Source of the DNA: a virus
DNA length: 64,000 bases
Virus record (IMG/VR): IMGVR_UViG_3300048580_000372
Coordinates: 9,801 to 73,800 of that record
Strand: one strand, 5' to 3'
Shown here: positions 1-64,000 of the stretch, piece by piece
Position numbering within the stretch: position 1 is the stretch's first letter
How the letters are laid out: each line of letters opens with the position of its first letter
The notes under the pieces: generated by a model
Seen by the model: only the letters and a program-made list of their open reading frames with translations
Databases searched by the model: none
What the model was told of the DNA's origin: nothing
Program-made: the position numbers and the translations under genes

Positions 1-68
1 TCTTCACCAGTGGTGATTTTCATTGTAACGATATCATTAGCATCGATAGTTCTTTTTTGTATTAGCAT
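1..68 (-). CDS. Partial small protein (MLIQKRTIDANDIVTMKITTGEE...), possibly Sm-like; runs off the window
   Basis: ATG at 68 with GAGGA SD; frame open to position 1. Confidence 0.6.
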   Translation of the reverse strand, partial: MLIQKRTIDANDIVTMKITTGE

Positions 69-162
69 GTTTTATCCTCTTTTAAAGTTCTGTATTTATT
101 TATATTGAAATTTTCTTCTTTGTATTATTATTTAGATTAAAAATTAACTCTATAGTTAATAA

Positions 163-187
163 AAAGGGTGGGATAAACCCACCCTTT
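163..187 (-). terminator. Intrinsic terminator after the dUTPase C-half
   Basis: AAAGGGTGGG-ATAAA-CCCACCCTTT perfect stem with T-run. Confidence 0.8.
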
Positions 188-479
188 ATTTTGTCCCTGT
201 GGAACCAAACCCACCTGAACCTCGTTTTGTCTCTGTAACTTCATTAGCCATAATAAAGTGTGCTTGGACAACAGGTGAAATAACACCTTGGGCAATTCTC
301 ATCCCACGTTCAACTGTGAATGTTTTTTGTGAAGTGTTATGAAGAATAACTTTTACCAAGCCACGATAATCACAATTATGCAGTATAGTATTTTCGATTA
401 TATAATTACTATTGTTTTCAACAGTCAAATCATATACTGGCATTTTACCCAACGATGTTATATTTTTAATTTTTTTCAT
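186..479 (-). CDS. dut: Split-intein C fragment (35 aa) fused to dUTPase C-terminal half
   Basis: Intein block F VYDLTV and block G ILHN/C, then dUTPase motifs CDYRG, RIAQG and RGSGGFGSTG. Confidence 0.93.
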   Translation of the reverse strand: MKKIKNITSLGKMPVYDLTVENNSNYIIENTILHNCDYRGLVKVILHNTSQKTFTVERGMRIAQGVISPVVQAHFIMANEVTETKRGSGGFGSTGTK

Positions 480-1366
480 TATTTTTTCTCCAAAAATGTT
501 AATATTTCTTTTTTCAATTCATCTCGTTTTTCTTTCCAATCATGTTCCCATATTATTAAAACATCATAACCTTTTGATTTCAAAAAAGTCAATCTATTTT
601 CATCATCTTGCCATTTTTGTTCTGCTGTTATACCCAAACTTTCATTGATTTCTAAAGGTTCAAATAATGTTGGAGAACAATGCCAATAACTACCATAAAA
701 TTCTATAATCTTATTATCGACTGTAATATCTGGTATATAAAAATTATTATTATCATTGTAAGTTATAGTATTATGCTGAATCGGTTCAAATGATTTTTCC
801 ACCAAAAAAGAAATTATTTCTTTTTCGCCATTGGATACTTGTGTTACTTTAAATTTAGCACACTGTTCAGAACAATATTTTCTTTTAGCCCATTTTGGGG
901 CAACAAAGTCTTTTTTACAAGTTGGACAATTTAAATGATCTCTTCTTGATTCATCATGACATTCTACCGAACAAAAACGAACCCCTTCTTTTTCTCTATA
1001 ACGGTGTGTTAAAAATTCCTTTTTACAATGTTCACACACTTTTAAAACCATAGTAGATTCTGGAATTTTATATAAAACACCTTGATTATTTTTATTGTAT
1101 TCACCATAACATTTACTCGAACAGAATTTTTGTTTCTCCATTTGGATACTACAACCTTTTCTATCCCGTATATCATAAATTTGGTTACAATTTAAACATA
1201 CTTTTTTTCTATCTTTTCTCAATGGGTTTTTATCTGATGCCAACCATTTGGACATACAATCAATATTACAAAAACGATGCTTTGTCCTTTCAAGTCTACA
1301 TTTAGTTGTTGTTATTATATTTTGACAATAATCACAATTTATTTCAATATTATGTTTTTTACACAT
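479..1366 (-). CDS. Free-standing Vsr-like (EDxHD-type) homing endonuclease with repeated zinc ribbons
   Basis: Several CxxC...FCSxxC repeats; C-terminal PDI...IEFYGSYWH...D..R...GYDVLIIWE; lies between the split dUTPase halves; ATG 1366 with GAGGT SD. Confidence 0.85.
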   Translation of the reverse strand: MCKKHNIEINCDYCQNIITTTKCRLERTKHRFCNIDCMSKWLASDKNPLRKDRKKVCLNCNQIYDIRDRKGCSIQMEKQKFCSSKCYGEYNKNNQGVLYKIPESTMVLKVCEHCKKEFLTHRYREKEGVRFCSVECHDESRRDHLNCPTCKKDFVAPKWAKRKYCSEQCAKFKVTQVSNGEKEIISFLVEKSFEPIQHNTITYNDNNNFYIPDITVDNKIIEFYGSYWHCSPTLFEPLEINESLGITAEQKWQDDENRLTFLKSKGYDVLIIWEHDWKEKRDELKKEILTFLEKK

Positions 1367-1376
1367 ACTCAATACC

Positions 1377-1916
1377 TCAAATAATATTATCCTTTTCTGT
1401 TAATTCATTGGCTTGTTTCCAACCATTTTCTGTTAAAATTAATTGTGTATCTGTACAAACAATTTCGGTGCCATCATCAAATTCAATTTTAACAACCTCC
1501 TTTTCCCCAACTTCCCAAATTTTTAAAACTTCATCTCGTTCATATTCTTTAGTGTTGGTATTATAAGATAAAATTGTTGTTTTATTTTCAATAAAATCTT
1601 CAATTGTTTTATCACCTTCTACAGTTTTAATTTTCATAAATGATGGCACACAATCAACAGTACCTGGCGAATTTAAAACTGTTATCCCATTTTTAGCAGC
1701 CAAACCAGAACGAGGACGAACTTGGAGTTCAAACCCTTCTGGAATTTCAAAAATCAATCCAGTATTGATTAATTCTGTACAACCTGGATTAATAATAATA
1801 TCATCTGTAATTGCAGCACGAAAATCAAAACCTGCAGCACCAGAAGTTTCATACTGTGGTAGTTCCAAACCATCAAAATCATCAGTTGGAATTATATTAA
1901 CATTCACTTTATTCAT
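1377..1916 (-). CDS. dut: dUTPase N-terminal half (88 aa) fused to split-intein N fragment (91 aa)
   Basis: dUTPase motifs AAGFD, RPRSGLA and PGTVD, then intein Cys1 ([10 protein letters not shown]...[12 protein letters not shown]). Confidence 0.93.
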
Positions 1917-1953
1917 TGTAGTTCTCCTTTTTAAATTATTTTATACTATAACA

Positions 1954-2133
1954 TTAATACTTTCTTCTATTCAATAAATTAATATTTTTCTGAATTTTTT
2001 CTACCATCAATAATCCATCGAGCCATTCTGAATAAATAAAATCAATAGTGTCAGATTTTTTCTGATTAATAATCATTTGTTTTTCCAAATCTTCTTTTAA
2101 TATTTTGATCATATCTTGTTTGTAATTTGACAT
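1954..2133 (-). CDS. Hypothetical protein
   Basis: ORF with GGAGG SD before MSNYK. Confidence 0.55.
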   Translation of the reverse strand: MSNYKQDMIKILKEDLEKQMIINQKKSDTIDFIYSEWLDGLLMVEKIQKNINLLNRRKY

Positions 2134-2163
2134 TTTAATGCCCTCCATATATAAATATAATTG

Positions 2164-2238
2164 TATAAGAAAGAAAAAGTGGATACCTCCATTTTCACTG
2201 GAACAAAGTGGTGATAGACTTTGTTCCTCTTTCTTATA
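2164..2238. other. Intergenic three-way-junction structured element
   Basis: 11-bp closing stem 2164-2174/2228-2238 enclosing two hairpins, one a perfect 10-bp GGAACAAAGT/ACTTTGTTCC stem. Confidence 0.55.
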
Positions 2239-2270
2239 TACTTATTTATCTAAATGGCGAAAAAAGTGCC

Positions 2271-2528
2271 TCAAATAGATAAAAAAATCGTCTTTTTTAA
2301 TCTATATTTTTCCTTGTTTTTCTTGCTGATTTCTTCTTTATGGATTTCTTTATAATTTTTTGACGCCTGATTTATGGATTCAATGTTCCGAATAGACGAT
2401 TCTTTTTGGCATTCCAAACAAGCACCACTGGAAGTATATCTATCTGATAAGTGCCCATTTCGACAAGGCTTACCTGTATTATACTTGTCCAGTCCCTGTG
2501 CCTTCGCTTCTCTTCTTTTCATCTTCAT
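2271..2528 (-). CDS. Small zinc-binding protein resembling the N-terminal module of phage HNH endonucleases, with no nuclease domain
   Basis: KYNTGKPCRNGH...RYTSSGACLEC motif. Confidence 0.55.
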   Translation of the reverse strand: MKMKRREAKAQGLDKYNTGKPCRNGHLSDRYTSSGACLECQKESSIRNIESINQASKNYKEIHKEEISKKNKEKYRLKKTIFLSI

Positions 2529-2685
2529 CCTTTTTCTTTTTGGAAATATCAGCCAATTTCTTTTCTTTAGATATTTCTGCTTTGCGGTCTTTATCCAATT
2601 TTTCTTGCCTGTTTTTAACCAATTGTTTTTTGGACAACTTTATCTGTTGTTCTGTGTCTTCATTGACTATTTCATGCCATCTCAT
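2479..2685 (-). CDS. Small basic protein with leader MRWHEIVNE (putative internal head protein)
   Basis: Leader matches the window-wide N-terminal tag. Confidence 0.5.
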   Translation of the reverse strand: MRWHEIVNEDTEQQIKLSKKQLVKNRQEKLDKDRKAEISKEKKLADISKKKKDEDEKKRSEGTGTGQV

Positions 2686-2722
2686 AATTTGATACCTCTT
2701 ATAATACAATTGTATTTAGCAT

Positions 2723-3292
2723 TTATCGAATGATTCTAAATCCCAAGCTATTTTCAATTGGCGATTTTTGTTGTGGTTCTTCTTCTGAAGTAGTCAATCT
2801 GTGTTTTTGATTTAAATACTTTTGATTATAATCATAATATTCACTATTGTTCATTGTACCTATATAGTTGCATGAATCCAATAAATTTCTTAATGATTGT
2901 TCATTTTTTACTCTAAATCTGTGGGAACCAACCATTATTTCTGTTCCCCAAACAATAAAAGTGGTCTTGTCTTCAATAACGAAATTCAATTTAGTCAACC
3001 CTTTTACCGTCATATCATTTCCACAATATTCATACACTGTGCCTGTTTGTTGGGGGACTGTTGTATTGGTAACTGTATAATCCAATGGACTGACAATTTG
3101 ATCTTCTTTTTCTTGGGACCACACAAAATTATTTTTCTTCAAATTCAAAAAATGTTCTCTTATCCACTTTGGTGCATCAAAGTTTTCTATTTCTTTAATT
3201 GTCTTGTGTTCCAATCTTGTAAAGAATAAATATTGTTCTGGTTTTTTCTTTAAACAACTTATAAAATATTGCCCAGACTTTGTATCCCTCAT
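2723..3292 (-). CDS. Hypothetical protein
   Basis: 189-aa ORF coupled to the upstream ORF. Confidence 0.7.
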   Translation of the reverse strand: MRDTKSGQYFISCLKKKPEQYLFFTRLEHKTIKEIENFDAPKWIREHFLNLKKNNFVWSQEKEDQIVSPLDYTVTNTTVPQQTGTVYEYCGNDMTVKGLTKLNFVIEDKTTFIVWGTEIMVGSHRFRVKNEQSLRNLLDSCNYIGTMNNSEYYDYNQKYLNQKHRLTTSEEEPQQKSPIENSLGFRIIR

Positions 3293-3756
3293 TTGATTTT
3301 GAATCCTTTTTTATTTTTGACAAAAATATCCTTTACAATATACAATTCATTTGCTGATTCTTTATTTAAATCAATAATTTCATTTCTTGAATAATTCATT
3401 AACCATCTATTATCAACTATTAATACCATGAAGATTTCTTGTTCGGTTAATGTTTGTACTAATTTTAACTGTAGATTACCATCATTCCATTTTTTATCAT
3501 TTGATAAAACAAGGGTCCAGTACATCATTAACGCCAAGGTGGATTTTGAATAAGTATCTTCTTCAATGATTTCCCAAGGAGTCCGCCATGTTTCTGGTTT
3601 TTCGTAATCCAAGCACCACATAATTAATCCAACTTTTTCCCAAAATTGTTGAACCGATAATAGGGTATTTTGATTGTTGTCTTTATCCGCTATTTCTTCA
3701 CGGAATTCTTTCCACCGATGGCGTTTGTCGTGCCCACTTAATAAATTAAAATTCAT
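3289..3756 (-). CDS. Hypothetical protein (WRTPWE motif, possibly degenerate transglutaminase-like)
   Basis: 155-aa ORF, AAGGA SD, TATAAATA upstream at 3791-3798. Confidence 0.65.
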   Translation of the reverse strand: MNFNLLSGHDKRHRWKEFREEIADKDNNQNTLLSVQQFWEKVGLIMWCLDYEKPETWRTPWEIIEEDTYSKSTLALMMYWTLVLSNDKKWNDGNLQLKLVQTLTEQEIFMVLIVDNRWLMNYSRNEIIDLNKESANELYIVKDIFVKNKKGFKIK

Positions 3757-3836
3757 AATTGTTTTCCTTTCTTATATGAATATTATCATCTATTTATAGG
3801 TATTAAATCAATATTAAATATTTTTTATTTAAAATA

Positions 3837-4493
3837 TTATCCAAATGGGTCGATGATAACTGGAACATTATCATTTCTAATCATAATATTTTGTTCATGA
3901 AGATCAAACTGAAACTGTCCAACATTTTTTTCAACAATAGTTAATGCTTTTTTAAAATCTGGATATTGTTGTTCAAATTCTAACGATTTATTTTTAATAA
4001 TTTTATTAAATTCTCGTTCATTATAATTTTTTTTGATTTTATCTCTCCAATCCAATAAAATGAATCTCCAACATAAACCACCACCATGTTTGGTAGTCCA
4101 ATTGGTAATCATCCAAGATGCAATTTGTATTTCCAAATCTTTATTGGTTTTCAATGGTTGAAGTTTTTCCATATAACTAATGAAATATTCTTTGCCACAC
4201 AGATCATATTTAATAATTCTTGAAACTTTTAAAAAATGTTGATTATTATAGTTGGTACATAATTCGGCATAATGCAACCAACTAACATCAGTTTTTAACG
4301 CAATTTTTAAAACAGAATTCATACCCGATTTATTATAAACTCTTGAATAGTACCCTTTCCCAATTAATTTATATCCTTTATTTTTTAAAAAAGAATCAAT
4401 AAAATTTTGTTTTTTATTTATATTACTATCAACAGAACACAATCCTTTCTCTAATGATAAATTATTTGGGTATTTTAATTCATTAATTATCAT
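3837..4493 (-). CDS. Protein-kinase-like enzyme
   Basis: Gly-loop IGKGYYSRVY, VLKIA lysine, DLHEQNIM catalytic loop, VIIDP. Confidence 0.8.
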   Translation of the reverse strand: MIINELKYPNNLSLEKGLCSVDSNINKKQNFIDSFLKNKGYKLIGKGYYSRVYNKSGMNSVLKIALKTDVSWLHYAELCTNYNNQHFLKVSRIIKYDLCGKEYFISYMEKLQPLKTNKDLEIQIASWMITNWTTKHGGGLCWRFILLDWRDKIKKNYNEREFNKIIKNKSLEFEQQYPDFKKALTIVEKNVGQFQFDLHEQNIMIRNDNVPVIIDPFG

Positions 4494-4502
4494 ATTAATT
4501 CC

Positions 4503-6611
4503 TTACTGTGTTGTGCCATCCCAATAACTGGTTGTATACTTGAATATACCTGTACCAGGATTCGGCAAATCGCTTGATTTATATTGCAACTTCACAGTAT
4601 TACCAGATGCATCATATTGTACATTAAATAACACACCAGTTCCATATGGATATGGTATCAAGGATGTATCAGGTCCAGTTTCAACGAAATCATCTGTCCA
4701 GTTTGTACCATCTTGATGTCCGGTCGTGATAATCTTCAAAGTGCCCATTCTAAATCTTGTGGCACCAGATGCTGAATCACTTCTCCATACACTATAATCC
4801 AATATAATGCAATTTTGTACACCTGTGTTAAATGATATGGCTGGAACAAAGTCAGTCCAAACACTTCTATTGTTTTGAATGGTTATACCAGCGGAAGTAC
4901 TTAATGCAGCACCAGAACCATTAAATGCAGAACTTGATGATGAATATGCACCATCATAAGCATTAATGATAACATTCAAATCCCCAGCAGTGTGTGTCAC
5001 ACGCAATAATGGTAAATTACCTTCATAACTGAATATGTCGGAAATACTTGTGCAACCACTAACTTTCTTATCAAAGAATATAGCTGGAACATTTGGTGTT
5101 GGTGGTGTTACAGGTGGTAATCCACCAGTTAATGGATTAGCAAATCCAATATTTTCAAAAGTATTGAATGAACTCACATGTCCATAATATATAACATTAC
5201 CATCATCATTTGGTTCACTTCTACTAATATAGATAGCACTGTCTTTGATATTACCAAAACGATTGTGTGTCATTTTGAAATTTTTTGGTCCTTCATTATA
5301 TGCACTTGATGAAGTGTTATAATCTAATGGTGTCAAATTTGAATTCATCGTCAATGGGCTTTGGTTCAAATTAACAGCACGATAAAGAGTATCAAATTTA
5401 CAAGACATTATTATAACTTCATTAACGTTATCTGTGACATTGAATGCATAAGTGGAGTTTTTAAACACACAGCCTGTGAATGAAAAATTTTCAGATCTGG
5501 CAACATTACCTGTTGCATAACTATCAATCAACACCCCAATAGTATCCCTTCTTGGAATATATTTTTCACCATTAGTCAATTTATGGTATTCTGGTGGATC
5601 TGTGGTAATCATATTGGAACGTTGCCAAGAACGGAAATGAGCAGGTTTTCCATTCCATTGTAGTCTAACAGTTGGGTCTAAATTGGATGCACCATTGACA
5701 AAATTATCATAAGCAGTATAGGCTGCATTTGTCCAGTTGGCTTCAAATGAACAATTGGTAACATCAACGTTGGCAGAATAAATCAACTTCAATACCGCGA
5801 AATCTTCTTGTGGAGATTGACGCAACATATCATTTTGTTCAAACCCCAAATAAACAAAGGTAATACCATACAGGGAAAGATTTTCAATTCTAACAGAGGT
5901 AGAAGTGATATTACTAAAAAGAACTTCTAATTCTGGAACATCATAATTGTGCCCAGCAGCTAAAACTTTTTCCCAATCCCATTCATCAACATCAGATATA
6001 CTCATAGCCGGAATGGTTCTTGCGACTGTGTAACAGTTTGGATCAGTCATAAAAATAACTGTCTTGTTGATACCATCACCAATCCATGTTGAATTTGGTG
6101 GAATAATTAATGGGCGGGATATTTTATAAAATCCAGCTGGAAAATATAATGCACGTTTTTCCGGTACACCAGGACGAGTAACATCAACTGCAGCTTTACG
6201 AATAGCAGTTGTATCGTCAACCCCAATGGTAGTCACAGGATCATAATTACCAACAGCACCATATGATTTGATTGAAACACTTTCGTCCAATTTTTCTTGT
6301 AAGAATTGATAATAATCCGAATTACCACGATTAGATAATGGTGTTGGAAATTCTGGGTTTTGGGTATCACGATAGTTATAATTATAACGTGTCAATGCAG
6401 CGACAGGTGTTAACTCAGTCAATACTTCAACGTTGTGTGGATCAGATTTGGTTCTTGGGGCAGAAATGTTGTTGTCATAATTTGGTGAACCAACGAATAA
6501 ACGAGCACTATCTGTGGTGAAACCCATCTCACCTTCTTGAAGAAGAACTTTGTTAATGTTTTCATCTAAACCTCTTCTTAACTTTATTCTACTAATTTGT
6601 GTTACAGCCAT
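4503..6611 (-). CDS. Virion/baseplate-tailspike protein with pectate-lyase-like beta-helix
   Basis: N-terminal RIKLRRG...LQEGEMGFTTDSARLFVG anchor; SIKSYGAVG...DDTTAIRKA...LYFPAGFYKIS signature; late promoter upstream. Confidence 0.8.
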   Translation of the reverse strand: MAVTQISRIKLRRGLDENINKVLLQEGEMGFTTDSARLFVGSPNYDNNISAPRTKSDPHNVEVLTELTPVAALTRYNYNYRDTQNPEFPTPLSNRGNSDYYQFLQEKLDESVSIKSYGAVGNYDPVTTIGVDDTTAIRKAAVDVTRPGVPEKRALYFPAGFYKISRPLIIPPNSTWIGDGINKTVIFMTDPNCYTVARTIPAMSISDVDEWDWEKVLAAGHNYDVPELEVLFSNITSTSVRIENLSLYGITFVYLGFEQNDMLRQSPQEDFAVLKLIYSANVDVTNCSFEANWTNAAYTAYDNFVNGASNLDPTVRLQWNGKPAHFRSWQRSNMITTDPPEYHKLTNGEKYIPRRDTIGVLIDSYATGNVARSENFSFTGCVFKNSTYAFNVTDNVNEVIIMSCKFDTLYRAVNLNQSPLTMNSNLTPLDYNTSSSAYNEGPKNFKMTHNRFGNIKDSAIYISRSEPNDDGNVIYYGHVSSFNTFENIGFANPLTGGLPPVTPPTPNVPAIFFDKKVSGCTSISDIFSYEGNLPLLRVTHTAGDLNVIINAYDGAYSSSSSAFNGSGAALSTSAGITIQNNRSVWTDFVPAISFNTGVQNCIILDYSVWRSDSASGATRFRMGTLKIITTGHQDGTNWTDDFVETGPDTSLIPYPYGTGVLFNVQYDASGNTVKLQYKSSDLPNPGTGIFKYTTSYWDGTTQ

Positions 6612-6708
6612 GAAAAAACTCCATTATGAAATATATAATGTTATTTATCTTTTTTATAGATTTTTTGATTATTAAATGATACAGTGGAAAATAAAAAAGG
6701 AGGAAAAC

Positions 6709-6891
6709 ATGGAAATTTCTAAACTCATACAACAATTAACCACAATTAAAGAAATGTATGGCGATCTTCCAATTGGGGATGGCGAAGAACAATCTGCAGT
6801 TAACATCAGGATAGTTGGTAGATCAGGACGAGATGTTGGATTTGGTGATTTTTCAGAAAAACCAGAAATGGTCTATTTAAAAATTTGGTAA
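6709..6891 (+). CDS. Hypothetical protein
   Basis: GGAGG SD before MEISK. Confidence 0.6.
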   Translation: MEISKLIQQLTTIKEMYGDLPIGDGEEQSAVNIRIVGRSGRDVGFGDFSEKPEMVYLKIW

Positions 6892-6930
6892 AATAAACGG
6901 TATTATAAACGGTATTATAAGGGGATTAAT

Positions 6931-7173
6931 ATGGCAACTAAACTACAAATAGTAAAAGAACAATTGGCTGAAATGAAAGTATCAGAGGAAAGCCTACGAG
7001 ATAAAATCCCAATGTTGAAAACATTATGGGAAAATATGCAGGCAATGAAACGTGAAATGAACGAAGCCAAACTCAAAGCATTGGCAGAAATTGAAGGTCC
7101 ATATTTGGAAACTTTAACAGAAGCAGAAAATAAATATGCATTCTATATGCAATTAACCAGAACTAAAGTATAA
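6931..7173 (+). CDS. Hypothetical coiled-coil protein
   Basis: ORF with SD. Confidence 0.65.
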   Translation: MATKLQIVKEQLAEMKVSEESLRDKIPMLKTLWENMQAMKREMNEAKLKALAEIEGPYLETLTEAENKYAFYMQLTRTKV

Positions 7174-7183
7174 GGAAACCATC

Positions 7184-8380
7184 ATGGCATTAAAAATATT
7201 CGATGAAGCATATATAGGATTACAAAAACGCCAAAAAAGCGTCAATGAAACAAAGGATTTATTACCACTTGGATTTATGGTCCCAAATGGTACAGATTCA
7301 GGTGCATTAAAAAGAAAAGCAACTGTTGATGATTGGGCGAATAGTAATTATTATGGGCAAAAAAATAATACCATCGAACCAATCATAATTCCAAATCTTC
7401 CAACATATGGTTTCAAATTTCATGGTGGAATTAGAACAAGTAGCCAAGGTGGGGAGACCCATTTTAGACTTGAAGACCCAAGAGGGTTTGAATTGGAAAT
7501 TAAAGCATCCAATGTTGCCTTTTTATTAACATTCACAACCTTTCATAATGGTGAAATTTTAGAAGAATGTGTGTGGATGCGTGATGGTTCATCAAATTGG
7601 TTAATCCCAATAAAGTCAGATGAATATAAAGAAGCATTAGCAATGCATTCTAAATTAACCACTGACAAAATATCATTCAAAGATGTTAAACCAGGATTTA
7701 AAGTAACACTTCACAATGGATTAATGGGGACATATTTGGGTTCACACTATCCAGTAACAAATAGTTCAAGATATTATGATGATAAAGAATTTATTAAATT
7801 TCCAGATAAAAAGCATTTTTTCTTATGTATGGAAAAAATTGATGGCATTGATAGAGAAGGGAAAACTCCCATAATTAGAACAGTAAGTTCACCAAAAGTA
7901 ATATCAATTGACGAACGCATTGAAAATTCAATACAAGATTGTGAAAATATTATCAACGAACATATTTACAACGATGGATATTTTGGTGGGGCAAAAATTG
8001 ATGGATATGGATGTTATGAATATACCAATGACATTATTTTTGTTTCAAATTCAAAAATATCATTCCAAGATATAAAGATGGATATTAGGACACTTAGCGA
8101 ATTCAAATCAACTAAAACACAACGATTAACTCGCTTATTATCATCTGGTAATGACACCTATTGGCAAAATGGTTCAAACATATTATTGATTGATAGAAAT
8201 AAATTATTAAAAAATGAATTATACACTTTAAATAAATTTAGCAATGAATCATATTATAAGAACAATTCTTATCGATATACTGGTGTTCAATATCTTGATA
8301 CATTTGATTTTGATAAACGTTGTTTGGTTATTAATATTAAATTGAAAAGTGGGAATGAATTAAAGGATCGCTTGATATGA
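7184..8380 (+). CDS. Hypothetical phage protein
   Basis: 398-aa ORF with AAGGA SD. Confidence 0.8.
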   Translation: MALKIFDEAYIGLQKRQKSVNETKDLLPLGFMVPNGTDSGALKRKATVDDWANSNYYGQKNNTIEPIIIPNLPTYGFKFHGGIRTSSQGGETHFRLEDPRGFELEIKASNVAFLLTFTTFHNGEILEECVWMRDGSSNWLIPIKSDEYKEALAMHSKLTTDKISFKDVKPGFKVTLHNGLMGTYLGSHYPVTNSSRYYDDKEFIKFPDKKHFFLCMEKIDGIDREGKTPIIRTVSSPKVISIDERIENSIQDCENIINEHIYNDGYFGGAKIDGYGCYEYTNDIIFVSNSKISFQDIKMDIRTLSEFKSTKTQRLTRLLSSGNDTYWQNGSNILLIDRNKLLKNELYTLNKFSNESYYKNNSYRYTGVQYLDTFDFDKRCLVINIKLKSGNELKDRLI

Positions 8381-8604
8381 TAAAAGTAATGGTCTATATG
8401 GTGATTAGTATATTTGGTGAAAAAGCTATCACTATAGGACCATTACCATATGATATGGAAACTTGCCAAGAAAATATCCATATGGCTTACAAACCATTTG
8501 ACGACGATTGGAAAGCTGGTAAAAAATTTATCGTCCAAGGTCGAGAAATTAAAAGAAAAGATATATCGGTTAAATGCATTGAAAAGAAAGAAGCTATAAT
8601 ATAG
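8377..8604 (+). CDS. Hypothetical protein
   Basis: ATGA overlap with the upstream ORF. Confidence 0.55.
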   Translation: MIKVMVYMVISIFGEKAITIGPLPYDMETCQENIHMAYKPFDDDWKAGKKFIVQGREIKRKDISVKCIEKKEAII

Positions 8605-8610
8605 CTTCTT
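8588..8610. terminator. Probable bidirectional terminator between convergent genes
   Basis: AAGAAGCTAT-AAT-ATAGCTTCTT. Confidence 0.55.
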
Positions 8611-8614
8611 AATT

Positions 8615-10141
8615 TCAAGGATTTGGTGTGTCTGTTGAACTATTTGCAGATGTGATGTTATTCAAGCTCCAATTTTTAGAATTCCATACACCAAGGTCTG
8701 CACTATCTTGTCCAAGATTATTAGCATTTTTAAATTCTAAATATGAACCATTTGGTCCAAGCGGTCCAACATATTTTTTTGGTTTCCAAATACCACCAAT
8801 ATCAATACCAAAATCATTAACTGTGACTGTTTGATTATCTATAATATAACATTCAGCCAAGTATCCACCAAAATATGACCCCCAATATTGTTGTCTACCC
8901 CAATAATGAATTCTTGTTTGGTTTATATTTCCAACATCCATACCTTGAGTTGATGGGAATACTTGATAAGCCCAAGAAGTATTTCTTACACCATCAATAT
9001 ATAATTTAGCACGGTCGGTTTGTATAGATTCATTAGTATTAACAATTAAACATATATGATACCATTTATTTAAATCTGTGTATGTCGACGTTGTGTGTAT
9101 GTTAATTGGAGCGGTACCAGATCTATAAAACGTTATATTTATTTGATTAGCACTATTAAATAAAATAGTATCATCATAATCAGTTGGATCTCCGTCAACC
9201 GAAAGCATAGCTTGATTAGTACCATTATTAGCTTTTTTAACCCAAAACGAAACTGCATAATTTATATTACTTCCATTTGATGGTGGGGTTCTTTCTAACC
9301 AAGCTGTTTGTGATGGATAATATAAACGCAATGAATTAGTTACAGTATAAGAAGTAGCCATAATTGTAATAGAAAATGATCTATCTGCAATTCCAAAATT
9401 ACTATCAGTTGCTTGAACTGTAAAATTACTTGTAGTAGTTGAACTAACAGTGGTTGCAGTACCAGTTATAACACCCAAACTACTCATTGATAACCCGGTA
9501 GGTAACGAACCAGAAATCACAGAATATGTTATTGGATCACTATTTGGATCAGTAGCAGATAAACTATAATTAAAACTACTATTCATATTAATACTACCAA
9601 GCGATCCTGCTGCTGTACTCCATACAGGGGGTTCATTAGTTGAATTATTTACAGTTATAGTGAATGATTGTTGTGTATTTTGAGCACTATTGCTCACATT
9701 TATTATAAATGCAAAAACTGTATTAACTGTCACCTGTGGTGTTGTACCAGATATAACACCTGTTGAACTATTTAAAGTCAATCCACTTGGTAATGCACCA
9801 GATGTAACTGTATATGTTAATGTTAACCCATTTGGGTCAACAGCCAATATATTAGCAGAAAAAGCAACTTGTTCATTCACTATCGCTATATTTCCAGATT
9901 GTGTAACCCATATTGGATCTGTGAAACCAGACCACATACCATCACCTCTAAAGAATGAAGATGATGATTGGGTACCAGTTGTGGTAATCATCGGAAGATC
10001 AATCTTTGTCAACGACGACGCTGGGGCTGTAGTGACAGTTCCATCAGGTGTTGCCCATACACCATCACCACGCAAATAAGTTGTGCTATCTGGAGTACCA
10101 GTAGCCTTTAACATGTTAGTTGAAATTTTAGTTAATGCCAT
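8615..10141 (-). CDS. Tail fibre/receptor-binding protein with Ig-like repeats and a LamG/concanavalin-like C-terminal domain
   Basis: YLRGDGVW/FFRGDGMW fibre repeats; two SGxLPxGL Ig repeats; SFWVK...WYHI...LYIDG LamG pattern. Confidence 0.82.
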   Translation of the reverse strand: MALTKISTNMLKATGTPDSTTYLRGDGVWATPDGTVTTAPASSLTKIDLPMITTTGTQSSSSFFRGDGMWSGFTDPIWVTQSGNIAIVNEQVAFSANILAVDPNGLTLTYTVTSGALPSGLTLNSSTGVISGTTPQVTVNTVFAFIINVSNSAQNTQQSFTITVNNSTNEPPVWSTAAGSLGSINMNSSFNYSLSATDPNSDPITYSVISGSLPTGLSMSSLGVITGTATTVSSTTTSNFTVQATDSNFGIADRSFSITIMATSYTVTNSLRLYYPSQTAWLERTPPSNGSNINYAVSFWVKKANNGTNQAMLSVDGDPTDYDDTILFNSANQINITFYRSGTAPINIHTTSTYTDLNKWYHICLIVNTNESIQTDRAKLYIDGVRNTSWAYQVFPSTQGMDVGNINQTRIHYWGRQQYWGSYFGGYLAECYIIDNQTVTVNDFGIDIGGIWKPKKYVGPLGPNGSYLEFKNANNLGQDSADLGVWNSKNWSLNNITSANSSTDTPNP

Positions 10142-10145
10142 AATC

Positions 10146-10191
10146 AATCCTCTTTTAAAAGTATAATGTTATTTATACTTTTTAGAGGATT
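10146..10191 (-). promoter_or_regulatory. TATAAATA late promoter inside an RBS-occluding hairpin
   Basis: Inverted repeat; the left arm holds TATAAATA (10170-10177) and the right arm holds the GAGGA SD of the fibre gene. Confidence 0.65.
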
Positions 10192-10199
10192 TTTAGGTA

Positions 10200-10919
10200 T
10201 TATCTACCAATCATTTTGTAATATTGTTCTACCCGATTGAACCATTCATTAACATAAAAATCAAAACGTTCTCCCTCAATAACATATTCAGCATATTCTG
10301 CTTCCTTGCCTGTAGTTGGGTCTGGTCGAGTTGCCATCATAATAACAGCACACCGAATATTAGTCCCAAACATCCTATTATGGGTATAACCATAACATGC
10401 TGTTTGTAGATAATAATCCTGAACATATTCTTCTTTTTTGATTTTCTTGGATGTTTTATAATCAATGATTGCAGGTTTTCCCTTCCAAACTCCTGCTGCA
10501 TCAAAGCTCCCAGCCCAAAGCGAGGGTTCAAACACAGACACTTCTTGTGCCCATACTTCATCAACATTACAAAGCCCATTATTAATAATTTGATCAGCCA
10601 TTTGTTCAGCCATTACACGAACAACATTATTCCCAGTTGGTCGTTCAATACCCAATGCATAATTTTCCAAATGGGTATGCATTAGTTTTCCCAACCCGGT
10701 GGCTTCCTTGGACTCTTGATTGGCTTTGGCATCCCCAACACGATTGCGCCATGCTATTAGGGCGGTCTTGTCTGCTGTATCCCCTAAAATGGTGGTGACT
10801 GATGACATTCCAGAATGACAAGTGCCATCTGCCCCAACATAATTATAATGACGCTTCCCTGTGACTTTATCTGTGACTTGTTCTAATTTTGGATAGGTGA
10901 ATTGTGGGTTTAATTTCAT
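10200..10919 (-). CDS. PD-(D/E)XK exonuclease
   Basis: SVTTIL, G..MH..LE, AGSFD...IIDYKTS, YYLQ..Y motifs. Confidence 0.85.
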   Translation of the reverse strand: MKLNPQFTYPKLEQVTDKVTGKRHYNYVGADGTCHSGMSSVTTILGDTADKTALIAWRNRVGDAKANQESKEATGLGKLMHTHLENYALGIERPTGNNVVRVMAEQMADQIINNGLCNVDEVWAQEVSVFEPSLWAGSFDAAGVWKGKPAIIDYKTSKKIKKEEYVQDYYLQTACYGYTHNRMFGTNIRCAVIMMATRPDPTTGKEAEYAEYVIEGERFDFYVNEWFNRVEQYYKMIGR

Positions 10920-11065
10920 TTATTGTTTCCTCATTAAAGTTTAAACCAGTATACAATTAGTTTAAACAATAATGCAATTTATTCTTTTTAAATTTTTAAT
11001 CATAACTACACCTATAGTTGCAAGTATAAAATCTTACAACTTTCATTACCATTTTAAAATGGTTT

Positions 11066-11263
11066 TCAAGCTGGTTCCATTTCTGAAAAAAATTCATCTA
11101 AAGTCTTCGCCCAAATGTGCCCATTTGAACCTTGATAGATAACAGTCAATGGTAATAAATTAAAATCGTTGGAATATTCATTGGCTATTTGAATAACCTT
11201 ATATTCAACGTTTTCATGGTGCAACCAAGTTGAACCAATATCTGGAATTTGTATAATGCTCAT
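11066..11263 (-). CDS. Small DUF1653-like protein
   Basis: W.HH...YKVI..A...VIYQ...G.IWAK.LDEF pattern. Confidence 0.6.
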   Translation of the reverse strand: MSIIQIPDIGSTWLHHENVEYKVIQIANEYSNDFNLLPLTVIYQGSNGHIWAKTLDEFFSEMEPA

Positions 11264-11268
11264 ATCAA

Positions 11269-11313
11269 TATCCTCCCTAATATATTTAATACCATTAGGG
11301 AGGATAATGTCAA
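11269..11313 (-). promoter_or_regulatory. Promoter overlapping a 13-bp hairpin that masks the downstream SD
   Basis: TATCCTCCCTAAT/ATTAGGGAGGATA inverted repeat next to TTGACA. Confidence 0.55.
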
Positions 11314-11314
11314 A

Positions 11315-11608
11315 TTAATTTTTCACAGTTACGTTAAAAACCAACTTTTCATCAACGTGCTGCATATTAGTCAAACGATTATCAACCTCCATCAAGGTAT
11401 CAAATTCACCCAAAATGGCTTCCTTACGCTCGGTGGCGACAAAGGCAACCATCTTGCCATTCTTATTGGTGAAATCAATCGGAATGACAATGGTTTCATT
11501 CTCTACCGAAAAGGCATCCAAAATCCAACGAGGGACATTGGTGGGGTCGGTGATGACAACACGAAAACCTTCGGCATCATGATAAATCTTCGCAGGGAAT
11601 ACAGACAT
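11315..11608 (-). CDS. Hypothetical early protein
   Basis: Own promoter and GGAG SD; higher GC. Confidence 0.7.
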   Translation of the reverse strand: MSVFPAKIYHDAEGFRVVITDPTNVPRWILDAFSVENETIVIPIDFTNKNGKMVAFVATERKEAILGEFDTLMEVDNRLTNMQHVDEKLVFNVTVKN

Positions 11609-11633
11609 AATCGCTACTCCGTTCTATTGAAAC

Positions 11634-11676
11634 CCAGTATAGCAGAAATAATGGGAATGTCAAGCGTTAATTTTCA
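11634..11676 (-). repeat. 43-bp repeat copy 1 carrying an early promoter (TTGACA-N16-TATACT)
   Basis: Identical to 12096-12138. Confidence 0.9.
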
Positions 11677-12065
11677 GTGTTGATAATAACCCATGCATCG
11701 TTCTTGTATAACCCAACAATGTTACGCCCATCTCCAACATTGATTTCAAACACACCTGAACGAACACCAAACCGACGATTGGTAGTAATGCGGGTGAAAT
11801 AGGCAACAATAGCATCAACATCATCATAATCACGAAGGTCACCATGAACAGTCACAGTATACGCAGCCATGCAGTTATCCATCGGATTGGTCCAAACTTC
11901 AACATTGACACTCCCCTCAGAACCTGTGGGACGGTCGCAACGTTCCCAAGCATCATCTTCATCATCCCAACCAACACCAACGCCAACATCAGGTGCCTGA
12001 CCACCAGTATTGCAGCGAATATCATCCAGACGAATAGAACCATTAACATGAGTCCAAATAGACAT
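11667..12065 (-). CDS. Hypothetical early protein
   Basis: 132-aa ORF bounded by the 43-bp repeats; GGAG SD. Confidence 0.75.
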   Translation of the reverse strand: MSIWTHVNGSIRLDDIRCNTGGQAPDVGVGVGWDDEDDAWERCDRPTGSEGSVNVEVWTNPMDNCMAAYTVTVHGDLRDYDDVDAIVAYFTRITTNRRFGVRSGVFEINVGDGRNIVGLYKNDAWVIINTEN

Positions 12066-12095
12066 TTTAATTCTCCATCATTTGATTAACTTTGT

Positions 12096-12138
12096 CCAGT
12101 ATAGCAGAAATAATGGGAATGTCAAGCGTTAATTTTCA
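12096..12138 (-). repeat. 43-bp repeat copy 2 carrying an early promoter
   Basis: Identical to 11634-11676. Confidence 0.9.
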
Positions 12139-12334
12139 CACTGGAAAAAATCCCAAAGCGAACAAAGTTGTAAACACGATTGGAACGACGAACCCAGAAT
12201 TCCTGAACATCATCACGAGTATGAAATGCCCTACCCAAACACACCCAACCATATTTGTAAAAACGATGGGCACGAATGATGTTGCGAATGAAACGAGGGA
12301 ACATCTTCGAAACAGGCTTGGTAATCATTTTCAT
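12122..12334 (-). CDS. Hypothetical early protein
   Basis: Follows the promoter at 12356-12383; GGGAG SD. Confidence 0.55.
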   Translation of the reverse strand: MKMITKPVSKMFPRFIRNIIRAHRFYKYGWVCLGRAFHTRDDVQEFWVRRSNRVYNFVRFGIFSSVKINA

Positions 12335-12355
12335 TACTCCCTAAATTATCCTTAT

Positions 12356-12383
12356 AGTATAACAGATTCTTTGAAAATGTCAA
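12356..12383 (-). promoter_or_regulatory. Early promoter TTGACA-N16-TATACT with TGn extended -10
   Basis: Consensus match. Confidence 0.75.
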
Positions 12384-12454
12384 GGGGAAAAATTAATTGT
12401 CAAACCAAAATCCTCATGCTATATTGAGGGATAATTTGAAAAAGGAGAACCATT

Positions 12455-12706
12455 ATGACAATTTCCAGAGACGAACTAATAGACTTACTTAAAGAAAAAG
12501 TGCTCATCGTTACATTTAAAAAAGTGGATGGTGATGAACGAATTATGACTTGCACTTTAAAAAAAGATGTTCTTCCATTGTATGAAGCCAAAGAAGATGC
12601 CAAACCAAGAAAACCAAATCTTGAAGTCGTTCATGTGTGGGACATTAATAAATCATCTTGGCGTTCATTCAGGTATGATTCAATTATTAATATTGAAAAT
12701 ACCTAA
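12455..12706 (+). CDS. WYL_2/SH3-like small phage protein
   Basis: VTFKKVDGDERIMTCTL...VWDINKSSWRSFRYDSI. Confidence 0.75.
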   Translation: MTISRDELIDLLKEKVLIVTFKKVDGDERIMTCTLKKDVLPLYEAKEDAKPRKPNLEVVHVWDINKSSWRSFRYDSIINIENT

Positions 12707-13552
12707 TCACCATTGAACAAACCATTGGAATGTTGCATTTGTGGACAGGGAGCCAACTAAATTAAATGTTGCCCCTGTACCATGAGCACTTGTCACAGAC
12801 ACAGGATTGGTTGGTAATTTCCCATAAGAACCATTATTTGCAATTGCAACATTTTTTGCGCCCATGGTCAATCCCAATATCAAACCAGAACCAATACCAG
12901 AAGTAGTGCTGCTCGCACCCAATATAGATGGATTACTGGAATATTCCCCTGCATTTAATAATTCTAATCCAGTAACATTTCCCACACCACCAACAGATGT
13001 TACCTTATAAGTGGCTTGTGTAATATACACACCAGTTGATACATAAATTATATCATTAACTGCATAATTTATACCAGGTACATTTATTGTCCAACTTGGA
13101 GTTAATGAACCAACTAAATTAGATATTTGGGTTGTCAATAAAGTTAATGTTGCGTCTGTTGATGCAATCCCATTGTTTACTTGCACAGTTAAAACATCCA
13201 TTGGATAATATCCAGAGCCTGTTGTATTAACACTTGCTTGTGTGACATTATATAACGACACTGGTTGTACAGCCAAAGTATACTTTAATAAACTGAAATA
13301 ATCAGTTATGGTTTTTATTTGAGATGAATATTTTCTATTCACAATATCACCATTGTATGTTTGCCAATATGCATGGGACGTTGGGGATAATGGGGTTGTC
13401 ATCACTGTATTATTAATGGTAGCTTCCCTATTTCCAGAATTGGCTGCAACTAAAATTGCACGTTCAATAGCTTTTATTTCATCAAAAACTACTAAATCAG
13501 TTGTTGATTGTGTTGTTATTAAATTAGTTGCAATTGGAAATATATCAGCCAT
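12707..13552 (-). CDS. Virion structural protein (beta-rich, G/T-rich repeats)
   Basis: GSGYYPMDVL, GINYAVNDI and AGEYS repeat pattern. Confidence 0.65.
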   Translation of the reverse strand: MADIFPIATNLITTQSTTDLVVFDEIKAIERAILVAANSGNREATINNTVMTTPLSPTSHAYWQTYNGDIVNRKYSSQIKTITDYFSLLKYTLAVQPVSLYNVTQASVNTTGSGYYPMDVLTVQVNNGIASTDATLTLLTTQISNLVGSLTPSWTINVPGINYAVNDIIYVSTGVYITQATYKVTSVGGVGNVTGLELLNAGEYSSNPSILGASSTTSGIGSGLILGLTMGAKNVAIANNGSYGKLPTNPVSVTSAHGTGATFNLVGSLSTNATFQWFVQW

Positions 13553-14010
13553 TATAGTTTATCCCCACCCTTTAAATCTTTATTAACAGCATTCTTTGCC
13601 ATATTATCAACATTGCTTTCAGCTGCAGCTTTATTTTGGTCATCTAATACTCGTTCTGATTGTTTACCTTGTTTTTGTTGCAAGTAGACAATACCATTTT
13701 CAATTTTTTCAACGAATTCTGGTTTTTCTTTATCATCAGCACCCATAATAAGATCAATAGCCATATCTGGTTCATCTGGGTCAATTTCAGCGAAACCCAT
13801 TTCATTTGAAACGTCATTCAATTCTTTAACGATAGATTCCAACGATACCTCTTTAACATTTCTATCACGCAATTGTGTCAAATGGGCTTTAACCCAAAAT
13901 TTCATGGTTTGTTGAACCATATCAATTGGTGACTCTCTGAGTGCTTTCTTGGCTATATAGCGTTGTATATCTTTCAACGAGACTTCACCGAATATTTCAT
14001 CTAATAACAT
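13552..14010 (-). CDS. Putative head-associated protein (leader MLLDEIFGE)
   Basis: Leader plus LRES site. Confidence 0.6.
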   Translation of the reverse strand: MLLDEIFGEVSLKDIQRYIAKKALRESPIDMVQQTMKFWVKAHLTQLRDRNVKEVSLESIVKELNDVSNEMGFAEIDPDEPDMAIDLIMGADDKEKPEFVEKIENGIVYLQQKQGKQSERVLDDQNKAAAESNVDNMAKNAVNKDLKGGDKL

Positions 14011-14017
14011 TTTGTTT

Positions 14018-15430
14018 TTATCCTAAATTGTTGACAATTTTCATTGCATATTTTTGTATATTGGTTGCAGTATTGGTATCTGTAAATGAAACGATTCTCG
14101 AACCTTCTTTCATTAAATGAATACCAGTTGATTCTTGTATGGTTTTCCATGATTTTGGATTACCATATTTATTGACCAACCCTAAAACGAAATCAAATGA
14201 ATTAGCTTTAGTATCTTTGGTAACATTTTCAAAGAATGGTCTAAATGGGTCAGATAAATCTGCTTTAGTCATTTCAATCATATAATTAATTCTATCTTCT
14301 ATTTGTTTTGTTTCATTGAATTTAACACCATTGTGTGTTTCATTCAATAATTTATTTGTATAACGGGAAATATATTGTGGAATATTAATGTTTTGTTCAT
14401 TAACATTTTTAATAGTATTCCAATTTTCCATAATCCATTTTTCTCTTTTTGAGTTGGATGTGAAACCAATACTAAATTGTTTATTTTCTTTAATGCATTT
14501 AACCAAATAAACATCTTTTTGTTTTGTTTCTGATAATGCTAATTTAGATAATGAATAATTTTTGCTATTATTTAATTTTTCTGCATTTAATTTTTCTGTT
14601 GCGTCTAAAGCAGTTTTAACTGCAGCTGCAACTTTGGTTGATTTACCATTTGGGTTTTGGTCTTTGGCGATATTTTGCAAACCCAATTTCAAGTTATTTT
14701 CGATTCCTTTTTTCTTGGTGTCTTTGTCTTTATCAGCTGCAGCTTTAGCTGCAGCTTTAGCTGGATCTGTCCCAGAAGCATCTGCCATTTCTGCTGCATC
14801 ACCGAGCATACCAAGAATATCTGTATCTTCATTTATTTTACCTTCACCAATTTTTGATTGATATTCAACTTGTCCTGGCTCAAGAACCATCGATTGTAAT
14901 TTTTTCATAAATTTCATTTCAATGACTTTGTTGAGTTTGAATTTTTCTCTGAGGTCAAATGTGTGTGACATACCACCAAAATTATGTCCTGAAGCCACAC
15001 CATCAAAAATGTCACCTATTTTACAACCTTTCAAACCTTTGACATATTTTAATCCCATAGCAGAATATGCTTCATAAGTAGCATCAACGAATGCTTGACG
15101 AATATTGTATATATCTCTATCCGTAAAACCTGCACCTTTCAATCTTTGTTGAATGGCCCTGGCATTATATCTTAAATCACCATCTTCATTATCACCTTTA
15201 AAAAGAATATCTTCCAACCAATTCATAATAGTTCTTCCTTTATAACCCGGACGAGTATGAACAATATCTGAAACTTCTTGTGGACTAAATGCTTCCAACA
15301 AGGTTTTGCATTCTTTCAAGTCAATTTTATTAACTGTGATGGTGTCATTGGTAGCTGAGAATACAATCCCTTCGTTAACCAATATATCGGTGGCTTTTTT
15401 AATATCCTTTACAGTAATTTTTGCGTCCAT
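14018..15430 (-). CDS. Putative internal head protein
   Basis: Many [LIV]xE sites; GATAAATA upstream. Confidence 0.6.
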   Translation of the reverse strand: MDAKITVKDIKKATDILVNEGIVFSATNDTITVNKIDLKECKTLLEAFSPQEVSDIVHTRPGYKGRTIMNWLEDILFKGDNEDGDLRYNARAIQQRLKGAGFTDRDIYNIRQAFVDATYEAYSAMGLKYVKGLKGCKIGDIFDGVASGHNFGGMSHTFDLREKFKLNKVIEMKFMKKLQSMVLEPGQVEYQSKIGEGKINEDTDILGMLGDAAEMADASGTDPAKAAAKAAADKDKDTKKKGIENNLKLGLQNIAKDQNPNGKSTKVAAAVKTALDATEKLNAEKLNNSKNYSLSKLALSETKQKDVYLVKCIKENKQFSIGFTSNSKREKWIMENWNTIKNVNEQNINIPQYISRYTNKLLNETHNGVKFNETKQIEDRINYMIEMTKADLSDPFRPFFENVTKDTKANSFDFVLGLVNKYGNPKSWKTIQESTGIHLMKEGSRIVSFTDTNTATNIQKYAMKIVNNLG

Positions 15431-15498
15431 GGTAATATTTCCCTATAATTGATGTTTATTATATTTATCTTTTTCTATTTAAAAAGTGGATTTAATTT

Positions 15499-16518
15499 TT
15501 AGTAATCATCATATCCAGAACCACGTTGTTTTGATATTCTTACTTTACCAACATATTCCAACGCATCCATATTAAACCATGCTGTGCTTTCAACATCATA
15601 ACTATAGCTCCAACTATCGTTATCATATCCATACCCTTGTCTGCCCCAAGAATGAATACCATCAACTCTTGATGTTATCAAATCCCATGGAAAATATTGG
15701 GAAAAATCATAATATTCTTGTGAATCATGAATTTTATGATAAATTTCAGGTGTTATAATTTCATCACCAATCATAAGATAATTCAAACATATTTCTTTTG
15801 CATCTCTGGTATCACGAATATCTAATATTTTAGCAGTTGGTTTTACCCTGAAAAGTTCACCAACTGGACTCCACCAATCATCTTGATTTCCCAATACCCA
15901 ATCATTCCATTCAGAGGTAACATAATTTTTACCATCACTTTTGATAAAATTTGTAACTGTTGAAGTCCAAAATGAACCAGATGGTTTGTTGCCACCCCTT
16001 GATGATGGATTTAATCTTGGTCTTGTGACTGTCTCTTTCAAATTCCCTTCATCATCATATTGATATTTCCAACTTCCCCTTCTTTGTCCTTGTTGATACT
16101 TTGATAATGCTGCTGTTTTTCTAAATTCTTTATTTGGAATATGAAGTTGATATTTATAATTTTTACGATTAACATTAAACATATGACGTTCAATATTATT
16201 ATATGCAGCATATCGCAATTCTTCCCTTTTATTTTTTGCCCAATCATCTACACCTGCTACTACTTGGGAAAGGTCAGTTGCAATTTTTTGATAAGTGGAT
16301 ATTGTTACCGGAAAATCTAACCTAATATCAGTATTCCAACGTTGAATACCATAACTTTCTAATTTTTGAAGAACTTGTTCACGCAATTCTGCATCGACTG
16401 TCAAACGCCATTGTTTTCCATATGCTTGATATAATCGCAACCCACGTTCTGCTGCATCTTGTTGTATACCAGCCCATGTTCTCAAATTTGCCTTTTCAAA
16501 TAATTCATATGCTCTCAT
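15499..16518 (-). CDS. MRAYELFE-leader protein, C-terminal half possibly ADP-ribosyltransferase-like
   Basis: Leader; GNKPSGSFWTS...AKILDI...VDGIH...YDVESTAWFN pattern. Confidence 0.5.
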   Translation of the reverse strand: MRAYELFEKANLRTWAGIQQDAAERGLRLYQAYGKQWRLTVDAELREQVLQKLESYGIQRWNTDIRLDFPVTISTYQKIATDLSQVVAGVDDWAKNKREELRYAAYNNIERHMFNVNRKNYKYQLHIPNKEFRKTAALSKYQQGQRRGSWKYQYDDEGNLKETVTRPRLNPSSRGGNKPSGSFWTSTVTNFIKSDGKNYVTSEWNDWVLGNQDDWWSPVGELFRVKPTAKILDIRDTRDAKEICLNYLMIGDEIITPEIYHKIHDSQEYYDFSQYFPWDLITSRVDGIHSWGRQGYGYDNDSWSYSYDVESTAWFNMDALEYVGKVRISKQRGSGYDDY

Positions 16519-16527
16519 GTTTAATCC

Positions 16528-16806
16528 TTATGCCAAATAATTAATAATTTCTTGAAGTTGGATTACTGGAATCAATGGATTATTCAGTCCCTTATATTTC
16601 AACAAGGCATCTGCTAATAATTTTGCTTGATGGTCATAAGTTGCCTCTCTCATAAGAACTGTTATTAAATTTTCTAATGCACCTTGGGGAACCCTTGTTT
16701 CTGCATTTCTGCATAATAACTTTAATTGTTTGACAGCATCACTTATTTCATTATATCTATCTTCATTTAGAGTTACTGTTTCCATTAATTTACGCATACT
16801 TGTCAT
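16528..16806 (-). CDS. Small protein with MRKLME leader
   Basis: MTSMRKLMETVTLNE; GATAAATA upstream. Confidence 0.7.
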   Translation of the reverse strand: MTSMRKLMETVTLNEDRYNEISDAVKQLKLLCRNAETRVPQGALENLITVLMREATYDHQAKLLADALLKYKGLNNPLIPVIQLQEIINYLA

Positions 16807-16849
16807 AATAGTTTCTCCATAAGGTTATTATTTATTTATCAAAAATAAA

Positions 16850-16880
16850 AAAATGGGCTGCAGAATTTGCAACCCATTTT
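16850..16880 (-). terminator. Intrinsic terminator
   Basis: AAAATGGGTTGCA-loop-TGCAGCCCATTTT followed by a T-run on the minus strand. Confidence 0.7.
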
Positions 16881-16902
16881 AATTTAAATAATAAGAAATA
16901 TA

Positions 16903-17430
16903 TTAACCTAATTCACTTATTAACGATTTCATTGCGTCTTCTTTGGATTCTGCTGTCAAAAACTCCCAACTCATTCCTGTTTTTGAAAGTTCTCCTTCCC
17001 AATTTCCGTCGCTATTTTGCCAAACAATACCAATTTTCTTTCCATCTTTTTCAACATCAAATGTTTTACTATCTTTAGATTCATTAACAGAAGAACTTTC
17101 TAATTTAGAAATTTCATTTTTTACTTTTTTAAAGTAATCTTCCCCATCAATAACTTCTAACATTCTTTTCAAAATTTCTGAACGAGTTATTTTGATTTTA
17201 TCTCTTTCTACAAGTTTGCCATCAACAACTTTTACATCTGCACCATCAGTTTTGTTATATACTTTAACTAATTTATTTGTTGGCAATGCATTAATTTGTT
17301 TTGCTAATTTATTTATTTCAGATTCAATATCTTCATCAGACATTTTATCCCAGCTTTCTCTCAATTTAACAGATTGCAAGTTTTTTAAATTTATAGCTTC
17401 CATTAATTTACGCATATCTTGCGAACTCAT
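16903..17430 (-). CDS. Protein with DMRKLME leader
   Basis: MSSQDMRKLMEA; LRES and VNES sites. Confidence 0.7.
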   Translation of the reverse strand: MSSQDMRKLMEAINLKNLQSVKLRESWDKMSDEDIESEINKLAKQINALPTNKLVKVYNKTDGADVKVVDGKLVERDKIKITRSEILKRMLEVIDGEDYFKKVKNEISKLESSSVNESKDSKTFDVEKDGKKIGIVWQNSDGNWEGELSKTGMSWEFLTAESKEDAMKSLISELG

Positions 17431-17441
17431 AATAATACCTC

Positions 17442-18239
17442 TTATTTCTTACACTTTTTGTCTGCTGGCTTTGCAACTTTCTTACCAGCTTTTTTATCTT
17501 GATATGCTTTTAATCCTGCTGGAATTTTACCTTCGTCTAATTCTTTTTCACACTCTTTGTCTCCTTTCTTGCATTCTTTATCTGCTGGTTTTGCATCTTT
17601 CTTACCAGCTTTTTCATCTTGGTATTTTTGTAATCCTGGTGGTAATTTACCTTCTTTAATAGCTTGCAATTTTCTTGCAGTTTCAGCTATCTTTTTACGC
17701 AATGCTCTTTTGGCTTCCATGATTTTTGCTTTCTTGGAGCTAATCTTTGCAGATTCTTTCTTGGCACGACCCACACCATCATCTGAACCACCAAAAATAT
17801 CATCCAATTCTTCTTCTGTATCACCACCAGCATCACCTTCCATATCAGAACCTTCTGTGTCTTCAGCACCAGTTTCTTCTTCAGATGGTTCAGCAGCAGC
17901 TGCAGCATCATTTTCTAAATCACTTGGACCTGATGCTTCTGGGGCTGCCTTTCCTTCTAAACGCAATACTTCGTTGGCTACTCTGTCTTTTGAACTCTTA
18001 ATGGCTTCCAATGCTGCATCTAATGCTTCATTAACTGCTGTTTCAAAAGTATCAGCCTTTTCTGGACCAAATGTTCCACGCATATCATCAACGATTGGCA
18101 TAACGTCATTTACAGACATTTTGGCAATTTGTTCAGCCATGCTTTGAAGACGATCTACTACATCGTTAGTTGCGAATATCAAGCGAGCTTGTTCTAAATC
18201 GCTTTCAAGTAATTTTGATAAATTATTCAATGTTGTCAT
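17442..18239 (-). CDS. Prohead core/scaffold-like protein
   Basis: Helical N-domain, acidic linker, duplicated C-terminal EGKxPxGLxxYQDxKAGKK repeat; multiple xxE sites. Confidence 0.6.
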   Translation of the reverse strand: MTTLNNLSKLLESDLEQARLIFATNDVVDRLQSMAEQIAKMSVNDVMPIVDDMRGTFGPEKADTFETAVNEALDAALEAIKSSKDRVANEVLRLEGKAAPEASGPSDLENDAAAAAEPSEEETGAEDTEGSDMEGDAGGDTEEELDDIFGGSDDGVGRAKKESAKISSKKAKIMEAKRALRKKIAETARKLQAIKEGKLPPGLQKYQDEKAGKKDAKPADKECKKGDKECEKELDEGKIPAGLKAYQDKKAGKKVAKPADKKCKK

Positions 18240-18297
18240 TTTTATAAGTTTCCTCTATTAAAAAGTTTTATATATTTTATTTATCTTTTAGAATAAA

Positions 18298-18576
18298 TTA
18301 TCTGCTACTTTTTTTCCTATTTTTACGGGTTGGCGCAATTTCTTTTAAATAAATATTTAACGCTTCACAGATTAATACAGCTTCACTATATTGTGGATTA
18401 AATGTTTGCATACCAAAATGGCTTTCACGAACTACATTAGATTTAACATCTTGATAATAGTTCAAGCTTTCAGTAATGGATTTCATGTCGTTGTTTAAAT
18501 TAATCGATACACCAAAACTTTCTCTCAAAGTTCTGATTATTTTCTTTAAACGATATTCTGCACTTGTTATAGCCAT
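18298..18576 (-). CDS. Hypothetical late protein
   Basis: GATAAATA upstream; GAGGA SD. Confidence 0.65.
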   Translation of the reverse strand: MAITSAEYRLKKIIRTLRESFGVSINLNNDMKSITESLNYYQDVKSNVVRESHFGMQTFNPQYSEAVLICEALNIYLKEIAPTRKNRKKSSR

Positions 18577-18654
18577 AATACTTCCTCTATATTGTTTTAT
18601 TTATTTATCTTTTTTTTAAAAAAAGTGCCACTTATTTTTGTTTGATATCAATAC

Positions 18655-19224
18655 TTAACATATTTTCCATTTATTTTGTTTTTCTTTTGTTCTTATTTTA
18701 TATTTATAAGTATCTAAATATTGAATATCACCAATTAATGATGGATTTTGTATCACTATTGTTGTTCCCCAATCAGGATGCTTAAAAACAGTCCCATTTA
18801 ATTTTGTTGTTAACCCAAAGTCCTTTAACGTGGCTATTGAATTCGCCATATAATGACCTTTATCAAAAAAATCAGAAAACATTTCTATATCCCTAACTTG
18901 CCATTCACTTAAACTTTTATAATCAATACTCAAAATATCAAATTGATTTTTTAATGAAATTTCACCATAAACTTTTAATGCCAGTTCTTGTTCTAATATT
19001 AAAAAATTTTCTAACTTAACAATCCCTTTTATTATTTGTGACCCATAAGTTAAAATATCATCAATCCTATCCCAATCTAAAATACCATATACACCATTTC
19101 CATAATCACCATTTTCACTCACATAAAAACCTGACTTAAAATCTTTTGGATTTTTATTAGTACAATGATAGAATGGAACCCCAAATACATTAATATTTTC
19201 CAATAATAAATCAACGATCTTCAT
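18655..19224 (-). CDS. ADP-ribosyltransferase-like protein (leader MKIVDLLLE)
   Basis: FYHCT...YGNGVY strand motifs of PARP-like ARTs. Confidence 0.55.
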   Translation of the reverse strand: MKIVDLLLENINVFGVPFYHCTNKNPKDFKSGFYVSENGDYGNGVYGILDWDRIDDILTYGSQIIKGIVKLENFLILEQELALKVYGEISLKNQFDILSIDYKSLSEWQVRDIEMFSDFFDKGHYMANSIATLKDFGLTTKLNGTVFKHPDWGTTIVIQNPSLIGDIQYLDTYKYKIRTKEKQNKWKIC

Positions 19225-19225
19225 A

Positions 19226-19873
19226 TTATTTGATATTTTTCAACAATTTAGCGACTTCTTCCTTCGCCACTAATGCATTTTCCCTTGCACGATGGAAACG
19301 ACCTTCAAATATGCTTCCTTGTTCGTTGTTTCTGCTTTCATAACATTGTTTGGCTTTCTTTTTAAAACGAATGGCATCAGCACGTTGGGTGTAATATGTT
19401 TCTTCTAATTGAAGAACTTTTTTAATATTTGTACCATTAATCATTTCGCCCTTGTTTAGATACCTTGTCAACAATAATGCAGCTTCATAAAGAATCAAAT
19501 CACTTGCAATATTTTGTTTAGAGTTACTATAAACAACATCATAAAATGAAGTATTACCAGAACCTTCGCTCAATCTTTGACGAATTTCATATTGCCCAAT
19601 CACTACACCATTTTGTGTCTTTTTACTATTGAGAGCATCATTGGCTTCAGTACTGTAATGGGATTCTTCAACCAATTGATTAACAGCATCATTACCAGCA
19701 CTATAAAATCTTGAAAGAATTTGTTTCATATCATCTTTCATATCAACTGAATTTTCCACAATGGCTGTGTGGGCTGAATTGATTGTTTGTTTAACAGGTG
19801 TTCCTTCTTCAACTGAATTTAATATGTTTAAAAGATTAGACATTGCGTTTACTTCTTCATGTGAAACTACCAT
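19226..19873 (-). CDS. Hypothetical, probably virion, protein
   Basis: 215-aa ORF with AGGAG SD in the late cluster. Confidence 0.7.
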   Translation of the reverse strand: MVVSHEEVNAMSNLLNILNSVEEGTPVKQTINSAHTAIVENSVDMKDDMKQILSRFYSAGNDAVNQLVEESHYSTEANDALNSKKTQNGVVIGQYEIRQRLSEGSGNTSFYDVVYSNSKQNIASDLILYEAALLLTRYLNKGEMINGTNIKKVLQLEETYYTQRADAIRFKKKAKQCYESRNNEQGSIFEGRFHRARENALVAKEEVAKLLKNIK

Positions 19874-19885
19874 AATATTTCTCCT

Positions 19886-20113
19886 TTAATATCTCGAAAT
19901 TTCTTCAACGTTATTAATATAATAATAATATTTATCATCAATTTTTTCACGGAGTAGAATTTCTTTTGCGAACAATCGTCTGACTACTTCTAATTGACGT
20001 TCAGACAATTTCTCCCTTGGGTATTTATTATTGTTTTGTTTAATCATCTCTAAAATCATTGCTTCTTCATTGTTGACAACAATTTTACCTGTGGCTATTT
20101 CCCATGCTCTCAT
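19886..20113 (-). CDS. Small protein (MRAWEI leader)
   Basis: ATGA-coupled ORF. Confidence 0.65.
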   Translation of the reverse strand: MRAWEIATGKIVVNNEEAMILEMIKQNNNKYPREKLSERQLEVVRRLFAKEILLREKIDDKYYYYINNVEEISRY

Positions 20114-21600
20114 ATTCCAATCTTCCCTCTAATCATTTCAATTGCCATATTGACATATTCCGAATCATCACTATTATCAAGATAATCTACTATTTGTTGT
20201 TGGTCAAAATGATCCCCCTTGACTTTCCCAATAGCATCACTGACAACATCATGGGCAATACCGGGTATATCAGACTCATCATAATGAACATCAAATACAG
20301 CTTTATTTAATAAAACATCTTGATATTGTGAATTTAAAATACGATTGATTTCAGATTTAATTTCACCATATACTTGGTCCATTTCCCTATCATTGATTTC
20401 ACCCGTGTATGGGTCATTGGTTATTTCACCAGGCACAGACTCCATAACTTGATCTGATGGATACATAAATTCTTCCCATTCTGGTGAACCATATTCTAAT
20501 CCAAGTTTTGCAGCTTCATTAGCTTTAATATCATATGCCTTATCATCATCTTGTTGTTCAAACTTTGATGCTGCTGCTTCCCTGCCTTGTGGTGTATTGT
20601 AATAGTCCAATAAACTCATTGCCTTACCACCAGAATTAGCACTTGCGACTATTCTGTTAGTGGTTTTTTCCACAACATAATTTTCACCATTCTTATAAAC
20701 AATATCAAATTCAAATTGTTCTGGGTCATATGATTCATTGATTTGTGCTGATTCTTTAATAACTTTGTTTGTCTTGGAATCAAATTTATAACCTTTGTCT
20801 TCCAATTCCCAAATCAATTTCAATGCATCATCTTTGCATTTGTCACCCATTTTTTCAAAGTGGGCTTTTTTGATATCACTTTTTGAAGTACTGGTTATTT
20901 TTTTGGAACGATATTTAGCATACCATTTTTCTGATTCTTGGCGCAAGTCATTAATACGTTTTTCATATCTTGCGATTTCTTCTGGTGTTATTACGTCTGG
21001 TTGTTGGGCTTTTGGTTCAACAATATCTTTATTTAAATTTGATATTGGTGGCTCATCACCTTCTTTTAAATCATCTCTCAAATGACCAAAATCATAATCA
21101 TCCTCATCCCCTTTTGCACAGGTTTTTTGATATTTTGGTGCTTTTGGGTTGACAACCTTTTTTTCTTTTTGATTAACAGGTGCCCATCCTTGTTTTTTAG
21201 CATTTTCAAAGACAATATAGCGTCCTGTTTTATTCAAAGTGTTCCCAAACCACATACTTTCGACTAAAGAAGTGCTTGTTTCAACATCACCTTCTGGATT
21301 AATAAGTTCAACTTCTAATTTTTTATCTTCTGCTTTTTCTTGAAAAAAATCAAAAGCATCTTCATAATCATTAAAAGATTTTCTTTTGCCATTGACGGTA
21401 ACGTACCACTTATTTTCATTTAATTTAGCACTTTCCAACATTGATTCTACTGGAATAAGTGTGGATAAACTTTTATATGCAGTTTGGGGGGTTATTTTTT
21501 TATTTTTAATACAGATATGTTCAACCGCTTCAGCGACAGACTCATCATAATCACCTGTATCCCAATAATTGGCCAAGAACATTTCCATGCCCTCGGCCAA
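20110..21600 (-). CDS. Acidic multi-segment internal-head-like protein; start uncertain, possibly a -1 frameshift extension of 21609-22979
   Basis: Many [LIV]xE-[SG] sites; start region buried in a hairpin. Confidence 0.7.
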   Translation of the reverse strand: MAEGMEMFLANYWDTGDYDESVAEAVEHICIKNKKITPQTAYKSLSTLIPVESMLESAKLNENKWYVTVNGKRKSFNDYEDAFDFFQEKAEDKKLEVELINPEGDVETSTSLVESMWFGNTLNKTGRYIVFENAKKQGWAPVNQKEKKVVNPKAPKYQKTCAKGDEDDYDFGHLRDDLKEGDEPPISNLNKDIVEPKAQQPDVITPEEIARYEKRINDLRQESEKWYAKYRSKKITSTSKSDIKKAHFEKMGDKCKDDALKLIWELEDKGYKFDSKTNKVIKESAQINESYDPEQFEFDIVYKNGENYVVEKTTNRIVASANSGGKAMSLLDYYNTPQGREAAASKFEQQDDDKAYDIKANEAAKLGLEYGSPEWEEFMYPSDQVMESVPGEITNDPYTGEINDREMDQVYGEIKSEINRILNSQYQDVLLNKAVFDVHYDESDIPGIAHDVVSDAIGKVKGDHFDQQQIVDYLDNSDDSEYVNMAIEMIRGKIGI

Positions 21601-21608
21601 TATTGAAC

Positions 21609-22979
21609 TTATCTTCTCACTTTTTTTTTACTTGTTTCAACAATTTTTGAGTTTTTCATTGTCAAATTGCGATGTTCACGCAATGCATCAATACCACGCC
21701 CACGAATTTCACTGACAAGGGATTCTAAACGAGACAACAATGGTTTGAATTCTGATAATTTAATATCAAGAATCTTTCCTTGAACACCATTCAATAAATC
21801 TTGGATTTCCCCATATGCATCTGCAGATACCGCTGGCATTGCAACTGGTTCAATGGATGGAACTGATGGTGGAGCAGATGGCATAACTGGTGTGTCCAAT
21901 TCTGCATCAACGTCATTACCAACTTCAAAATCAGCATCATCATCCAAATCTTCATCATAATCAGATGAATAATCTGTTGCATCATCGCCCATGGAAACCA
22001 TACCTGTTTCACCACCTGGGAAATTATCAGCCAAATCGCTTGCACCTGCTGCATCCATTGTACCACTAACATCAACTGGACCTGCACTCAATGCAGGGGA
22101 AGAACCAACAACGTTGTCATATTCTTCTTCTTCTCTAACTGGTGTTCTCATACCAGCTAATTGACGCATTCTTTCAATGCTTGGAATTCCTGTGATGCCC
22201 ATAACGCTTTCACTTATTTCATTTCTTTTAACCATTGTAATTTCTCCATTTATTGAAACTCTATATGTTCTATTTGGTCCTTCTTGTATTATAGTTGCAC
22301 AGCGACCATCGTTCAGAACAACTGTTTCATTTATATCAAAGTTATTTATCAAATCTTCTTCAATTGGTGTCCTTTTATTTTCACCTTTCTTCTTAAATTC
22401 CTTCTTTTTGTCAATTTGTGGTCCACCTTTTTTCATTAATGGATTGCTTCTTGCCATATTAGCCCGACTTGCCAATTTTTCTTCTTTTGTCCTAACATCT
22501 TTTTTAGATGATTCATTAAATAATCCATCAATTTGATCATTAATATCTTTTGTTTTTTCTTCATTATCTATGTCTTCAGAAGTATCTTCGTCTTCGTCTT
22601 CAGCATCCAAATTATCTTCTTCGTCTTCTTCTTTAGATTCTGTTTCTTCTTCAGGTTCTTCTTCGGGTTCTTCTGGCGCTTCAGGTTCAACTGGTTTTTC
22701 CTTTGGTTCTGGGGGAGCCTTGCCTTCAATTTTAGCCAATATATCAGCTGGAATTTCTACTTGTTTTAAACTCAAAAAATTCATAATTTCTTTTTTGGAT
22801 GAAACGTCTTTGTCCAATAACTCAATTAGATTTAATTCATCACCAATAGAAACATTACTTACAAGTTTAACTGCTGCTTCATCATCAATACCCAAAACAT
22901 TAGCCAAGGCTTTATGAATGGACCCTTTGGTATCATCTAACATACTTTCTTGCAATAATCTAAATAATTCAAAAGCCAT
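21609..22979 (-). CDS. Acidic prohead core/internal protein
   Basis: MAFELFRLLQES leader; long D/E-rich linkers. Confidence 0.7.
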   Translation of the reverse strand: MAFELFRLLQESMLDDTKGSIHKALANVLGIDDEAAVKLVSNVSIGDELNLIELLDKDVSSKKEIMNFLSLKQVEIPADILAKIEGKAPPEPKEKPVEPEAPEEPEEEPEEETESKEEDEEDNLDAEDEDEDTSEDIDNEEKTKDINDQIDGLFNESSKKDVRTKEEKLASRANMARSNPLMKKGGPQIDKKKEFKKKGENKRTPIEEDLINNFDINETVVLNDGRCATIIQEGPNRTYRVSINGEITMVKRNEISESVMGITGIPSIERMRQLAGMRTPVREEEEYDNVVGSSPALSAGPVDVSGTMDAAGASDLADNFPGGETGMVSMGDDATDYSSDYDEDLDDDADFEVGNDVDAELDTPVMPSAPPSVPSIEPVAMPAVSADAYGEIQDLLNGVQGKILDIKLSEFKPLLSRLESLVSEIRGRGIDALREHRNLTMKNSKIVETSKKKVRR

Positions 22980-23224
22980 TATACTTGTTCCTTCGTTAAT
23001 ATTTTCGTTAATTTGGTCTTCTTTTTAAAGTCTTGTGGATTAATCAATTCTTCTTTGTTCTTTACCACTTTACCCTTGTCAGGACCATTTAAACATTTGA
23101 ATAGTTTGACCAATTTACCATCACGTTTACGCCAAACTATCCCAATATCCTCATTCAATATATTTAGAGAATTATTGTTTAAATCATCATTTCTTTTTGT
23201 TTCAAATAATTCCCATAAATCCAT
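22979..23224 (-). CDS. Small protein (MDLWELFE leader)
   Basis: Leader; ILNE site. Confidence 0.65.
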   Translation of the reverse strand: MDLWELFETKRNDDLNNNSLNILNEDIGIVWRKRDGKLVKLFKCLNGPDKGKVVKNKEELINPQDFKKKTKLTKILTKEQV

Positions 23225-23229
23225 TTTTC

Positions 23230-23658
23230 TTACCTTCCACCAGAATCACCTTGATAACCATAAGTACGATCACTTATTGGCATGTTACATACAGGTACTT
23301 TTTTACCTTTATTTTTATTAATAGCATCTATATATGCATTAATAGCATCTTCTTCGTTTTCATAGTGTAAACCTGGTGGATGAAAATAACCATTATATTT
23401 ACACCCGTCAACAAGACTACAATAATAAACATAATTTCCATCTTTATAAGGAGATACCTTATTAAAATGTTTTACTAATTTGCATAATTTTTCTTTTGGG
23501 TTTTCTTTACTTACAACCCAACGATATATTGGATTTCCACCTTTTACATTTCTAATTTCAAATTGTTCTCTGCTAATAGGTAGTGTAAAAGAACCCATTT
23601 CTTCTGTGGTCCCACTTTCTAATGCTTCCATTAATTTACGCATATATTGTCCTGACAT
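23230..23658 (-). CDS. Protein with MRKLME leader
   Basis: MSGQYMRKLMEALES; AGGAG SD. Confidence 0.7.
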   Translation of the reverse strand: MSGQYMRKLMEALESGTTEEMGSFTLPISREQFEIRNVKGGNPIYRWVVSKENPKEKLCKLVKHFNKVSPYKDGNYVYYCSLVDGCKYNGYFHPPGLHYENEEDAINAYIDAINKNKGKKVPVCNMPISDRTYGYQGDSGGR

Positions 23659-23676
23659 AATAATCTCCTTATTTAA

Positions 23677-25029
23677 TTATCTTCTCATTATCTTTGCAAC
23701 ACTTTCTACCAATGAGGCAATTTCATTATTTGTAGATTCATTAAAATTACTACCTTCAAATTCATCAACAATTTCCATCATATGTTGTGGTAAAATGTCA
23801 CAATCAATTCCAGGTAAAGTAACAAAGTCTTCACCATCCCAGTTAAATCTATCTTCAATTGATTTATAAGCATTATATATTGCATTACGTTCTTCAACAG
23901 AATAACAGTCTCTTGCACCGCCATCATTACAACAACCAATTGAATCATCTGATTCTTTAATTGCATATTTTTTGACTAATTCTGTTTCGCCAATATATTG
24001 AGCGAATGTTGTAACCAATTTACCATTTTCAAATATTGATTTCATGGAACTTTCTCCTAATTTATCTACTTTTTTTGTATAATCACGTTGTGCTTTTCTT
24101 TTTTTGGACAATAAATCATCTCTGCGTTTTTCATGGGATACCAATTCATGGGCACACATTGGTCCAGATTTATTTTCTTGTTCGATTTTATTTGTTGCAT
24201 GGTTGGATAATTCTTCTTCTGCATCTTTAATTGAACCTTCAACCAAATCTCTATCATAATCATAATCTCTATCATCACCCGGTTCAACACTATCATAACC
24301 AAATGTTAAAATAATATCTTCAATTTCATCCTTGGTGAATAAATCTGTAACATCTTCATCATTATCTGATCTTGTGACAAAATATTCATCAATATAACTT
24401 TGCATTACACCAACTTCTGGTTCTGCAGGTTGCATACGCCAAGTAATAGTTACCGGCACATCATCTTCACCATTGATATCCAAATTCCATCCCATTGATT
24501 TTGTTCCATTCCCTAAATCCATTTTACTTTCTCCTAATTTGTTTTTTCCACTTCCATCACAAACAGGACAACGAACTAACGCATTCTGTGTATGAAATTT
24601 ATATTTACCTGTTCCCTTGCATTTTTTACATGGGTTTTTCATTTCTTTTTTTGGGAGTGTTACCAACTCTTCATCAGACAAATCGCCCATCGCTTCATTC
24701 ATACTTTCTAATATACTATTACCCAAGTTATCCATTTTTGGAATTTCAACATCTAAAGAATGATCTTCTGGATATTCTTCATGCCATATACGCTTTACTT
24801 CATCAACAGATATATGAAATCCCTTGGCTGCATAAACCAATAATTCTGACACTGGAACTTCATAATCAATGCAGCTTTCATAAAACTCAATAAATTCCAC
24901 AACTGCTTTTTCAACATCATTATTATTATTCTTCATTAATTCCTTAACATCTGCAGCCACAACAGCATCATCTAAATGCCCAGGTACTCTTGGCTGCACA
25001 TTGCTAATTGTCATTTCTTTTAGTTTCAT
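23677..25029 (-). CDS. Mosaic polyprotein-like internal protein with a DnaJ-type zinc finger
   Basis: CKKCKGTG...CPVCDGSG; segments separated by ILES, LGES, LVEG and IKES sites. Confidence 0.7.
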   Translation of the reverse strand: MKLKEMTISNVQPRVPGHLDDAVVAADVKELMKNNNNDVEKAVVEFIEFYESCIDYEVPVSELLVYAAKGFHISVDEVKRIWHEEYPEDHSLDVEIPKMDNLGNSILESMNEAMGDLSDEELVTLPKKEMKNPCKKCKGTGKYKFHTQNALVRCPVCDGSGKNKLGESKMDLGNGTKSMGWNLDINGEDDVPVTITWRMQPAEPEVGVMQSYIDEYFVTRSDNDEDVTDLFTKDEIEDIILTFGYDSVEPGDDRDYDYDRDLVEGSIKDAEEELSNHATNKIEQENKSGPMCAHELVSHEKRRDDLLSKKRKAQRDYTKKVDKLGESSMKSIFENGKLVTTFAQYIGETELVKKYAIKESDDSIGCCNDGGARDCYSVEERNAIYNAYKSIEDRFNWDGEDFVTLPGIDCDILPQHMMEIVDEFEGSNFNESTNNEIASLVESVAKIMRR

Positions 25030-25124
25030 TACCTATTACTCCAATCCATTTGGTTATTATTTATTTATCATTTTTTTAAAATTTTGATAAATAAAATAAT
25101 AATCAAGAAATAAGGATTTTAAAA

Positions 25125-25494
25125 ATGCGTGAATTTGATATAGTCAACGAAGCTAATATGGGACAAAAAGTATTATACCAAAGACCTACAAAAAATGAAA
25201 AACATGGCTGCTCGTTATGGTAGGACAATATTAATTGCACTCGACCCAAAAACTTATAAACAAGAATATTACAAAAAATTATATACATTGAAATATAACG
25301 GACTTCATGGGAAAATTGAATATAAAAACAAACCAGAAAGCGAAGACCAATTAATTCCACAAACCAAACAACATTTTGGGCATTTTTATCCTCTTCAGAC
25401 GAAGAAACCCCCCATTCAGGTGGGTCGGAAATGCTTCGCATTTCTTGGGATGAATTTGGATCTCCCATCGTTGGCTTTAAATAAATACAAATAA
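25125..25494 (+). pseudogene. Frameshifted leader-tagged gene (MREFDIVNEA...) next to the TnpB element
   Basis: GATAAATA at 25086-25093 and SD; the leader frame stops after 32 codons and the long frame (25195-25494) is +1. Confidence 0.45.
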
Positions 25495-25506
25495 ATAATT
25501 AATATA

Positions 25507-25537
25507 TTGACAACTTATTGGTAATAAAGTATAAATA
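25507..25537 (+). promoter_or_regulatory. tnpB promoter (TTGACA-N17-TATAAA, overlapping TATAAATA)
   Basis: Consensus match just upstream of the ATG. Confidence 0.6.
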
Positions 25538-25542
25538 GTATT

Positions 25543-26769
25543 ATGATAAATAAGGCATTCAAATTTAGACTAAAACCAACCCAAGATCAAGTAATCAAAT
25601 TGACTCAGTGGTTTGGAATAAGTCGCTTTATTTATAATTATTGTCTCCAAGAGAACATCCAATATTACCAAGAAACCAAAAAATTCCTTTTTTATAATAC
25701 TTTGGGAGTTAGATTACCAGACCTGAAAAAAATCTATCCTTGGTTATCCGATATACCAAGCCAATCTTTACAACAAAAAATGAGAGATTTCGAAAAATCA
25801 CTAAAGGCATCTTATAAACAAAAAGATGCAGGATTCCCAAAATTCAGATCAAAGCACATCGAGTCCCATAATAGTTTCCGTATTATTCAGACCAATGGAC
25901 ATATAAAACCAACAGCCAGTCATATAATCATCCCAAAATTAGGTGATGTCAAATGGAAACGTCACAGACCACTTGAGGGGAAACTAAAAAGTATAACAAT
26001 TAAAAAAGAAAATAATTATTATTGGTGTGTATGCCTTTGTGAATTACCAGATATACAACCAATACAAGAATTTACTTCTAAAAATTTGGTTGGTATTGAT
26101 GTCGGATTAACGACTTATGCTATAACCTCAGATGGAGAGGTATTTGATACACCAAAGTTTTATCGCAAGAAACAAAAGAAATTAAAGAAATTACAACGAG
26201 TTTTATCGAAAAAGAAAAAAGACTCTAAAAATAGACAAAAAGCCAAAGCGAAAGTGAATAAATTACACTATAAAATAAAAAGCCAAAGACTTGACTTCAT
26301 TCATCAGATAAGTAGTTCGATAACCAAGAATTATTTATTTGTAGGAATTGAGGATCTGAATCTAAAAGGAATGAGTAAATTATATGGTAAGTCAGTAACT
26401 GACCAGTCATTTAATATGTTCTTCCAACAATTAACATATAAAAGTTTATGGAATGGTGGGGCAACGATAAAGATTAATCGTTGGGCACCATCCAGTAAAA
26501 CTTGTTCCCATTGTGGTAATGTCAAAGAAAAACTGTCATTATCAGAAAGAACTTATGTGTGTTCAGAGTGTGGGTTGGTAATTGATAGAGATGCCAATGC
26601 AACCATTAATATTAAAAAATGGGCATTGGCTGAACTAATGAATAGGTATGGAACATACCAAATTAAAGCCTGTGGAGATACCTCTGATGGGATAGAGAAA
26701 TCTATTAGTCAAGTATCGTTGAATCAGGAAAAGTTCCCTCTTATTGTAGAGGGAAGCCCAGTCCTTTAG
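25543..26769 (+). CDS. tnpB: RNA-guided endonuclease TnpB (IS200/IS605 family)
   Basis: N-terminal KAFKFRLKPT HTH; RuvC GIDVG, IEDL and DRDANA; zinc finger CSHCG...CSECG. Confidence 0.95.
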   Translation: MINKAFKFRLKPTQDQVIKLTQWFGISRFIYNYCLQENIQYYQETKKFLFYNTLGVRLPDLKKIYPWLSDIPSQSLQQKMRDFEKSLKASYKQKDAGFPKFRSKHIESHNSFRIIQTNGHIKPTASHIIIPKLGDVKWKRHRPLEGKLKSITIKKENNYYWCVCLCELPDIQPIQEFTSKNLVGIDVGLTTYAITSDGEVFDTPKFYRKKQKKLKKLQRVLSKKKKDSKNRQKAKAKVNKLHYKIKSQRLDFIHQISSSITKNYLFVGIEDLNLKGMSKLYGKSVTDQSFNMFFQQLTYKSLWNGGATIKINRWAPSSKTCSHCGNVKEKLSLSERTYVCSECGLVIDRDANATINIKKWALAELMNRYGTYQIKACGDTSDGIEKSISQVSLNQEKFPLIVEGSPVL

Positions 26770-26782
26770 GGATGGGGTAGTT

Positions 26783-27061
26783 CACCAAATTATTGAACAA
26801 AATATTAAAGATATAATAGCCAATCCAGAAAATACCAAAAAAGCCTGTAATGAAATTTTCAAAAAAATGAAAGATTATGGTGGGTATAATGATTATAATG
26901 ATGAAATTGTATCTGATACAATGAAAAACAATCTCCATTTATATAAAGGATTTGGTATAAAAAAATTCTTACTATTATTGAAACAACGTGGGTTCTTATC
27001 TCCCCAAGACACCAAGAAAATTTTTAAAAAATTCGTCAATCAATTTGGTGATGATGTGTAA
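26783..27061 (+). pseudogene. Probable 3' remnant of an interrupted gene (or a 64-aa ORF from 26867)
   Basis: Frame is open from the IS right end with no start codon until 26867. Confidence 0.4.
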
Positions 27062-27077
27062 AATTTTAAAAAATCAC

Positions 27078-27105
27078 TTGACATTAAAATCAAACCTGCT
27101 ATACT
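27078..27105 (+). promoter_or_regulatory. Early-type promoter TTGACA-N16-TATACT driving the ncRNA
   Basis: Same architecture as the other early promoters. Confidence 0.8.
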
Positions 27106-27111
27106 TATATT

Positions 27112-27620
27112 ATGGATTGGGAAGTAACCAACCAAACAGATTTTAGAAATTCAACCCTCTGAGGAGGATGGAGAGCCAAGGTCGGATGTGGGTTAGTTTG
27201 AAAGGGCTAACGAAGTTTCGACAAAGTTTTGTTAGGATGCACGTAATGACCTATCGGCTGGTCATCCATTTAAAATGGTTGTGCCCTTCAACCATAGGGC
27301 GTCATGAACCCTTAGAAGAGATGCTGGTTCGAATCCAGTCTGACAAATAAGCTTGGGTGTTTTGAGCAGCGATTGCGCTCCACCCCTTTCTATAGGGAAG
27401 AAATTCCCACAGTTGTCCCTGTTGGGTTCGAGTCCCAACTTGTGTATGGTAGTGAAAGGAAACAGTAACCGTTGGAAATGATATCAATGCCAACGCCAAA
27501 AGGTTCCAAGTAATGAGGCCAAACTATTTGTGGAAAAATATTGGGTAAAGTTTTAGGATAAACTCCAATAAAGGTTCGCGACCACCACATTTAGGTCGGG
27601 TTCGATCCCCGCTGACGCTA
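27112..27620 (+). ncRNA. Large structured non-coding RNA with three T-loop arms
   Basis: GC-enriched, no credible ORF, many helices, GGTTCGAxTCC-like arms at 27323, 27421 and 27597; flanked by a promoter and a terminator. Confidence 0.75.
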
Positions 27621-27627
27621 AAAATAA

Positions 27628-27652
27628 AAATGGGAGCCAAAGGCTCCCATTT
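27628..27652. terminator. Bidirectional intrinsic terminator
   Basis: AAATGGGAGCC-AAA-GGCTCCCATTT. Confidence 0.85.
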
Positions 27653-27674
27653 CTTTTTCTCAATTCATTGCGAA

Positions 27675-28067
27675 TTAAAGAACGTCTGCTTCTACAACTA
27701 CTACGTTGTCTGTTGCATCACCAACATTCACGAAGCCTGCAATGCCATTGAGCATTGAGCCAAGTTCTGCTGTACTTACTGCTTTGGTGTGTTCAACAGC
27801 GAAGCGGAAAGTATATGTGTTGCCTGAAACATATGCTGGTACTGAACCTGGGTCTGTACCAACGTTAGTTACAACGCCACCCATGATAACTGGTTGAGCA
27901 CGCATGGAGATTGCTTCAACCAATTTGTCCAATGCAACTTGTGTAGCTGCTGCTGGGTCTGCGCTTGCGCTTGGAGTAATATTCACTGTTGTATAAACTG
28001 TGAAGAAATCCATATTGCCAGTTAAATGTTCCCCTGGAAAGGAAGTTCCGTGTACTTTGTCTACCAT
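27675..28067 (-). CDS. Virion structural protein (probably abundant)
   Basis: MVDKVHG N-terminus, biased codons, AGGAG SD, late promoter. Confidence 0.65.
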   Translation of the reverse strand: MVDKVHGTSFPGEHLTGNMDFFTVYTTVNITPSASADPAAATQVALDKLVEAISMRAQPVIMGGVVTNVGTDPGSVPAYVSGNTYTFRFAVEHTKAVSTAELGSMLNGIAGFVNVGDATDNVVVVEADVL

Positions 28068-28175
28068 TTTAAATTCTCCTTTAATTAGAATTAATTTGTT
28101 GTATATTTATTTATCTTTTTATTCTAAAACTGTGTCCCAAATATTATAAAAATTCACCTTTTTTAAAAATTATTT

Positions 28176-28502
28176 TTAATCGTTGAATTCACGCTCGCTT
28201 TCATAACGAGAATGTTCGTTACTTTCATCAGAAATCCACATAGAGACCGCGGACATCATCGCAGATTGAAGATCTTCATTTTCTGGTGGCCAATTACCCC
28301 TTGATGTTAAATCACCCAATTCAAGTTCTGGATGGGTTGTTTTTGCCCAATTGGCTACTACCGCCCAAAAAGCATTTTCTGCTTCTTGAACAACACCTTC
28401 AAGCTCCATATCCATATCTTTGAAATAACCTTCATTGAGTTTTTTAGTTGGTTCAATAGTTTCATTAATAATATTCATGAATTGTCTTAAATTTTGGTTC
28501 AT
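28176..28502 (-). CDS. Small protein (NLRQFMNIINE leader)
   Basis: Class-B leader; LNEG site. Confidence 0.65.
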   Translation of the reverse strand: MNQNLRQFMNIINETIEPTKKLNEGYFKDMDMELEGVVQEAENAFWAVVANWAKTTHPELELGDLTSRGNWPPENEDLQSAMMSAVSMWISDESNEHSRYESEREFND

Positions 28503-28525
28503 AATTCTTCTCCTAACAAGATATT

Positions 28526-29419
28526 TTATTTATTTATCTTTTTCTTTGATTTTTTGGTAATTATATTTTCACCATATGGTGGACGACGCAATATAACCCC
28601 CATTGGGGCTGCAATACTGGCAACGTTACCAGAACATGTTCCACCCAACGACGCTTCTTCAGTTAAATCACCATTTATTAACTTCATCGCTTCAACCCAT
28701 AACCCATATAACCTTTTATAAAACGCTTTCTTATTACGAGAATTTAATGTTTTCAAAAAATCATTCTCATGATAACCATTCTTGGATAATACTTTCTCCA
28801 TTGTGTTTTTAAAATTATCAGTTATTCCAAAAATTTTAGCCAAACGATCTGGGTCGCCCTTTTTAGCAGCATTAATGAATGCCATCAAATGACTTACCGA
28901 ATTATGATAATATGCATTGAATTCTACAGGATCATTATAATATTTATCATCATTGCGTTTTGGTAATTCTCCATCTGACTGTTCAGAACTATTGCTTTTT
29001 GCATCTAACATATTTGGTATCCTAAATGAATCCAAATAATGAATATACTCATGCTCCAATACACGATGAATTTTATTATCATGCACAACTTCTTTAGCCA
29101 AAGTTTCTAAATCCAATCCTGTTCTAAATGGATCACCCAATAATTTTACAATTATAACTGGTTGTTTTGAATTTTGAAATTTACTAAATGCACCACCAAC
29201 TGTGTAAAAATTTGGACCACGAAGAAACATTACCTTTATATCATCAATGTCCAACGTCGCATAAATTTTACCATCAATTCGCAATAATTTCATACCGTAA
29301 CCATAATATGCAGCATCTTCATTTAAAAATATTTTCACAATTTTACTAACGAATTCTTTTGCCTGTTTATTATATCCGATATCATCTTTAGCATTTTCAA
29401 ATAAATCTAATAATCTCAT
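28526..29419 (-). CDS. Zincin-like metallopeptidase (leader MRLLDLFE)
   Basis: HEYIH motif with downstream PVEFNAY. Confidence 0.7.
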   Translation of the reverse strand: MRLLDLFENAKDDIGYNKQAKEFVSKIVKIFLNEDAAYYGYGMKLLRIDGKIYATLDIDDIKVMFLRGPNFYTVGGAFSKFQNSKQPVIIVKLLGDPFRTGLDLETLAKEVVHDNKIHRVLEHEYIHYLDSFRIPNMLDAKSNSSEQSDGELPKRNDDKYYNDPVEFNAYYHNSVSHLMAFINAAKKGDPDRLAKIFGITDNFKNTMEKVLSKNGYHENDFLKTLNSRNKKAFYKRLYGLWVEAMKLINGDLTEEASLGGTCSGNVASIAAPMGVILRRPPYGENIITKKSKKKINK

Positions 29420-30168
29420 CTCACAACCTTTGCATATTTAAAATTCTTTTTATACCAATTTAAATAATTTGGTAAATCTTCAGTCAAATACTCCACAACA
29501 TCACCATAAGTAGTAATTTGTCCCTTGAATTCAGGCACTCGTCTATTCAACACTTCTTCAGTATATTTATATTTTGTTGGATCAAATTTTAAATTAGTTA
29601 ACAATTGTCGCAAATTTAACATATAATATTCTTTGCAATCTAAAATTAATTCATTTTTTATTTTATTATCTGGCCAACCTTCTTTATAAGTAGAAGCGAA
29701 CTCCTTACCAACCATTCTCTTTTTGTCATAATCCCAAGTTGATACATTACCAGTAGAAATGCTCCCATAATTATCCTTATTTTTCCCAACAATCCTATTC
29801 CCACCTAAATCTTCAACAATTGGACTCCAAAAAATGTTATAATTCAATGGGATAACAATATGAGATTTGCCCAATACACCTTGGGTACCATTTGAATGAA
29901 AAACACAAAATACAGGATATTTTATCCCCAATTCTTGTAATAATTCTGGTTGCAATTCATTTTCACCTTGTCTTGCTTTATATTCACCTCTATCATTGAT
30001 TACTTTTATCAATGCAGTGTTTTGTTTTATATTATGGGTAAATTCTCTGAACAAAAGTGGATAGCTGGATAATGGTTCAACGACTTTAGCCAATGATAAT
30101 GACCAATTGATTAAATTATCAATAGTGTCTGCAGATGATACTTCCTCAAATAATTCATAGGCTCTCAT
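29416..30168 (-). CDS. MRAYELFE-leader protein, possibly ART-like
   Basis: Leader; LLFR...VFC...NELIL pattern. Confidence 0.5.
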   Translation of the reverse strand: MRAYELFEEVSSADTIDNLINWSLSLAKVVEPLSSYPLLFREFTHNIKQNTALIKVINDRGEYKARQGENELQPELLQELGIKYPVFCVFHSNGTQGVLGKSHIVIPLNYNIFWSPIVEDLGGNRIVGKNKDNYGSISTGNVSTWDYDKKRMVGKEFASTYKEGWPDNKIKNELILDCKEYYMLNLRQLLTNLKFDPTKYKYTEEVLNRRVPEFKGQITTYGDVVEYLTEDLPNYLNWYKKNFKYAKVVR

Positions 30169-30914
30169 TTCTTGTCTCTTGTTATATATTTGTAGCCAGC
30201 ATATATACCACCTGCTACAGCAGCATTGACAGCCAATTTTTTCAATAATGATGGTTCTTCTTTTTTGGTTTCATTTTCCCATTCGCCTGTTTCTGGATTG
30301 AATACGTCTGTTAAATGAAGTTTTTGTTCATTGGCAATTTTATTCAAATATGGAAATAAATCACTTTGATAACCTTTAGCCCTAAATGCTTGCAACAATC
30401 TTGTCATAAGCAATTGTTTTTGCATTCTTGATAATGTTTCCCAATCAATAGCCAATCTTCTCATGGATGAATAAATTGAATCTTGTTTTAAATCATATGA
30501 TAATTTCAAAGTATAACGTCTGTCAGTTTGATAATTTATATTATTATTTGCAATACGTGTTATATATTGAATGAATTGGTTTTTATCAAAATGAATTCTA
30601 TCTGTATAAACTGAATCATTTTTATATTTTGTATCATCCAATACTTCTTCTTTATCAACCAAAGCATATGCTAATTGATACATATCATTGGACGAATATT
30701 GTGGACCAGAAAAATTCTTATAACGATAAATTAATCTTGCATAATTTTGGGCATCACGCATTGTTGAATAATTATTCTTTATGATTTCCAAACCAATAAC
30801 ATGCAAGAAAAATAAATCAACAATTTGTTTAGCGTGCATATTGTGCATTACAGATAAATTGCGAAACATCTTTGTTTCGTTCAATTCTTTCAAAAATTCA
30901 AATTTTTCAGCCAT
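30165..30914 (-). CDS. Hypothetical virion-associated protein
   Basis: FLKELNE leader; hydrophobic C-terminus. Confidence 0.65.
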   Translation of the reverse strand: MAEKFEFLKELNETKMFRNLSVMHNMHAKQIVDLFFLHVIGLEIIKNNYSTMRDAQNYARLIYRYKNFSGPQYSSNDMYQLAYALVDKEEVLDDTKYKNDSVYTDRIHFDKNQFIQYITRIANNNINYQTDRRYTLKLSYDLKQDSIYSSMRRLAIDWETLSRMQKQLLMTRLLQAFRAKGYQSDLFPYLNKIANEQKLHLTDVFNPETGEWENETKKEEPSLLKKLAVNAAVAGGIYAGYKYITRDKK

Positions 30915-31239
30915 TCAATATCCCCATCTGTTGTTGTAATGCAGCCAATTTTCCATATGCTGCGAAATATGCTTTTATATTTTTTTCTTCACCTGCATTT
31001 ATAGCATCGGATAAATGTTCATGGTATTCTTTAAACATCTTTGTAGCTTTTTCATTACCAAATTCTGCTATTTCGGCTGCATTTTTATCTAAAAGTTTCA
31101 AAGTAGCTTGCATTAATGGTAATCCTTTTTCCATTTGTGCCAAAGCAGAAGTCAAAAAATCACCACCCTTGAATAAATCTTTGAAAGATTCATTCAAAAT
31201 AGTTTTCTGTACTGTATTCATATGTTCTCTAATGTTCAT
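30907..31239 (-). CDS. Small protein (MNIREHM...ILNES leader)
   Basis: AAGGA SD; GATAAATA at 31260-31267. Confidence 0.65.
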   Translation of the reverse strand: MNIREHMNTVQKTILNESFKDLFKGGDFLTSALAQMEKGLPLMQATLKLLDKNAAEIAEFGNEKATKMFKEYHEHLSDAINAGEEKNIKAYFAAYGKLAALQQQMGILNG

Positions 31240-31285
31240 GGTTAAAATCCTTTTTCTTTTATTTATCAAATTTTATAAAAAACGC

Positions 31286-31313
31286 TTTACATTTTTTTCA
31301 AAGATGATATAAT
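31286..31313 (+). promoter_or_regulatory. mgsA promoter TTTACA-N16-TATAAT with extended -10
   Basis: Consensus match. Confidence 0.65.
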
Positions 31314-31337
31314 GGTTAAAATCGAAAGGATGAAATT

Positions 31338-31766
31338 ATGAAACGCATCGCTCTGGTTGCCCATGATCAAATGAAACCCTTGCTTCTTCAGTGGGTTATT
31401 GACCATCGAGCCACCTTGACACAACATGAATTTTGGGCTACGGGGACAACTGGACGAATTATTTCAGAACATTGTCCTGAAATGAAAATTACATCACTAT
31501 TTTCAGGGCCATTGGGTGGAGATGCCCAGATCGGGAATTTGATTGTCGAAGGTAAGTTGGATATTCTGATTTTCTTTACCGACCCTCTTACCAGCCAACC
31601 CCATGACGTTGACGTTAAAGCACTTTCAAGGCTTGCCAGCGTCTATAATGTCCCAATGGCTTGTAACCTTGCCACCGCGGATTTCCTTGTGTCGTCGCCT
31701 TATTTTAATGAACCTTATACCCCACACAAATTGGATTTTTCCAGCTATATCAATCGCAAGGTATAA
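31338..31766 (+). CDS. mgsA: Methylglyoxal synthase
   Basis: IALVAHD, ATGTTG, SGPLGGDAQIG, FFTDPL...PHDVDVKAL motifs. Confidence 0.96.
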   Translation: MKRIALVAHDQMKPLLLQWVIDHRATLTQHEFWATGTTGRIISEHCPEMKITSLFSGPLGGDAQIGNLIVEGKLDILIFFTDPLTSQPHDVDVKALSRLASVYNVPMACNLATADFLVSSPYFNEPYTPHKLDFSSYINRKV

Positions 31767-31791
31767 AAAAGGAGGCTTACGCCTCCTTTTT
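31766..31791. terminator. Bidirectional terminator
   Basis: AAAAAGGAGGC-TTAC-GCCTCCTTTTT. Confidence 0.85.
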
Positions 31792-31812
31792 CCATGCCCA
31801 CTTGGATTACTT

Positions 31813-32292
31813 TCAGTCCCACCAAACTCTTACATATTTTTGACCATCAATGGTATCAATATCAATTTCATCTGGTCCACCCAATGCAGAACTATACATT
31901 TCAATTTGTTGTTTCAAAAGTTTAATATCTGGATAAAGTCCACGAACATAAAGAACAACAGAACCTTCTCTGCCTGGAACCATTTCTAATGGTACACATT
32001 GTTCACCACAATTTTTTTCCAACGATTTAAAACCTTTATATACAGTTGTTGTATCATAACTATTATATCCTCTTGGAACAGCGAAAAGCATTGTATTATA
32101 CCATGAATCTAAATCTTGTGGAGTTCCACGAATGTCCAAATCACGAAATTTATTACTATATGCTCTAACGATATCATCATTGGATGCACCATTTTTCTTT
32201 GAACTGAAATTTGGGTCCATACCTTGTGGTACCGTTCCACCAACACTTTCATCCAAACGTTGTAAAATCTTTCTCATATCAGAACTTGACAT
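31813..32292 (-). CDS. Protein with DMRKIL...LDES leader
   Basis: Class-B leader; GATAAATA upstream. Confidence 0.7.
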   Translation of the reverse strand: MSSSDMRKILQRLDESVGGTVPQGMDPNFSSKKNGASNDDIVRAYSNKFRDLDIRGTPQDLDSWYNTMLFAVPRGYNSYDTTTVYKGFKSLEKNCGEQCVPLEMVPGREGSVVLYVRGLYPDIKLLKQQIEMYSSALGGPDEIDIDTIDGQKYVRVWWD

Positions 32293-32342
32293 TTTTTAAT
32301 CTCCTTATTGAATTTTAATCATAATATTATTTATCTTTTTTG

Positions 32343-33368
32343 TCAAATATTTTGCAATTCATCAGGCAATTCCAAACCAGGATATGATTTCTCAAATGTT
32401 TCCTTCACATCTTTCAAAATTTTCATTTTAAAGGCTGGGCTATAAAGTTTACTTGCCATAAAGACTTTATAAACAGACTCAAATGAACCCAAATCTTCTG
32501 GCTTGGTTCCCGGTCCAAAAATATACGCAGCGATTTCTTCTGGCTCGTCAGTCTCAATATAACCCTTCTTCAATTCTTCCCTTGTCGTTTCCGGCCACTT
32601 TGCCTTCACTGTGTTATAGTATTCTTCAAAGTCTTTTATTGAGTTGTCTGTTGCGTTGAATTTGGTTGGGTCTTTCTTATTAATCTTATGCTTATATCCC
32701 CACATTAAACCCCTTTCTAAAGCCAAGGATGGTCCAGAATATGCAACCAATGTTTCCCCATCATATTTAACCCAATGGCGTCCTTCCAATTCCCTGAGTC
32801 CAGAAACGATACGCATCAAGAATATGGTTCTAAATACACCCTTGTATTTTGATTCTTCCAAAGATGGTGAATGCCACATGAATTTCAAAATTTTAGCTTT
32901 ACCAAATACCAAATCAACTTGGACATATTCAGCATCGCTTCCCTTTACCATTGGACTACCAATTGTTGATATTGGTGTTGGGACGAAAATACAATTCCCA
33001 CCTTTCTGTTTGACATTTTCTTTTCCAAAACTATTTTGCAATTTTTCCAATAATTTTGCTTGGAAATCTTCACCAAAAGTTTTAACATCAACAGCTATAT
33101 CCATATCACCAGATATTGGTTTCTTACCAACACTACCCATAAGATTGTCTATTAAATATTCTGTTGACAATCCAGTAGCGGCTGACAATACACCAATGGT
33201 TCCATATCCTGGTGGAACTGGAATAATTTCCCCGTCATCATCTCTACCAAGAAACTTGATACCTTTTTCTCTCAATCCTTGTTCACCAAAGATTTCTTGA
33301 ACCGCTATTGAACGGGTCTTTCCCGAAAAGGCATTACCACCTTCCATTAAAAATTCTCTTGCTCTCAT
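32343..33368 (-). CDS. Pol-beta-superfamily nucleotidyltransferase (leader MRAREFLME)
   Basis: GSVGKKPISGDMDIAV and VQVDLV catalytic Asp motifs. Confidence 0.75.
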   Translation of the reverse strand: MRAREFLMEGGNAFSGKTRSIAVQEIFGEQGLREKGIKFLGRDDDGEIIPVPPGYGTIGVLSAATGLSTEYLIDNLMGSVGKKPISGDMDIAVDVKTFGEDFQAKLLEKLQNSFGKENVKQKGGNCIFVPTPISTIGSPMVKGSDAEYVQVDLVFGKAKILKFMWHSPSLEESKYKGVFRTIFLMRIVSGLRELEGRHWVKYDGETLVAYSGPSLALERGLMWGYKHKINKKDPTKFNATDNSIKDFEEYYNTVKAKWPETTREELKKGYIETDEPEEIAAYIFGPGTKPEDLGSFESVYKVFMASKLYSPAFKMKILKDVKETFEKSYPGLELPDELQNI

Positions 33369-33382
33369 TTTCTTTCTCCGTT

Positions 33383-34006
33383 TTATGGATTTGGATATTT
33401 ATCAGAACCTGTATTTGGTCCAAAATCATAACGATTTAAATTTTTTATAAATTGTTCACGCAACACCAAATCGTTTTTATCTTCATACTGAGTTTCAGCC
33501 AAAATCACCACATCTCTGGACCCATCCCAAGGATTTGGAATTATTAAATTATAATTTGGAACAGAGAACTGTGTTTTTTGTTTTGTAACAGTATTAAAAT
33601 GAAATAATTTTAAATAACCAGGCGTTTGTATAAGCCACTGCCACATATCACGAGCATTTGGTGACTGATGAAAATCACTTATCAAAGGTCCAACCTCATT
33701 CACATAATAGTATAATAAACATCTTATCCACCCTTGCTTTCTATACAATGGGTGGGTTAATGTTTTTACTATTTGATGACATGGATATTCTGATATTTCA
33801 TTAATACACAAATATGATATTAACAATTCTTCTTTAAATACCCCATACATATCAAAATATGGACCTTTTTTATATTTAATAATTACATCCAAAGATGGAT
33901 ATTCTTTAACTATCTCAGCATCGTCAAATCTTTGTTGATAATTGTCAATGAAATCATCAGTTTCTGGACCAACAACTATTTCAGAGATAAATTCTCTTGC
34001 TCTCAT
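33383..34006 (-). CDS. GNAT-like acetyltransferase (leader MRAREFISE)
   Basis: THPLYRKQGW acetyl-CoA motif; LISDFHQSPNARDMW. Confidence 0.7.
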   Translation of the reverse strand: MRAREFISEIVVGPETDDFIDNYQQRFDDAEIVKEYPSLDVIIKYKKGPYFDMYGVFKEELLISYLCINEISEYPCHQIVKTLTHPLYRKQGWIRCLLYYYVNEVGPLISDFHQSPNARDMWQWLIQTPGYLKLFHFNTVTKQKTQFSVPNYNLIIPNPWDGSRDVVILAETQYEDKNDLVLREQFIKNLNRYDFGPNTGSDKYPNP

Positions 34007-34012
34007 AATAGA

Positions 34013-34438
34013 TTATTCTCCTAATAATTCTGCTTCTATTATTTTTACTTGTTTTGGATATAATGCAACATAAACATTATAACAACTATCAGAAATAGCA
34101 GATGGATGACTAAAAGTTAAATATTTCAATCCATTCTTTCTTGCATCAATTGCCAATTTTGAAATATATTCCTCAATATCACCTTCCATTAATTCATCAT
34201 AAAATTCATCATTCTCAATGTTCATTGAATTAGTATCTGTAACATCATTAATGACAGTATATAAAAAATGTTCTTCGCCTTTTACATTTGGACGATGGGC
34301 ATTAAATGCATAACTAACAGCCTCATCAACATTATCAGTTAAATAAACAACATCACCACTAAAAAATTCAAGATACCTATCCGACCCATGAAACAAATAT
34401 TTTGAAACCTGTTCTGCTATTTTGATAAATTCTCTCAT
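34013..34438 (-). CDS. ADP-ribosyltransferase-like protein
   Basis: YLFHGS...VYLTDNVDEAVSYA motifs. Confidence 0.6.
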   Translation of the reverse strand: MREFIKIAEQVSKYLFHGSDRYLEFFSGDVVYLTDNVDEAVSYAFNAHRPNVKGEEHFLYTVINDVTDTNSMNIENDEFYDELMEGDIEEYISKLAIDARKNGLKYLTFSHPSAISDSCYNVYVALYPKQVKIIEAELLGE

Positions 34439-35883
34439 TCTAATTTATCCCCAAGCATAATAGTTATTAAATCAACTGGTTGTTTTGCATTCTTTACATC
34501 ACGAAGATTATCTCGCAATCTTTTAAATGTTTCTGCATATACTGATTTGGTACGTTCATTAATTTCACCCTCATAAGAAAATGTTTGATTGAATGAACCA
34601 GATTGGAATGTCTTCTTTAAATTTGGTAAGTCTTTCATATATTGTTCATACATGGTATTCAACTCTACCAATGATGCTTCCAAAATATCAATAAATTTTT
34701 GTTTTGTTTGATTGAAATCCACTATACGTTGGGATATTTTAGTTGCACGTTCTTCAGGTGTATTACCAGATGCTGCAACGAATGCCTTTATGGATGGTTT
34801 ACCCAATTCTGGTGTATTGGCTGCATTAGCCAATGCTATTTTGACTCTGCCAGCCAAATGGTCACCACGACTATTGGACACTTTAGTTCTTTCAATAAAA
34901 TTCCATTGATTGATGGCTGTGAATATTCCCTTATCAACCAATTTAACGAATGCATCTTTACCTAATGGACTATCACCTTTAATTTGCATTACAACGCCTT
35001 CAATCCAACCACCTTCTGCTGGTGTTGGACCAAATTTACTACTAATACGTCTTACTAATTGGTTCAACAATAACTCCTTAATGCCCAATTTCAAATTGGT
35101 TATATGTTCTTCTACTTTTTCCTTTTCTGCCTTTAAACCTTCTTTAATGGATTTCCACTCTTCTTTACTAATAAAGGATGGGGTAGTGTTGAATTTAATA
35201 AATGCAATTTGGCTATTAGTTAATGTTGGGAAGGTTGTGTTTTTAGAACGCAAGTATTTGTATAATTCAATAAGATTTGTTTTAAATTCATCACTTGACA
35301 CAACTTCTCGCATTTTATCATTTGGAACATGTGGGGTACGATCAATTGACCATTTATAAACTGGGCTTTGTTCAAATGAAACTTCTTTACCTGTTTTAGT
35401 AACCGGTATAGTATCTAATTGTGAAGTAGCCTTTAGCCCAACCATCCCATCAATATCTGGATTACCATCAGTAGCTTGAAGAACGATGATTTGATTATTG
35501 GTTTTTGAATATGGAACTGCGTTTGGCAATTCACCAAAAAGAATTTCTGAATTCACTCTATCTCCTGGGTGGAGAAATGGTTGAACGATTTTTTCCAATG
35601 CTTTATGGGCTGCTCTAAAACCAACTGACCAAAATTTATCTTGTGGATATTCTTTATCTGAATAAAATACTTGCCCATTTTTAACTGCACGGTCTGTATA
35701 AAATTTTCCCTTATCGTCCATACCAAAGCCCATGGCAGCACCATCGACTTTTTCTGTCAATTCATATTTGGATGGATTTTTAACCATATCTTTGCGAATA
35801 TGATTAACCAATTTTATAAATTCCTTTAATGGAAGGTCTTCAAAATGGTCAATACCTTCTACTATAAATTCTCTTGCTCTCAT
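34435..35883 (-). CDS. ATP-dependent (RNA) ligase-like protein (leader MRAREFIVE)
   Basis: Motif I TEKVDG, motif IV IEGVVM, motif V FVKLV. Confidence 0.72.
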   Translation of the reverse strand: MRAREFIVEGIDHFEDLPLKEFIKLVNHIRKDMVKNPSKYELTEKVDGAAMGFGMDDKGKFYTDRAVKNGQVFYSDKEYPQDKFWSVGFRAAHKALEKIVQPFLHPGDRVNSEILFGELPNAVPYSKTNNQIIVLQATDGNPDIDGMVGLKATSQLDTIPVTKTGKEVSFEQSPVYKWSIDRTPHVPNDKMREVVSSDEFKTNLIELYKYLRSKNTTFPTLTNSQIAFIKFNTTPSFISKEEWKSIKEGLKAEKEKVEEHITNLKLGIKELLLNQLVRRISSKFGPTPAEGGWIEGVVMQIKGDSPLGKDAFVKLVDKGIFTAINQWNFIERTKVSNSRGDHLAGRVKIALANAANTPELGKPSIKAFVAASGNTPEERATKISQRIVDFNQTKQKFIDILEASLVELNTMYEQYMKDLPNLKKTFQSGSFNQTFSYEGEINERTKSVYAETFKRLRDNLRDVKNAKQPVDLITIMLGDKLE

Positions 35884-37655
35884 GTTGGCTCCAATATTTG
35901 TTTTCCAATTTTCATTAACTGTGTTCTTTGTGTTTTAGATAATTTTTTATAAAACTCTGCGAATGCTTTTGGATCATTAATATCCAACTCATCAACTTGT
36001 TGTTTCAATGTTATAATTTTTGGTTGTTTCAATTTCATTTGTTGAAATGCTGGTTCGATAAATTCTGGCTTCACACCATTGTCTGTCAAAAATTTATGAA
36101 GTGAAGCATTATTCAATATTGGTTTACCTGCTTGTTTACTGGCTTTCTTCCATTTTTGCATTAATTTATCTGCTGTAATTTTAGTAGTAAGGTTTTTTCC
36201 TTTGGTGGCAACTTTTTGTGCTGCTGCTCCTGCAATTTTTTTACCTGCGTCTGCAACTTTGGAAGCGGCACCTTTGGCTGTACTTTTAACTTTATCCCAT
36301 ATTGGTCCTTCAGTCAAAATTTGTTGTTGTTCAATTGCTTCAAATAATTCCATCATTTGCATTTCGTTAAATGGATTGATGGATTCTTTGGTTTTTTCTT
36401 TTTTATCTTCTGATTTTCCATCATATGATGCTGCACCTGTGGCCGCGCCTTGGGCTGCAGCCTGAATGGCATCTCCCATTTTTTTAATACTATTTAATGT
36501 TTTATTATAATTTTGTTTATTAACCTCATCAGCTAATTCTGCTATTTTCCTAGCAGCAGCATTTTTTGCATCTTGTGCCAAACCTTTATTTATTTCATCT
36601 AAATATTTTGGGTCATTCATTTCTGCAAGTTTCTTTGTAAATTTAAAATATGCAGATGTCATACGTTGTTGATTCTCCGCTATATCACTAGGACTAATAA
36701 CATTATCACCAGCATATTTTGCAATCGAACCCAACGCTTTATATCTAACCATACTTTGATTATCACTGGCAAATTTATGAACACTATCTGTAAAAATGCT
36801 TCGCAACTTCATTAACTGTTCTAAATCTTCTGTTTTACCATAAAAAGTACCGTCTATATAAGGAATTTTACTATATGAAGAATAAACTTTGATTGTGCCC
36901 ACATTTGTTGTATGTGTGCCAAGTTGGAGTTTTGCAATTTTTTTAATTTCACTAGTACCTATTTCAAACATATCACCCACTTTATTCCCCAACCCAATCA
37001 TATAATCTTTGACTTCTTTTACTGCCATACCAGTCAACCAACCAATAGCAGCAGTTTTCAAGCCCTTTCCAATAGCTGTGGATAATTTTTCACCCTTTAA
37101 TAATTCAACTGTGCCACGCAATACTTGACCTGCAATAGCACCACCCATTGGACCACCAGCCAATGACGCCAACGCAGTTAGTACACCAATGATACAAGCT
37201 GTTTTTCCTGGATGTTCTTTAGCCAACTCACCCAACTTTTTAGTATACTGGACAATCTTTGAATCGTCACCACCCAATTTTTCAGCTACCTTGGCTTTCA
37301 AATCTTCAAACTTTTGGTCGAATGCTTTAACAGGTGCTGTATCTTGTAACCATTTAGCTGCTTTCCCCATAATTTCTTTAACTTTGACAGCAACATCTTT
37401 CCCTTTACCAATAGCTGTTCTATTACCACCACCTGAAGTAACATTATCTTCAATTTTTTTAAACAAATCCAATACTGCATTTTGCCCTTTTAATTCTTGT
37501 TTCAAAGTTGCTTCTATTAATGGGAGGAATTCATTATAAACACCTTCAACAACGATTTGTTGTTCCAAGGTCAATCCTTCACAGGATTCACGCAATATTT
37601 TGCGTCCTTCCATTAATTTTTGTTCATATAAAGGTATTATTGTATTTGCTCTCAT
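35880..37655 (-). CDS. Large helical internal/ejection-like protein
   Basis: MRA leader; LMEG, LRES and LTEG sites; hydrophobic segment. Confidence 0.6.
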   Translation of the reverse strand: MRANTIIPLYEQKLMEGRKILRESCEGLTLEQQIVVEGVYNEFLPLIEATLKQELKGQNAVLDLFKKIEDNVTSGGGNRTAIGKGKDVAVKVKEIMGKAAKWLQDTAPVKAFDQKFEDLKAKVAEKLGGDDSKIVQYTKKLGELAKEHPGKTACIIGVLTALASLAGGPMGGAIAGQVLRGTVELLKGEKLSTAIGKGLKTAAIGWLTGMAVKEVKDYMIGLGNKVGDMFEIGTSEIKKIAKLQLGTHTTNVGTIKVYSSYSKIPYIDGTFYGKTEDLEQLMKLRSIFTDSVHKFASDNQSMVRYKALGSIAKYAGDNVISPSDIAENQQRMTSAYFKFTKKLAEMNDPKYLDEINKGLAQDAKNAAARKIAELADEVNKQNYNKTLNSIKKMGDAIQAAAQGAATGAASYDGKSEDKKEKTKESINPFNEMQMMELFEAIEQQQILTEGPIWDKVKSTAKGAASKVADAGKKIAGAAAQKVATKGKNLTTKITADKLMQKWKKASKQAGKPILNNASLHKFLTDNGVKPEFIEPAFQQMKLKQPKIITLKQQVDELDINDPKAFAEFYKKLSKTQRTQLMKIGKQILEPT

Positions 37656-39688
37656 TATTTAACCCTCTTCTTGCTTTGTAATACAGCAGCAGCCACAGCC
37701 AACATTTTTTCATCAGCGCCTTCTCCAGCCAATTTTTCTGCTTGTGCCTTTATACTATCTTGGTCAATCGCATCACCAGTTATAGTGTCTGGATTTTCCA
37801 CAGCAGCCACATAATCTTCTATTTCATTGCCAGTTAATTCTTGTTCTGGGTCTGTATGTTTTGTTTGGCTATTAACAGCTTTTATTGTTTTAACATCAGC
37901 TTTTTTTGCAGCCAAAAGTTCTTTATCAACTTGTCTAACAGTTTTAGTTGTTTTCAAATCATTTTCTTTTGGTTTTACCAACTTTGCTTTTAATTCTTTT
38001 GCTTCTTCAGGTGATAGTTCTTCTTTTGGATTTTTATATTCTGGATTTTGCTGAATAAATTCTTTTGCTTCGCCTTGTTCAACATTACCATTTTTCAATT
38101 CTAATTCAAACACATCACCAACTGTAGTGGTTTCTTGTTCAGATGTTTCATCGCCTGTAGGGGCATCTGTTGGTTCTGCACCATTTTTATTTAATTCATT
38201 TGCAGTATTAATAACTCTGGCAATATCATCATCAGATAAATCCCCTTCAAACAACACGTTGGTATGCCCTTTTAATATTTGTTCAGTAAACCAACCTTCA
38301 AATAATAATTTATCCAAATATCTTTCTAATTTTATTGACTCACCCAAGTCAATTGGTTTGCCTTGTGCTACAGTTATCTTTTTATCATTGTATAATTTTC
38401 TAAACAATTCTAAATCTTCAGAATTTCCAATTTTTGGTGGTGTAATGTTATTTTTCTTAAACCAAGAATTAAATTTCCCATCTTTATCAGCCTTGCGTTC
38501 ATCAGTCCATTGTTTATATTTTTGTGCTAATTCATCAATAACATTGGCTTTTTCAAATGCAGCAGCAGCAGCAGCTGGGGACAATTTACTTGAAAGATAA
38601 ACCATCAAATCTTTAGATTTATCACCTGTTCCATTAGACTCAGACCATTTTGTAAAATCCTCAACTGAACATTGATTATCAGATTCTTCATCTTCATCTG
38701 TGCCAATCTTCGCATCAATTTTATCTTTGAATTTTGTATAAACAGCATTTGTAACTTTAATAAGGTCTTCAACTGATAATGCTGCTTTTGGATCAATTTT
38801 TTTTGGTTTTTCTGTTCCTTCTGGATTCTGTTTCGCATCAGCATTTCCTTGTTGCTGGTTTTCTTCACCATCTTCTTTTAATATATTATTTTTATATTTT
38901 TTACTTTCAGTCAATGCCTTGGCAATTGCTTCCTTAACTTCTGGTTCTGGTAACCCAAGACTTTTGTAATATGAAACTATATTGTCATATGTTATTTTAT
39001 TAATATCAACCCCATTCTTTTTACACCAACCAGTCATGTCTGTTTTCAAACGATTGGAATATTGTTTTTTGACAGGACCACCTTCTCTTCTATTTTCACC
39101 GCCCTTTTTTCCTTCTAAATCTTCATCACTATCGGCGTGCATATTACGCAATGCAGCCCCAATACGTTTTTGGGTAGCTGGAGATAAATCTTTATCAGGT
39201 TTAAATGCCAAATAACCTTGTTTAATCATTACATCAGCCAAATTACCCAAAGCATCCTTTAATTCTTGATCTGTAAAAGGAATGGGTACACGTTTATTTG
39301 CACCCCCATATTGCACTAATACCTTTTTAAAAAGACTACGAGCAGCTGCACTCAATACAGTACTTTCATCAATGTTAAATTCTCTTGAACACCATTCAAC
39401 AAACCCTTCCGGATAAACGTTCAATTTACCATCCTTTGTTTTAGCACAAGCACCTTTAGCTGTTCCACCAGTTATATAATCAGCATCTTCTATATGATCA
39501 GCAGCGAACTGTTTAATACCACTTTCCATGCTATAAATCATTTTTACAACTTCTTTCTTTAAAATTAAAGACTTCAATGAATCATCACTAACAATTGCAG
39601 CAGCTGCGCTCCCTGCTGTACTCAAAGTATTCTTCAATTTACTCATAAATGATATTTCATCTATTCTTTCTATTTCATATGCTCTCAT
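37655..39688 (-). CDS. Large internal-protein-like ORF
   Basis: MRAYEIERIDE leader; LTES, LGES and LFEG sites. Confidence 0.6.
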   Translation of the reverse strand: MRAYEIERIDEISFMSKLKNTLSTAGSAAAAIVSDDSLKSLILKKEVVKMIYSMESGIKQFAADHIEDADYITGGTAKGACAKTKDGKLNVYPEGFVEWCSREFNIDESTVLSAAARSLFKKVLVQYGGANKRVPIPFTDQELKDALGNLADVMIKQGYLAFKPDKDLSPATQKRIGAALRNMHADSDEDLEGKKGGENRREGGPVKKQYSNRLKTDMTGWCKKNGVDINKITYDNIVSYYKSLGLPEPEVKEAIAKALTESKKYKNNILKEDGEENQQQGNADAKQNPEGTEKPKKIDPKAALSVEDLIKVTNAVYTKFKDKIDAKIGTDEDEESDNQCSVEDFTKWSESNGTGDKSKDLMVYLSSKLSPAAAAAAFEKANVIDELAQKYKQWTDERKADKDGKFNSWFKKNNITPPKIGNSEDLELFRKLYNDKKITVAQGKPIDLGESIKLERYLDKLLFEGWFTEQILKGHTNVLFEGDLSDDDIARVINTANELNKNGAEPTDAPTGDETSEQETTTVGDVFELELKNGNVEQGEAKEFIQQNPEYKNPKEELSPEEAKELKAKLVKPKENDLKTTKTVRQVDKELLAAKKADVKTIKAVNSQTKHTDPEQELTGNEIEDYVAAVENPDTITGDAIDQDSIKAQAEKLAGEGADEKMLAVAAAVLQSKKRVK

Positions 39689-39690
39689 GG

Positions 39691-39942
39691 TTAAATTCTC
39701 TTTTTAGTAGTTTCTTTGAATTCACGTATCTTACGAGTAAATTTTCTTGGGTCTTCACCACGAACAGCCAAATCAATCCTCTTAATTAATTCTTCAGCTT
39801 CTTCAGCAATAAATTTATTCCTAATCTCTTGTTTAATATTAATTAACGCAGACACAGCATTCACCACACGTTGTTCGATAATCTGATGTTTATTGCGCTC
39901 CGGTATAATGGAATCTAATTCGTCTATTATGTTTCTAATCAT
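39691..39942 (-). CDS. Hypothetical protein
   Basis: Coupled ORF. Confidence 0.65.
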   Translation of the reverse strand: MIRNIIDELDSIIPERNKHQIIEQRVVNAVSALINIKQEIRNKFIAEEAEELIKRIDLAVRGEDPRKFTRKIREFKETTKKRI

Positions 39943-40427
39943 TTATCCACCTTCCTTAATAAGTCTTCTAAACTTGAACTTGCCAACAAATAACCTTGTT
40001 CTACACCGTAATCTATATCAGAATTACCAGAATTCTCCTTTAGATAAGACCACTTCTGAATCAATTCCCTAATACCTTCAACTAATTGATCATATTTTGA
40101 ATTAACATTATTACTACTTCCTTCAAATTGACTTTCAGTTATAACAGAAACAAAACCCGGTAATGAACGCCATGCAACATTTTCTAAATCTGTACTTGAA
40201 ATTCTAATAAAACGTTCTTCAATAACTTCATTCCAAATACCATTGTCTAATATTAATTCACTACTATCAATGGCATTATCACCATCATCCATTTCCAATA
40301 AATAAAACATATCACCAGTTGGCAATAATGGTTCATCAACTGCTTCAAATGTTGTTTCTTCTATATAGTCTTCAACAGCTTGTTCGGTTAAATAAATATA
40401 CTGTCTTAAATCGTTGGGATGATTCAT
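39939..40427 (-). CDS. Hypothetical protein (NDLRQYIYLTE leader)
   Basis: GGAG SD; GATAAATA at 40459-40466. Confidence 0.65.
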   Translation of the reverse strand: MNHPNDLRQYIYLTEQAVEDYIEETTFEAVDEPLLPTGDMFYLLEMDDGDNAIDSSELILDNGIWNEVIEERFIRISSTDLENVAWRSLPGFVSVITESQFEGSSNNVNSKYDQLVEGIRELIQKWSYLKENSGNSDIDYGVEQGYLLASSSLEDLLRKVDK

Positions 40428-40488
40428 CCAATTCTCCAAATGTTTAATAGTTATATTTTATTTATCCTTTTTTTAAAAAAACAAGATT

Positions 40489-41892
40489 TTATTTTTTCTT
40501 CATGAAATTATCACGCAATGATTTGCCTTTAACAGCAACAGTATCATCTGTTTTCTCTTGTGATTGTGTTTCTTCAGGTTGTCCAGCACCACGACGCAAT
40601 TTATTAATCAAATCTGTAGATGATGTTGTAGCTATACTTGTCCCTGCAGCAGATGCATCCTCGTCCTTATCAGAAATACAAAGTGTTTCAGGATCAAAAC
40701 TCAAATAACCCTTCATACCAACACCACCAGATGAACGTGTTTTCAAAAATTGTACCTGCATTTCACCACGACCACGCATTGCGTCAGTCATCAAAATACC
40801 AATAACGTTATCAGAGGTATTAATCTTTGACACACCACCAGCGATATGGGTAAAATCAAATTCTAATTCTGACATACCTTCACGGTTAACCTGTGATGCA
40901 GTAACCAATAACATCTTATACTCAATAGCCAATCCACGCAATTCTTCAGACACAAATTTATCTTTGATGAACAGATTACTTGGATCAACTTTTTTGTTGT
41001 TTGGAAACATAAGGTCCAAATAGTCAACCACAATAGCATCAGGTACATACCCATATTTGATTTCATACTCTTTCAAATATGCCCGCAATTCTAAAGTCGA
41101 ACCACCCTGTGGCATTTGTTTGGTAACAAGACTACCCTTGGTCTTTCTTGCTTTTGCACCAATCTTTAATGCTGTTTCCTCAAGGTTCTTCATAATATCT
41201 TTTTGTGGTGTTCCAACCAACATCGAACCCAAACGTTTGTTGATTAATGCCTCAGACAATTCAAACGAAAAATAAACAACGTTCAATCCAGCCATTGCCC
41301 AATTCAACGCAACGTTCTGCATAATAAGACTCTTACCACCACCAGAACGAGCGATGAAAACATTCAATTCCCCACGATTGAAACCACCATAAAGAACCTT
41401 GTCAACCATTTTAAATCCAGTGGATTGGGTACCGTTGTTGGTTTGCATGTCCTCTAATGATGATTGGAAATCTTTGAAAAAATCAGAACCCAAATCTTTG
41501 TTTAACGATATCAAAAGGGCATCCTTTAACCCTTGCTCAACGTCTGCGTACTTACCCTTCTCAATTAATTCTGGGGCTTCCATGATACGATTGGACACAG
41601 CCTTATGACGACAAAATTTTTCAATCTCAGTTAATATAAATTGTTGTTCTGGTAATGTTATCTTTAATGGCTCAATGTCAATGTTTGTTTTGGCTTTTAA
41701 TATTTCTTGACTTGGAACAGCATGATATTTTTCAGCATAATCTAAAATAAAATCAACAGTTTTTTGTAACCGCTCATCAAAATATTCTTTATTTAATATA
41801 CCAACACACCTTGTGAAAATAGTATCATCACCTAAAAAACAATTAATAAAAAGTTTCTGTGTTTCAAAATTATATTCTAAATTATCATGCAT
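40489..41892 (-). CDS. Replicative DNA helicase (T4 gp41/DnaB-like)
   Basis: Walker A ARSGGGKS, FSFELSE, VVDYLDL, TASQVNR, KTRS. Confidence 0.93.
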   Translation of the reverse strand: MHDNLEYNFETQKLFINCFLGDDTIFTRCVGILNKEYFDERLQKTVDFILDYAEKYHAVPSQEILKAKTNIDIEPLKITLPEQQFILTEIEKFCRHKAVSNRIMEAPELIEKGKYADVEQGLKDALLISLNKDLGSDFFKDFQSSLEDMQTNNGTQSTGFKMVDKVLYGGFNRGELNVFIARSGGGKSLIMQNVALNWAMAGLNVVYFSFELSEALINKRLGSMLVGTPQKDIMKNLEETALKIGAKARKTKGSLVTKQMPQGGSTLELRAYLKEYEIKYGYVPDAIVVDYLDLMFPNNKKVDPSNLFIKDKFVSEELRGLAIEYKMLLVTASQVNREGMSELEFDFTHIAGGVSKINTSDNVIGILMTDAMRGRGEMQVQFLKTRSSGGVGMKGYLSFDPETLCISDKDEDASAAGTSIATTSSTDLINKLRRGAGQPEETQSQEKTDDTVAVKGKSLRDNFMKKK

Positions 41893-42992
41893 TAACGATT
41901 ACCTCCTACCAACATTCCTTCTTTTACTTTTATTTTCATAACATCATTGTCATTATTACTACCTGTTATGTTATCCATTACAGTTTTCAACACCCATAAT
42001 CTACCATATTTAGCCACAGCATCTGCAGCATCTTTAACATTCTCATCCCAAGATTGCCAAGGGAAGCTAACCAACCAATTATTCTTTATTGCAATATCAG
42101 TCAAATGTTTTCCAGCTTTATCCCTATCTGGTAATATGATAACTTTCTTACCATATGAATTTATCCAGTTAATTTGTTCCTTGGTTAATGTTGAACCCAA
42201 ACTTGCCATACACCCCAACGATATTGCATCCAACACACCCTCAACTATTAATAGATAATCACGAGTTTCCATAAGATTACAATTGAATATATAATCCTTT
42301 GGTGTGTACCCAACATATCTAAAGGTATTTTGTGGTTTACAAGTTCTTGCATGGAACCCAACAAAATGTTCTTTCCAAAAAAATGGAATTATGATTCGGT
42401 GGTTTATATCTTTAAAATTCATTCCCTGCCCAGAATATGGGGCTGGTGTCCAATAAAAATCATAATAATTAATTAAATCTGAATTCCTTGAATCCAAATA
42501 TGTCAACACTTCAATAAAATCGTCTGGTGGATTGGTTGACGTTGCCCAAAAATTAATATCCTTGGCACCACTTGGCCAAGCAATCGGGTCAAATTTCAAC
42601 TTGGCAGAATATGCATTCAAATATTCTTTTTGTGTCGGGTCTTGTTGAACAACTTGTTGTAATTGCCAAGCCTTGAAATTCAACTTTTTAATTTCATCTT
42701 CTGTGAAAGTCAATGATTTTAAATATTTTTTAATTCTGGCGTTTAATTGTTGCCCCGGCGTGAATACAGTTTTAAATCCACAATTAAAACAATTGATAGT
42801 AAACGAACCATTGCCAATAATTTTTAAACCACCACGCATACGTGTGTCAGGGCGAGATTGTCCATTCGCTGTACAAACAGGACAATTATATGATAACCAA
42901 GAACCCGGTGTTTGATGACGTTTGGATGGCAATCTACTCGTTATTGCATCCAAAAGAAAATTTATATTGTATTCAGATATGTCGTGTGTCAT
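41892..42992 (-). CDS. DNA primase (gp61-like)
   Basis: Zinc ribbon CPVC...CFNCG; TOPRIM VEGVLDA, PDRDKAG, KDAAD. Confidence 0.9.
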   Translation of the reverse strand: MTHDISEYNINFLLDAITSRLPSKRHQTPGSWLSYNCPVCTANGQSRPDTRMRGGLKIIGNGSFTINCFNCGFKTVFTPGQQLNARIKKYLKSLTFTEDEIKKLNFKAWQLQQVVQQDPTQKEYLNAYSAKLKFDPIAWPSGAKDINFWATSTNPPDDFIEVLTYLDSRNSDLINYYDFYWTPAPYSGQGMNFKDINHRIIIPFFWKEHFVGFHARTCKPQNTFRYVGYTPKDYIFNCNLMETRDYLLIVEGVLDAISLGCMASLGSTLTKEQINWINSYGKKVIILPDRDKAGKHLTDIAIKNNWLVSFPWQSWDENVKDAADAVAKYGRLWVLKTVMDNITGSNNDNDVMKIKVKEGMLVGGNR

Positions 42993-43052
42993 TTGTTCCT
43001 ATCCATTATTAATAAAACCATAATAATAGATAGTGTGGTATGAAATCAATAT

Positions 43053-43538
43053 TTAATACTCAAAAAGAATAAGATTATGTTCTCGCAATGTTGGTATTGT
43101 AATTGCAACAAAGCTGTTATCATCACTTTCTTTATTCTTTTTATGAATCATATCAATCTTACCAGAACCAATCAAAAGCAATAATTTTTGAATATCAAAA
43201 CAAACAGCCCATAAGAAATCTGTTTGACGATAGTTTGATATACCATAAATAAAAATATCAGCTTTGATTTTTGAAAATTCGCCTGCACGTTTTTCAGCAC
43301 CATTTTCATAACGAATGGTTACATCCTTATAAGGACTGTATTTTGCATTCCGAAAACGCTCTTGAATGGTTAAATGTTTGTCACCAAGCATTGCCACATA
43401 ATCAATCTTGTCATGATAATCTTTGTGGGTTCCAACTTCACTTTTAATGTTATCAAATCCCCATTCTGGATATAGTTTCGTTAATGCAACATCGTGCATC
43501 TTATTGGTGAAATTCATTGATGTTTGGGAAAATGTCAT
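43053..43538 (-). CDS. Restriction-endonuclease-fold protein
   Basis: KIDY...TIQERFR resembling PD-(D/E)XK. Confidence 0.5.
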   Translation of the reverse strand: MTFSQTSMNFTNKMHDVALTKLYPEWGFDNIKSEVGTHKDYHDKIDYVAMLGDKHLTIQERFRNAKYSPYKDVTIRYENGAEKRAGEFSKIKADIFIYGISNYRQTDFLWAVCFDIQKLLLLIGSGKIDMIHKKNKESDDNSFVAITIPTLREHNLILFEY

Positions 43539-43598
43539 AATGGTAATCCTTTCATTGATTATCCATTATCATAACTGCGATGGCAGTTGAATGTCAAA

Positions 43599-44060
43599 TT
43601 ATTTGTTTTTGGTGAATACTAAACCATACCCACCCCAATTGGTCCCTTCAACTGTATCAAAAAATACTTTGTATCCGTCAGATGTTATAAAAACAGTTGA
43701 ATTTGGAGAAGCTGTTATTGAATCATACCAATTCTTAAATTCGTCTGCCATTTCTTGTTTGATTTTATAATCAACAGTTCCACCAATTTTTACAAAGGTT
43801 TGAAAAAATCTACTAAAGCCATAAGAACCACCAGGAACTTGTGTTTTTGGGGCATACTCGATCATCCCACTTTGTTTGGCTAAAAATTTAGTGGAATCTG
43901 GGGCAGATGGAATGGAACGTCCATCGTTGACATATTGTTGATATTCTGCAACTTGTTCTTTCATGAATTCTTCAGCACCTTCAACCAATTCAATACTACT
44001 AATAACATCATCAAATGGTGATTCCATCAAATTCATAAATTTTCTAATATCTTGTCCCAT
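43599..44060 (-). CDS. Protein with DIRKFMNLMES leader
   Basis: Class-B leader; LVEG site. Confidence 0.65.
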   Translation of the reverse strand: MGQDIRKFMNLMESPFDDVISSIELVEGAEEFMKEQVAEYQQYVNDGRSIPSAPDSTKFLAKQSGMIEYAPKTQVPGGSYGFSRFFQTFVKIGGTVDYKIKQEMADEFKNWYDSITASPNSTVFITSDGYKVFFDTVEGTNWGGYGLVFTKNK

Positions 44061-44072
44061 AATCGTTTCTCC

Positions 44073-44972
44073 TTAAACAGCTTTTTTCAATTCATAAGTT
44101 ACCAATTTAGCTTGACCTTGATTACCCGGCATTGGCTCAAGCATAATTCGCCAATAGTTCAAATCTTCTTTTATCAAAAATTCAGTCACACCAGTTGTAT
44201 TCATTACAGATATAAAATTTCTATCTAAATCCTCATCCAATTGTATATATTTCCAATCTGTACCATCAGGATTACTATCATTATTACTATTAGTCAATTG
44301 TTGATGGTCATTTTTTTGAATATAAATGTTTCCACTAAAATTGTCCATATACACCTTAATGGAATTCCAATATTGTCCAGCCAAATCTCTATTAACATTT
44401 CCCTTTATAGCAGAACTTACTCTTCTGGTGTTACCTTGTCCCAACCCAGTATTCCAGCCATAATTCATAATAGCGAAATTTAATGGATTGAACGATTGGA
44501 CATTTAAACTTGATTGATATAATGGTGCCTTCAATGTTATATGTCCTGTGCAACTTTGGACCATATCTGTGAATAATGGGAAAGTATAATCGTTTTGATC
44601 TGTCAAGAATACTGTGTAATTATATCCACCCAATGACCATGTTTGTGTATCCGCCATATTAATGGTAAGGTTGGCTGTCCCTTTATATTCATCAACAACT
44701 GTCAAAACTTTATCCAAAACTACTTCACCATTATCAGGGTTACTAACTATAATTTTTAAAACTTTACCAACAAGAACAACAGCTTTACGGTCAAGCGAGC
44801 GTATGAAAAAATTTAAAACTTGGTTGGCTCCTTTATGGATGATAAATGCATTATTACTCATTGGGTAATTCTCCGTAAATTGTTTGCGTAATGGTTCAGT
44901 TTCGTTGCCAAGCGTTCCATCCCTAAAAGTAAGGTTAATATTAATATCATAAGAATATAGCGTGTTCAACAT
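44073..44972 (-). CDS. Virion structural (baseplate/tail) protein
   Basis: Beta-rich Ig-like N-domain; late promoter upstream. Confidence 0.55.
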   Translation of the reverse strand: MLNTLYSYDININLTFRDGTLGNETEPLRKQFTENYPMSNNAFIIHKGANQVLNFFIRSLDRKAVVLVGKVLKIIVSNPDNGEVVLDKVLTVVDEYKGTANLTINMADTQTWSLGGYNYTVFLTDQNDYTFPLFTDMVQSCTGHITLKAPLYQSSLNVQSFNPLNFAIMNYGWNTGLGQGNTRRVSSAIKGNVNRDLAGQYWNSIKVYMDNFSGNIYIQKNDHQQLTNSNNDSNPDGTDWKYIQLDEDLDRNFISVMNTTGVTEFLIKEDLNYWRIMLEPMPGNQGQAKLVTYELKKAV

Positions 44973-45117
44973 TTTTAAAATTCCCTTTTTATTTTATTTA
45001 TCAAATTTTTTATTTACAAGATTCATTTTTTGTTCATAAATAAATTAAATATACAGTTAATGACTAAATGATTGATATAAATACTTTATTAGCTTTTTTT
45101 AAAAGGAACCAACAAAA

Positions 45118-45507
45118 ATGTCAGAAGAAAAGAATATATACCAAATATTGACTGAAAAATTCCCATTTTTATCATATGGAACCTATAATGAGGAAGATTA
45201 TGTTGGAATTATTCAAAATCACGACACAACATTTGTAATGATGTACGTGTATAATAAAATTCAAGATGAAAAATTAAAAAAATTATTCTTGGAATATTCA
45301 GATGAATATTATTGGTCAAGTAATCGCTTGGTACCAATCAATATTTATTTCCGTAACAGATTTAAAGTTTTCACCCCATATCTAATGGCATTCTCTGCTA
45401 AAGATTTTAATCTAATATGTGGACCATCACCATCAATTGATGCCTACATGTCAAAGAGAATTAAAAGAAGAACTGTGGCATTAGTATCAACTAAAAAAAT
45501 TAGTTAA
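45118..45507 (+). CDS. Hypothetical phage protein
   Basis: AAGGA SD; TATAAATA upstream. Confidence 0.75.
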   Translation: MSEEKNIYQILTEKFPFLSYGTYNEEDYVGIIQNHDTTFVMMYVYNKIQDEKLKKLFLEYSDEYYWSSNRLVPINIYFRNRFKVFTPYLMAFSAKDFNLICGPSPSIDAYMSKRIKRRTVALVSTKKIS

Positions 45508-46114
45508 ATTGCTCCAAAATCAAATTCATCTGAACAATAACCAATGATGCATAACCATACGCATGACTCTTTTTGAAACCATATTGAGCCTCTTCTTCAT
45601 CAGAACCAACTTGAACAGGTTCCCAAATAGATTTTTCAATTTCATCCCAAGATTTGTCAATCAAATATTTCTTACCTGGACGAATCAATGCCAACACCAT
45701 TGCCAATTGGTCAATGTTTTTAGGTTTTAATTTTTTCAACAAATCAATTTGCCCATGAAGCTGAAATATAGGCTCACCAGTTTTAGCCCCAGATACAACA
45801 TCATCTTCTTCCAAAAGTTCCCACACAGGTTCTTGATTTAACATTCGTTCCAAATGTTCTTCATCTTTGATTTTACTATATATGAAAACATTCAAAAAAT
45901 CTACCTTCATATATCCACGAGCATTAGCATCACGATAGTCAATTGATGAATACCCTGTCAATGGATCAACCATTGGTGTGTTATAAAAATAAACACCTGT
46001 GTTATGCTTGATAGTTTCTGTCTGTTTGATAATTGTTGCAGGGACATGTGGAACACAAGCCAATGCCTCGTCCCTGTTGGCGAAATCAATGTCAATGTCA
46101 AAAAGTTTTCCCAT
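45500..46114 (-). CDS. Minimal DNA polymerase III alpha (DnaE) core
   Basis: DIDIDF, HNTGVY, KVDFL, IFQL, LALIRPG, YGFKKSHAYGY. Confidence 0.8.
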   Translation of the reverse strand: MGKLFDIDIDFANRDEALACVPHVPATIIKQTETIKHNTGVYFYNTPMVDPLTGYSSIDYRDANARGYMKVDFLNVFIYSKIKDEEHLERMLNQEPVWELLEEDDVVSGAKTGEPIFQLHGQIDLLKKLKPKNIDQLAMVLALIRPGKKYLIDKSWDEIEKSIWEPVQVGSDEEEAQYGFKKSHAYGYASLVIVQMNLILEQFN

Positions 46115-46117
46115 GTT

Positions 46118-46396
46118 CTACTCCATTATAAAAGTTAATCTAAACAACATTTCATCTTTACTGTGAATAAATTTTATCTTCATTGCACAATTGGCTTGTT
46201 CTATCATTTCAACCTCAACTGGTCGTTCTTCTAACCAGTCGTATGCCCGCTTACCTTCTGATGAACCTTCCCAAATAACATAAATATTACCTTTTTCAAC
46301 ATATATAGCACTATCAAACCCTAACAACGAATCAACCTCTAATGATGTCAATACTCTATTTTCATTTTGTGGGTCAGGATGTTTGATTATTATCAA
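46118..46396 (-). CDS. Small hypothetical protein (…MLFRL family)
   Basis: C-terminal DEMLFRL shared with 58378-58620. Confidence 0.6.
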   Translation of the reverse strand: MIIIKHPDPQNENRVLTSLEVDSLLGFDSAIYVEKGNIYVIWEGSSEGKRAYDWLEERPVEVEMIEQANCAMKIKFIHSKDEMLFRLTFIME

Positions 46397-46686
46397 AACT
46401 TAACGTCCATTTTATTATCAAGTTGTTCTTTGACAGCTTTTAATTCATCAATCAATCCATTTACTGTGGCTATTAAAACTTTTTGATTAGCAGTTACTTC
46501 ATGAAGTTTCTTTTTCAAAAGCCCATTTTCTTTTTCCAAATCATTCATAGACGATAGTGTTGGAACATCAATGAAACTCTCGCCTAATTGAATTCTCGAT
46601 ACTTTACTATTGAGTTGTCTACTTTTCATCTCCAATATTATTTTTTGTGCTCTTGGTGGCGCAGTCCCTGAATATTGTTTTGTCAT
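46393..46686 (-). CDS. Coiled-coil hypothetical protein
   Basis: Coupled ORF. Confidence 0.65.
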   Translation of the reverse strand: MTKQYSGTAPPRAQKIILEMKSRQLNSKVSRIQLGESFIDVPTLSSMNDLEKENGLLKKKLHEVTANQKVLIATVNGLIDELKAVKEQLDNKMDVKF

Positions 46687-47147
46687 TTAATCTCCCTCTT
46701 ATTCAATTTAACCCAATAGCGTTGTTCTTGTTCTTGGCGTTCTTTTTCTTGTTTTTTGGTTATGCTAATATGTTCTTTAATCAAACGCTCTTTATTAGCA
46801 GTATGATATTTATTATTTTTCTGTTGTTCTGCCAATTCTTCAGTATGACACAAACGAACAAGCATTTCCAATTCTTTCAATTTAGCCTTGACAGCAGGAT
46901 GTTCAGAATTAGCTGCAACGTTCAACACAGGCTCTTGGAGATATGGATTAATATCCAATGGTGGTTGCCCATAACTTTCAATATCAAGATAGCCATACAT
47001 TGAATTCATCATTTGCTTTAAAGTGTTTCTTGCGGTCCTTGTAATAGACTGTTGCAGATATGTTGATTTACCATGTGAATATAATTGCATCACAGAATTA
47101 TTCTGGTGCCCATATATCATGCTATTAAAAATTGAACTATTTGACAT
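46683..47147 (-). CDS. Hypothetical protein
   Basis: AAGGA SD; coupled ORF. Confidence 0.6.
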   Translation of the reverse strand: MSNSSIFNSMIYGHQNNSVMQLYSHGKSTYLQQSITRTARNTLKQMMNSMYGYLDIESYGQPPLDINPYLQEPVLNVAANSEHPAVKAKLKELEMLVRLCHTEELAEQQKNNKYHTANKERLIKEHISITKKQEKERQEQEQRYWVKLNKREIK

Positions 47148-47159
47148 TTTATCTTCCTT

Positions 47160-47840
47160 TCATATTCCTGCATTATCACAAGTGTCTTTAACAAATTTAA
47201 CATCTTCTTTCTGTCTTGCAAACTTTAATTTCCAAAATTTTGGATTAACAGTCTCATAAATTTTAGTCAATTGTTCATCGTCCATTCGCTTGAATAATTC
47301 ATCTGCAGTGTTGGCATGATATAGAACCCATGGACTAATACGCCCAGATTTTATCCATTGAACCGCAACGTTAGTATTCAATTCCCTGAAAAAATCAGTC
47401 CAAAGTTTATCATGCTCAAGTGCCCATTGTTCCATCAACAAAATGGTTCGCTCAAGAGATACTTCTGGTGGTTCTTTTTTAGATACCTCTCGCAGATACA
47501 TCTCATATACATGGTCCTTAACCCAATCATCTATCCTTACAGTGTTTTTAATTATAAAAGTAATAAAATTTTCAGGTGATATTGCTTGAATATCAATAAC
47601 ATGTTTCCCAAACCTTACAAATGCATTATAAAGTTTGTCATTACAAAATTTATCATAAGATGCATCGCCACGGATTTTATTATACTTTCTAAAAAATAAC
47701 CAAGTCTGAAAACCAATTCTAACATTGGAATCTTGTTTCTGAATATGACGCAATTTTTTAGTACAAAGATGATCCACCAAAGTTTTAGCTCTGGCAAATT
47801 CTTTACCACAAAATTCACAATGATACTTTTCTTCTGTCAT
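47160..47840 (-). CDS. Zinc-finger-containing hypothetical protein
   Basis: YHCEFCGKEF...HLC. Confidence 0.7.
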   Translation of the reverse strand: MTEEKYHCEFCGKEFARAKTLVDHLCTKKLRHIQKQDSNVRIGFQTWLFFRKYNKIRGDASYDKFCNDKLYNAFVRFGKHVIDIQAISPENFITFIIKNTVRIDDWVKDHVYEMYLREVSKKEPPEVSLERTILLMEQWALEHDKLWTDFFRELNTNVAVQWIKSGRISPWVLYHANTADELFKRMDDEQLTKIYETVNPKFWKLKFARQKEDVKFVKDTCDNAGI

Positions 47841-48409
47841 TTAATTTTCTTCAATTCTTCTGTGTGTTTCTTAATTTCTTTATCATCCATGCCTGTATCT
47901 TTACACAATTCAACAAGGCGTTCTTGGGTGATAATCATCTTAAAAGTGTCCATTTCCTGCTTCCCAATCAATGGGTTATGGATTTTAATTAACGCATCTA
48001 TCAAAGGCGTACTGGAAGTACCTGCAACAGGAACCCAACCATGCATTGTACGAGGATTGCCTGTGCCAGCCACACACAACATCAACCATTGTAATTTTTT
48101 ATGGTCACGGTCTTTGGATGATGGGATATTGAATAATCCAATTTTATTAATCATTTCGTTAATGAACACAATACTATTTTGTGTTTCTGATGAATGCTCA
48201 ACATTAAAACCTTTGTTGACTGTGGTTAACCATCGCAACAATACTGGTGGGAATATGGATGCACGTTCTTCTTCTGTGCATTTGTCATAAAAATCAAAAT
48301 CTTTCCTATTGATAGCTGGCATAACATCCTTGAACAAATCCAATTTATACTTTTTTACTTCTTCAATTGGTTCTTCATCTTTGAATGTTGTCTTGGGTTT
48401 TTTAGCCAT
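47837..48409 (-). CDS. Clamp-loader small subunit-like (gp62-like)
   Basis: LDLFKDVMPAIN...P.LL.RWL...N..IN...HKKLQW pattern; replication context. Confidence 0.5.
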   Translation of the reverse strand: MAKKPKTTFKDEEPIEEVKKYKLDLFKDVMPAINRKDFDFYDKCTEEERASIFPPVLLRWLTTVNKGFNVEHSSETQNSIVFINEMINKIGLFNIPSSKDRDHKKLQWLMLCVAGTGNPRTMHGWVPVAGTSSTPLIDALIKIHNPLIGKQEMDTFKMIITQERLVELCKDTGMDDKEIKKHTEELKKIK

Positions 48410-48427
48410 TGTGTATCCTTTAATAAA

Positions 48428-48470
48428 AATGCTTCCCAATCATAATATCGGGAAGCATTCCAAAAGTCAA
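48428..48470 (-). promoter_or_regulatory. Terminator-like hairpin overlapping a sigma70-type promoter
   Basis: AATGCTTCCC/GGGAAGCATT inverted repeat with a T-run; TTGACT upstream. Confidence 0.5.
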
Positions 48471-48478
48471 ATTTTCTG

Positions 48479-48811
48479 TTAGGCTGCTTCAAAAATCTTT
48501 ACCATTTCAGTAAGCTTCGCAACACCCTTCTCGTTGATAGTCAAAAATGCAATGTGCTTGCCTTCTGGGCTAATGTCGGCAAATTCCAAATAACCATCAT
48601 AAACCAAGTCAGTCAACGCCTCGTCGTTCTTCCATGGTAGGGAGGTTTTGGTGCGGGTATTGAATGGTCCCTTGGTTTCATCCAAGAAATAATAGTCATC
48701 AAAAACTTCAGGGGTGGATGCATCAGGATATTCCCGAAAGATTCCCCTAACCATCGCAGTGGTTAAAAGATAGTTCATCTGAACAGTTTCAAAAGGGGTC
48801 AATTTAGTCAT
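48479..48811 (-). CDS. Hypothetical early protein
   Basis: AAGGAG SD. Confidence 0.65.
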   Translation of the reverse strand: MTKLTPFETVQMNYLLTTAMVRGIFREYPDASTPEVFDDYYFLDETKGPFNTRTKTSLPWKNDEALTDLVYDGYLEFADISPEGKHIAFLTINEKGVAKLTEMVKIFEAA

Positions 48812-48823
48812 TTTCTTTACTCC

Positions 48824-49156
48824 TTAATCCACCATGCTGCTGGCATAAGCTGTAATACCATACTTTCGCATAACATTTGCAAAAGCAATTGCGCCACGTT
48901 CACGGGCGATAATGGACTGCCCAGTAGCCTTACCGGGATTGTTCACCATCACACCACCCTTATAATAACGATCAGCAGCCTTAATACTAACAAGATACTT
49001 CGCCATCTTGCAATTTCCAGGGCGCAAAATTGTCCAAGCGAAACCACAAATGTCCCTATCACCATACTTATCCACAAATTCCTGTGTAGCAGCTTCTGCA
49101 GCCATGAAAGCTTCTCCTGCAATCCGTTCAACATCAAAATCAGATAAAGTAGCCAT
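48824..49156 (-). CDS. Hypothetical early protein (MATLSD...)
   Basis: GGAGG SD following a promoter repeat. Confidence 0.7.
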   Translation of the reverse strand: MATLSDFDVERIAGEAFMAAEAATQEFVDKYGDRDICGFAWTILRPGNCKMAKYLVSIKAADRYYKGGVMVNNPGKATGQSIIARERGAIAFANVMRKYGITAYASSMVD

Positions 49157-49178
49157 AATCTTCCTCCACCAATTGGTT

Positions 49179-49210
49179 AACCAGTATAACAGGATTTTTG
49201 GATTTGTCAA
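49179..49210 (-). promoter_or_regulatory. Early promoter repeat copy 1
   Basis: TTGACAAATCCAAAAATCCTGTTATACTGGTT. Confidence 0.85.
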
Positions 49211-49524
49211 CCCTTAAAAAATTCAACAGCAGCAGCAATCAATGCTGGCTCAAGAGGTCCACTACTACCGCTCACATATCGTGCAAGCCCTGTATAAAAA
49301 TGACCAGTCATAGTAGTAAGGTCAATATTGATATCAACACCATGCCCATTAATGTAGCCAACAGAACACAGCCGAATAAATCGGTCATCAATATCAACAT
49401 CAACATCAACTGATTTAGTGCCATCAAACAATTTAATGGCATTATTTTCCCAATGGCTGTCAAAACAAAACGCAATCTGCACAAGTTTGTTACCATTACA
49501 ATATCCAACCAGCACAATAGACAT
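49207..49524 (-). CDS. Hypothetical early protein
   Basis: Own promoter and AGGAG SD. Confidence 0.65.
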   Translation of the reverse strand: MSIVLVGYCNGNKLVQIAFCFDSHWENNAIKLFDGTKSVDVDVDIDDRFIRLCSVGYINGHGVDINIDLTTMTGHFYTGLARYVSGSSGPLEPALIAAAVEFFKG

Positions 49525-49546
49525 GATTTTTCTCCTTCAATTGTTT

Positions 49547-49578
49547 AACCAGTATAACAGAATTTTTGGATTTGTCAA
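49547..49578 (-). promoter_or_regulatory. Early promoter repeat copy 2
   Basis: One mismatch to copy 1. Confidence 0.85.
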
Positions 49579-49952
49579 GCGAGATTCAACAGTTCACGCT
49601 CTTCCTTGGTCAACTTCGCAAGGGCTGCAGCCTTCTTCGCCATACGCTCTTCAGCTTCCAACCTATCACTACGCTTGTCTTCAACGTCCAACGCAAGTTC
49701 CCGAAGAGTCTCTGCGTTTTCTTCAGTCCAATAATTATCAAACACGAACCTGCGACTGCGAGCGTCGTCATAATCACGAACGACAAACTGGAAATTCACA
49801 ACCTTAACTTCAAAGGTTTCAGCTGTGGCGTTGGTAAGGACTTCCATCATCCGAGTAGGATAACTATCAAAAGCCTCCTTATCACGACGAGCCTTCTCCA
49901 TCATCGCTTCATATTCACGTTCAGCCTTGGTCTTGCGAGCCATAATCGTCAC
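49575..49952 (-). CDS. Hypothetical early protein
   Basis: Own promoter and GGAG SD; higher GC. Confidence 0.7.
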   Translation of the reverse strand: MTIMARKTKAEREYEAMMEKARRDKEAFDSYPTRMMEVLTNATAETFEVKVVNFQFVVRDYDDARSRRFVFDNYWTEENAETLRELALDVEDKRSDRLEAEERMAKKAAALAKLTKEERELLNLA

Positions 49953-49969
49953 TCCATTTGATTAACTGT

Positions 49970-50001
49970 ACCAAGTATAACAGATTATTTGGATTTGTCA
50001 A
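49970..50001 (-). promoter_or_regulatory. Early promoter repeat copy 3
   Basis: Near-identical to copies 1 and 2. Confidence 0.8.
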
Positions 50002-50115
50002 ATGGTATTTTGAAATAAAATACACAATTTTCAAACAAATTGATAAATAAGTATAGGAGGGCGTTGGCACACCCCCCTACACAAGAACACAACTTTATTC
50101 TGGGAGAATAAAATT

Positions 50116-51456
50116 ATGAACAATATTATTTATCATAACATAAGAGAACAAGAAAAGAAAAAATTAGAATTTTGGAATAATTATTTAAAAGATAATGGAT
50201 ATACTTTAATCTCTGCAGATTATCGTGGAAATGGAGTTATAATACTTAGTTTTTCAGACTCAACTGGGATAATATATAGTAGAAAAATATCAAGATTAAA
50301 AACAATTGGTTTACAAAATTTAACACCAAAAAGTAATAAACCAAAAACCAAAAATATTATAGGTGACGAATATTTTGAAATAATTAAAAACATTGCCAAA
50401 TCAAGAGGTGGTAAAATAATATCAAATGGTTATAAAAATAGTGGAACAAAAATAGAATGTGAAGACATTGCAGGTAATCATTTTTGGATGTCACCAGAAT
50501 GCATAAAACGAGGTAGTTGGAGTCCATATGAAAAAAACACTTGTGAACATATATGCAGACAGATATTTGAATATATATTCAATTGTAAATTTATTATAAC
50601 AAATAAAATTGTTGTTAGACAAGGGAAGGTCAATCTCCAATTAGATGGGTATAATGATAATGTTATAATAAACAATAAATCTTATAAAATAGCATTTGAA
50701 TATCAAGGTTATTATTCACACAGAACCGACCAAAATGCCATCGAACGAGATAATTATAAAAAAGAATATTGTAAAAATAATAATATTGTTTTATTTGTAA
50801 TTGATGAATTTTCAAAACATCTACTCGATGATAACTGGATATTTTCATATATAAAAAATATGATAGTTGAACAATTTCCAGAAATTAATATAAATTACGA
50901 TTTTAAAATAAGATACGACCTTATAAATTCAAATATTATTAAATACAATTATTGGAAAAATAAAGCAGAACAAGACGGATTCACATTAATAAGCGAAACA
51001 TATATCAATTGTGGCAATAAAATGATATGGAAAAGAAACAGCGATGGTTATATTTTCAAACGAAGCATTGACAACATACTACAAAATGGTTGGCCACCAA
51101 ACAACAATATATCAAAAGGAAAACTATTAACAAAAACTGAATTATTAAATAGAATACAAAATAAATGTCAACAATATGGTGGAAAACTTTTAGACACAGA
51201 ATGGAAGGGAGACCGCACAAAACATAAATTCCTTGATGTTTTGGGAAACGAATTTGAATCAATGCCATGCAATGTTTTTCATAAAAACAGTTGGTCACCA
51301 TATGAAACAAACCGCTATTGTACTATTCACAAAGAAAATAATATGTTATATATAACAACAAAAAATAACACAGAGTTATGTTATGATATATCCAATGAAA
51401 AAATATTAAAATATGTGAAATATCCAACAGGAGAGATTAAATATTTCTCCTGCTGA
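50116..51456 (+). CDS. Free-standing putative homing endonuclease with repeated DNA-binding modules
   Basis: Repeats GG.LL...Y...K......GN.F...P......WSP; LQLDGY...IAFEYQG nuclease core; GATAAATA at 50042. Confidence 0.7.
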   Translation: MNNIIYHNIREQEKKKLEFWNNYLKDNGYTLISADYRGNGVIILSFSDSTGIIYSRKISRLKTIGLQNLTPKSNKPKTKNIIGDEYFEIIKNIAKSRGGKIISNGYKNSGTKIECEDIAGNHFWMSPECIKRGSWSPYEKNTCEHICRQIFEYIFNCKFIITNKIVVRQGKVNLQLDGYNDNVIINNKSYKIAFEYQGYYSHRTDQNAIERDNYKKEYCKNNNIVLFVIDEFSKHLLDDNWIFSYIKNMIVEQFPEININYDFKIRYDLINSNIIKYNYWKNKAEQDGFTLISETYINCGNKMIWKRNSDGYIFKRSIDNILQNGWPPNNNISKGKLLTKTELLNRIQNKCQQYGGKLLDTEWKGDRTKHKFLDVLGNEFESMPCNVFHKNSWSPYETNRYCTIHKENNMLYITTKNNTELCYDISNEKILKYVKYPTGEIKYFSC

Positions 51457-51470
51457 ACACAAGTATATGG

Positions 51471-51977
51471 TCATGGTGCTACAGGTTTTAATTCTGCCAA
51501 CACTTGATCTGCCATTTTCATACTTATAATAATATCTGGGTCAACTACAGCACCACTTTGTGGATCGCCTTTTTTAATTTTATCCACAGCTGTCATTCCC
51601 GAAATTACCACACCCCACACAGAGTACTGGCGATCCAAAAATGTTGAATCTGCAAGACAAATAAAGAATTGTGATGATGCAGAATTAACATCTGAACTTC
51701 TGGCCATACTGCATATTCCCCTTGTATGACTTATCTGGTTAAACTCAGCCTCAATGTTAACGCCACTACCACCTGTGCCGTTTTTATTTATTGGGTCTCC
51801 GGACTGTGCAACAAACCCTGCTATAACCCGATGAAATGGTGCCCCATCATAAAACCCAGACCTCACAAGCTCCTTTATCCTTGAAACGTGTTTTGGTGCA
51901 TATTGTGGCAACATTTGAATAGCCACTGTACCATCTTTTAATTCTAAATATAATATATTGTTCAAATCTATTTCCAT
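51471..51977 (-). CDS. Cyclophilin-type peptidyl-prolyl isomerase
   Basis: GFYDGAPFHRVIAGFVAQSGDP, SMARS...SASSQFFI, LDRQYSVWG. Confidence 0.95.
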   Translation of the reverse strand: MEIDLNNILYLELKDGTVAIQMLPQYAPKHVSRIKELVRSGFYDGAPFHRVIAGFVAQSGDPINKNGTGGSGVNIEAEFNQISHTRGICSMARSSDVNSASSQFFICLADSTFLDRQYSVWGVVISGMTAVDKIKKGDPQSGAVVDPDIIISMKMADQVLAELKPVAP

Positions 51978-51987
51978 AATAGTCTCC

Positions 51988-52497
51988 TTAAATTAATTTA
52001 CTAATATCTAATACTTCTGAAATTTTTGATATTTCTTTTACAAAAAATGCACACATTGGATTATGACCTTCTTCTAATGGAACAGTCAAAATATGCCCAC
52101 TTTTTAATTTTGGAACAGTCCACTTAATATTTGGAAAAATATTAACTACTTCAATTGTCAAAAAACTTGGCAAATATCCTTTTCTATTTTCCCCAATAGG
52201 ATTAAAACAAAATCCCTTAAATCCACGATCATTCAAATGTTTTATATTCATTACTTCTATACAATCCAAATCACCAACAACAATACTCCAATCTAATGGG
52301 ACAGCCACAAAATATTGTTCCCCAATCATTAACTCAACTACAGGACTGGAAAAAGTCTCAATCATAACTAATGGATGGAAATAATAGTCTACATTGTTTG
52401 GATCAGCATAATCTAATACACAAAATCGTATATCGTCAATTTGTTCAGGTACCTCATTCATTTCAAACGAAGCATTAAAATTCGTTAATATTTTCAT
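51988..52497 (-). CDS. Conserved-type hypothetical protein downstream of UvsW
   Basis: GGAG SD before MKILTN. Confidence 0.7.
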   Translation of the reverse strand: MKILTNFNASFEMNEVPEQIDDIRFCVLDYADPNNVDYYFHPLVMIETFSSPVVELMIGEQYFVAVPLDWSIVVGDLDCIEVMNIKHLNDRGFKGFCFNPIGENRKGYLPSFLTIEVVNIFPNIKWTVPKLKSGHILTVPLEEGHNPMCAFFVKEISKISEVLDISKLI

Positions 52498-52504
52498 AGC
52501 GTTC

Positions 52505-52545
52505 TCCAAAAAGTTTCATAATTTTATTTATATGAACTTTTTGGA
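52505..52545 (-). promoter_or_regulatory. TATAAATA late promoter inside an RBS-occluding hairpin
   Basis: TCCAAAAAG-TTCATA/TATGAA-CTTTTTGGA inverted repeat overlapping the SD. Confidence 0.6.
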
Positions 52546-52561
52546 TTTGGTAAAAATTATT

Positions 52562-53404
52562 TTAACGGTACTCAACCTTCGTCACTGTGTATGGATACTT
52601 AGCTTCGTCATAAAACTTCTTTCTTTCAGATAAGTGTTTCTTGGAGTATTTAGTAGATGCAGTAATATCAAAAATGTTCGCGAAGTCTTTATCACTCGAC
52701 ATTCTAATACTTCTACCAATACTTTGAATAACCTTGATAAAACTTTTACCAGCTTCAACCATAACCAAATTAAATATTCGAGGAATATTAATACCAGTGC
52801 TACAAGTACCAAATGTTGCAATCAAAATTTCATTATTCGAATTATTAACTTCTTCAAAATGCTCCCTGCGTTTTTTATTCTTTGTGGCACCTTGAATAAA
52901 GATAGTATCTTTGGTTATATATTCAACCAACTTTTCACCTGTTTCAATTCTATCAATTAAAACCAAAGTATTCCCTGTATTGGACACTTCTTCAATAAAA
53001 TTAGCCAACCAACGAACCCTTGTTTCATCTGTAACCAAGAACCTATATTCGTCTGCATATTCTTTATAAGAAACATGGTCTTTAGTTTGAATAATATCAA
53101 TATGCAAATTAGCCAACACACCTTGGTCCTGCAATTCATGAGCTTTCAACGTATTAACAATTGGACCAATACAAAACAACAAACACAAAGAATCTATTTC
53201 ATCTTTTGGAATTGTTCCTGTAAATCCCCAACGAATTGGAATATTGGCAAATGGACCAGTCAAAAGTTCTTGCAATTTATCTGCTTTTGTGGTGTGACAA
53301 TTGGCGACAATAGCATCATCAACTATATAATTGTGATCATTTTTAATATGAAGATTATACACCTCATTTGGCTTTTCTATTTCTTTTCTTTTTACAAGCT
53401 TCAT
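52562..53404 (-). CDS. uvsW: Split-intein C fragment (35 aa) fused to UvsW helicase C-terminal half
   Basis: VYNLHI...HNYIV...IVAN/C, then H of DECH, GFTGT, STGINIP and QSIGRSIR. Confidence 0.92.
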   Translation of the reverse strand: MKLVKRKEIEKPNEVYNLHIKNDHNYIVDDAIVANCHTTKADKLQELLTGPFANIPIRWGFTGTIPKDEIDSLCLLFCIGPIVNTLKAHELQDQGVLANLHIDIIQTKDHVSYKEYADEYRFLVTDETRVRWLANFIEEVSNTGNTLVLIDRIETGEKLVEYITKDTIFIQGATKNKKRREHFEEVNNSNNEILIATFGTCSTGINIPRIFNLVMVEAGKSFIKVIQSIGRSIRMSSDKDFANIFDITASTKYSKKHLSERKKFYDEAKYPYTVTKVEYR

Positions 53405-54308
53405 AACATTTCTCCAATTTTTTAACTGTTTCTAACTCTAATTCATTTAATCTAAAATTATACCAATTATCATAAATCCAATCTTCATCTATAACACTAT
53501 AGCAGTAACCATTGGTTAAACACCAATTTAATAATGCTGTTTCTTTGATTTTTTCTTTAATTCTTGTTTGATGGATTTTTGGCTTAATTTCGTACACCAT
53601 TTTTGTATCATGATTTATAAAATCAACTATATAAACCTTTGTTTTTCCATCAAGTTCATATTTGATTCTCAATGTTTCATAATCACAACCTTCATTTATA
53701 TGGACAAATGCAGCTTCCCAACTTGAACGATATTTTTGTCCTTTATAAACTGTTGTCATATGGGTATTACTATTATGAATATTTGGGGTGAACTTACCAT
53801 CTGCAATCAATTCTTTCATACATTCTGATTTTTGTTCACGTTCTTCTTCTGAATAAACAGTTCCAAACATTGGATTTCTATCACCAATTTTAGATTCACT
53901 TATTTTTTTAACAGATTCATTTGTTTCTTTAGTTAGCCCTTTATTCCAAGCGGTAACTACCCCAACTGTTCCTGTATGCCAAGGAACCCCTGTGTTCAAA
54001 TTTAATTTAATTTTATCACCATGTTGTTGTTGACACGCAATACCACCTTTTTTAGCTGTTAATGTTATAATTAATTGTTCTGTTTTTTCACGTTCTTGTT
54101 TATCTGTTGAATACAACGAATCAATAAAATTTATTAACACGCCATGTTCAATTCTTCTTTTAAAAGTGTTTATTTCAACAGGAGTATTCAATTGGACACC
54201 ATTATTGAAACACAATTTTTCACTATCCCAAATATCAATTTTTAAACTATAATTTTCCAATAGTTCATTGTATTGTTGCAACATCTCTAATTTAGTTCTT
54301 CGTATCAT
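53364..54308 (-). CDS. Free-standing homing endonuclease (NUMOD3 plus TnsA-like PD-(D/E)XK)
   Basis: AWNKGLTKE, NPMFG; YRSSWE...YIVDF...EIKP; lies between the split UvsW halves. Confidence 0.8.
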   Translation of the reverse strand: MIRRTKLEMLQQYNELLENYSLKIDIWDSEKLCFNNGVQLNTPVEINTFKRRIEHGVLINFIDSLYSTDKQEREKTEQLIITLTAKKGGIACQQQHGDKIKLNLNTGVPWHTGTVGVVTAWNKGLTKETNESVKKISESKIGDRNPMFGTVYSEEEREQKSECMKELIADGKFTPNIHNSNTHMTTVYKGQKYRSSWEAAFVHINEGCDYETLRIKYELDGKTKVYIVDFINHDTKMVYEIKPKIHQTRIKEKIKETALLNWCLTNGYCYSVIDEDWIYDNWYNFRLNELELETVKKLEKCYEACKKKRNRKAK

Positions 54309-54342
54309 AATTTTTCCCCTTTAACAGTATGAACCTATATAC

Positions 54343-55392
54343 TTATTTATCATTTACTGACAAAATAGTGTCATTTTCTGTCAATTCATCAGCACGTTTC
54401 CACCCATTATTAGTTAAAAATTTATGATTCCCAGTTACTTTTATTATCTTTCCATTATCAAATTCCAATTCGTACATTTTTTCTGTTTGACTGTTTACCA
54501 TATTCTTATAAACATCAACCACAATATCTTCTTTAAAAGATTTATTTTCTTCATTATAATTGATGACAATATCACCTATATTAACATTCTTTATTTCTTT
54601 ATATCCTTCAGGTGTTAATACCAATGATTCCCCATCAAAACATTCATCACACAGCACCATAGACACGTCATCCAAAAATTCATGGATATCATCATCTGTC
54701 AATAACCCAGTTTTTTTATTGGCTGTTCTTGCAGACAAAGCATTCAGGGATTGCCAAGTACAAATAGTATGGGTTTTGTTCAATTCCTTCCTATCCCCAT
54801 AAAACACCCCAACATCCAACCCAAGAACTTTATAATCATCCTCTGTTTGTGTCACAAGGGTTTTACTTGGAACAATAACAATGGTTCTTCCCATTGGCTC
54901 ACACACCATTGAAAGAGCTGCACTGGTAATGGTCTTACCAGAACCTGTGGAAAGACATTGAACGCTTTGTGGATTTTCTAAAAATTTCGCAACAGCTTCT
55001 TCTTGGTAATCACGAAGAATAATTGGTTTTCCTGCATCTGGGTGTCCAATTGGCCAATTCTTACTTGCAAGTTTAGCTTTTACCTCATCAAACGATGGAA
55101 AGGAAACATTCCAATTGTTCCGATGGTCAACAACATCAATGTCAAACCCATCTTCTTCAAGGATTGGTAAAATCCTATCAAGAAGATTTAAATAGGTTAC
55201 CATCCCAATACTACAATATGATTTCTTACCATTCCAACGCCCAAGTTTATATGCTGGTAAATGATAGGCATATGGTACCATATATTCACAACGTTCAACT
55301 ATACGTTTACGGGTCTTTAAATAATCAGACAACCCTTCAATTTTGATATTTACTTCGTCTCTGATAACAATAGTGGCTTTTTTATGTTGCAT
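54343..55392 (-). CDS. uvsW: UvsW helicase N-terminal half (250 aa) fused to split-intein N fragment (99 aa)
   Basis: LRDYQ, STGSGKT, TWQSL, VLCDE, then CFDGES...TGNHKFLT..GW. Confidence 0.92.
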   Translation of the reverse strand: MQHKKATIVIRDEVNIKIEGLSDYLKTRKRIVERCEYMVPYAYHLPAYKLGRWNGKKSYCSIGMVTYLNLLDRILPILEEDGFDIDVVDHRNNWNVSFPSFDEVKAKLASKNWPIGHPDAGKPIILRDYQEEAVAKFLENPQSVQCLSTGSGKTITSAALSMVCEPMGRTIVIVPSKTLVTQTEDDYKVLGLDVGVFYGDRKELNKTHTICTWQSLNALSARTANKKTGLLTDDDIHEFLDDVSMVLCDECFDGESLVLTPEGYKEIKNVNIGDIVINYNEENKSFKEDIVVDVYKNMVNSQTEKMYELEFDNGKIIKVTGNHKFLTNNGWKRADELTENDTILSVNDK

Positions 55393-55453
55393 TTAATAAT
55401 CCTTTAATAACTATAAACAATAGTATAAAGAATTATTTATCGTATAGTCAAAA

Positions 55454-56671
55454 TTAAAGTTTCAATCCAGATGAATTATTATTGCCAAGGTTAATAATAT
55501 AATCAATTACTTTCTTTGAAGGCTTTCTTATTTTATGAAACAATAATGGGTTTTCTTTGACAACATGCATCTGAATTTCTTCATATGGCTGGGCAATATA
55601 ACGAATGTATTCCAAACTTTTATTGATTAAATACCACTGCAATGGTAATGAACGATGGCACATATTAATAACAGATGGATCATTTTTAATTGCCGCTTTT
55701 TGAACGTATATAGATGGGTTTTTTATGTGATATATGTTAACACCATACCTTATAACCGATTCAAGTTGAACTTGTTCAGTTGGGTGTTCTATAAATTGTA
55801 TAGAACCATTATCTGATTTGACAGCCAATAATTGAATTTCTTCAGATGGGTTTCTCACATATCTAATCAATGACCCCTTTCTATTAATACAATGTTTTAC
55901 AACTTCTTCAGAAGGGGACGTTAAATATTTAAAATCATCTAACGTATAATATCTAAAATGGTCCATTAATTCGCCATCTGACATTTTATCAAATTTACTT
56001 CTTTTTTTCCTAATAATAGAAACTTCGTCGTCAGTTTTTGGATTTATATTATGAATTTTTTCCAATATTGTAATTTGATTTTTTTTGAAAAATATTGCTT
56101 GAACTCTCTCACAACTATGAATAACACCCCAACCTGTTTTATCTGAAAAAGCATTATAACCAAGTTTTATTAATAACCCTGTCCATTTTAAAGTATCAAC
56201 TTCTCCAGAAGAATCTCTTGAAAAGTTTCTAACCAATTTCCAAAACTTTTCCCCAATTCTATTACGATCACCAACTGTATCTTCAAATTTTTTAATGTCT
56301 TTTTCGTCAATACCAAAACTAATCAATTTTGTTTTAGCATCTTCATATTGTTTTTCTGTTATGAATGGGATTTCAGTTACATTATCACAAGAGAAAATCC
56401 AAATATATGGCTGTTCTGATGCATATGGGAAACCTTTTTTGATTCCGTTATGATCAATTTGATATTCTTGCCATGCACTTTTTAATGGGTATGCATAAAT
56501 CCCTATCGGAGTATTATGAATATTTAATGGATTTATTCCAAGCTTATCAAGTTTTGTAAATGATACAAAAACATCATCTCTATCTTTATATTTTCTTAAA
56601 ATATCAATAGCAGACTGCTTTGGATATAATTCACCAGCCCTTCTATATTCTAATAATTCATATGCTCTCAT
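55454..56671 (-). CDS. MRAYELLE-leader protein with an ART-like N-domain and C-terminal helical repeats
   Basis: KLGINP...TPIGIYAYPL; repeated I.NPSEE.QL.AV units. Confidence 0.55.
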   Translation of the reverse strand: MRAYELLEYRRAGELYPKQSAIDILRKYKDRDDVFVSFTKLDKLGINPLNIHNTPIGIYAYPLKSAWQEYQIDHNGIKKGFPYASEQPYIWIFSCDNVTEIPFITEKQYEDAKTKLISFGIDEKDIKKFEDTVGDRNRIGEKFWKLVRNFSRDSSGEVDTLKWTGLLIKLGYNAFSDKTGWGVIHSCERVQAIFFKKNQITILEKIHNINPKTDDEVSIIRKKRSKFDKMSDGELMDHFRYYTLDDFKYLTSPSEEVVKHCINRKGSLIRYVRNPSEEIQLLAVKSDNGSIQFIEHPTEQVQLESVIRYGVNIYHIKNPSIYVQKAAIKNDPSVINMCHRSLPLQWYLINKSLEYIRYIAQPYEEIQMHVVKENPLLFHKIRKPSKKVIDYIINLGNNNSSGLKL

Positions 56672-56707
56672 TTTAAAATCTCCTTTGACTTTATTTATTT
56701 ATCAAAA

Positions 56708-57526
56708 TCAAAGGAGATGTAACGAAATACCATAAACATTAAATATTCGTTTTATTAATGCTAAATCATAAAGCTGCTTGTTTTCATTAATAATAAAATA
56801 ATTCTTATCATGGGTCGATGTTGGCTGAGATGCTTTCATCAATAACATTCTGGATTTTGTAAAAGGAATAAATTGATCCCTGATTAAATTCAAAAAAAGT
56901 CCCCAAGTTTTTTTGTCAACTTCAATTAATGAATGAAGAACATCATGGGTTTTTTCCAACTCTGGAAACGTGACCAATAATGTCGAATAAAAAAATTCTT
57001 TCAATAAATAATTTAAATACTCAGCCACACGATAATCAGCCATGTTTTTACTAACTGTTTCATCCATTATAACAGAACGACAACGATCTACTATTTTTAA
57101 TTTTCGATACGTTGATATAATAGTTGGAATGGTAGTGGCTCTGGTAAATGCAATTTCCTTACCATCTTCATATGTCCCATATTCCAATCCCATTTCTTTT
57201 ACCAACTTTATCCAAACTTCTTCTGATGCTTTAGTGGTGACAATTAATATAGGCGAAAGTTCTTTTCGTTTCAACGTTTGAATTAGTATCTTCTTCAATG
57301 TATGTTCATGTGTAGTCCTATAAACAAACAAACCACGACAAGAATAATCTGTGTAATATTGCATTGTTTGATTATAGATATCATCATAGGATGGATCAAC
57401 ATATAATTGATCATTGGATAAAACCTTCACCCAATCTGGAATTTCCATATGAACCAATTTGCTCAATCGTAATATATTACGTGCATTAGCACCTGTTGGT
57501 GTAAATTTAACATTATCAATTGTCAT
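56708..57526 (-). CDS. Hypothetical protein
   Basis: Coupled ORF. Confidence 0.7.
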   Translation of the reverse strand: MTIDNVKFTPTGANARNILRLSKLVHMEIPDWVKVLSNDQLYVDPSYDDIYNQTMQYYTDYSCRGLFVYRTTHEHTLKKILIQTLKRKELSPILIVTTKASEEVWIKLVKEMGLEYGTYEDGKEIAFTRATTIPTIISTYRKLKIVDRCRSVIMDETVSKNMADYRVAEYLNYLLKEFFYSTLLVTFPELEKTHDVLHSLIEVDKKTWGLFLNLIRDQFIPFTKSRMLLMKASQPTSTHDKNYFIINENKQLYDLALIKRIFNVYGISLHLL

Positions 57527-58203
57527 TAGCGTTGCCTTTCATCATAAACAGTTAAAAAATCATTTAAATAGCTATATAACCATTCGTTTTTTCCTGCAAA
57601 AACTTCAATCTGATTATTTTCTTCATTATAATCAACAGTTGTTGTAGGTTGGGTATTTAAATATGTCAAGAAAAACTGTTCAACTTCTTCATCAAACGAA
57701 AATTTATAACGTTTAATCAAATTCATCGCTCGTTCAACATTTGAATCATTTATCTCAACAATCCATAATTTATAATCATAATTAAAATATGGATTATCTG
57801 AATATTCAGAATTGGTTTTTAATTTTTTAGTTTCCTTTACAATTGCTTCATTGTACTTTGACCTAAATACCAATTTCTTATTACCACAATAACGAACCTC
57901 ACGCAATATTTCTATTGATTGATATGGTGTACGTTTATGAATTGGATTGCGAACCAAAACATCTAACTCTGCTTTGTCATAACCATAAAGAACCAACATA
58001 TTTTCATATCTGGTAATCAATTTAACAACAATCGCACTTTGTCCTGTTGAAAGAGAATTACCACCCCCAATCTTATCGGCAACATCTTCTAAAAATGTTC
58101 TATCCCATTGGGCTGATATACCAATACGATTTCCATCATTGTTCATCACACCTGATATGGAAATTTTATGAAGGTCTTCAACACAGTCTTCAATAAATAT
58201 CAT
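57526..58203 (-). CDS. Hypothetical protein
   Basis: GAGGT SD. Confidence 0.7.
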   Translation of the reverse strand: MIFIEDCVEDLHKISISGVMNNDGNRIGISAQWDRTFLEDVADKIGGGNSLSTGQSAIVVKLITRYENMLVLYGYDKAELDVLVRNPIHKRTPYQSIEILREVRYCGNKKLVFRSKYNEAIVKETKKLKTNSEYSDNPYFNYDYKLWIVEINDSNVERAMNLIKRYKFSFDEEVEQFFLTYLNTQPTTTVDYNEENNQIEVFAGKNEWLYSYLNDFLTVYDERQR

Positions 58204-58374
58204 TTATAACCTCTTTTTAAAATAGTAAATCATTCTATATTTGGCAATAGATTTGTCTGTATATGTTTCCCACAACGTTGGTTTCATTTTTCGCATTTTT
58301 TCAAGAATTTTATTGATACCTTCTTGAGTCAACATTCCATTCTTGAAAAAATTATTCTTGATTTTTCGTTCCAT
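58204..58374 (-). CDS. Small hypothetical protein (56 aa)
   Basis: MERKIKNN... fills the gap between coupled genes. Confidence 0.5.
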   Translation of the reverse strand: MERKIKNNFFKNGMLTQEGINKILEKMRKMKPTLWETYTDKSIAKYRMIYYFKKRL

Positions 58375-58377
58375 TTT

Positions 58378-58620
58378 TCACCCCCATTTCAATCTAAATA
58401 ATAAAGCATCATCTTTGATTTCGCAATAAATTATTCCAATATCAGAATCATTTGGGTCCATTTCTGCTGAGTATCGCCCCTTTAATGTTTCACTCATCCA
58501 TTTGGCTATTTCACACCATTTACTCCAATTTGAACCTACTATAAAACCCTTTGACCAAGTTTTACGAATTTCATCGGTGAGAGTTACATATTCAGTCATC
58601 ATCTTTCCAGTGATTATCAA
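58378..58620 (-). CDS. Small hypothetical protein (…LLFRLKWG family)
   Basis: C-terminal motif. Confidence 0.6.
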   Translation of the reverse strand: MIITGKMMTEYVTLTDEIRKTWSKGFIVGSNWSKWCEIAKWMSETLKGRYSAEMDPNDSDIGIIYCEIKDDALLFRLKWG

Positions 58621-59083
58621 TGGTTATTTCTTCAATACCAGCACAACGAAGTTTGGTGATATTACTCAATTGAAAATGTTTATATTCTAATCCCTTTGAT
58701 ATACTAATAAATTTATTCCTTGTAAATGCTATTTGGTTAATTAAAATTGATAGATTGATAACATCTGGATCAGAATCAGCATATTTTTCTGCTACAGATG
58801 GGGAAAGCGCACGATTATATTTTTCAATATATTTTCGCAACGCTTCGCCTTTTTTTAATTTATGCTGTTCGTTGAAATATTTCAATACAGCTTCAATTTC
58901 TTGTAATTGACTCCAACGATGTTCCACTATACCGGGCAAACGTGCAGCATGTTGTTCAACTGAACCACTGATTGGGCATTCTTTTTTGGCGGCAAGATAC
59001 TCCTTATCGAAATATTCAATGAAATCCGCCACAGGCGAATAGTCATCTGGATTTTCCGTTACACGCCAAAACCAATTGCTCAT
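58592..59083 (-). CDS. uvsY: Recombination mediator UvsY-like
   Basis: Y.EKYNRALS...AEKY.D.D...KGLE.K.FQL.NI.KLR.AG pattern; near uvsX. Confidence 0.7.
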   Translation of the reverse strand: MSNWFWRVTENPDDYSPVADFIEYFDKEYLAAKKECPISGSVEQHAARLPGIVEHRWSQLQEIEAVLKYFNEQHKLKKGEALRKYIEKYNRALSPSVAEKYADSDPDVINLSILINQIAFTRNKFISISKGLEYKHFQLSNITKLRCAGIEEITIDNHWKDDD

Positions 59084-59142
59084 TCAATGTTACTCCCTAT
59101 TCATGCTTCATCATAATATGAAAAAATTATAATGTCAAAATT

Positions 59143-59385
59143 TTACTCGTCGTAGTCTTCGTCCTCGTCATCATCGTCAACACCATCTTCATAAAGATGC
59201 TCAATGGCATGATCAATGTCACGGTCCTCGCCATGCAATTCACCAAGCTTGCTCAAGTTAAACCCATTATTATCAAAAATTGTGACGAATTCTAAACAAA
59301 CATCGTCCTTCTCTTTGACGCTAACATGTGATTTAATTAATTCCCACACATCTAAAACTATTGTGGCTAAAGTTTCGTCGTCCAT
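59143..59385 (-). CDS. Small acidic hypothetical protein
   Basis: AGGAG SD. Confidence 0.65.
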   Translation of the reverse strand: MDDETLATIVLDVWELIKSHVSVKEKDDVCLEFVTIFDNNGFNLSKLGELHGEDRDIDHAIEHLYEDGVDDDDEDEDYDE

Positions 59386-59450
59386 TCTTTTTCTCCTTTT
59401 TAAATATTAACTTCTTCTTTTATTGGAAATTCTCGGTTTCAATATTTTCA

Positions 59451-59621
59451 TCATTTTCTATCACGTCTAATCCAAGCTAACAACTCTTCATCTGTATTCC
59501 AATTTGGAACAGGGATTGATGGTCCATCACAAGCATCCACAATTTCTTTTTGTTTGTCTGTTAAATCCGCATATTCAATAATTTTTATTTTTTCACCATT
59601 TTTCTTATTAATGATTTTCAT
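59451..59621 (-). CDS. Small hypothetical protein (56 aa)
   Basis: MKIINKKNGEK... overlapping the upstream stop. Confidence 0.45.
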   Translation of the reverse strand: MKIINKKNGEKIKIIEYADLTDKQKEIVDACDGPSIPVPNWNTDEELLAWIRRDRK

Positions 59622-60354
59622 ATATTTTCCCTTTAAATTCTAAAAACATTTCTCTTAATGTTCTAACATTATTTGCAAATATAAAGTTAGTAACAAGATT
59701 TCTTTTTGTCCATATACGATCTAAATAATATTGTGTACTTATGGTTGAAACTTCAACCCATAAATCATATTTCTCAAAATAAAAATCACACTTATAATTT
59801 GTATCAACATATGGCTTTTGTAAAGTTATTTCTTCCTTATTTACATATTTTATTAACTCTTTGTAACAATCTCTCTCAAAATGAGAACTAAAAAATATAC
59901 CATCAAATGTGTTAGGTATCCCTAAATGCCCTTGTTGCATCGTTGGGCTACCACTCCCTTGTAACAAATCATTTGGAGATTTTTTCCAAAGATGATCTGT
60001 TGGTATATGAAGATGATACACTGGCGTTATACAATTTATATATTCATCAACTAAAATAATATCATTTGTTACTTCTGCCAATTCTTTAATATACTGCTCT
60101 TTTGTTTTCACACGTTTTTTTCTTGCTCGTTCTATTCCACAAGGAGGGCACCCAGACTTTGCATAAATAATATTATCTGGTGTGCCATACCATTCATACC
60201 CACAAACATCACATTTATGTTTCAACTTTATCCTTGTTTCTTTATAATCTTCCAAAGGTGTTATATTTCGAGGTTTCAATAACTCCCTGTATATTGTGGG
60301 AGTTATTGTTACCTTATAATTACCTTTACGTTTTTCCTTTTTTACTTCATCCAT
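59608..60354 (-). CDS. Free-standing endonuclease (zinc ribbons plus PD-(D/E)XK) after uvsX
   Basis: HKCDVCG...GCPPC; SHFERDC...YKCDFY...WVEV. Confidence 0.7.
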   Translation of the reverse strand: MDEVKKEKRKGNYKVTITPTIYRELLKPRNITPLEDYKETRIKLKHKCDVCGYEWYGTPDNIIYAKSGCPPCGIERARKKRVKTKEQYIKELAEVTNDIILVDEYINCITPVYHLHIPTDHLWKKSPNDLLQGSGSPTMQQGHLGIPNTFDGIFFSSHFERDCYKELIKYVNKEEITLQKPYVDTNYKCDFYFEKYDLWVEVSTISTQYYLDRIWTKRNLVTNFIFANNVRTLREMFLEFKGKIYENH

Positions 60355-61582
60355 TTCCTTCCATTTCCAAAGTGTCTTCATCAATATCTGGTGTTTCTGC
60401 TTTTACTTTATCTTTTTTACCTTTGGTAACCTTCAAAGTAATTTCCTCATCTACACCTTCTTCCAACGACGCCATAACTTCTTCTGTAATAGCTTCCATT
60501 TCTGCTATCATTTTCGCAGCTTCTTTGCGTTCATTTTCGATATTTTTAAAGTTGAGTAATTCAAATTCTTCCATAACACGAAGAAGAATCTTTCTTCCCT
60601 CTATAGCGTTCCATTCTTTACGGAATAATTTGACTTCTTCGTTGTCAACAGATACCCACTTTAATCTGTTTCCGTCTTTAGTGAACACTCCTTTTTCTTC
60701 AAAATAATCAATCAATCCAGAGAATGGGTCAATACCAACATTGTATGGAATTTTCATCTGCATGGTTTCAAAAGGTTTGGTGAAACGTGTTTTAATTACC
60801 TTTACAGCAGTTCTAATTCCCTGAATTGTAGTTGTTTTATTACCATCTTCGTCTTCTTTTAGATTCAATTTCTTAAACGCAACAACCTGTGAAGATGAAT
60901 AAATGAACCCAGCACCACCACTAATCTTTGGATCTGGTGAAAACATATCCTGACTCTCATAACTGTGATTGGTTGCAATTAAACCAACTTCCCATTCAGA
61001 AAATTGGATAACACAGTTTTTAACCAAGGCATTGAGGGCTTTTGGCTTACGACCCATATCACCCTTCATATCACCCTTTGTGAATTGATCAACGTCTGTT
61101 GGAGTCAATAATGCACCAAGAGAATCAATGACGAACAAAATCTTTGGACGATCTTCTATCGCCAATTCTTTATACTGTGCCTTATAATCAGCCATGAATT
61201 GACTGATGGATTTTGCAACGTCATCAATCATTGATACTTGAATACGAAGGTATTTGTCATCAGAAGTATCAACACCGCAATCATGAAGCCACTTTTCATC
61301 ATGGGCATTTTCAGAGTCGAACCCAACAACGAAAATACCTTGCTTTTGAGCTTCCTTCATAAGATTAGCTGCAACAAGAGATTTACCTGAACCAGATTCA
61401 CCAGCGAACATGGTAACTTTACCAAGTGGAACACCACGTTTAAATGAACCTGAAAGAATATAATTTAATAGATAGTTGTTTGTGGAAATCCATGTTTTTG
61501 GGTCATTGAACCCAACAGATATCCCATCAATATTTTTAGTCAATGATTTTCGAAATTTCGAAGCATCAATAGGTCTTACCAT
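60347..61582 (-). CDS. uvsX: RecA-like recombinase UvsX
   Basis: AGESGSGKS, FDSENA, VIDSLGAL, GDMGRK, ISGG. Confidence 0.93.
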   Translation of the reverse strand: MVRPIDASKFRKSLTKNIDGISVGFNDPKTWISTNNYLLNYILSGSFKRGVPLGKVTMFAGESGSGKSLVAANLMKEAQKQGIFVVGFDSENAHDEKWLHDCGVDTSDDKYLRIQVSMIDDVAKSISQFMADYKAQYKELAIEDRPKILFVIDSLGALLTPTDVDQFTKGDMKGDMGRKPKALNALVKNCVIQFSEWEVGLIATNHSYESQDMFSPDPKISGGAGFIYSSSQVVAFKKLNLKEDEDGNKTTTIQGIRTAVKVIKTRFTKPFETMQMKIPYNVGIDPFSGLIDYFEEKGVFTKDGNRLKWVSVDNEEVKLFRKEWNAIEGRKILLRVMEEFELLNFKNIENERKEAAKMIAEMEAITEEVMASLEEGVDEEITLKVTKGKKDKVKAETPDIDEDTLEMEGNG

Positions 61583-61612
61583 AACGTATCTCCTTGTTTG
61601 AATTATTAGTTA

Positions 61613-61638
61613 ATAATAGGGGATTTCTCCCCTATTAT
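61613..61638 (-). terminator. Hairpin terminator/processing site after ssb
   Basis: ATAATAGGGG-ATTTCT-CCCCTATTAT. Confidence 0.65.
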
Positions 61639-61649
61639 CTCAACCATTA

Positions 61650-62705
61650 TTAGCTATTGTTAGCTGCTGCTCTGGCACGAATGTTAGCCAAAATATCTTT
61701 TGGGTCTTTTGCCTTTACAGTTTCAACTTTTGCTTCGGCTGCTGTTTCACTTGAATTTGAATGTGATGCACGAAGCTTATCCAATGCTGATAAGCGATTT
61801 TCAGTTGACACTGTAGCGGCTGGTGCAACAACAGTCTTGGTGACAACAACATCATCTTCGTCTGCAGCTGCTGCTGTTGTAGAAGAAGAATTGTTATTTC
61901 CAATTAAACCTGATGGTTTGTAAAAATCACCCCAACGATCTGGGTCATATGCTTCACCATCAAGTGATGCTTCAAACATTTGTTTGATAACTTGTAATTC
62001 AGTATCATTTGGTTCTTTTGGTAAGAAATCTTTGAGATTCCAAAGACCATTGGTTTCAATCATAGTCAATTCTTCTTCGTCAAGTGGACGAGCCTTCATT
62101 GACCAACCTGAAGTACCATAATTTGCCCAATCGCCTTTCTTGGTTTTTGCGATTTTGAAATCACGACCTGCTTCATAATCTGTTGGAAGTTGATCCATAT
62201 CTGGGTCCATGATGGATTGTTTGATAAGATCATAAATGGATGAGTTGATGACGAAACGACGCATATCATAACGACCAACTTTTTCACCTTCTTCATTGAG
62301 ACCTGATTTCACAACGAAACCTTGGAAGAGATATGACTTCTTTTTGTAATAAGTACGTGCAGTGCTGATAAGAGAATCATCTTTCCACCATGGGCGAATT
62401 TCTTCCATGATTGGGCACTTTTTACCAAACATTTCAATACATGGTACTGTAACGGTGGTAAGTTTGTCATTCTGACCTTTGATGCCTTGGAATGGTAATT
62501 TGATTACAAGACGTTCTTGCCAGAAGAAGTCGTTTGATTCGTTGCCGTCTGGTAAGAAACGAACAGTACTGGATTGGTCAAAATCCATGTCCCAGAATGG
62601 AAACACTGTTTTGTCGCCACCTTGATTTTTACCATTTGTTGTGAAGTTTTTCTTTTCGTCTTGGAGTGCAAGTTGTTTGCGGATTTCTTCAATAGTTTTT
62701 GCCAT
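61650..62705 (-). CDS. Single-stranded DNA-binding protein (T4 gp32-like)
   Basis: VRFLPDGN...FFWQER, C.EMFG..CPI, PTDY..G.DF.I.KT.KG.WANY. Confidence 0.88.
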   Translation of the reverse strand: MAKTIEEIRKQLALQDEKKNFTTNGKNQGGDKTVFPFWDMDFDQSSTVRFLPDGNESNDFFWQERLVIKLPFQGIKGQNDKLTTVTVPCIEMFGKKCPIMEEIRPWWKDDSLISTARTYYKKKSYLFQGFVVKSGLNEEGEKVGRYDMRRFVINSSIYDLIKQSIMDPDMDQLPTDYEAGRDFKIAKTKKGDWANYGTSGWSMKARPLDEEELTMIETNGLWNLKDFLPKEPNDTELQVIKQMFEASLDGEAYDPDRWGDFYKPSGLIGNNNSSSTTAAAADEDDVVVTKTVVAPAATVSTENRLSALDKLRASHSNSSETAAEAKVETVKAKDPKDILANIRARAAANNS

Positions 62706-62966
62706 AGTTATATTTTCCTTTGAGCCTATATTATCTAGTTAATTCTAGTTAATGAGTAGTTATTTTTCTATAGATGAACGGGAAGTACCCGCTCAACATC
62801 TATATTTATCTTTTAGGGTGAAAACTGTGTACCACCAATAAGACTACTATAGATTATTTGAAATCATAAATGCAATATTATTTTTCATTTATTTTTTCAT
62901 TGTAGTGATTGGGATTTCCCTTTCACTATATTTAATTTATCAGAACGAGTTCCGATAATGCAATAT

Positions 62967-64000
62967 TTATTTTAATGTTTCTAAATATTTTTTGTAATTT
63001 ATTTTTGATTTTTTCCACGTTGGGAGTTGCGACAATGATATTACTCCTCTTGGAGCAGAATATGCACCAATATCTAAAACATCATTCCACCACACACCAT
63101 CAATTTTGAGTACATCTTCGACAAATACTGGAATCAAACAATCAAATACAATCGTTGGTTCACATTTACTTAACGTCCTTCTCATAAGTTTCTTTGTTGC
63201 CAAAATACCATTTTTTATTATTTCAATGTCATTAGGGTCATCTACTTCAGCTTCTGCTTCTTCTCTGGTAGTATAATCAGAATATACTTCGCTTTCTATT
63301 TCATCATCGTAATATGATACCCTATATGTCAATGATAATTCTATATAATTATTTTCAACCCCCCAATCAATAATGGTTTGTTTACAATTTTTATTTAATT
63401 TATGTGCATCAAGAAATTTATTATTTTGTTTTGTTAATTCCCAACAACTACCATTTATAAGTGGTGAAATTTTTACCCAAGCATCAGGCACAGTCGTCAC
63501 AGATAATCCATTACCTTCCAAACTATTATTCTTTTTATGTTCTGAATCAAATGTTCCTACATGATACAATTGTTTAAATGATATATAGGGAAATTTAACA
63601 GACAATGTTTTAGCTTCAACAAGCGAATCTGCTTTTAATGTTTCTAAATATTTTTTGTAAATTTCTATTTTGTTCAATTTTTGGTTGTTTTCATTACACC
63701 AAATGTCAATCAAAGTTGAAATGTCATATATCACAGGTATTTCATCCTTGCCAGCATTCAAATATGCTGCAGTCCTGTGATGCCCATCAATAACTTGTGG
63801 GCGATATTTTGGATCATCATCAGTACCATTTACCAATACTGGTGGAAATTTTTTATATTGTAATATATCTTTGGTGAACTGTTCAACTTTATTCTTTGAA
63901 TCTGGACCACCAGCGACTTTTGTTGGATCATTCCATTCTTGCCATGATTCCCATTCACTTGGGTCCAAATGCCCTGTGAAAATATAATCATGGATTTGGG
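62967..64000 (-). CDS. Partial ParB-like plus ART-like fusion protein; start lies beyond the window
   Basis: PPVLV...VIDGHHR (ParB/Srx); LYHVG...EGNGLSVT; frame open to 64000. Confidence 0.7.
   Translation of the reverse strand, partial: QIHDYIFTGHLDPSEWESWQEWNDPTKVAGGPDSKNKVEQFTKDILQYKKFPPVLVNGTDDDPKYRPQVIDGHHRTAAYLNAGKDEIPVIYDISTLIDIWCNENNQKLNKIEIYKKYLETLKADSLVEAKTLSVKFPYISFKQLYHVGTFDSEHKKNNSLEGNGLSVTTVPDAWVKISPLINGSCWELTKQNNKFLDAHKLNKNCKQTIIDWGVENNYIELSLTYRVSYYDDEIESEVYSDYTTREEAEAEVDDPNDIEIIKNGILATKKLMRRTLSKCEPTIVFDCLIPVFVEDVLKIDGVWWNDVLDIGAYSAPRGVISLSQLPTWKKSKINYKKYLETLK
62970..63660. repeat. 28-bp exact direct repeat (62970-62997 and 63633-63660)
   Basis: TTTTAATGTTTCTAAATATTTTTTGTAA twice, encoding YKKYLETLK. 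Confidence 0.9.

Follow-up and report, generated by a model that had tools for sequence, protein, structure and literature searches.

In an uncultured phage from lake water, dUTPase is divided between two half-genes, and each of these carries half of an intein. The locus lies in the window, a stretch of 64,000 nucleotides (positions 9,801 to 73,800 of IMG/VR record IMGVR_UViG_3300048580_000372). We consider it probable that this is a fractured gene, in which a mobile cassette of an N-terminal intein half (IntN), a homing endonuclease gene, and a C-terminal intein half (IntC) sits within the codons of dUTPase motif III, and that the enzyme is restored by trans-splicing. The fractured-gene layout has been known since 2009; dUTPase appears to be a new host for it.

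Layout of the locus and the two dUTPase halves

The three genes are tightly packed on the minus strand (Table 1). The N-gene and the C-gene share one reading frame, from which that of the middle gene differs. The open reading frame in the gap spans 479-1372 if it begins at a TTG; the likelier start is the ATG at 1366, which lies 9 nt after a GAGG overlapping the N-gene TGA and gives a protein of 295 aa. This start is 10 nt past the N-gene stop, and the TAA of the endonuclease gene overlaps the ATG of the C-gene (TAATG). A contiguous intein produced by read-through of the N-gene TGA was considered and rejected, as a TAA is met five codons later. The promoter candidate is 29 nt upstream of the N-gene start, and its position is what supports it, sigma-70-like matches being no commoner than in shuffled sequence. 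The terminator-like hairpin directly follows the C-gene stop. Rfam gave no match to a group I or group II intron at the locus, no RNA runs containing the locus are listed, and megablast of window positions 1-6000 matched nothing.

Table 1. Features of the fractured dUTPase locus (window coordinates)
Feature	Position	Strand	Description	Basis
Promoter candidate, sigma-70-like	1945..1974	-	TTGAAT, 18-nt spacer, TG, TATAGT	consensus scan
Shine-Dalgarno	1924..1927	-	GGAG, 7 nt before N-gene ATG	direct sequence reading
N-gene	1377-1916	-	dUTPase N-part 88 aa + IntN 91 aa, total 179 aa	
dUTPase N-extein	1653..1916	-	88 aa; motifs I, II, first half of III	NF001862, PF00692, phrog_135
IntN	1377..1652	-	91 aa + TGA stop; Cys1, block B T-D-T-Q	PF14890, IntN family profile
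Endonuclease gene	479-1366	-		
Endonuclease, N-terminal part	857..1366	-	about 170 aa; repeated Cys-rich zinc-ribbon modules	phrog_1271, phrog_2308, AlphaFold
Endonuclease, C-terminal domain	479..856	-	Vsr-like (EDxHD) nuclease	profile vs PDB, Foldseek
C-gene	186-479	-	IntC 35 aa + dUTPase C-part, total 97 aa	
IntC	375..479	-	35 aa; block F VYDLTV, block G ending His-Asn	TIGR01443, PF14890
dUTPase C-extein	186..374	-	62 aa + stop; +1 Cys, rest of III, IV, V	NF001862, PF00692
Terminator-like hairpin	161..185 (scan: 163-187)	-	GGGTGGG, TTTAT loop, CCCACCC, then TTTTT	

The N-gene matches positions 2-88 of the 150-residue NCBIfam dut model NF001862 (E = 1e-28), and the C-gene matches positions 88-149 (E = 6e-22; PF00692 E = 6.5e-14). 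The two dUTPase halves are therefore exactly complementary. The last residue of the N-extein is the catalytic Asp (GTVD). Removal of the intein leaves a 150-aa dUTPase in which the motifs follow in order: I AGFD, II RPRSG, III GTVD/CDYRG (slash, splice junction), IV RIAQ, and V RGSGGFGSTG. Against an intact relative of 150 aa (P0004), this joined product gives a gap-free alignment at 71% identity, and it would be expected to have dUTPase activity. The first-pass annotation had predicted a product of this length with motif III reading GTVDCDYRG, and at the sequence level it was right. The C-extein has Cys at +1, where Ser or Ala is usual. Of the 203 intact dUTPases sampled, 27 have a native Cys at this site, where by this count it is tolerated.

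The intein halves and the block B position

The N-gene junction reads PGTVD/CVPSF, with Cys89 of the N-gene as Cys1 of the intein, and the C-gene junction reads LHN/CDYRG, with the penultimate His, the terminal Asn, and the +1 Cys all present. These junctions in motif III, the 91-aa IntN, and the 35-aa IntC are as first annotated, and intein profiles recover both halves. PF14890 matches IntN (E = 7.6e-8) and IntC (E = 2.5e-6, positions 121-155), although each half alone scores below the gathering score, and TIGR01443 matches IntC at 22.4 bits, above its cut-off of 15.6. A profile of the IntN family finds the Ssp DnaB, DnaX, and NrdJ-1 inteins with E = 1e-9 to 1e-7.

A HINT fold is indicated by the PF14890 matches of both halves, by the matches of the IntN profile to solved inteins, and by the predicted structure of a contiguous mini-intein, P0166. 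This relative has the same insertion site and the same TxTQ block B, and its 8-residue linker falls exactly at the split point of the window's intein. The intein part of its AlphaFold model has a pLDDT of 73-92 and superposes on the Npu DnaE, Ssp DnaB, DnaX, NrdJ-1, and gp41-1 inteins with TM scores of 0.63-0.73; the extein part of the model is poor. Cys1 and the -1 Asp are each found in 51 of 51 cluster representatives, and the HN/C end in all 11 distinct C-halves of relatives. The window's halves are predicted to carry out protein splicing.

The histidine of the block B TxxH motif typically, but not universally, activates the N-terminal scissile bond. The window has Gln where this His is usual. 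In alignments this column corresponds to the His of TANH in Ssp DnaB and of TGNH in DnaX, and it was also matched to the window's own helicase intein. Among the 51 representatives it holds K in 23, T in 18, Q in 6, E in 2, S in 1, and H in 1, so the histidine is absent from 50 of 51 family members, the window included; the first-pass annotation had overlooked this. Because of this absence, we file the element as a non-canonical intein rather than as canonical class-1. Judged by its residues, it is a case of non-canonical chemistry within the known "fractured gene" kind.

Orthologues of the Tko CDC21-1 intein that lack the block B histidine are reportedly the subject of a primary paper by Tori et al. 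(2012, Biochemistry). Many inteins strictly require the block B His, and those known to manage without it are "a very small subset" (Friedel et al. 2018, PMC6333167). The Tko CDC21-1 orthologues, cited in that paper, like the window's element lack this His and are still kept as inteins, and a compensating residue is thought to stabilize the tetrahedral intermediate. Those inteins are contiguous and archaeal and have a bulky Leu at -1; the dUTPase family, in contrast, is split, phage-borne, and much larger, with an invariant -1 Asp and K, T, or Q in the His column. It is conceivable, if somewhat doubtful, that the dUTPase split inteins form a large natural clade with a different catalytic solution for the first splicing step, one that dispenses with the block B His where the -1 residue is the catalytic Asp and Lys, Thr, or Gln fills the His column. 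In that case the extein itself, or the folding or trimerization of the dUTPase, might be needed to activate the N-terminal junction. Splicing would then be conditional, and the split-intein family would be mechanistically new and possibly orthogonal to existing ones.

The cyanobacterial Ssp/Npu DnaE inteins, which are of class 1, are likewise naturally split and have both Cys1 and the +1 Cys. Their IntN is acidic and their IntC basic; in the window the net charges are -10 and +1, respectively. The DnaE inteins splice in trans, as is predicted for the window's intein. They differ in that the two halves are encoded at distant places in the genome, where no endonuclease gene separates them, and in having a canonical TxxH in block B rather than T-D-T-Q. 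The IntN family profile matches them more weakly (E of about 4e-4 to 5e-3) than it matches DnaB and DnaX.

The family-wide absence of the block B histidine also suits an alternative, in which the intein can no longer perform the first catalytic step and its halves act only as high-affinity docking domains, keeping the dUTPase fragments associated noncovalently. A precedent is nrdA of phage Aeh1, a nucleotide-metabolism gene that, like the window's dUTPase gene, is fractured, in that case by the free-standing mobE homing endonuclease gene. Its function is reportedly rescued after translation, as we propose here, by noncovalent reassembly of NrdA via interaction domains (PMC3045599). Aeh1 NrdA has no intein, however, whereas the window's halves carry intein parts with intact splice-junction residues. 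Docking would need none of Cys1, the penultimate His, the terminal Asn, or the +1 Cys, and the invariance of all four across clusters only 30-50% identical therefore counts against docking alone. In addition, the intein is attached to the catalytic Asp of motif III and, if left unspliced, should block the active site of the complex; contiguous P0166, unless spliced, would keep about 140 extra residues within motif III. We regard assembly without splicing as improbable and continue to favor trans-splicing.

The endonuclease, its relatives, and cassette mobility

The zinc-ribbon, Vsr-like endonuclease that the first-pass annotation placed between the halves is borne out by profiles and structure prediction. 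A profile of its family matches 3hrl (1.2e-5), Vsr 1cw0 (3.9e-5), and I-Bth0305I 3r3p (0.0096) in the PDB. The AlphaFold model (pLDDT 85.8) has 1cw0, 1vsr, and 3r3p as Foldseek ranks 1-3. Residues D213, E222, H229, D255, and E274 are invariant in 12 homologues, and the first four align to the PDF, FWH, and ERD of Vsr; the catalytic set corresponds to Vsr Asp51, His69, and Asp97 plus the family's extra Glu. By sequence and model, the middle gene is a member of the EDxHD (Vsr-like) homing endonuclease family. Its N-terminal part is predicted to form short beta-hairpin/helix modules and presumably binds DNA.

I-Bth0305I (PDB 3r3p) is the prototype EDxHD homing endonuclease (Taylor et al. 2011, PMC3239194). 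The window's enzyme shares its C-terminal Vsr-fold domain (Foldseek TM 0.77-0.78, normalized to 3r3p), and both are multidomain nucleases of phage mobile elements with an N-terminal DNA-binding part, presumed so in the window. They differ in location, I-Bth0305I residing in a group I intron of recA and the window's enzyme between split-intein halves in dUTPase, and in the repeated zinc ribbons that make up the N-terminal region of the latter.

The insertion site GT(V/I)D/C is common to 23 viral contigs and to about 65 protein clusters (50% identity) with a dUTPase N-part fused to IntN, the clusters being those among the best 150 matches in 1.84 billion representatives. The full three-gene layout is present in 23 IMG/VR loci, and its recurrence in 23 independent viral contigs excludes chance. 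By sequence, the window's intein is one of a large family of dUTPase split inteins that is confined to phages. The fractured forms carry two unrelated endonuclease types, Vsr-type as in the window and TnsA-like in a sister subgroup. In the extein tree, fractured dUTPases are scattered among intact ones, with support too weak for counting independent invasions.

In four other lake metagenomes, parts of all three genes recur on short contigs that differ from the window at 0-6 positions. None of these contigs spans a deletion of either intein or endonuclease, and no allele of this phage without the intein was seen there. A metagenome scan with the N-half returned intact dUTPases only, in matches stopping at residue 88-89. 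Among the deposited phages of INPHARED, no record covers at least 80% of the N-half; Rhizobium-phage matches there that reach residue 156 were rejected as intact dUTPases aligned through the intein by chance. In cellular genomes (185,579 species), none of the best 80 of 597 matches reaches into the intein, with one search pattern spanning the extein/intein junction.

Selection and mobility were assessed in relatives from the sister subgroup with the TnsA-like endonuclease. There, dN/dS is 0.08-0.22 for the intein halves, 0.09-0.22 for the exteins, and 0.10-0.29 for the endonuclease; purifying selection acts on both halves of the intein and on the nuclease. In the same relatives, dS is 0.46-0.89 for intein and endonuclease versus 1.3-2.4 for the exteins, and in comparisons of one locus (L019) with two others (L020 and L023), nucleotide identity rises from 45-70% outside to 80-92% between the splice junctions. 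A cassette far more alike than the dUTPase DNA flanking it indicates that IntN, nuclease, and IntC are mobile as a unit in these relatives. Between the window and its nearest relative (P0001), the endonuclease is 71% identical, as compared to 96% for the N-half; constraint on the window's endonuclease may therefore be relaxed.

A second alternative is that insertion of the selfish cassette has abolished the dUTPase, leaving half-genes that are functionless remnants in decay. Decay does occur in relatives: two loci (L008/L009) have a frameshifted endonuclease, and the C-extein of L020 ends before motif V. No second dUTPase gene is present in the record, which is only about 24% complete. In the window, however, both halves are open, all five dUTPase motifs are intact, and the ribosome-binding sites and terminator are retained. 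The low extein dN/dS of relatives and the persistence of the arrangement over many diverged phages are also not expected of remnants, and a dead gene is very unlikely. An assembly or gene-calling artefact, in which sequencing errors break a contiguous intein with an embedded endonuclease domain, can be suspected of any metagenome assembly such as this record but is dismissed here by the TAA soon after the TGA, by the separate frame of the middle gene with its own start and ribosome-binding site, by the constant IntN end in 51 cluster representatives (89-100 aa), by the matching contigs in four other lake metagenomes, and by the lack of an intron ribozyme.

Proposed mechanism and significance

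The anatomy of the locus, its family, the purifying selection and cassette mobility in relatives, and the folds are supported directly, and we infer the steps of the mechanism. A single transcript would carry all three genes, as suggested by their tight packing, the ribosome-binding site of each, and the one terminator that follows. The acidic IntN (net charge -10) and the IntC (+1) would associate to form the HINT fold. Splicing would then open with an acyl shift at Cys1, a step that has to run without the usual block B histidine. Transesterification onto the +1 Cys would come next, and finally the terminal Asn would cyclize with help from the penultimate His. Asp88 would thereby be joined to Cys, and the 150-aa dUTPase would be released and trimerize. 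As the catalytic Asp itself carries the intein, the enzyme is likely active only once spliced. The EDxHD endonuclease is predicted to be active; its presumed targets are dUTPase alleles without the intein in co-infecting phages, and repair of the cut allele would copy the whole cassette in.

Split-intein fractured genes with a free-standing homing endonuclease were described by Dassa, London, Stoddard, Schueler-Furman, and Pietrokovski in 2009 (PMC2677866) for eight host types: gp41-1, gp41-8, NrdJ-1, NrdA-2, IMPDH-1, DnaE, ligase, and terminase. The first-pass annotation had likened the locus to those of gp41, NrdJ, IMPDH, and DnaE, and the likeness is close. The layout is identical (N-extein plus IntN, a same-strand endonuclease gene, IntC plus C-extein), and the lengths of the window's halves fall within the published ranges (IntN 88-105 aa, IntC 33-54 aa). 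In both, the intein is split at the loop where endonucleases usually insert, and a phage gene for a DNA-metabolism enzyme has been invaded. Half of the 2009 loci have a Vsr-like endonuclease, as does the window. The 2009 inteins possess the full set of five catalytic residues, block B His among them, whereas the window's intein has Gln in that place. Another difference is that the window's endonuclease gene has no separate intergenic control region. The annotation had also called dUTPase an unusual host and the intein possibly new. dUTPase is indeed absent from the 2009 host types, and a search of openly accessible literature found no paper on a dUTPase-hosted intein; the locus is not a one-off, however, but one member of a large phage family.

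Half-genes of this kind currently carry the labels "dUTPase", "intein/homing endonuclease", "hypothetical protein", or "G:T mismatch repair endonuclease". For protein engineering, the family may offer small split inteins (91 + 35 aa), and its dozens of diverged natural split inteins without the block B His constitute a comparative set on first-step catalysis. dUTPase, cut at its catalytic Asp, joins the short list of enzymes fractured by split inteins. Its one insertion site shows several stages of the 2009 gene-breaking model: an uninterrupted mini-intein, fractured forms whose endonucleases belong to two unrelated families, and a fractured form in which the endonuclease is decaying.

A dUTPase gene in two halves

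On the minus strand at 186-1916, three ORFs lie head to tail (see table), the outer two encoding the N-half (dUTPase N-extein plus the intein N-terminal part, IntN) and the C-half (intein C-terminal part, IntC, plus C-extein). Intein models, a search proposed in the first-pass annotation, match both halves: PF14890 (E = 7.6e-8) and TIGR01445 on the intein part of the N-gene, and TIGR01443, over its cut-off, and PF14890 positions 121-155 on C-gene residues 1-35. The splice junctions are ...PGTVD/CVPSF... in the N-gene and ...ILHN/CDYRG... in the C-gene, and re-reading the sequence recovered exactly the junction residues (...PGTVD/CVPSF..., ...HN/CDYRG) originally claimed. Joining the exteins affords the 150-aa dUTPase that had been expected upon intein removal, with motifs I-V in order and a gap-free alignment, at 71% identity, to P0004, an intact 150-aa dUTPase. 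The sequence indicates that the gene is truly in pieces because the middle gene occupies a different frame from the one common to the N-gene and C-gene, a TAA follows five codons on when the N-gene TGA is read as a sense codon, and Rfam detects no intron at the locus.

Features of the split dUTPase locus and other mobile elements in the window
Feature	Position	Strand	Description
N-gene	1377-1916	-	179 aa; NF001862 positions 2-88 of 150; intein N-terminal models from residue 89
Middle gene	479-1366	-	295 aa; nuclease
C-gene	186-479	-	97 aa; residues 1-35 intein C-terminal; remainder NF001862 positions 88-149 of 150
446-aa ORF	50116-51456	+	Matches PHROG HNH endonuclease family phrog_559, E = 4e-14
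Fractured SF2/UvsW-like helicase	52562-55392	-	Split intein in DExH motif, ...VLCDE/CFDGE...
NUMOD3 + restriction-fold endonuclease gene	53364-54308		Between helicase halves

A GGAG lies 7 nt 5' of the N-gene ATG. The N-gene TGA overlaps a GAGG 9 nt upstream of the middle-gene ATG at 1366, which is a likelier start than the TTG at 1372. The middle-gene TAA overlaps the C-gene ATG (TAATG), and the C-gene stop is followed directly by a GC-rich hairpin and a T-run. A promoter-like site is found 29 nt upstream of the N-gene, but shuffled sequence gives matches of this kind just as readily. The likeliest reading is that the three genes would form one transcript with coupled translation; a check of RNA runs found none containing this locus.

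Nucleases within the fractured genes

Searches with the middle gene alone gave weak matches (MTES_1575, DUF559, and TIGR00632 Vsr, each E ~1e-3). A profile built from 12 homologues matched the structures of DUF559 (3hrl, 1.2e-5) and E. coli Vsr (1cw0, 1vsr, and 1odg, 4e-5 to 9e-5), as well as the homing endonuclease I-Bth0305I in its catalytic domain (3r3p, E = 0.0096). The best Foldseek matches to an AlphaFold model of the product (mean pLDDT 85.8) are 1cw0, 1vsr, and 3r3p. Residues D213, E222, H229, D255, and E274 are invariant in the 12 homologues and align with Vsr catalytic positions, and the N-terminal 170 residues consist of repeated zinc-ribbon modules, presumably the DNA-binding part. 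Profile, fold, and invariant residues together bear out the zinc-ribbon/Vsr-like endonuclease first noticed between the halves. This family, later named EDxHD by Taylor et al. (PMC3239194), is present in half of the fractured loci of Dassa et al. 2009 (PMC2677866).

The nearest relative has an N-half (P0001) 96% identical to that of the window and an endonuclease (P0276, compared with 482-1366) just 71% identical. In this comparison, the nuclease gene changes much faster than the adjoining intein and extein. The window nuclease may be under relaxed constraint, its catalytic residues nonetheless intact.

The helicase IntN (99 aa, 33% identical to the dUTPase IntN) has a canonical TGNH block B, and its IntC (35 aa) ends AN/C, without a penultimate His. 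The 446-aa ORF is likely another mobile nuclease; most large ORFs of this phage genome match no PHROG family.

Probable splicing without the block B histidine

The window IntN has Gln in the column aligned with TANH of Ssp DnaB and TGNH of both DnaX and the window's helicase intein. Among 51 cluster representatives, the block B His column holds K in 23, T in 18, Q in 6, E in 2, S in 1, and H in 1; Cys1 and the Asp at -1, the extein residue preceding the intein, are each present in 51/51. P0153 is the only IntN of these with a canonical TGNH block B; it may preserve the ancestral state, or a distinct intein may have occupied this site. In the split inteins of Dassa et al., the set of five catalytic residues is complete, block B His included (PMC2677866), whereas the dUTPase family is without that His.

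P0166, the sole contiguous form found, is a 293-aa dUTPase on two Logan contigs; its mini-intein occupies the family's insertion site without interruption. It shares the TxTQ block B subtype with the window and has an 8-residue linker exactly at the window's IntN/IntC break. Its intein part is modeled by AlphaFold at pLDDT 73-92 and aligns with the Npu DnaE, Ssp DnaB, DnaX, NrdJ-1, and gp41-1 inteins at TM 0.63-0.73. With ~140 extra residues within motif III, this dUTPase could work only if the insert splices out, which provides indirect support for activity of the TxTQ subtype. We argue that the clade splices via some compensating route, because the junction nucleophiles are invariant, purifying selection is strong, and a contiguous form exists. 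Splicing of the dUTPase split intein is rated as probable, and it is mainly the absent block B His that keeps our confidence from going higher.

Distribution, mobility, and novelty

Besides one 96%-identical N-half, a word-indexed search returned ten diverged ones that share the junction. When 1.84 billion cluster representatives were searched exhaustively with a profile, 187 matched at E <= 1e-30, and ~65 of the best 150 span the dUTPase N-part and IntN with split-half lengths. In IMG/VR, 23 loci show the complete order of N-half, ~295-360-aa ORF, and IntC plus C-half, and their contigs range from 4 to 309 kb. The arrangement is found in 0 of 50,697 deposited phage records, and none of the best 80 matches kept from 185,579 cellular species genomes reaches into the intein. 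Across these collections, only uncultured phages carry it.

Two unrelated nuclease types fill the one gap. The Vsr-like type pairs with inteins starting CV... (the window, loci L008/L009, and L018), and a TnsA-like/PD-(D/E)xK nuclease with a ROS/MucR-like zinc finger pairs with CF... inteins in all remaining loci. Several TnsA-type loci (L010, L012-L017, L024, L025, L027, and L028) also carry a free-standing, intein-independent Vsr-like endonuclease homologue, which lies upstream of the N-half by ~2.5 kb (as at L012:2541-2837). In L008 and L009, the Vsr-like nuclease is frameshifted (L008:5521-6307 and L009:5541-6327; a 201-aa ORF, the rest in another frame) with IntN and IntC intact, which looks like a decaying homing endonuclease within a retained split intein. 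The L020 C-half (L020:3349-3615) ends before motif V, leaving a 52-aa C-extein; either the host gene is decaying or the assembly is in error there.

Selection and mobility were assessed on pairs of TnsA-type loci, a subgroup separate from the window's own Vsr-type one. In these pairs, dN/dS by the Nei-Gojobori method is 0.08-0.22 for intein halves, 0.09-0.22 for exteins, and 0.10-0.29 for the nuclease gene. Among closer pairs, synonymous divergence of intein and nuclease (0.46-0.89) is far lower than that of exteins (1.3-2.4). Nucleotide identity of L019 to L020 or L023 is 45-70% in flanks and exteins; it is 80-92% over a stretch that opens ~50 nt ahead of the N-junction and closes at the C-junction. 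The pattern in these TnsA-type relatives is the one expected of a cassette that passes among diverged phage genomes by way of short co-conversion tracts. In the extein tree, fractured dUTPases are scattered, with weak support, among intact ones. The insertion point falls in the most conserved 20 residues of dUTPase, TVLNSPGT(V/I)D/xDYRGE, and Cys at +1, directly after the intein, is tolerated naturally (27/203 intact dUTPases sampled).

Four other lake metagenomes yielded no element-free allele, their short contigs matching pieces of all three genes. One contig (run X3, depth 12) joins window position 1212 to 2283 through 33 unrelated letters; this junction would remove the N-half and the endonuclease start, or the contig may come from another locus whose zinc-ribbon sequence is similar.

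In layout and apparent mode of action, the split dUTPase matches the fractured genes that Dassa et al. defined in 2009 (PMC2677866); the first-pass annotation had likened it to phage gp41, NrdJ, IMPDH, and DnaE. It differs from those genes in its host enzyme, in the missing block B His, and in a nuclease gene without separate control elements. The first-pass annotation regarded dUTPase as an unusual host, and no paper on a dUTPase-hosted intein was found, with InBase and subscription journals outside the search; the layout itself has been known since 2009. Three features set the window apart: its nuclease is of the Vsr/EDxHD subtype, its block B is of the TxTQ subtype common with P0166, and the same record has a second fractured gene, the SF2 helicase. 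Comparative evidence supports well the conclusion that a split dUTPase with non-canonical intein chemistry is real.
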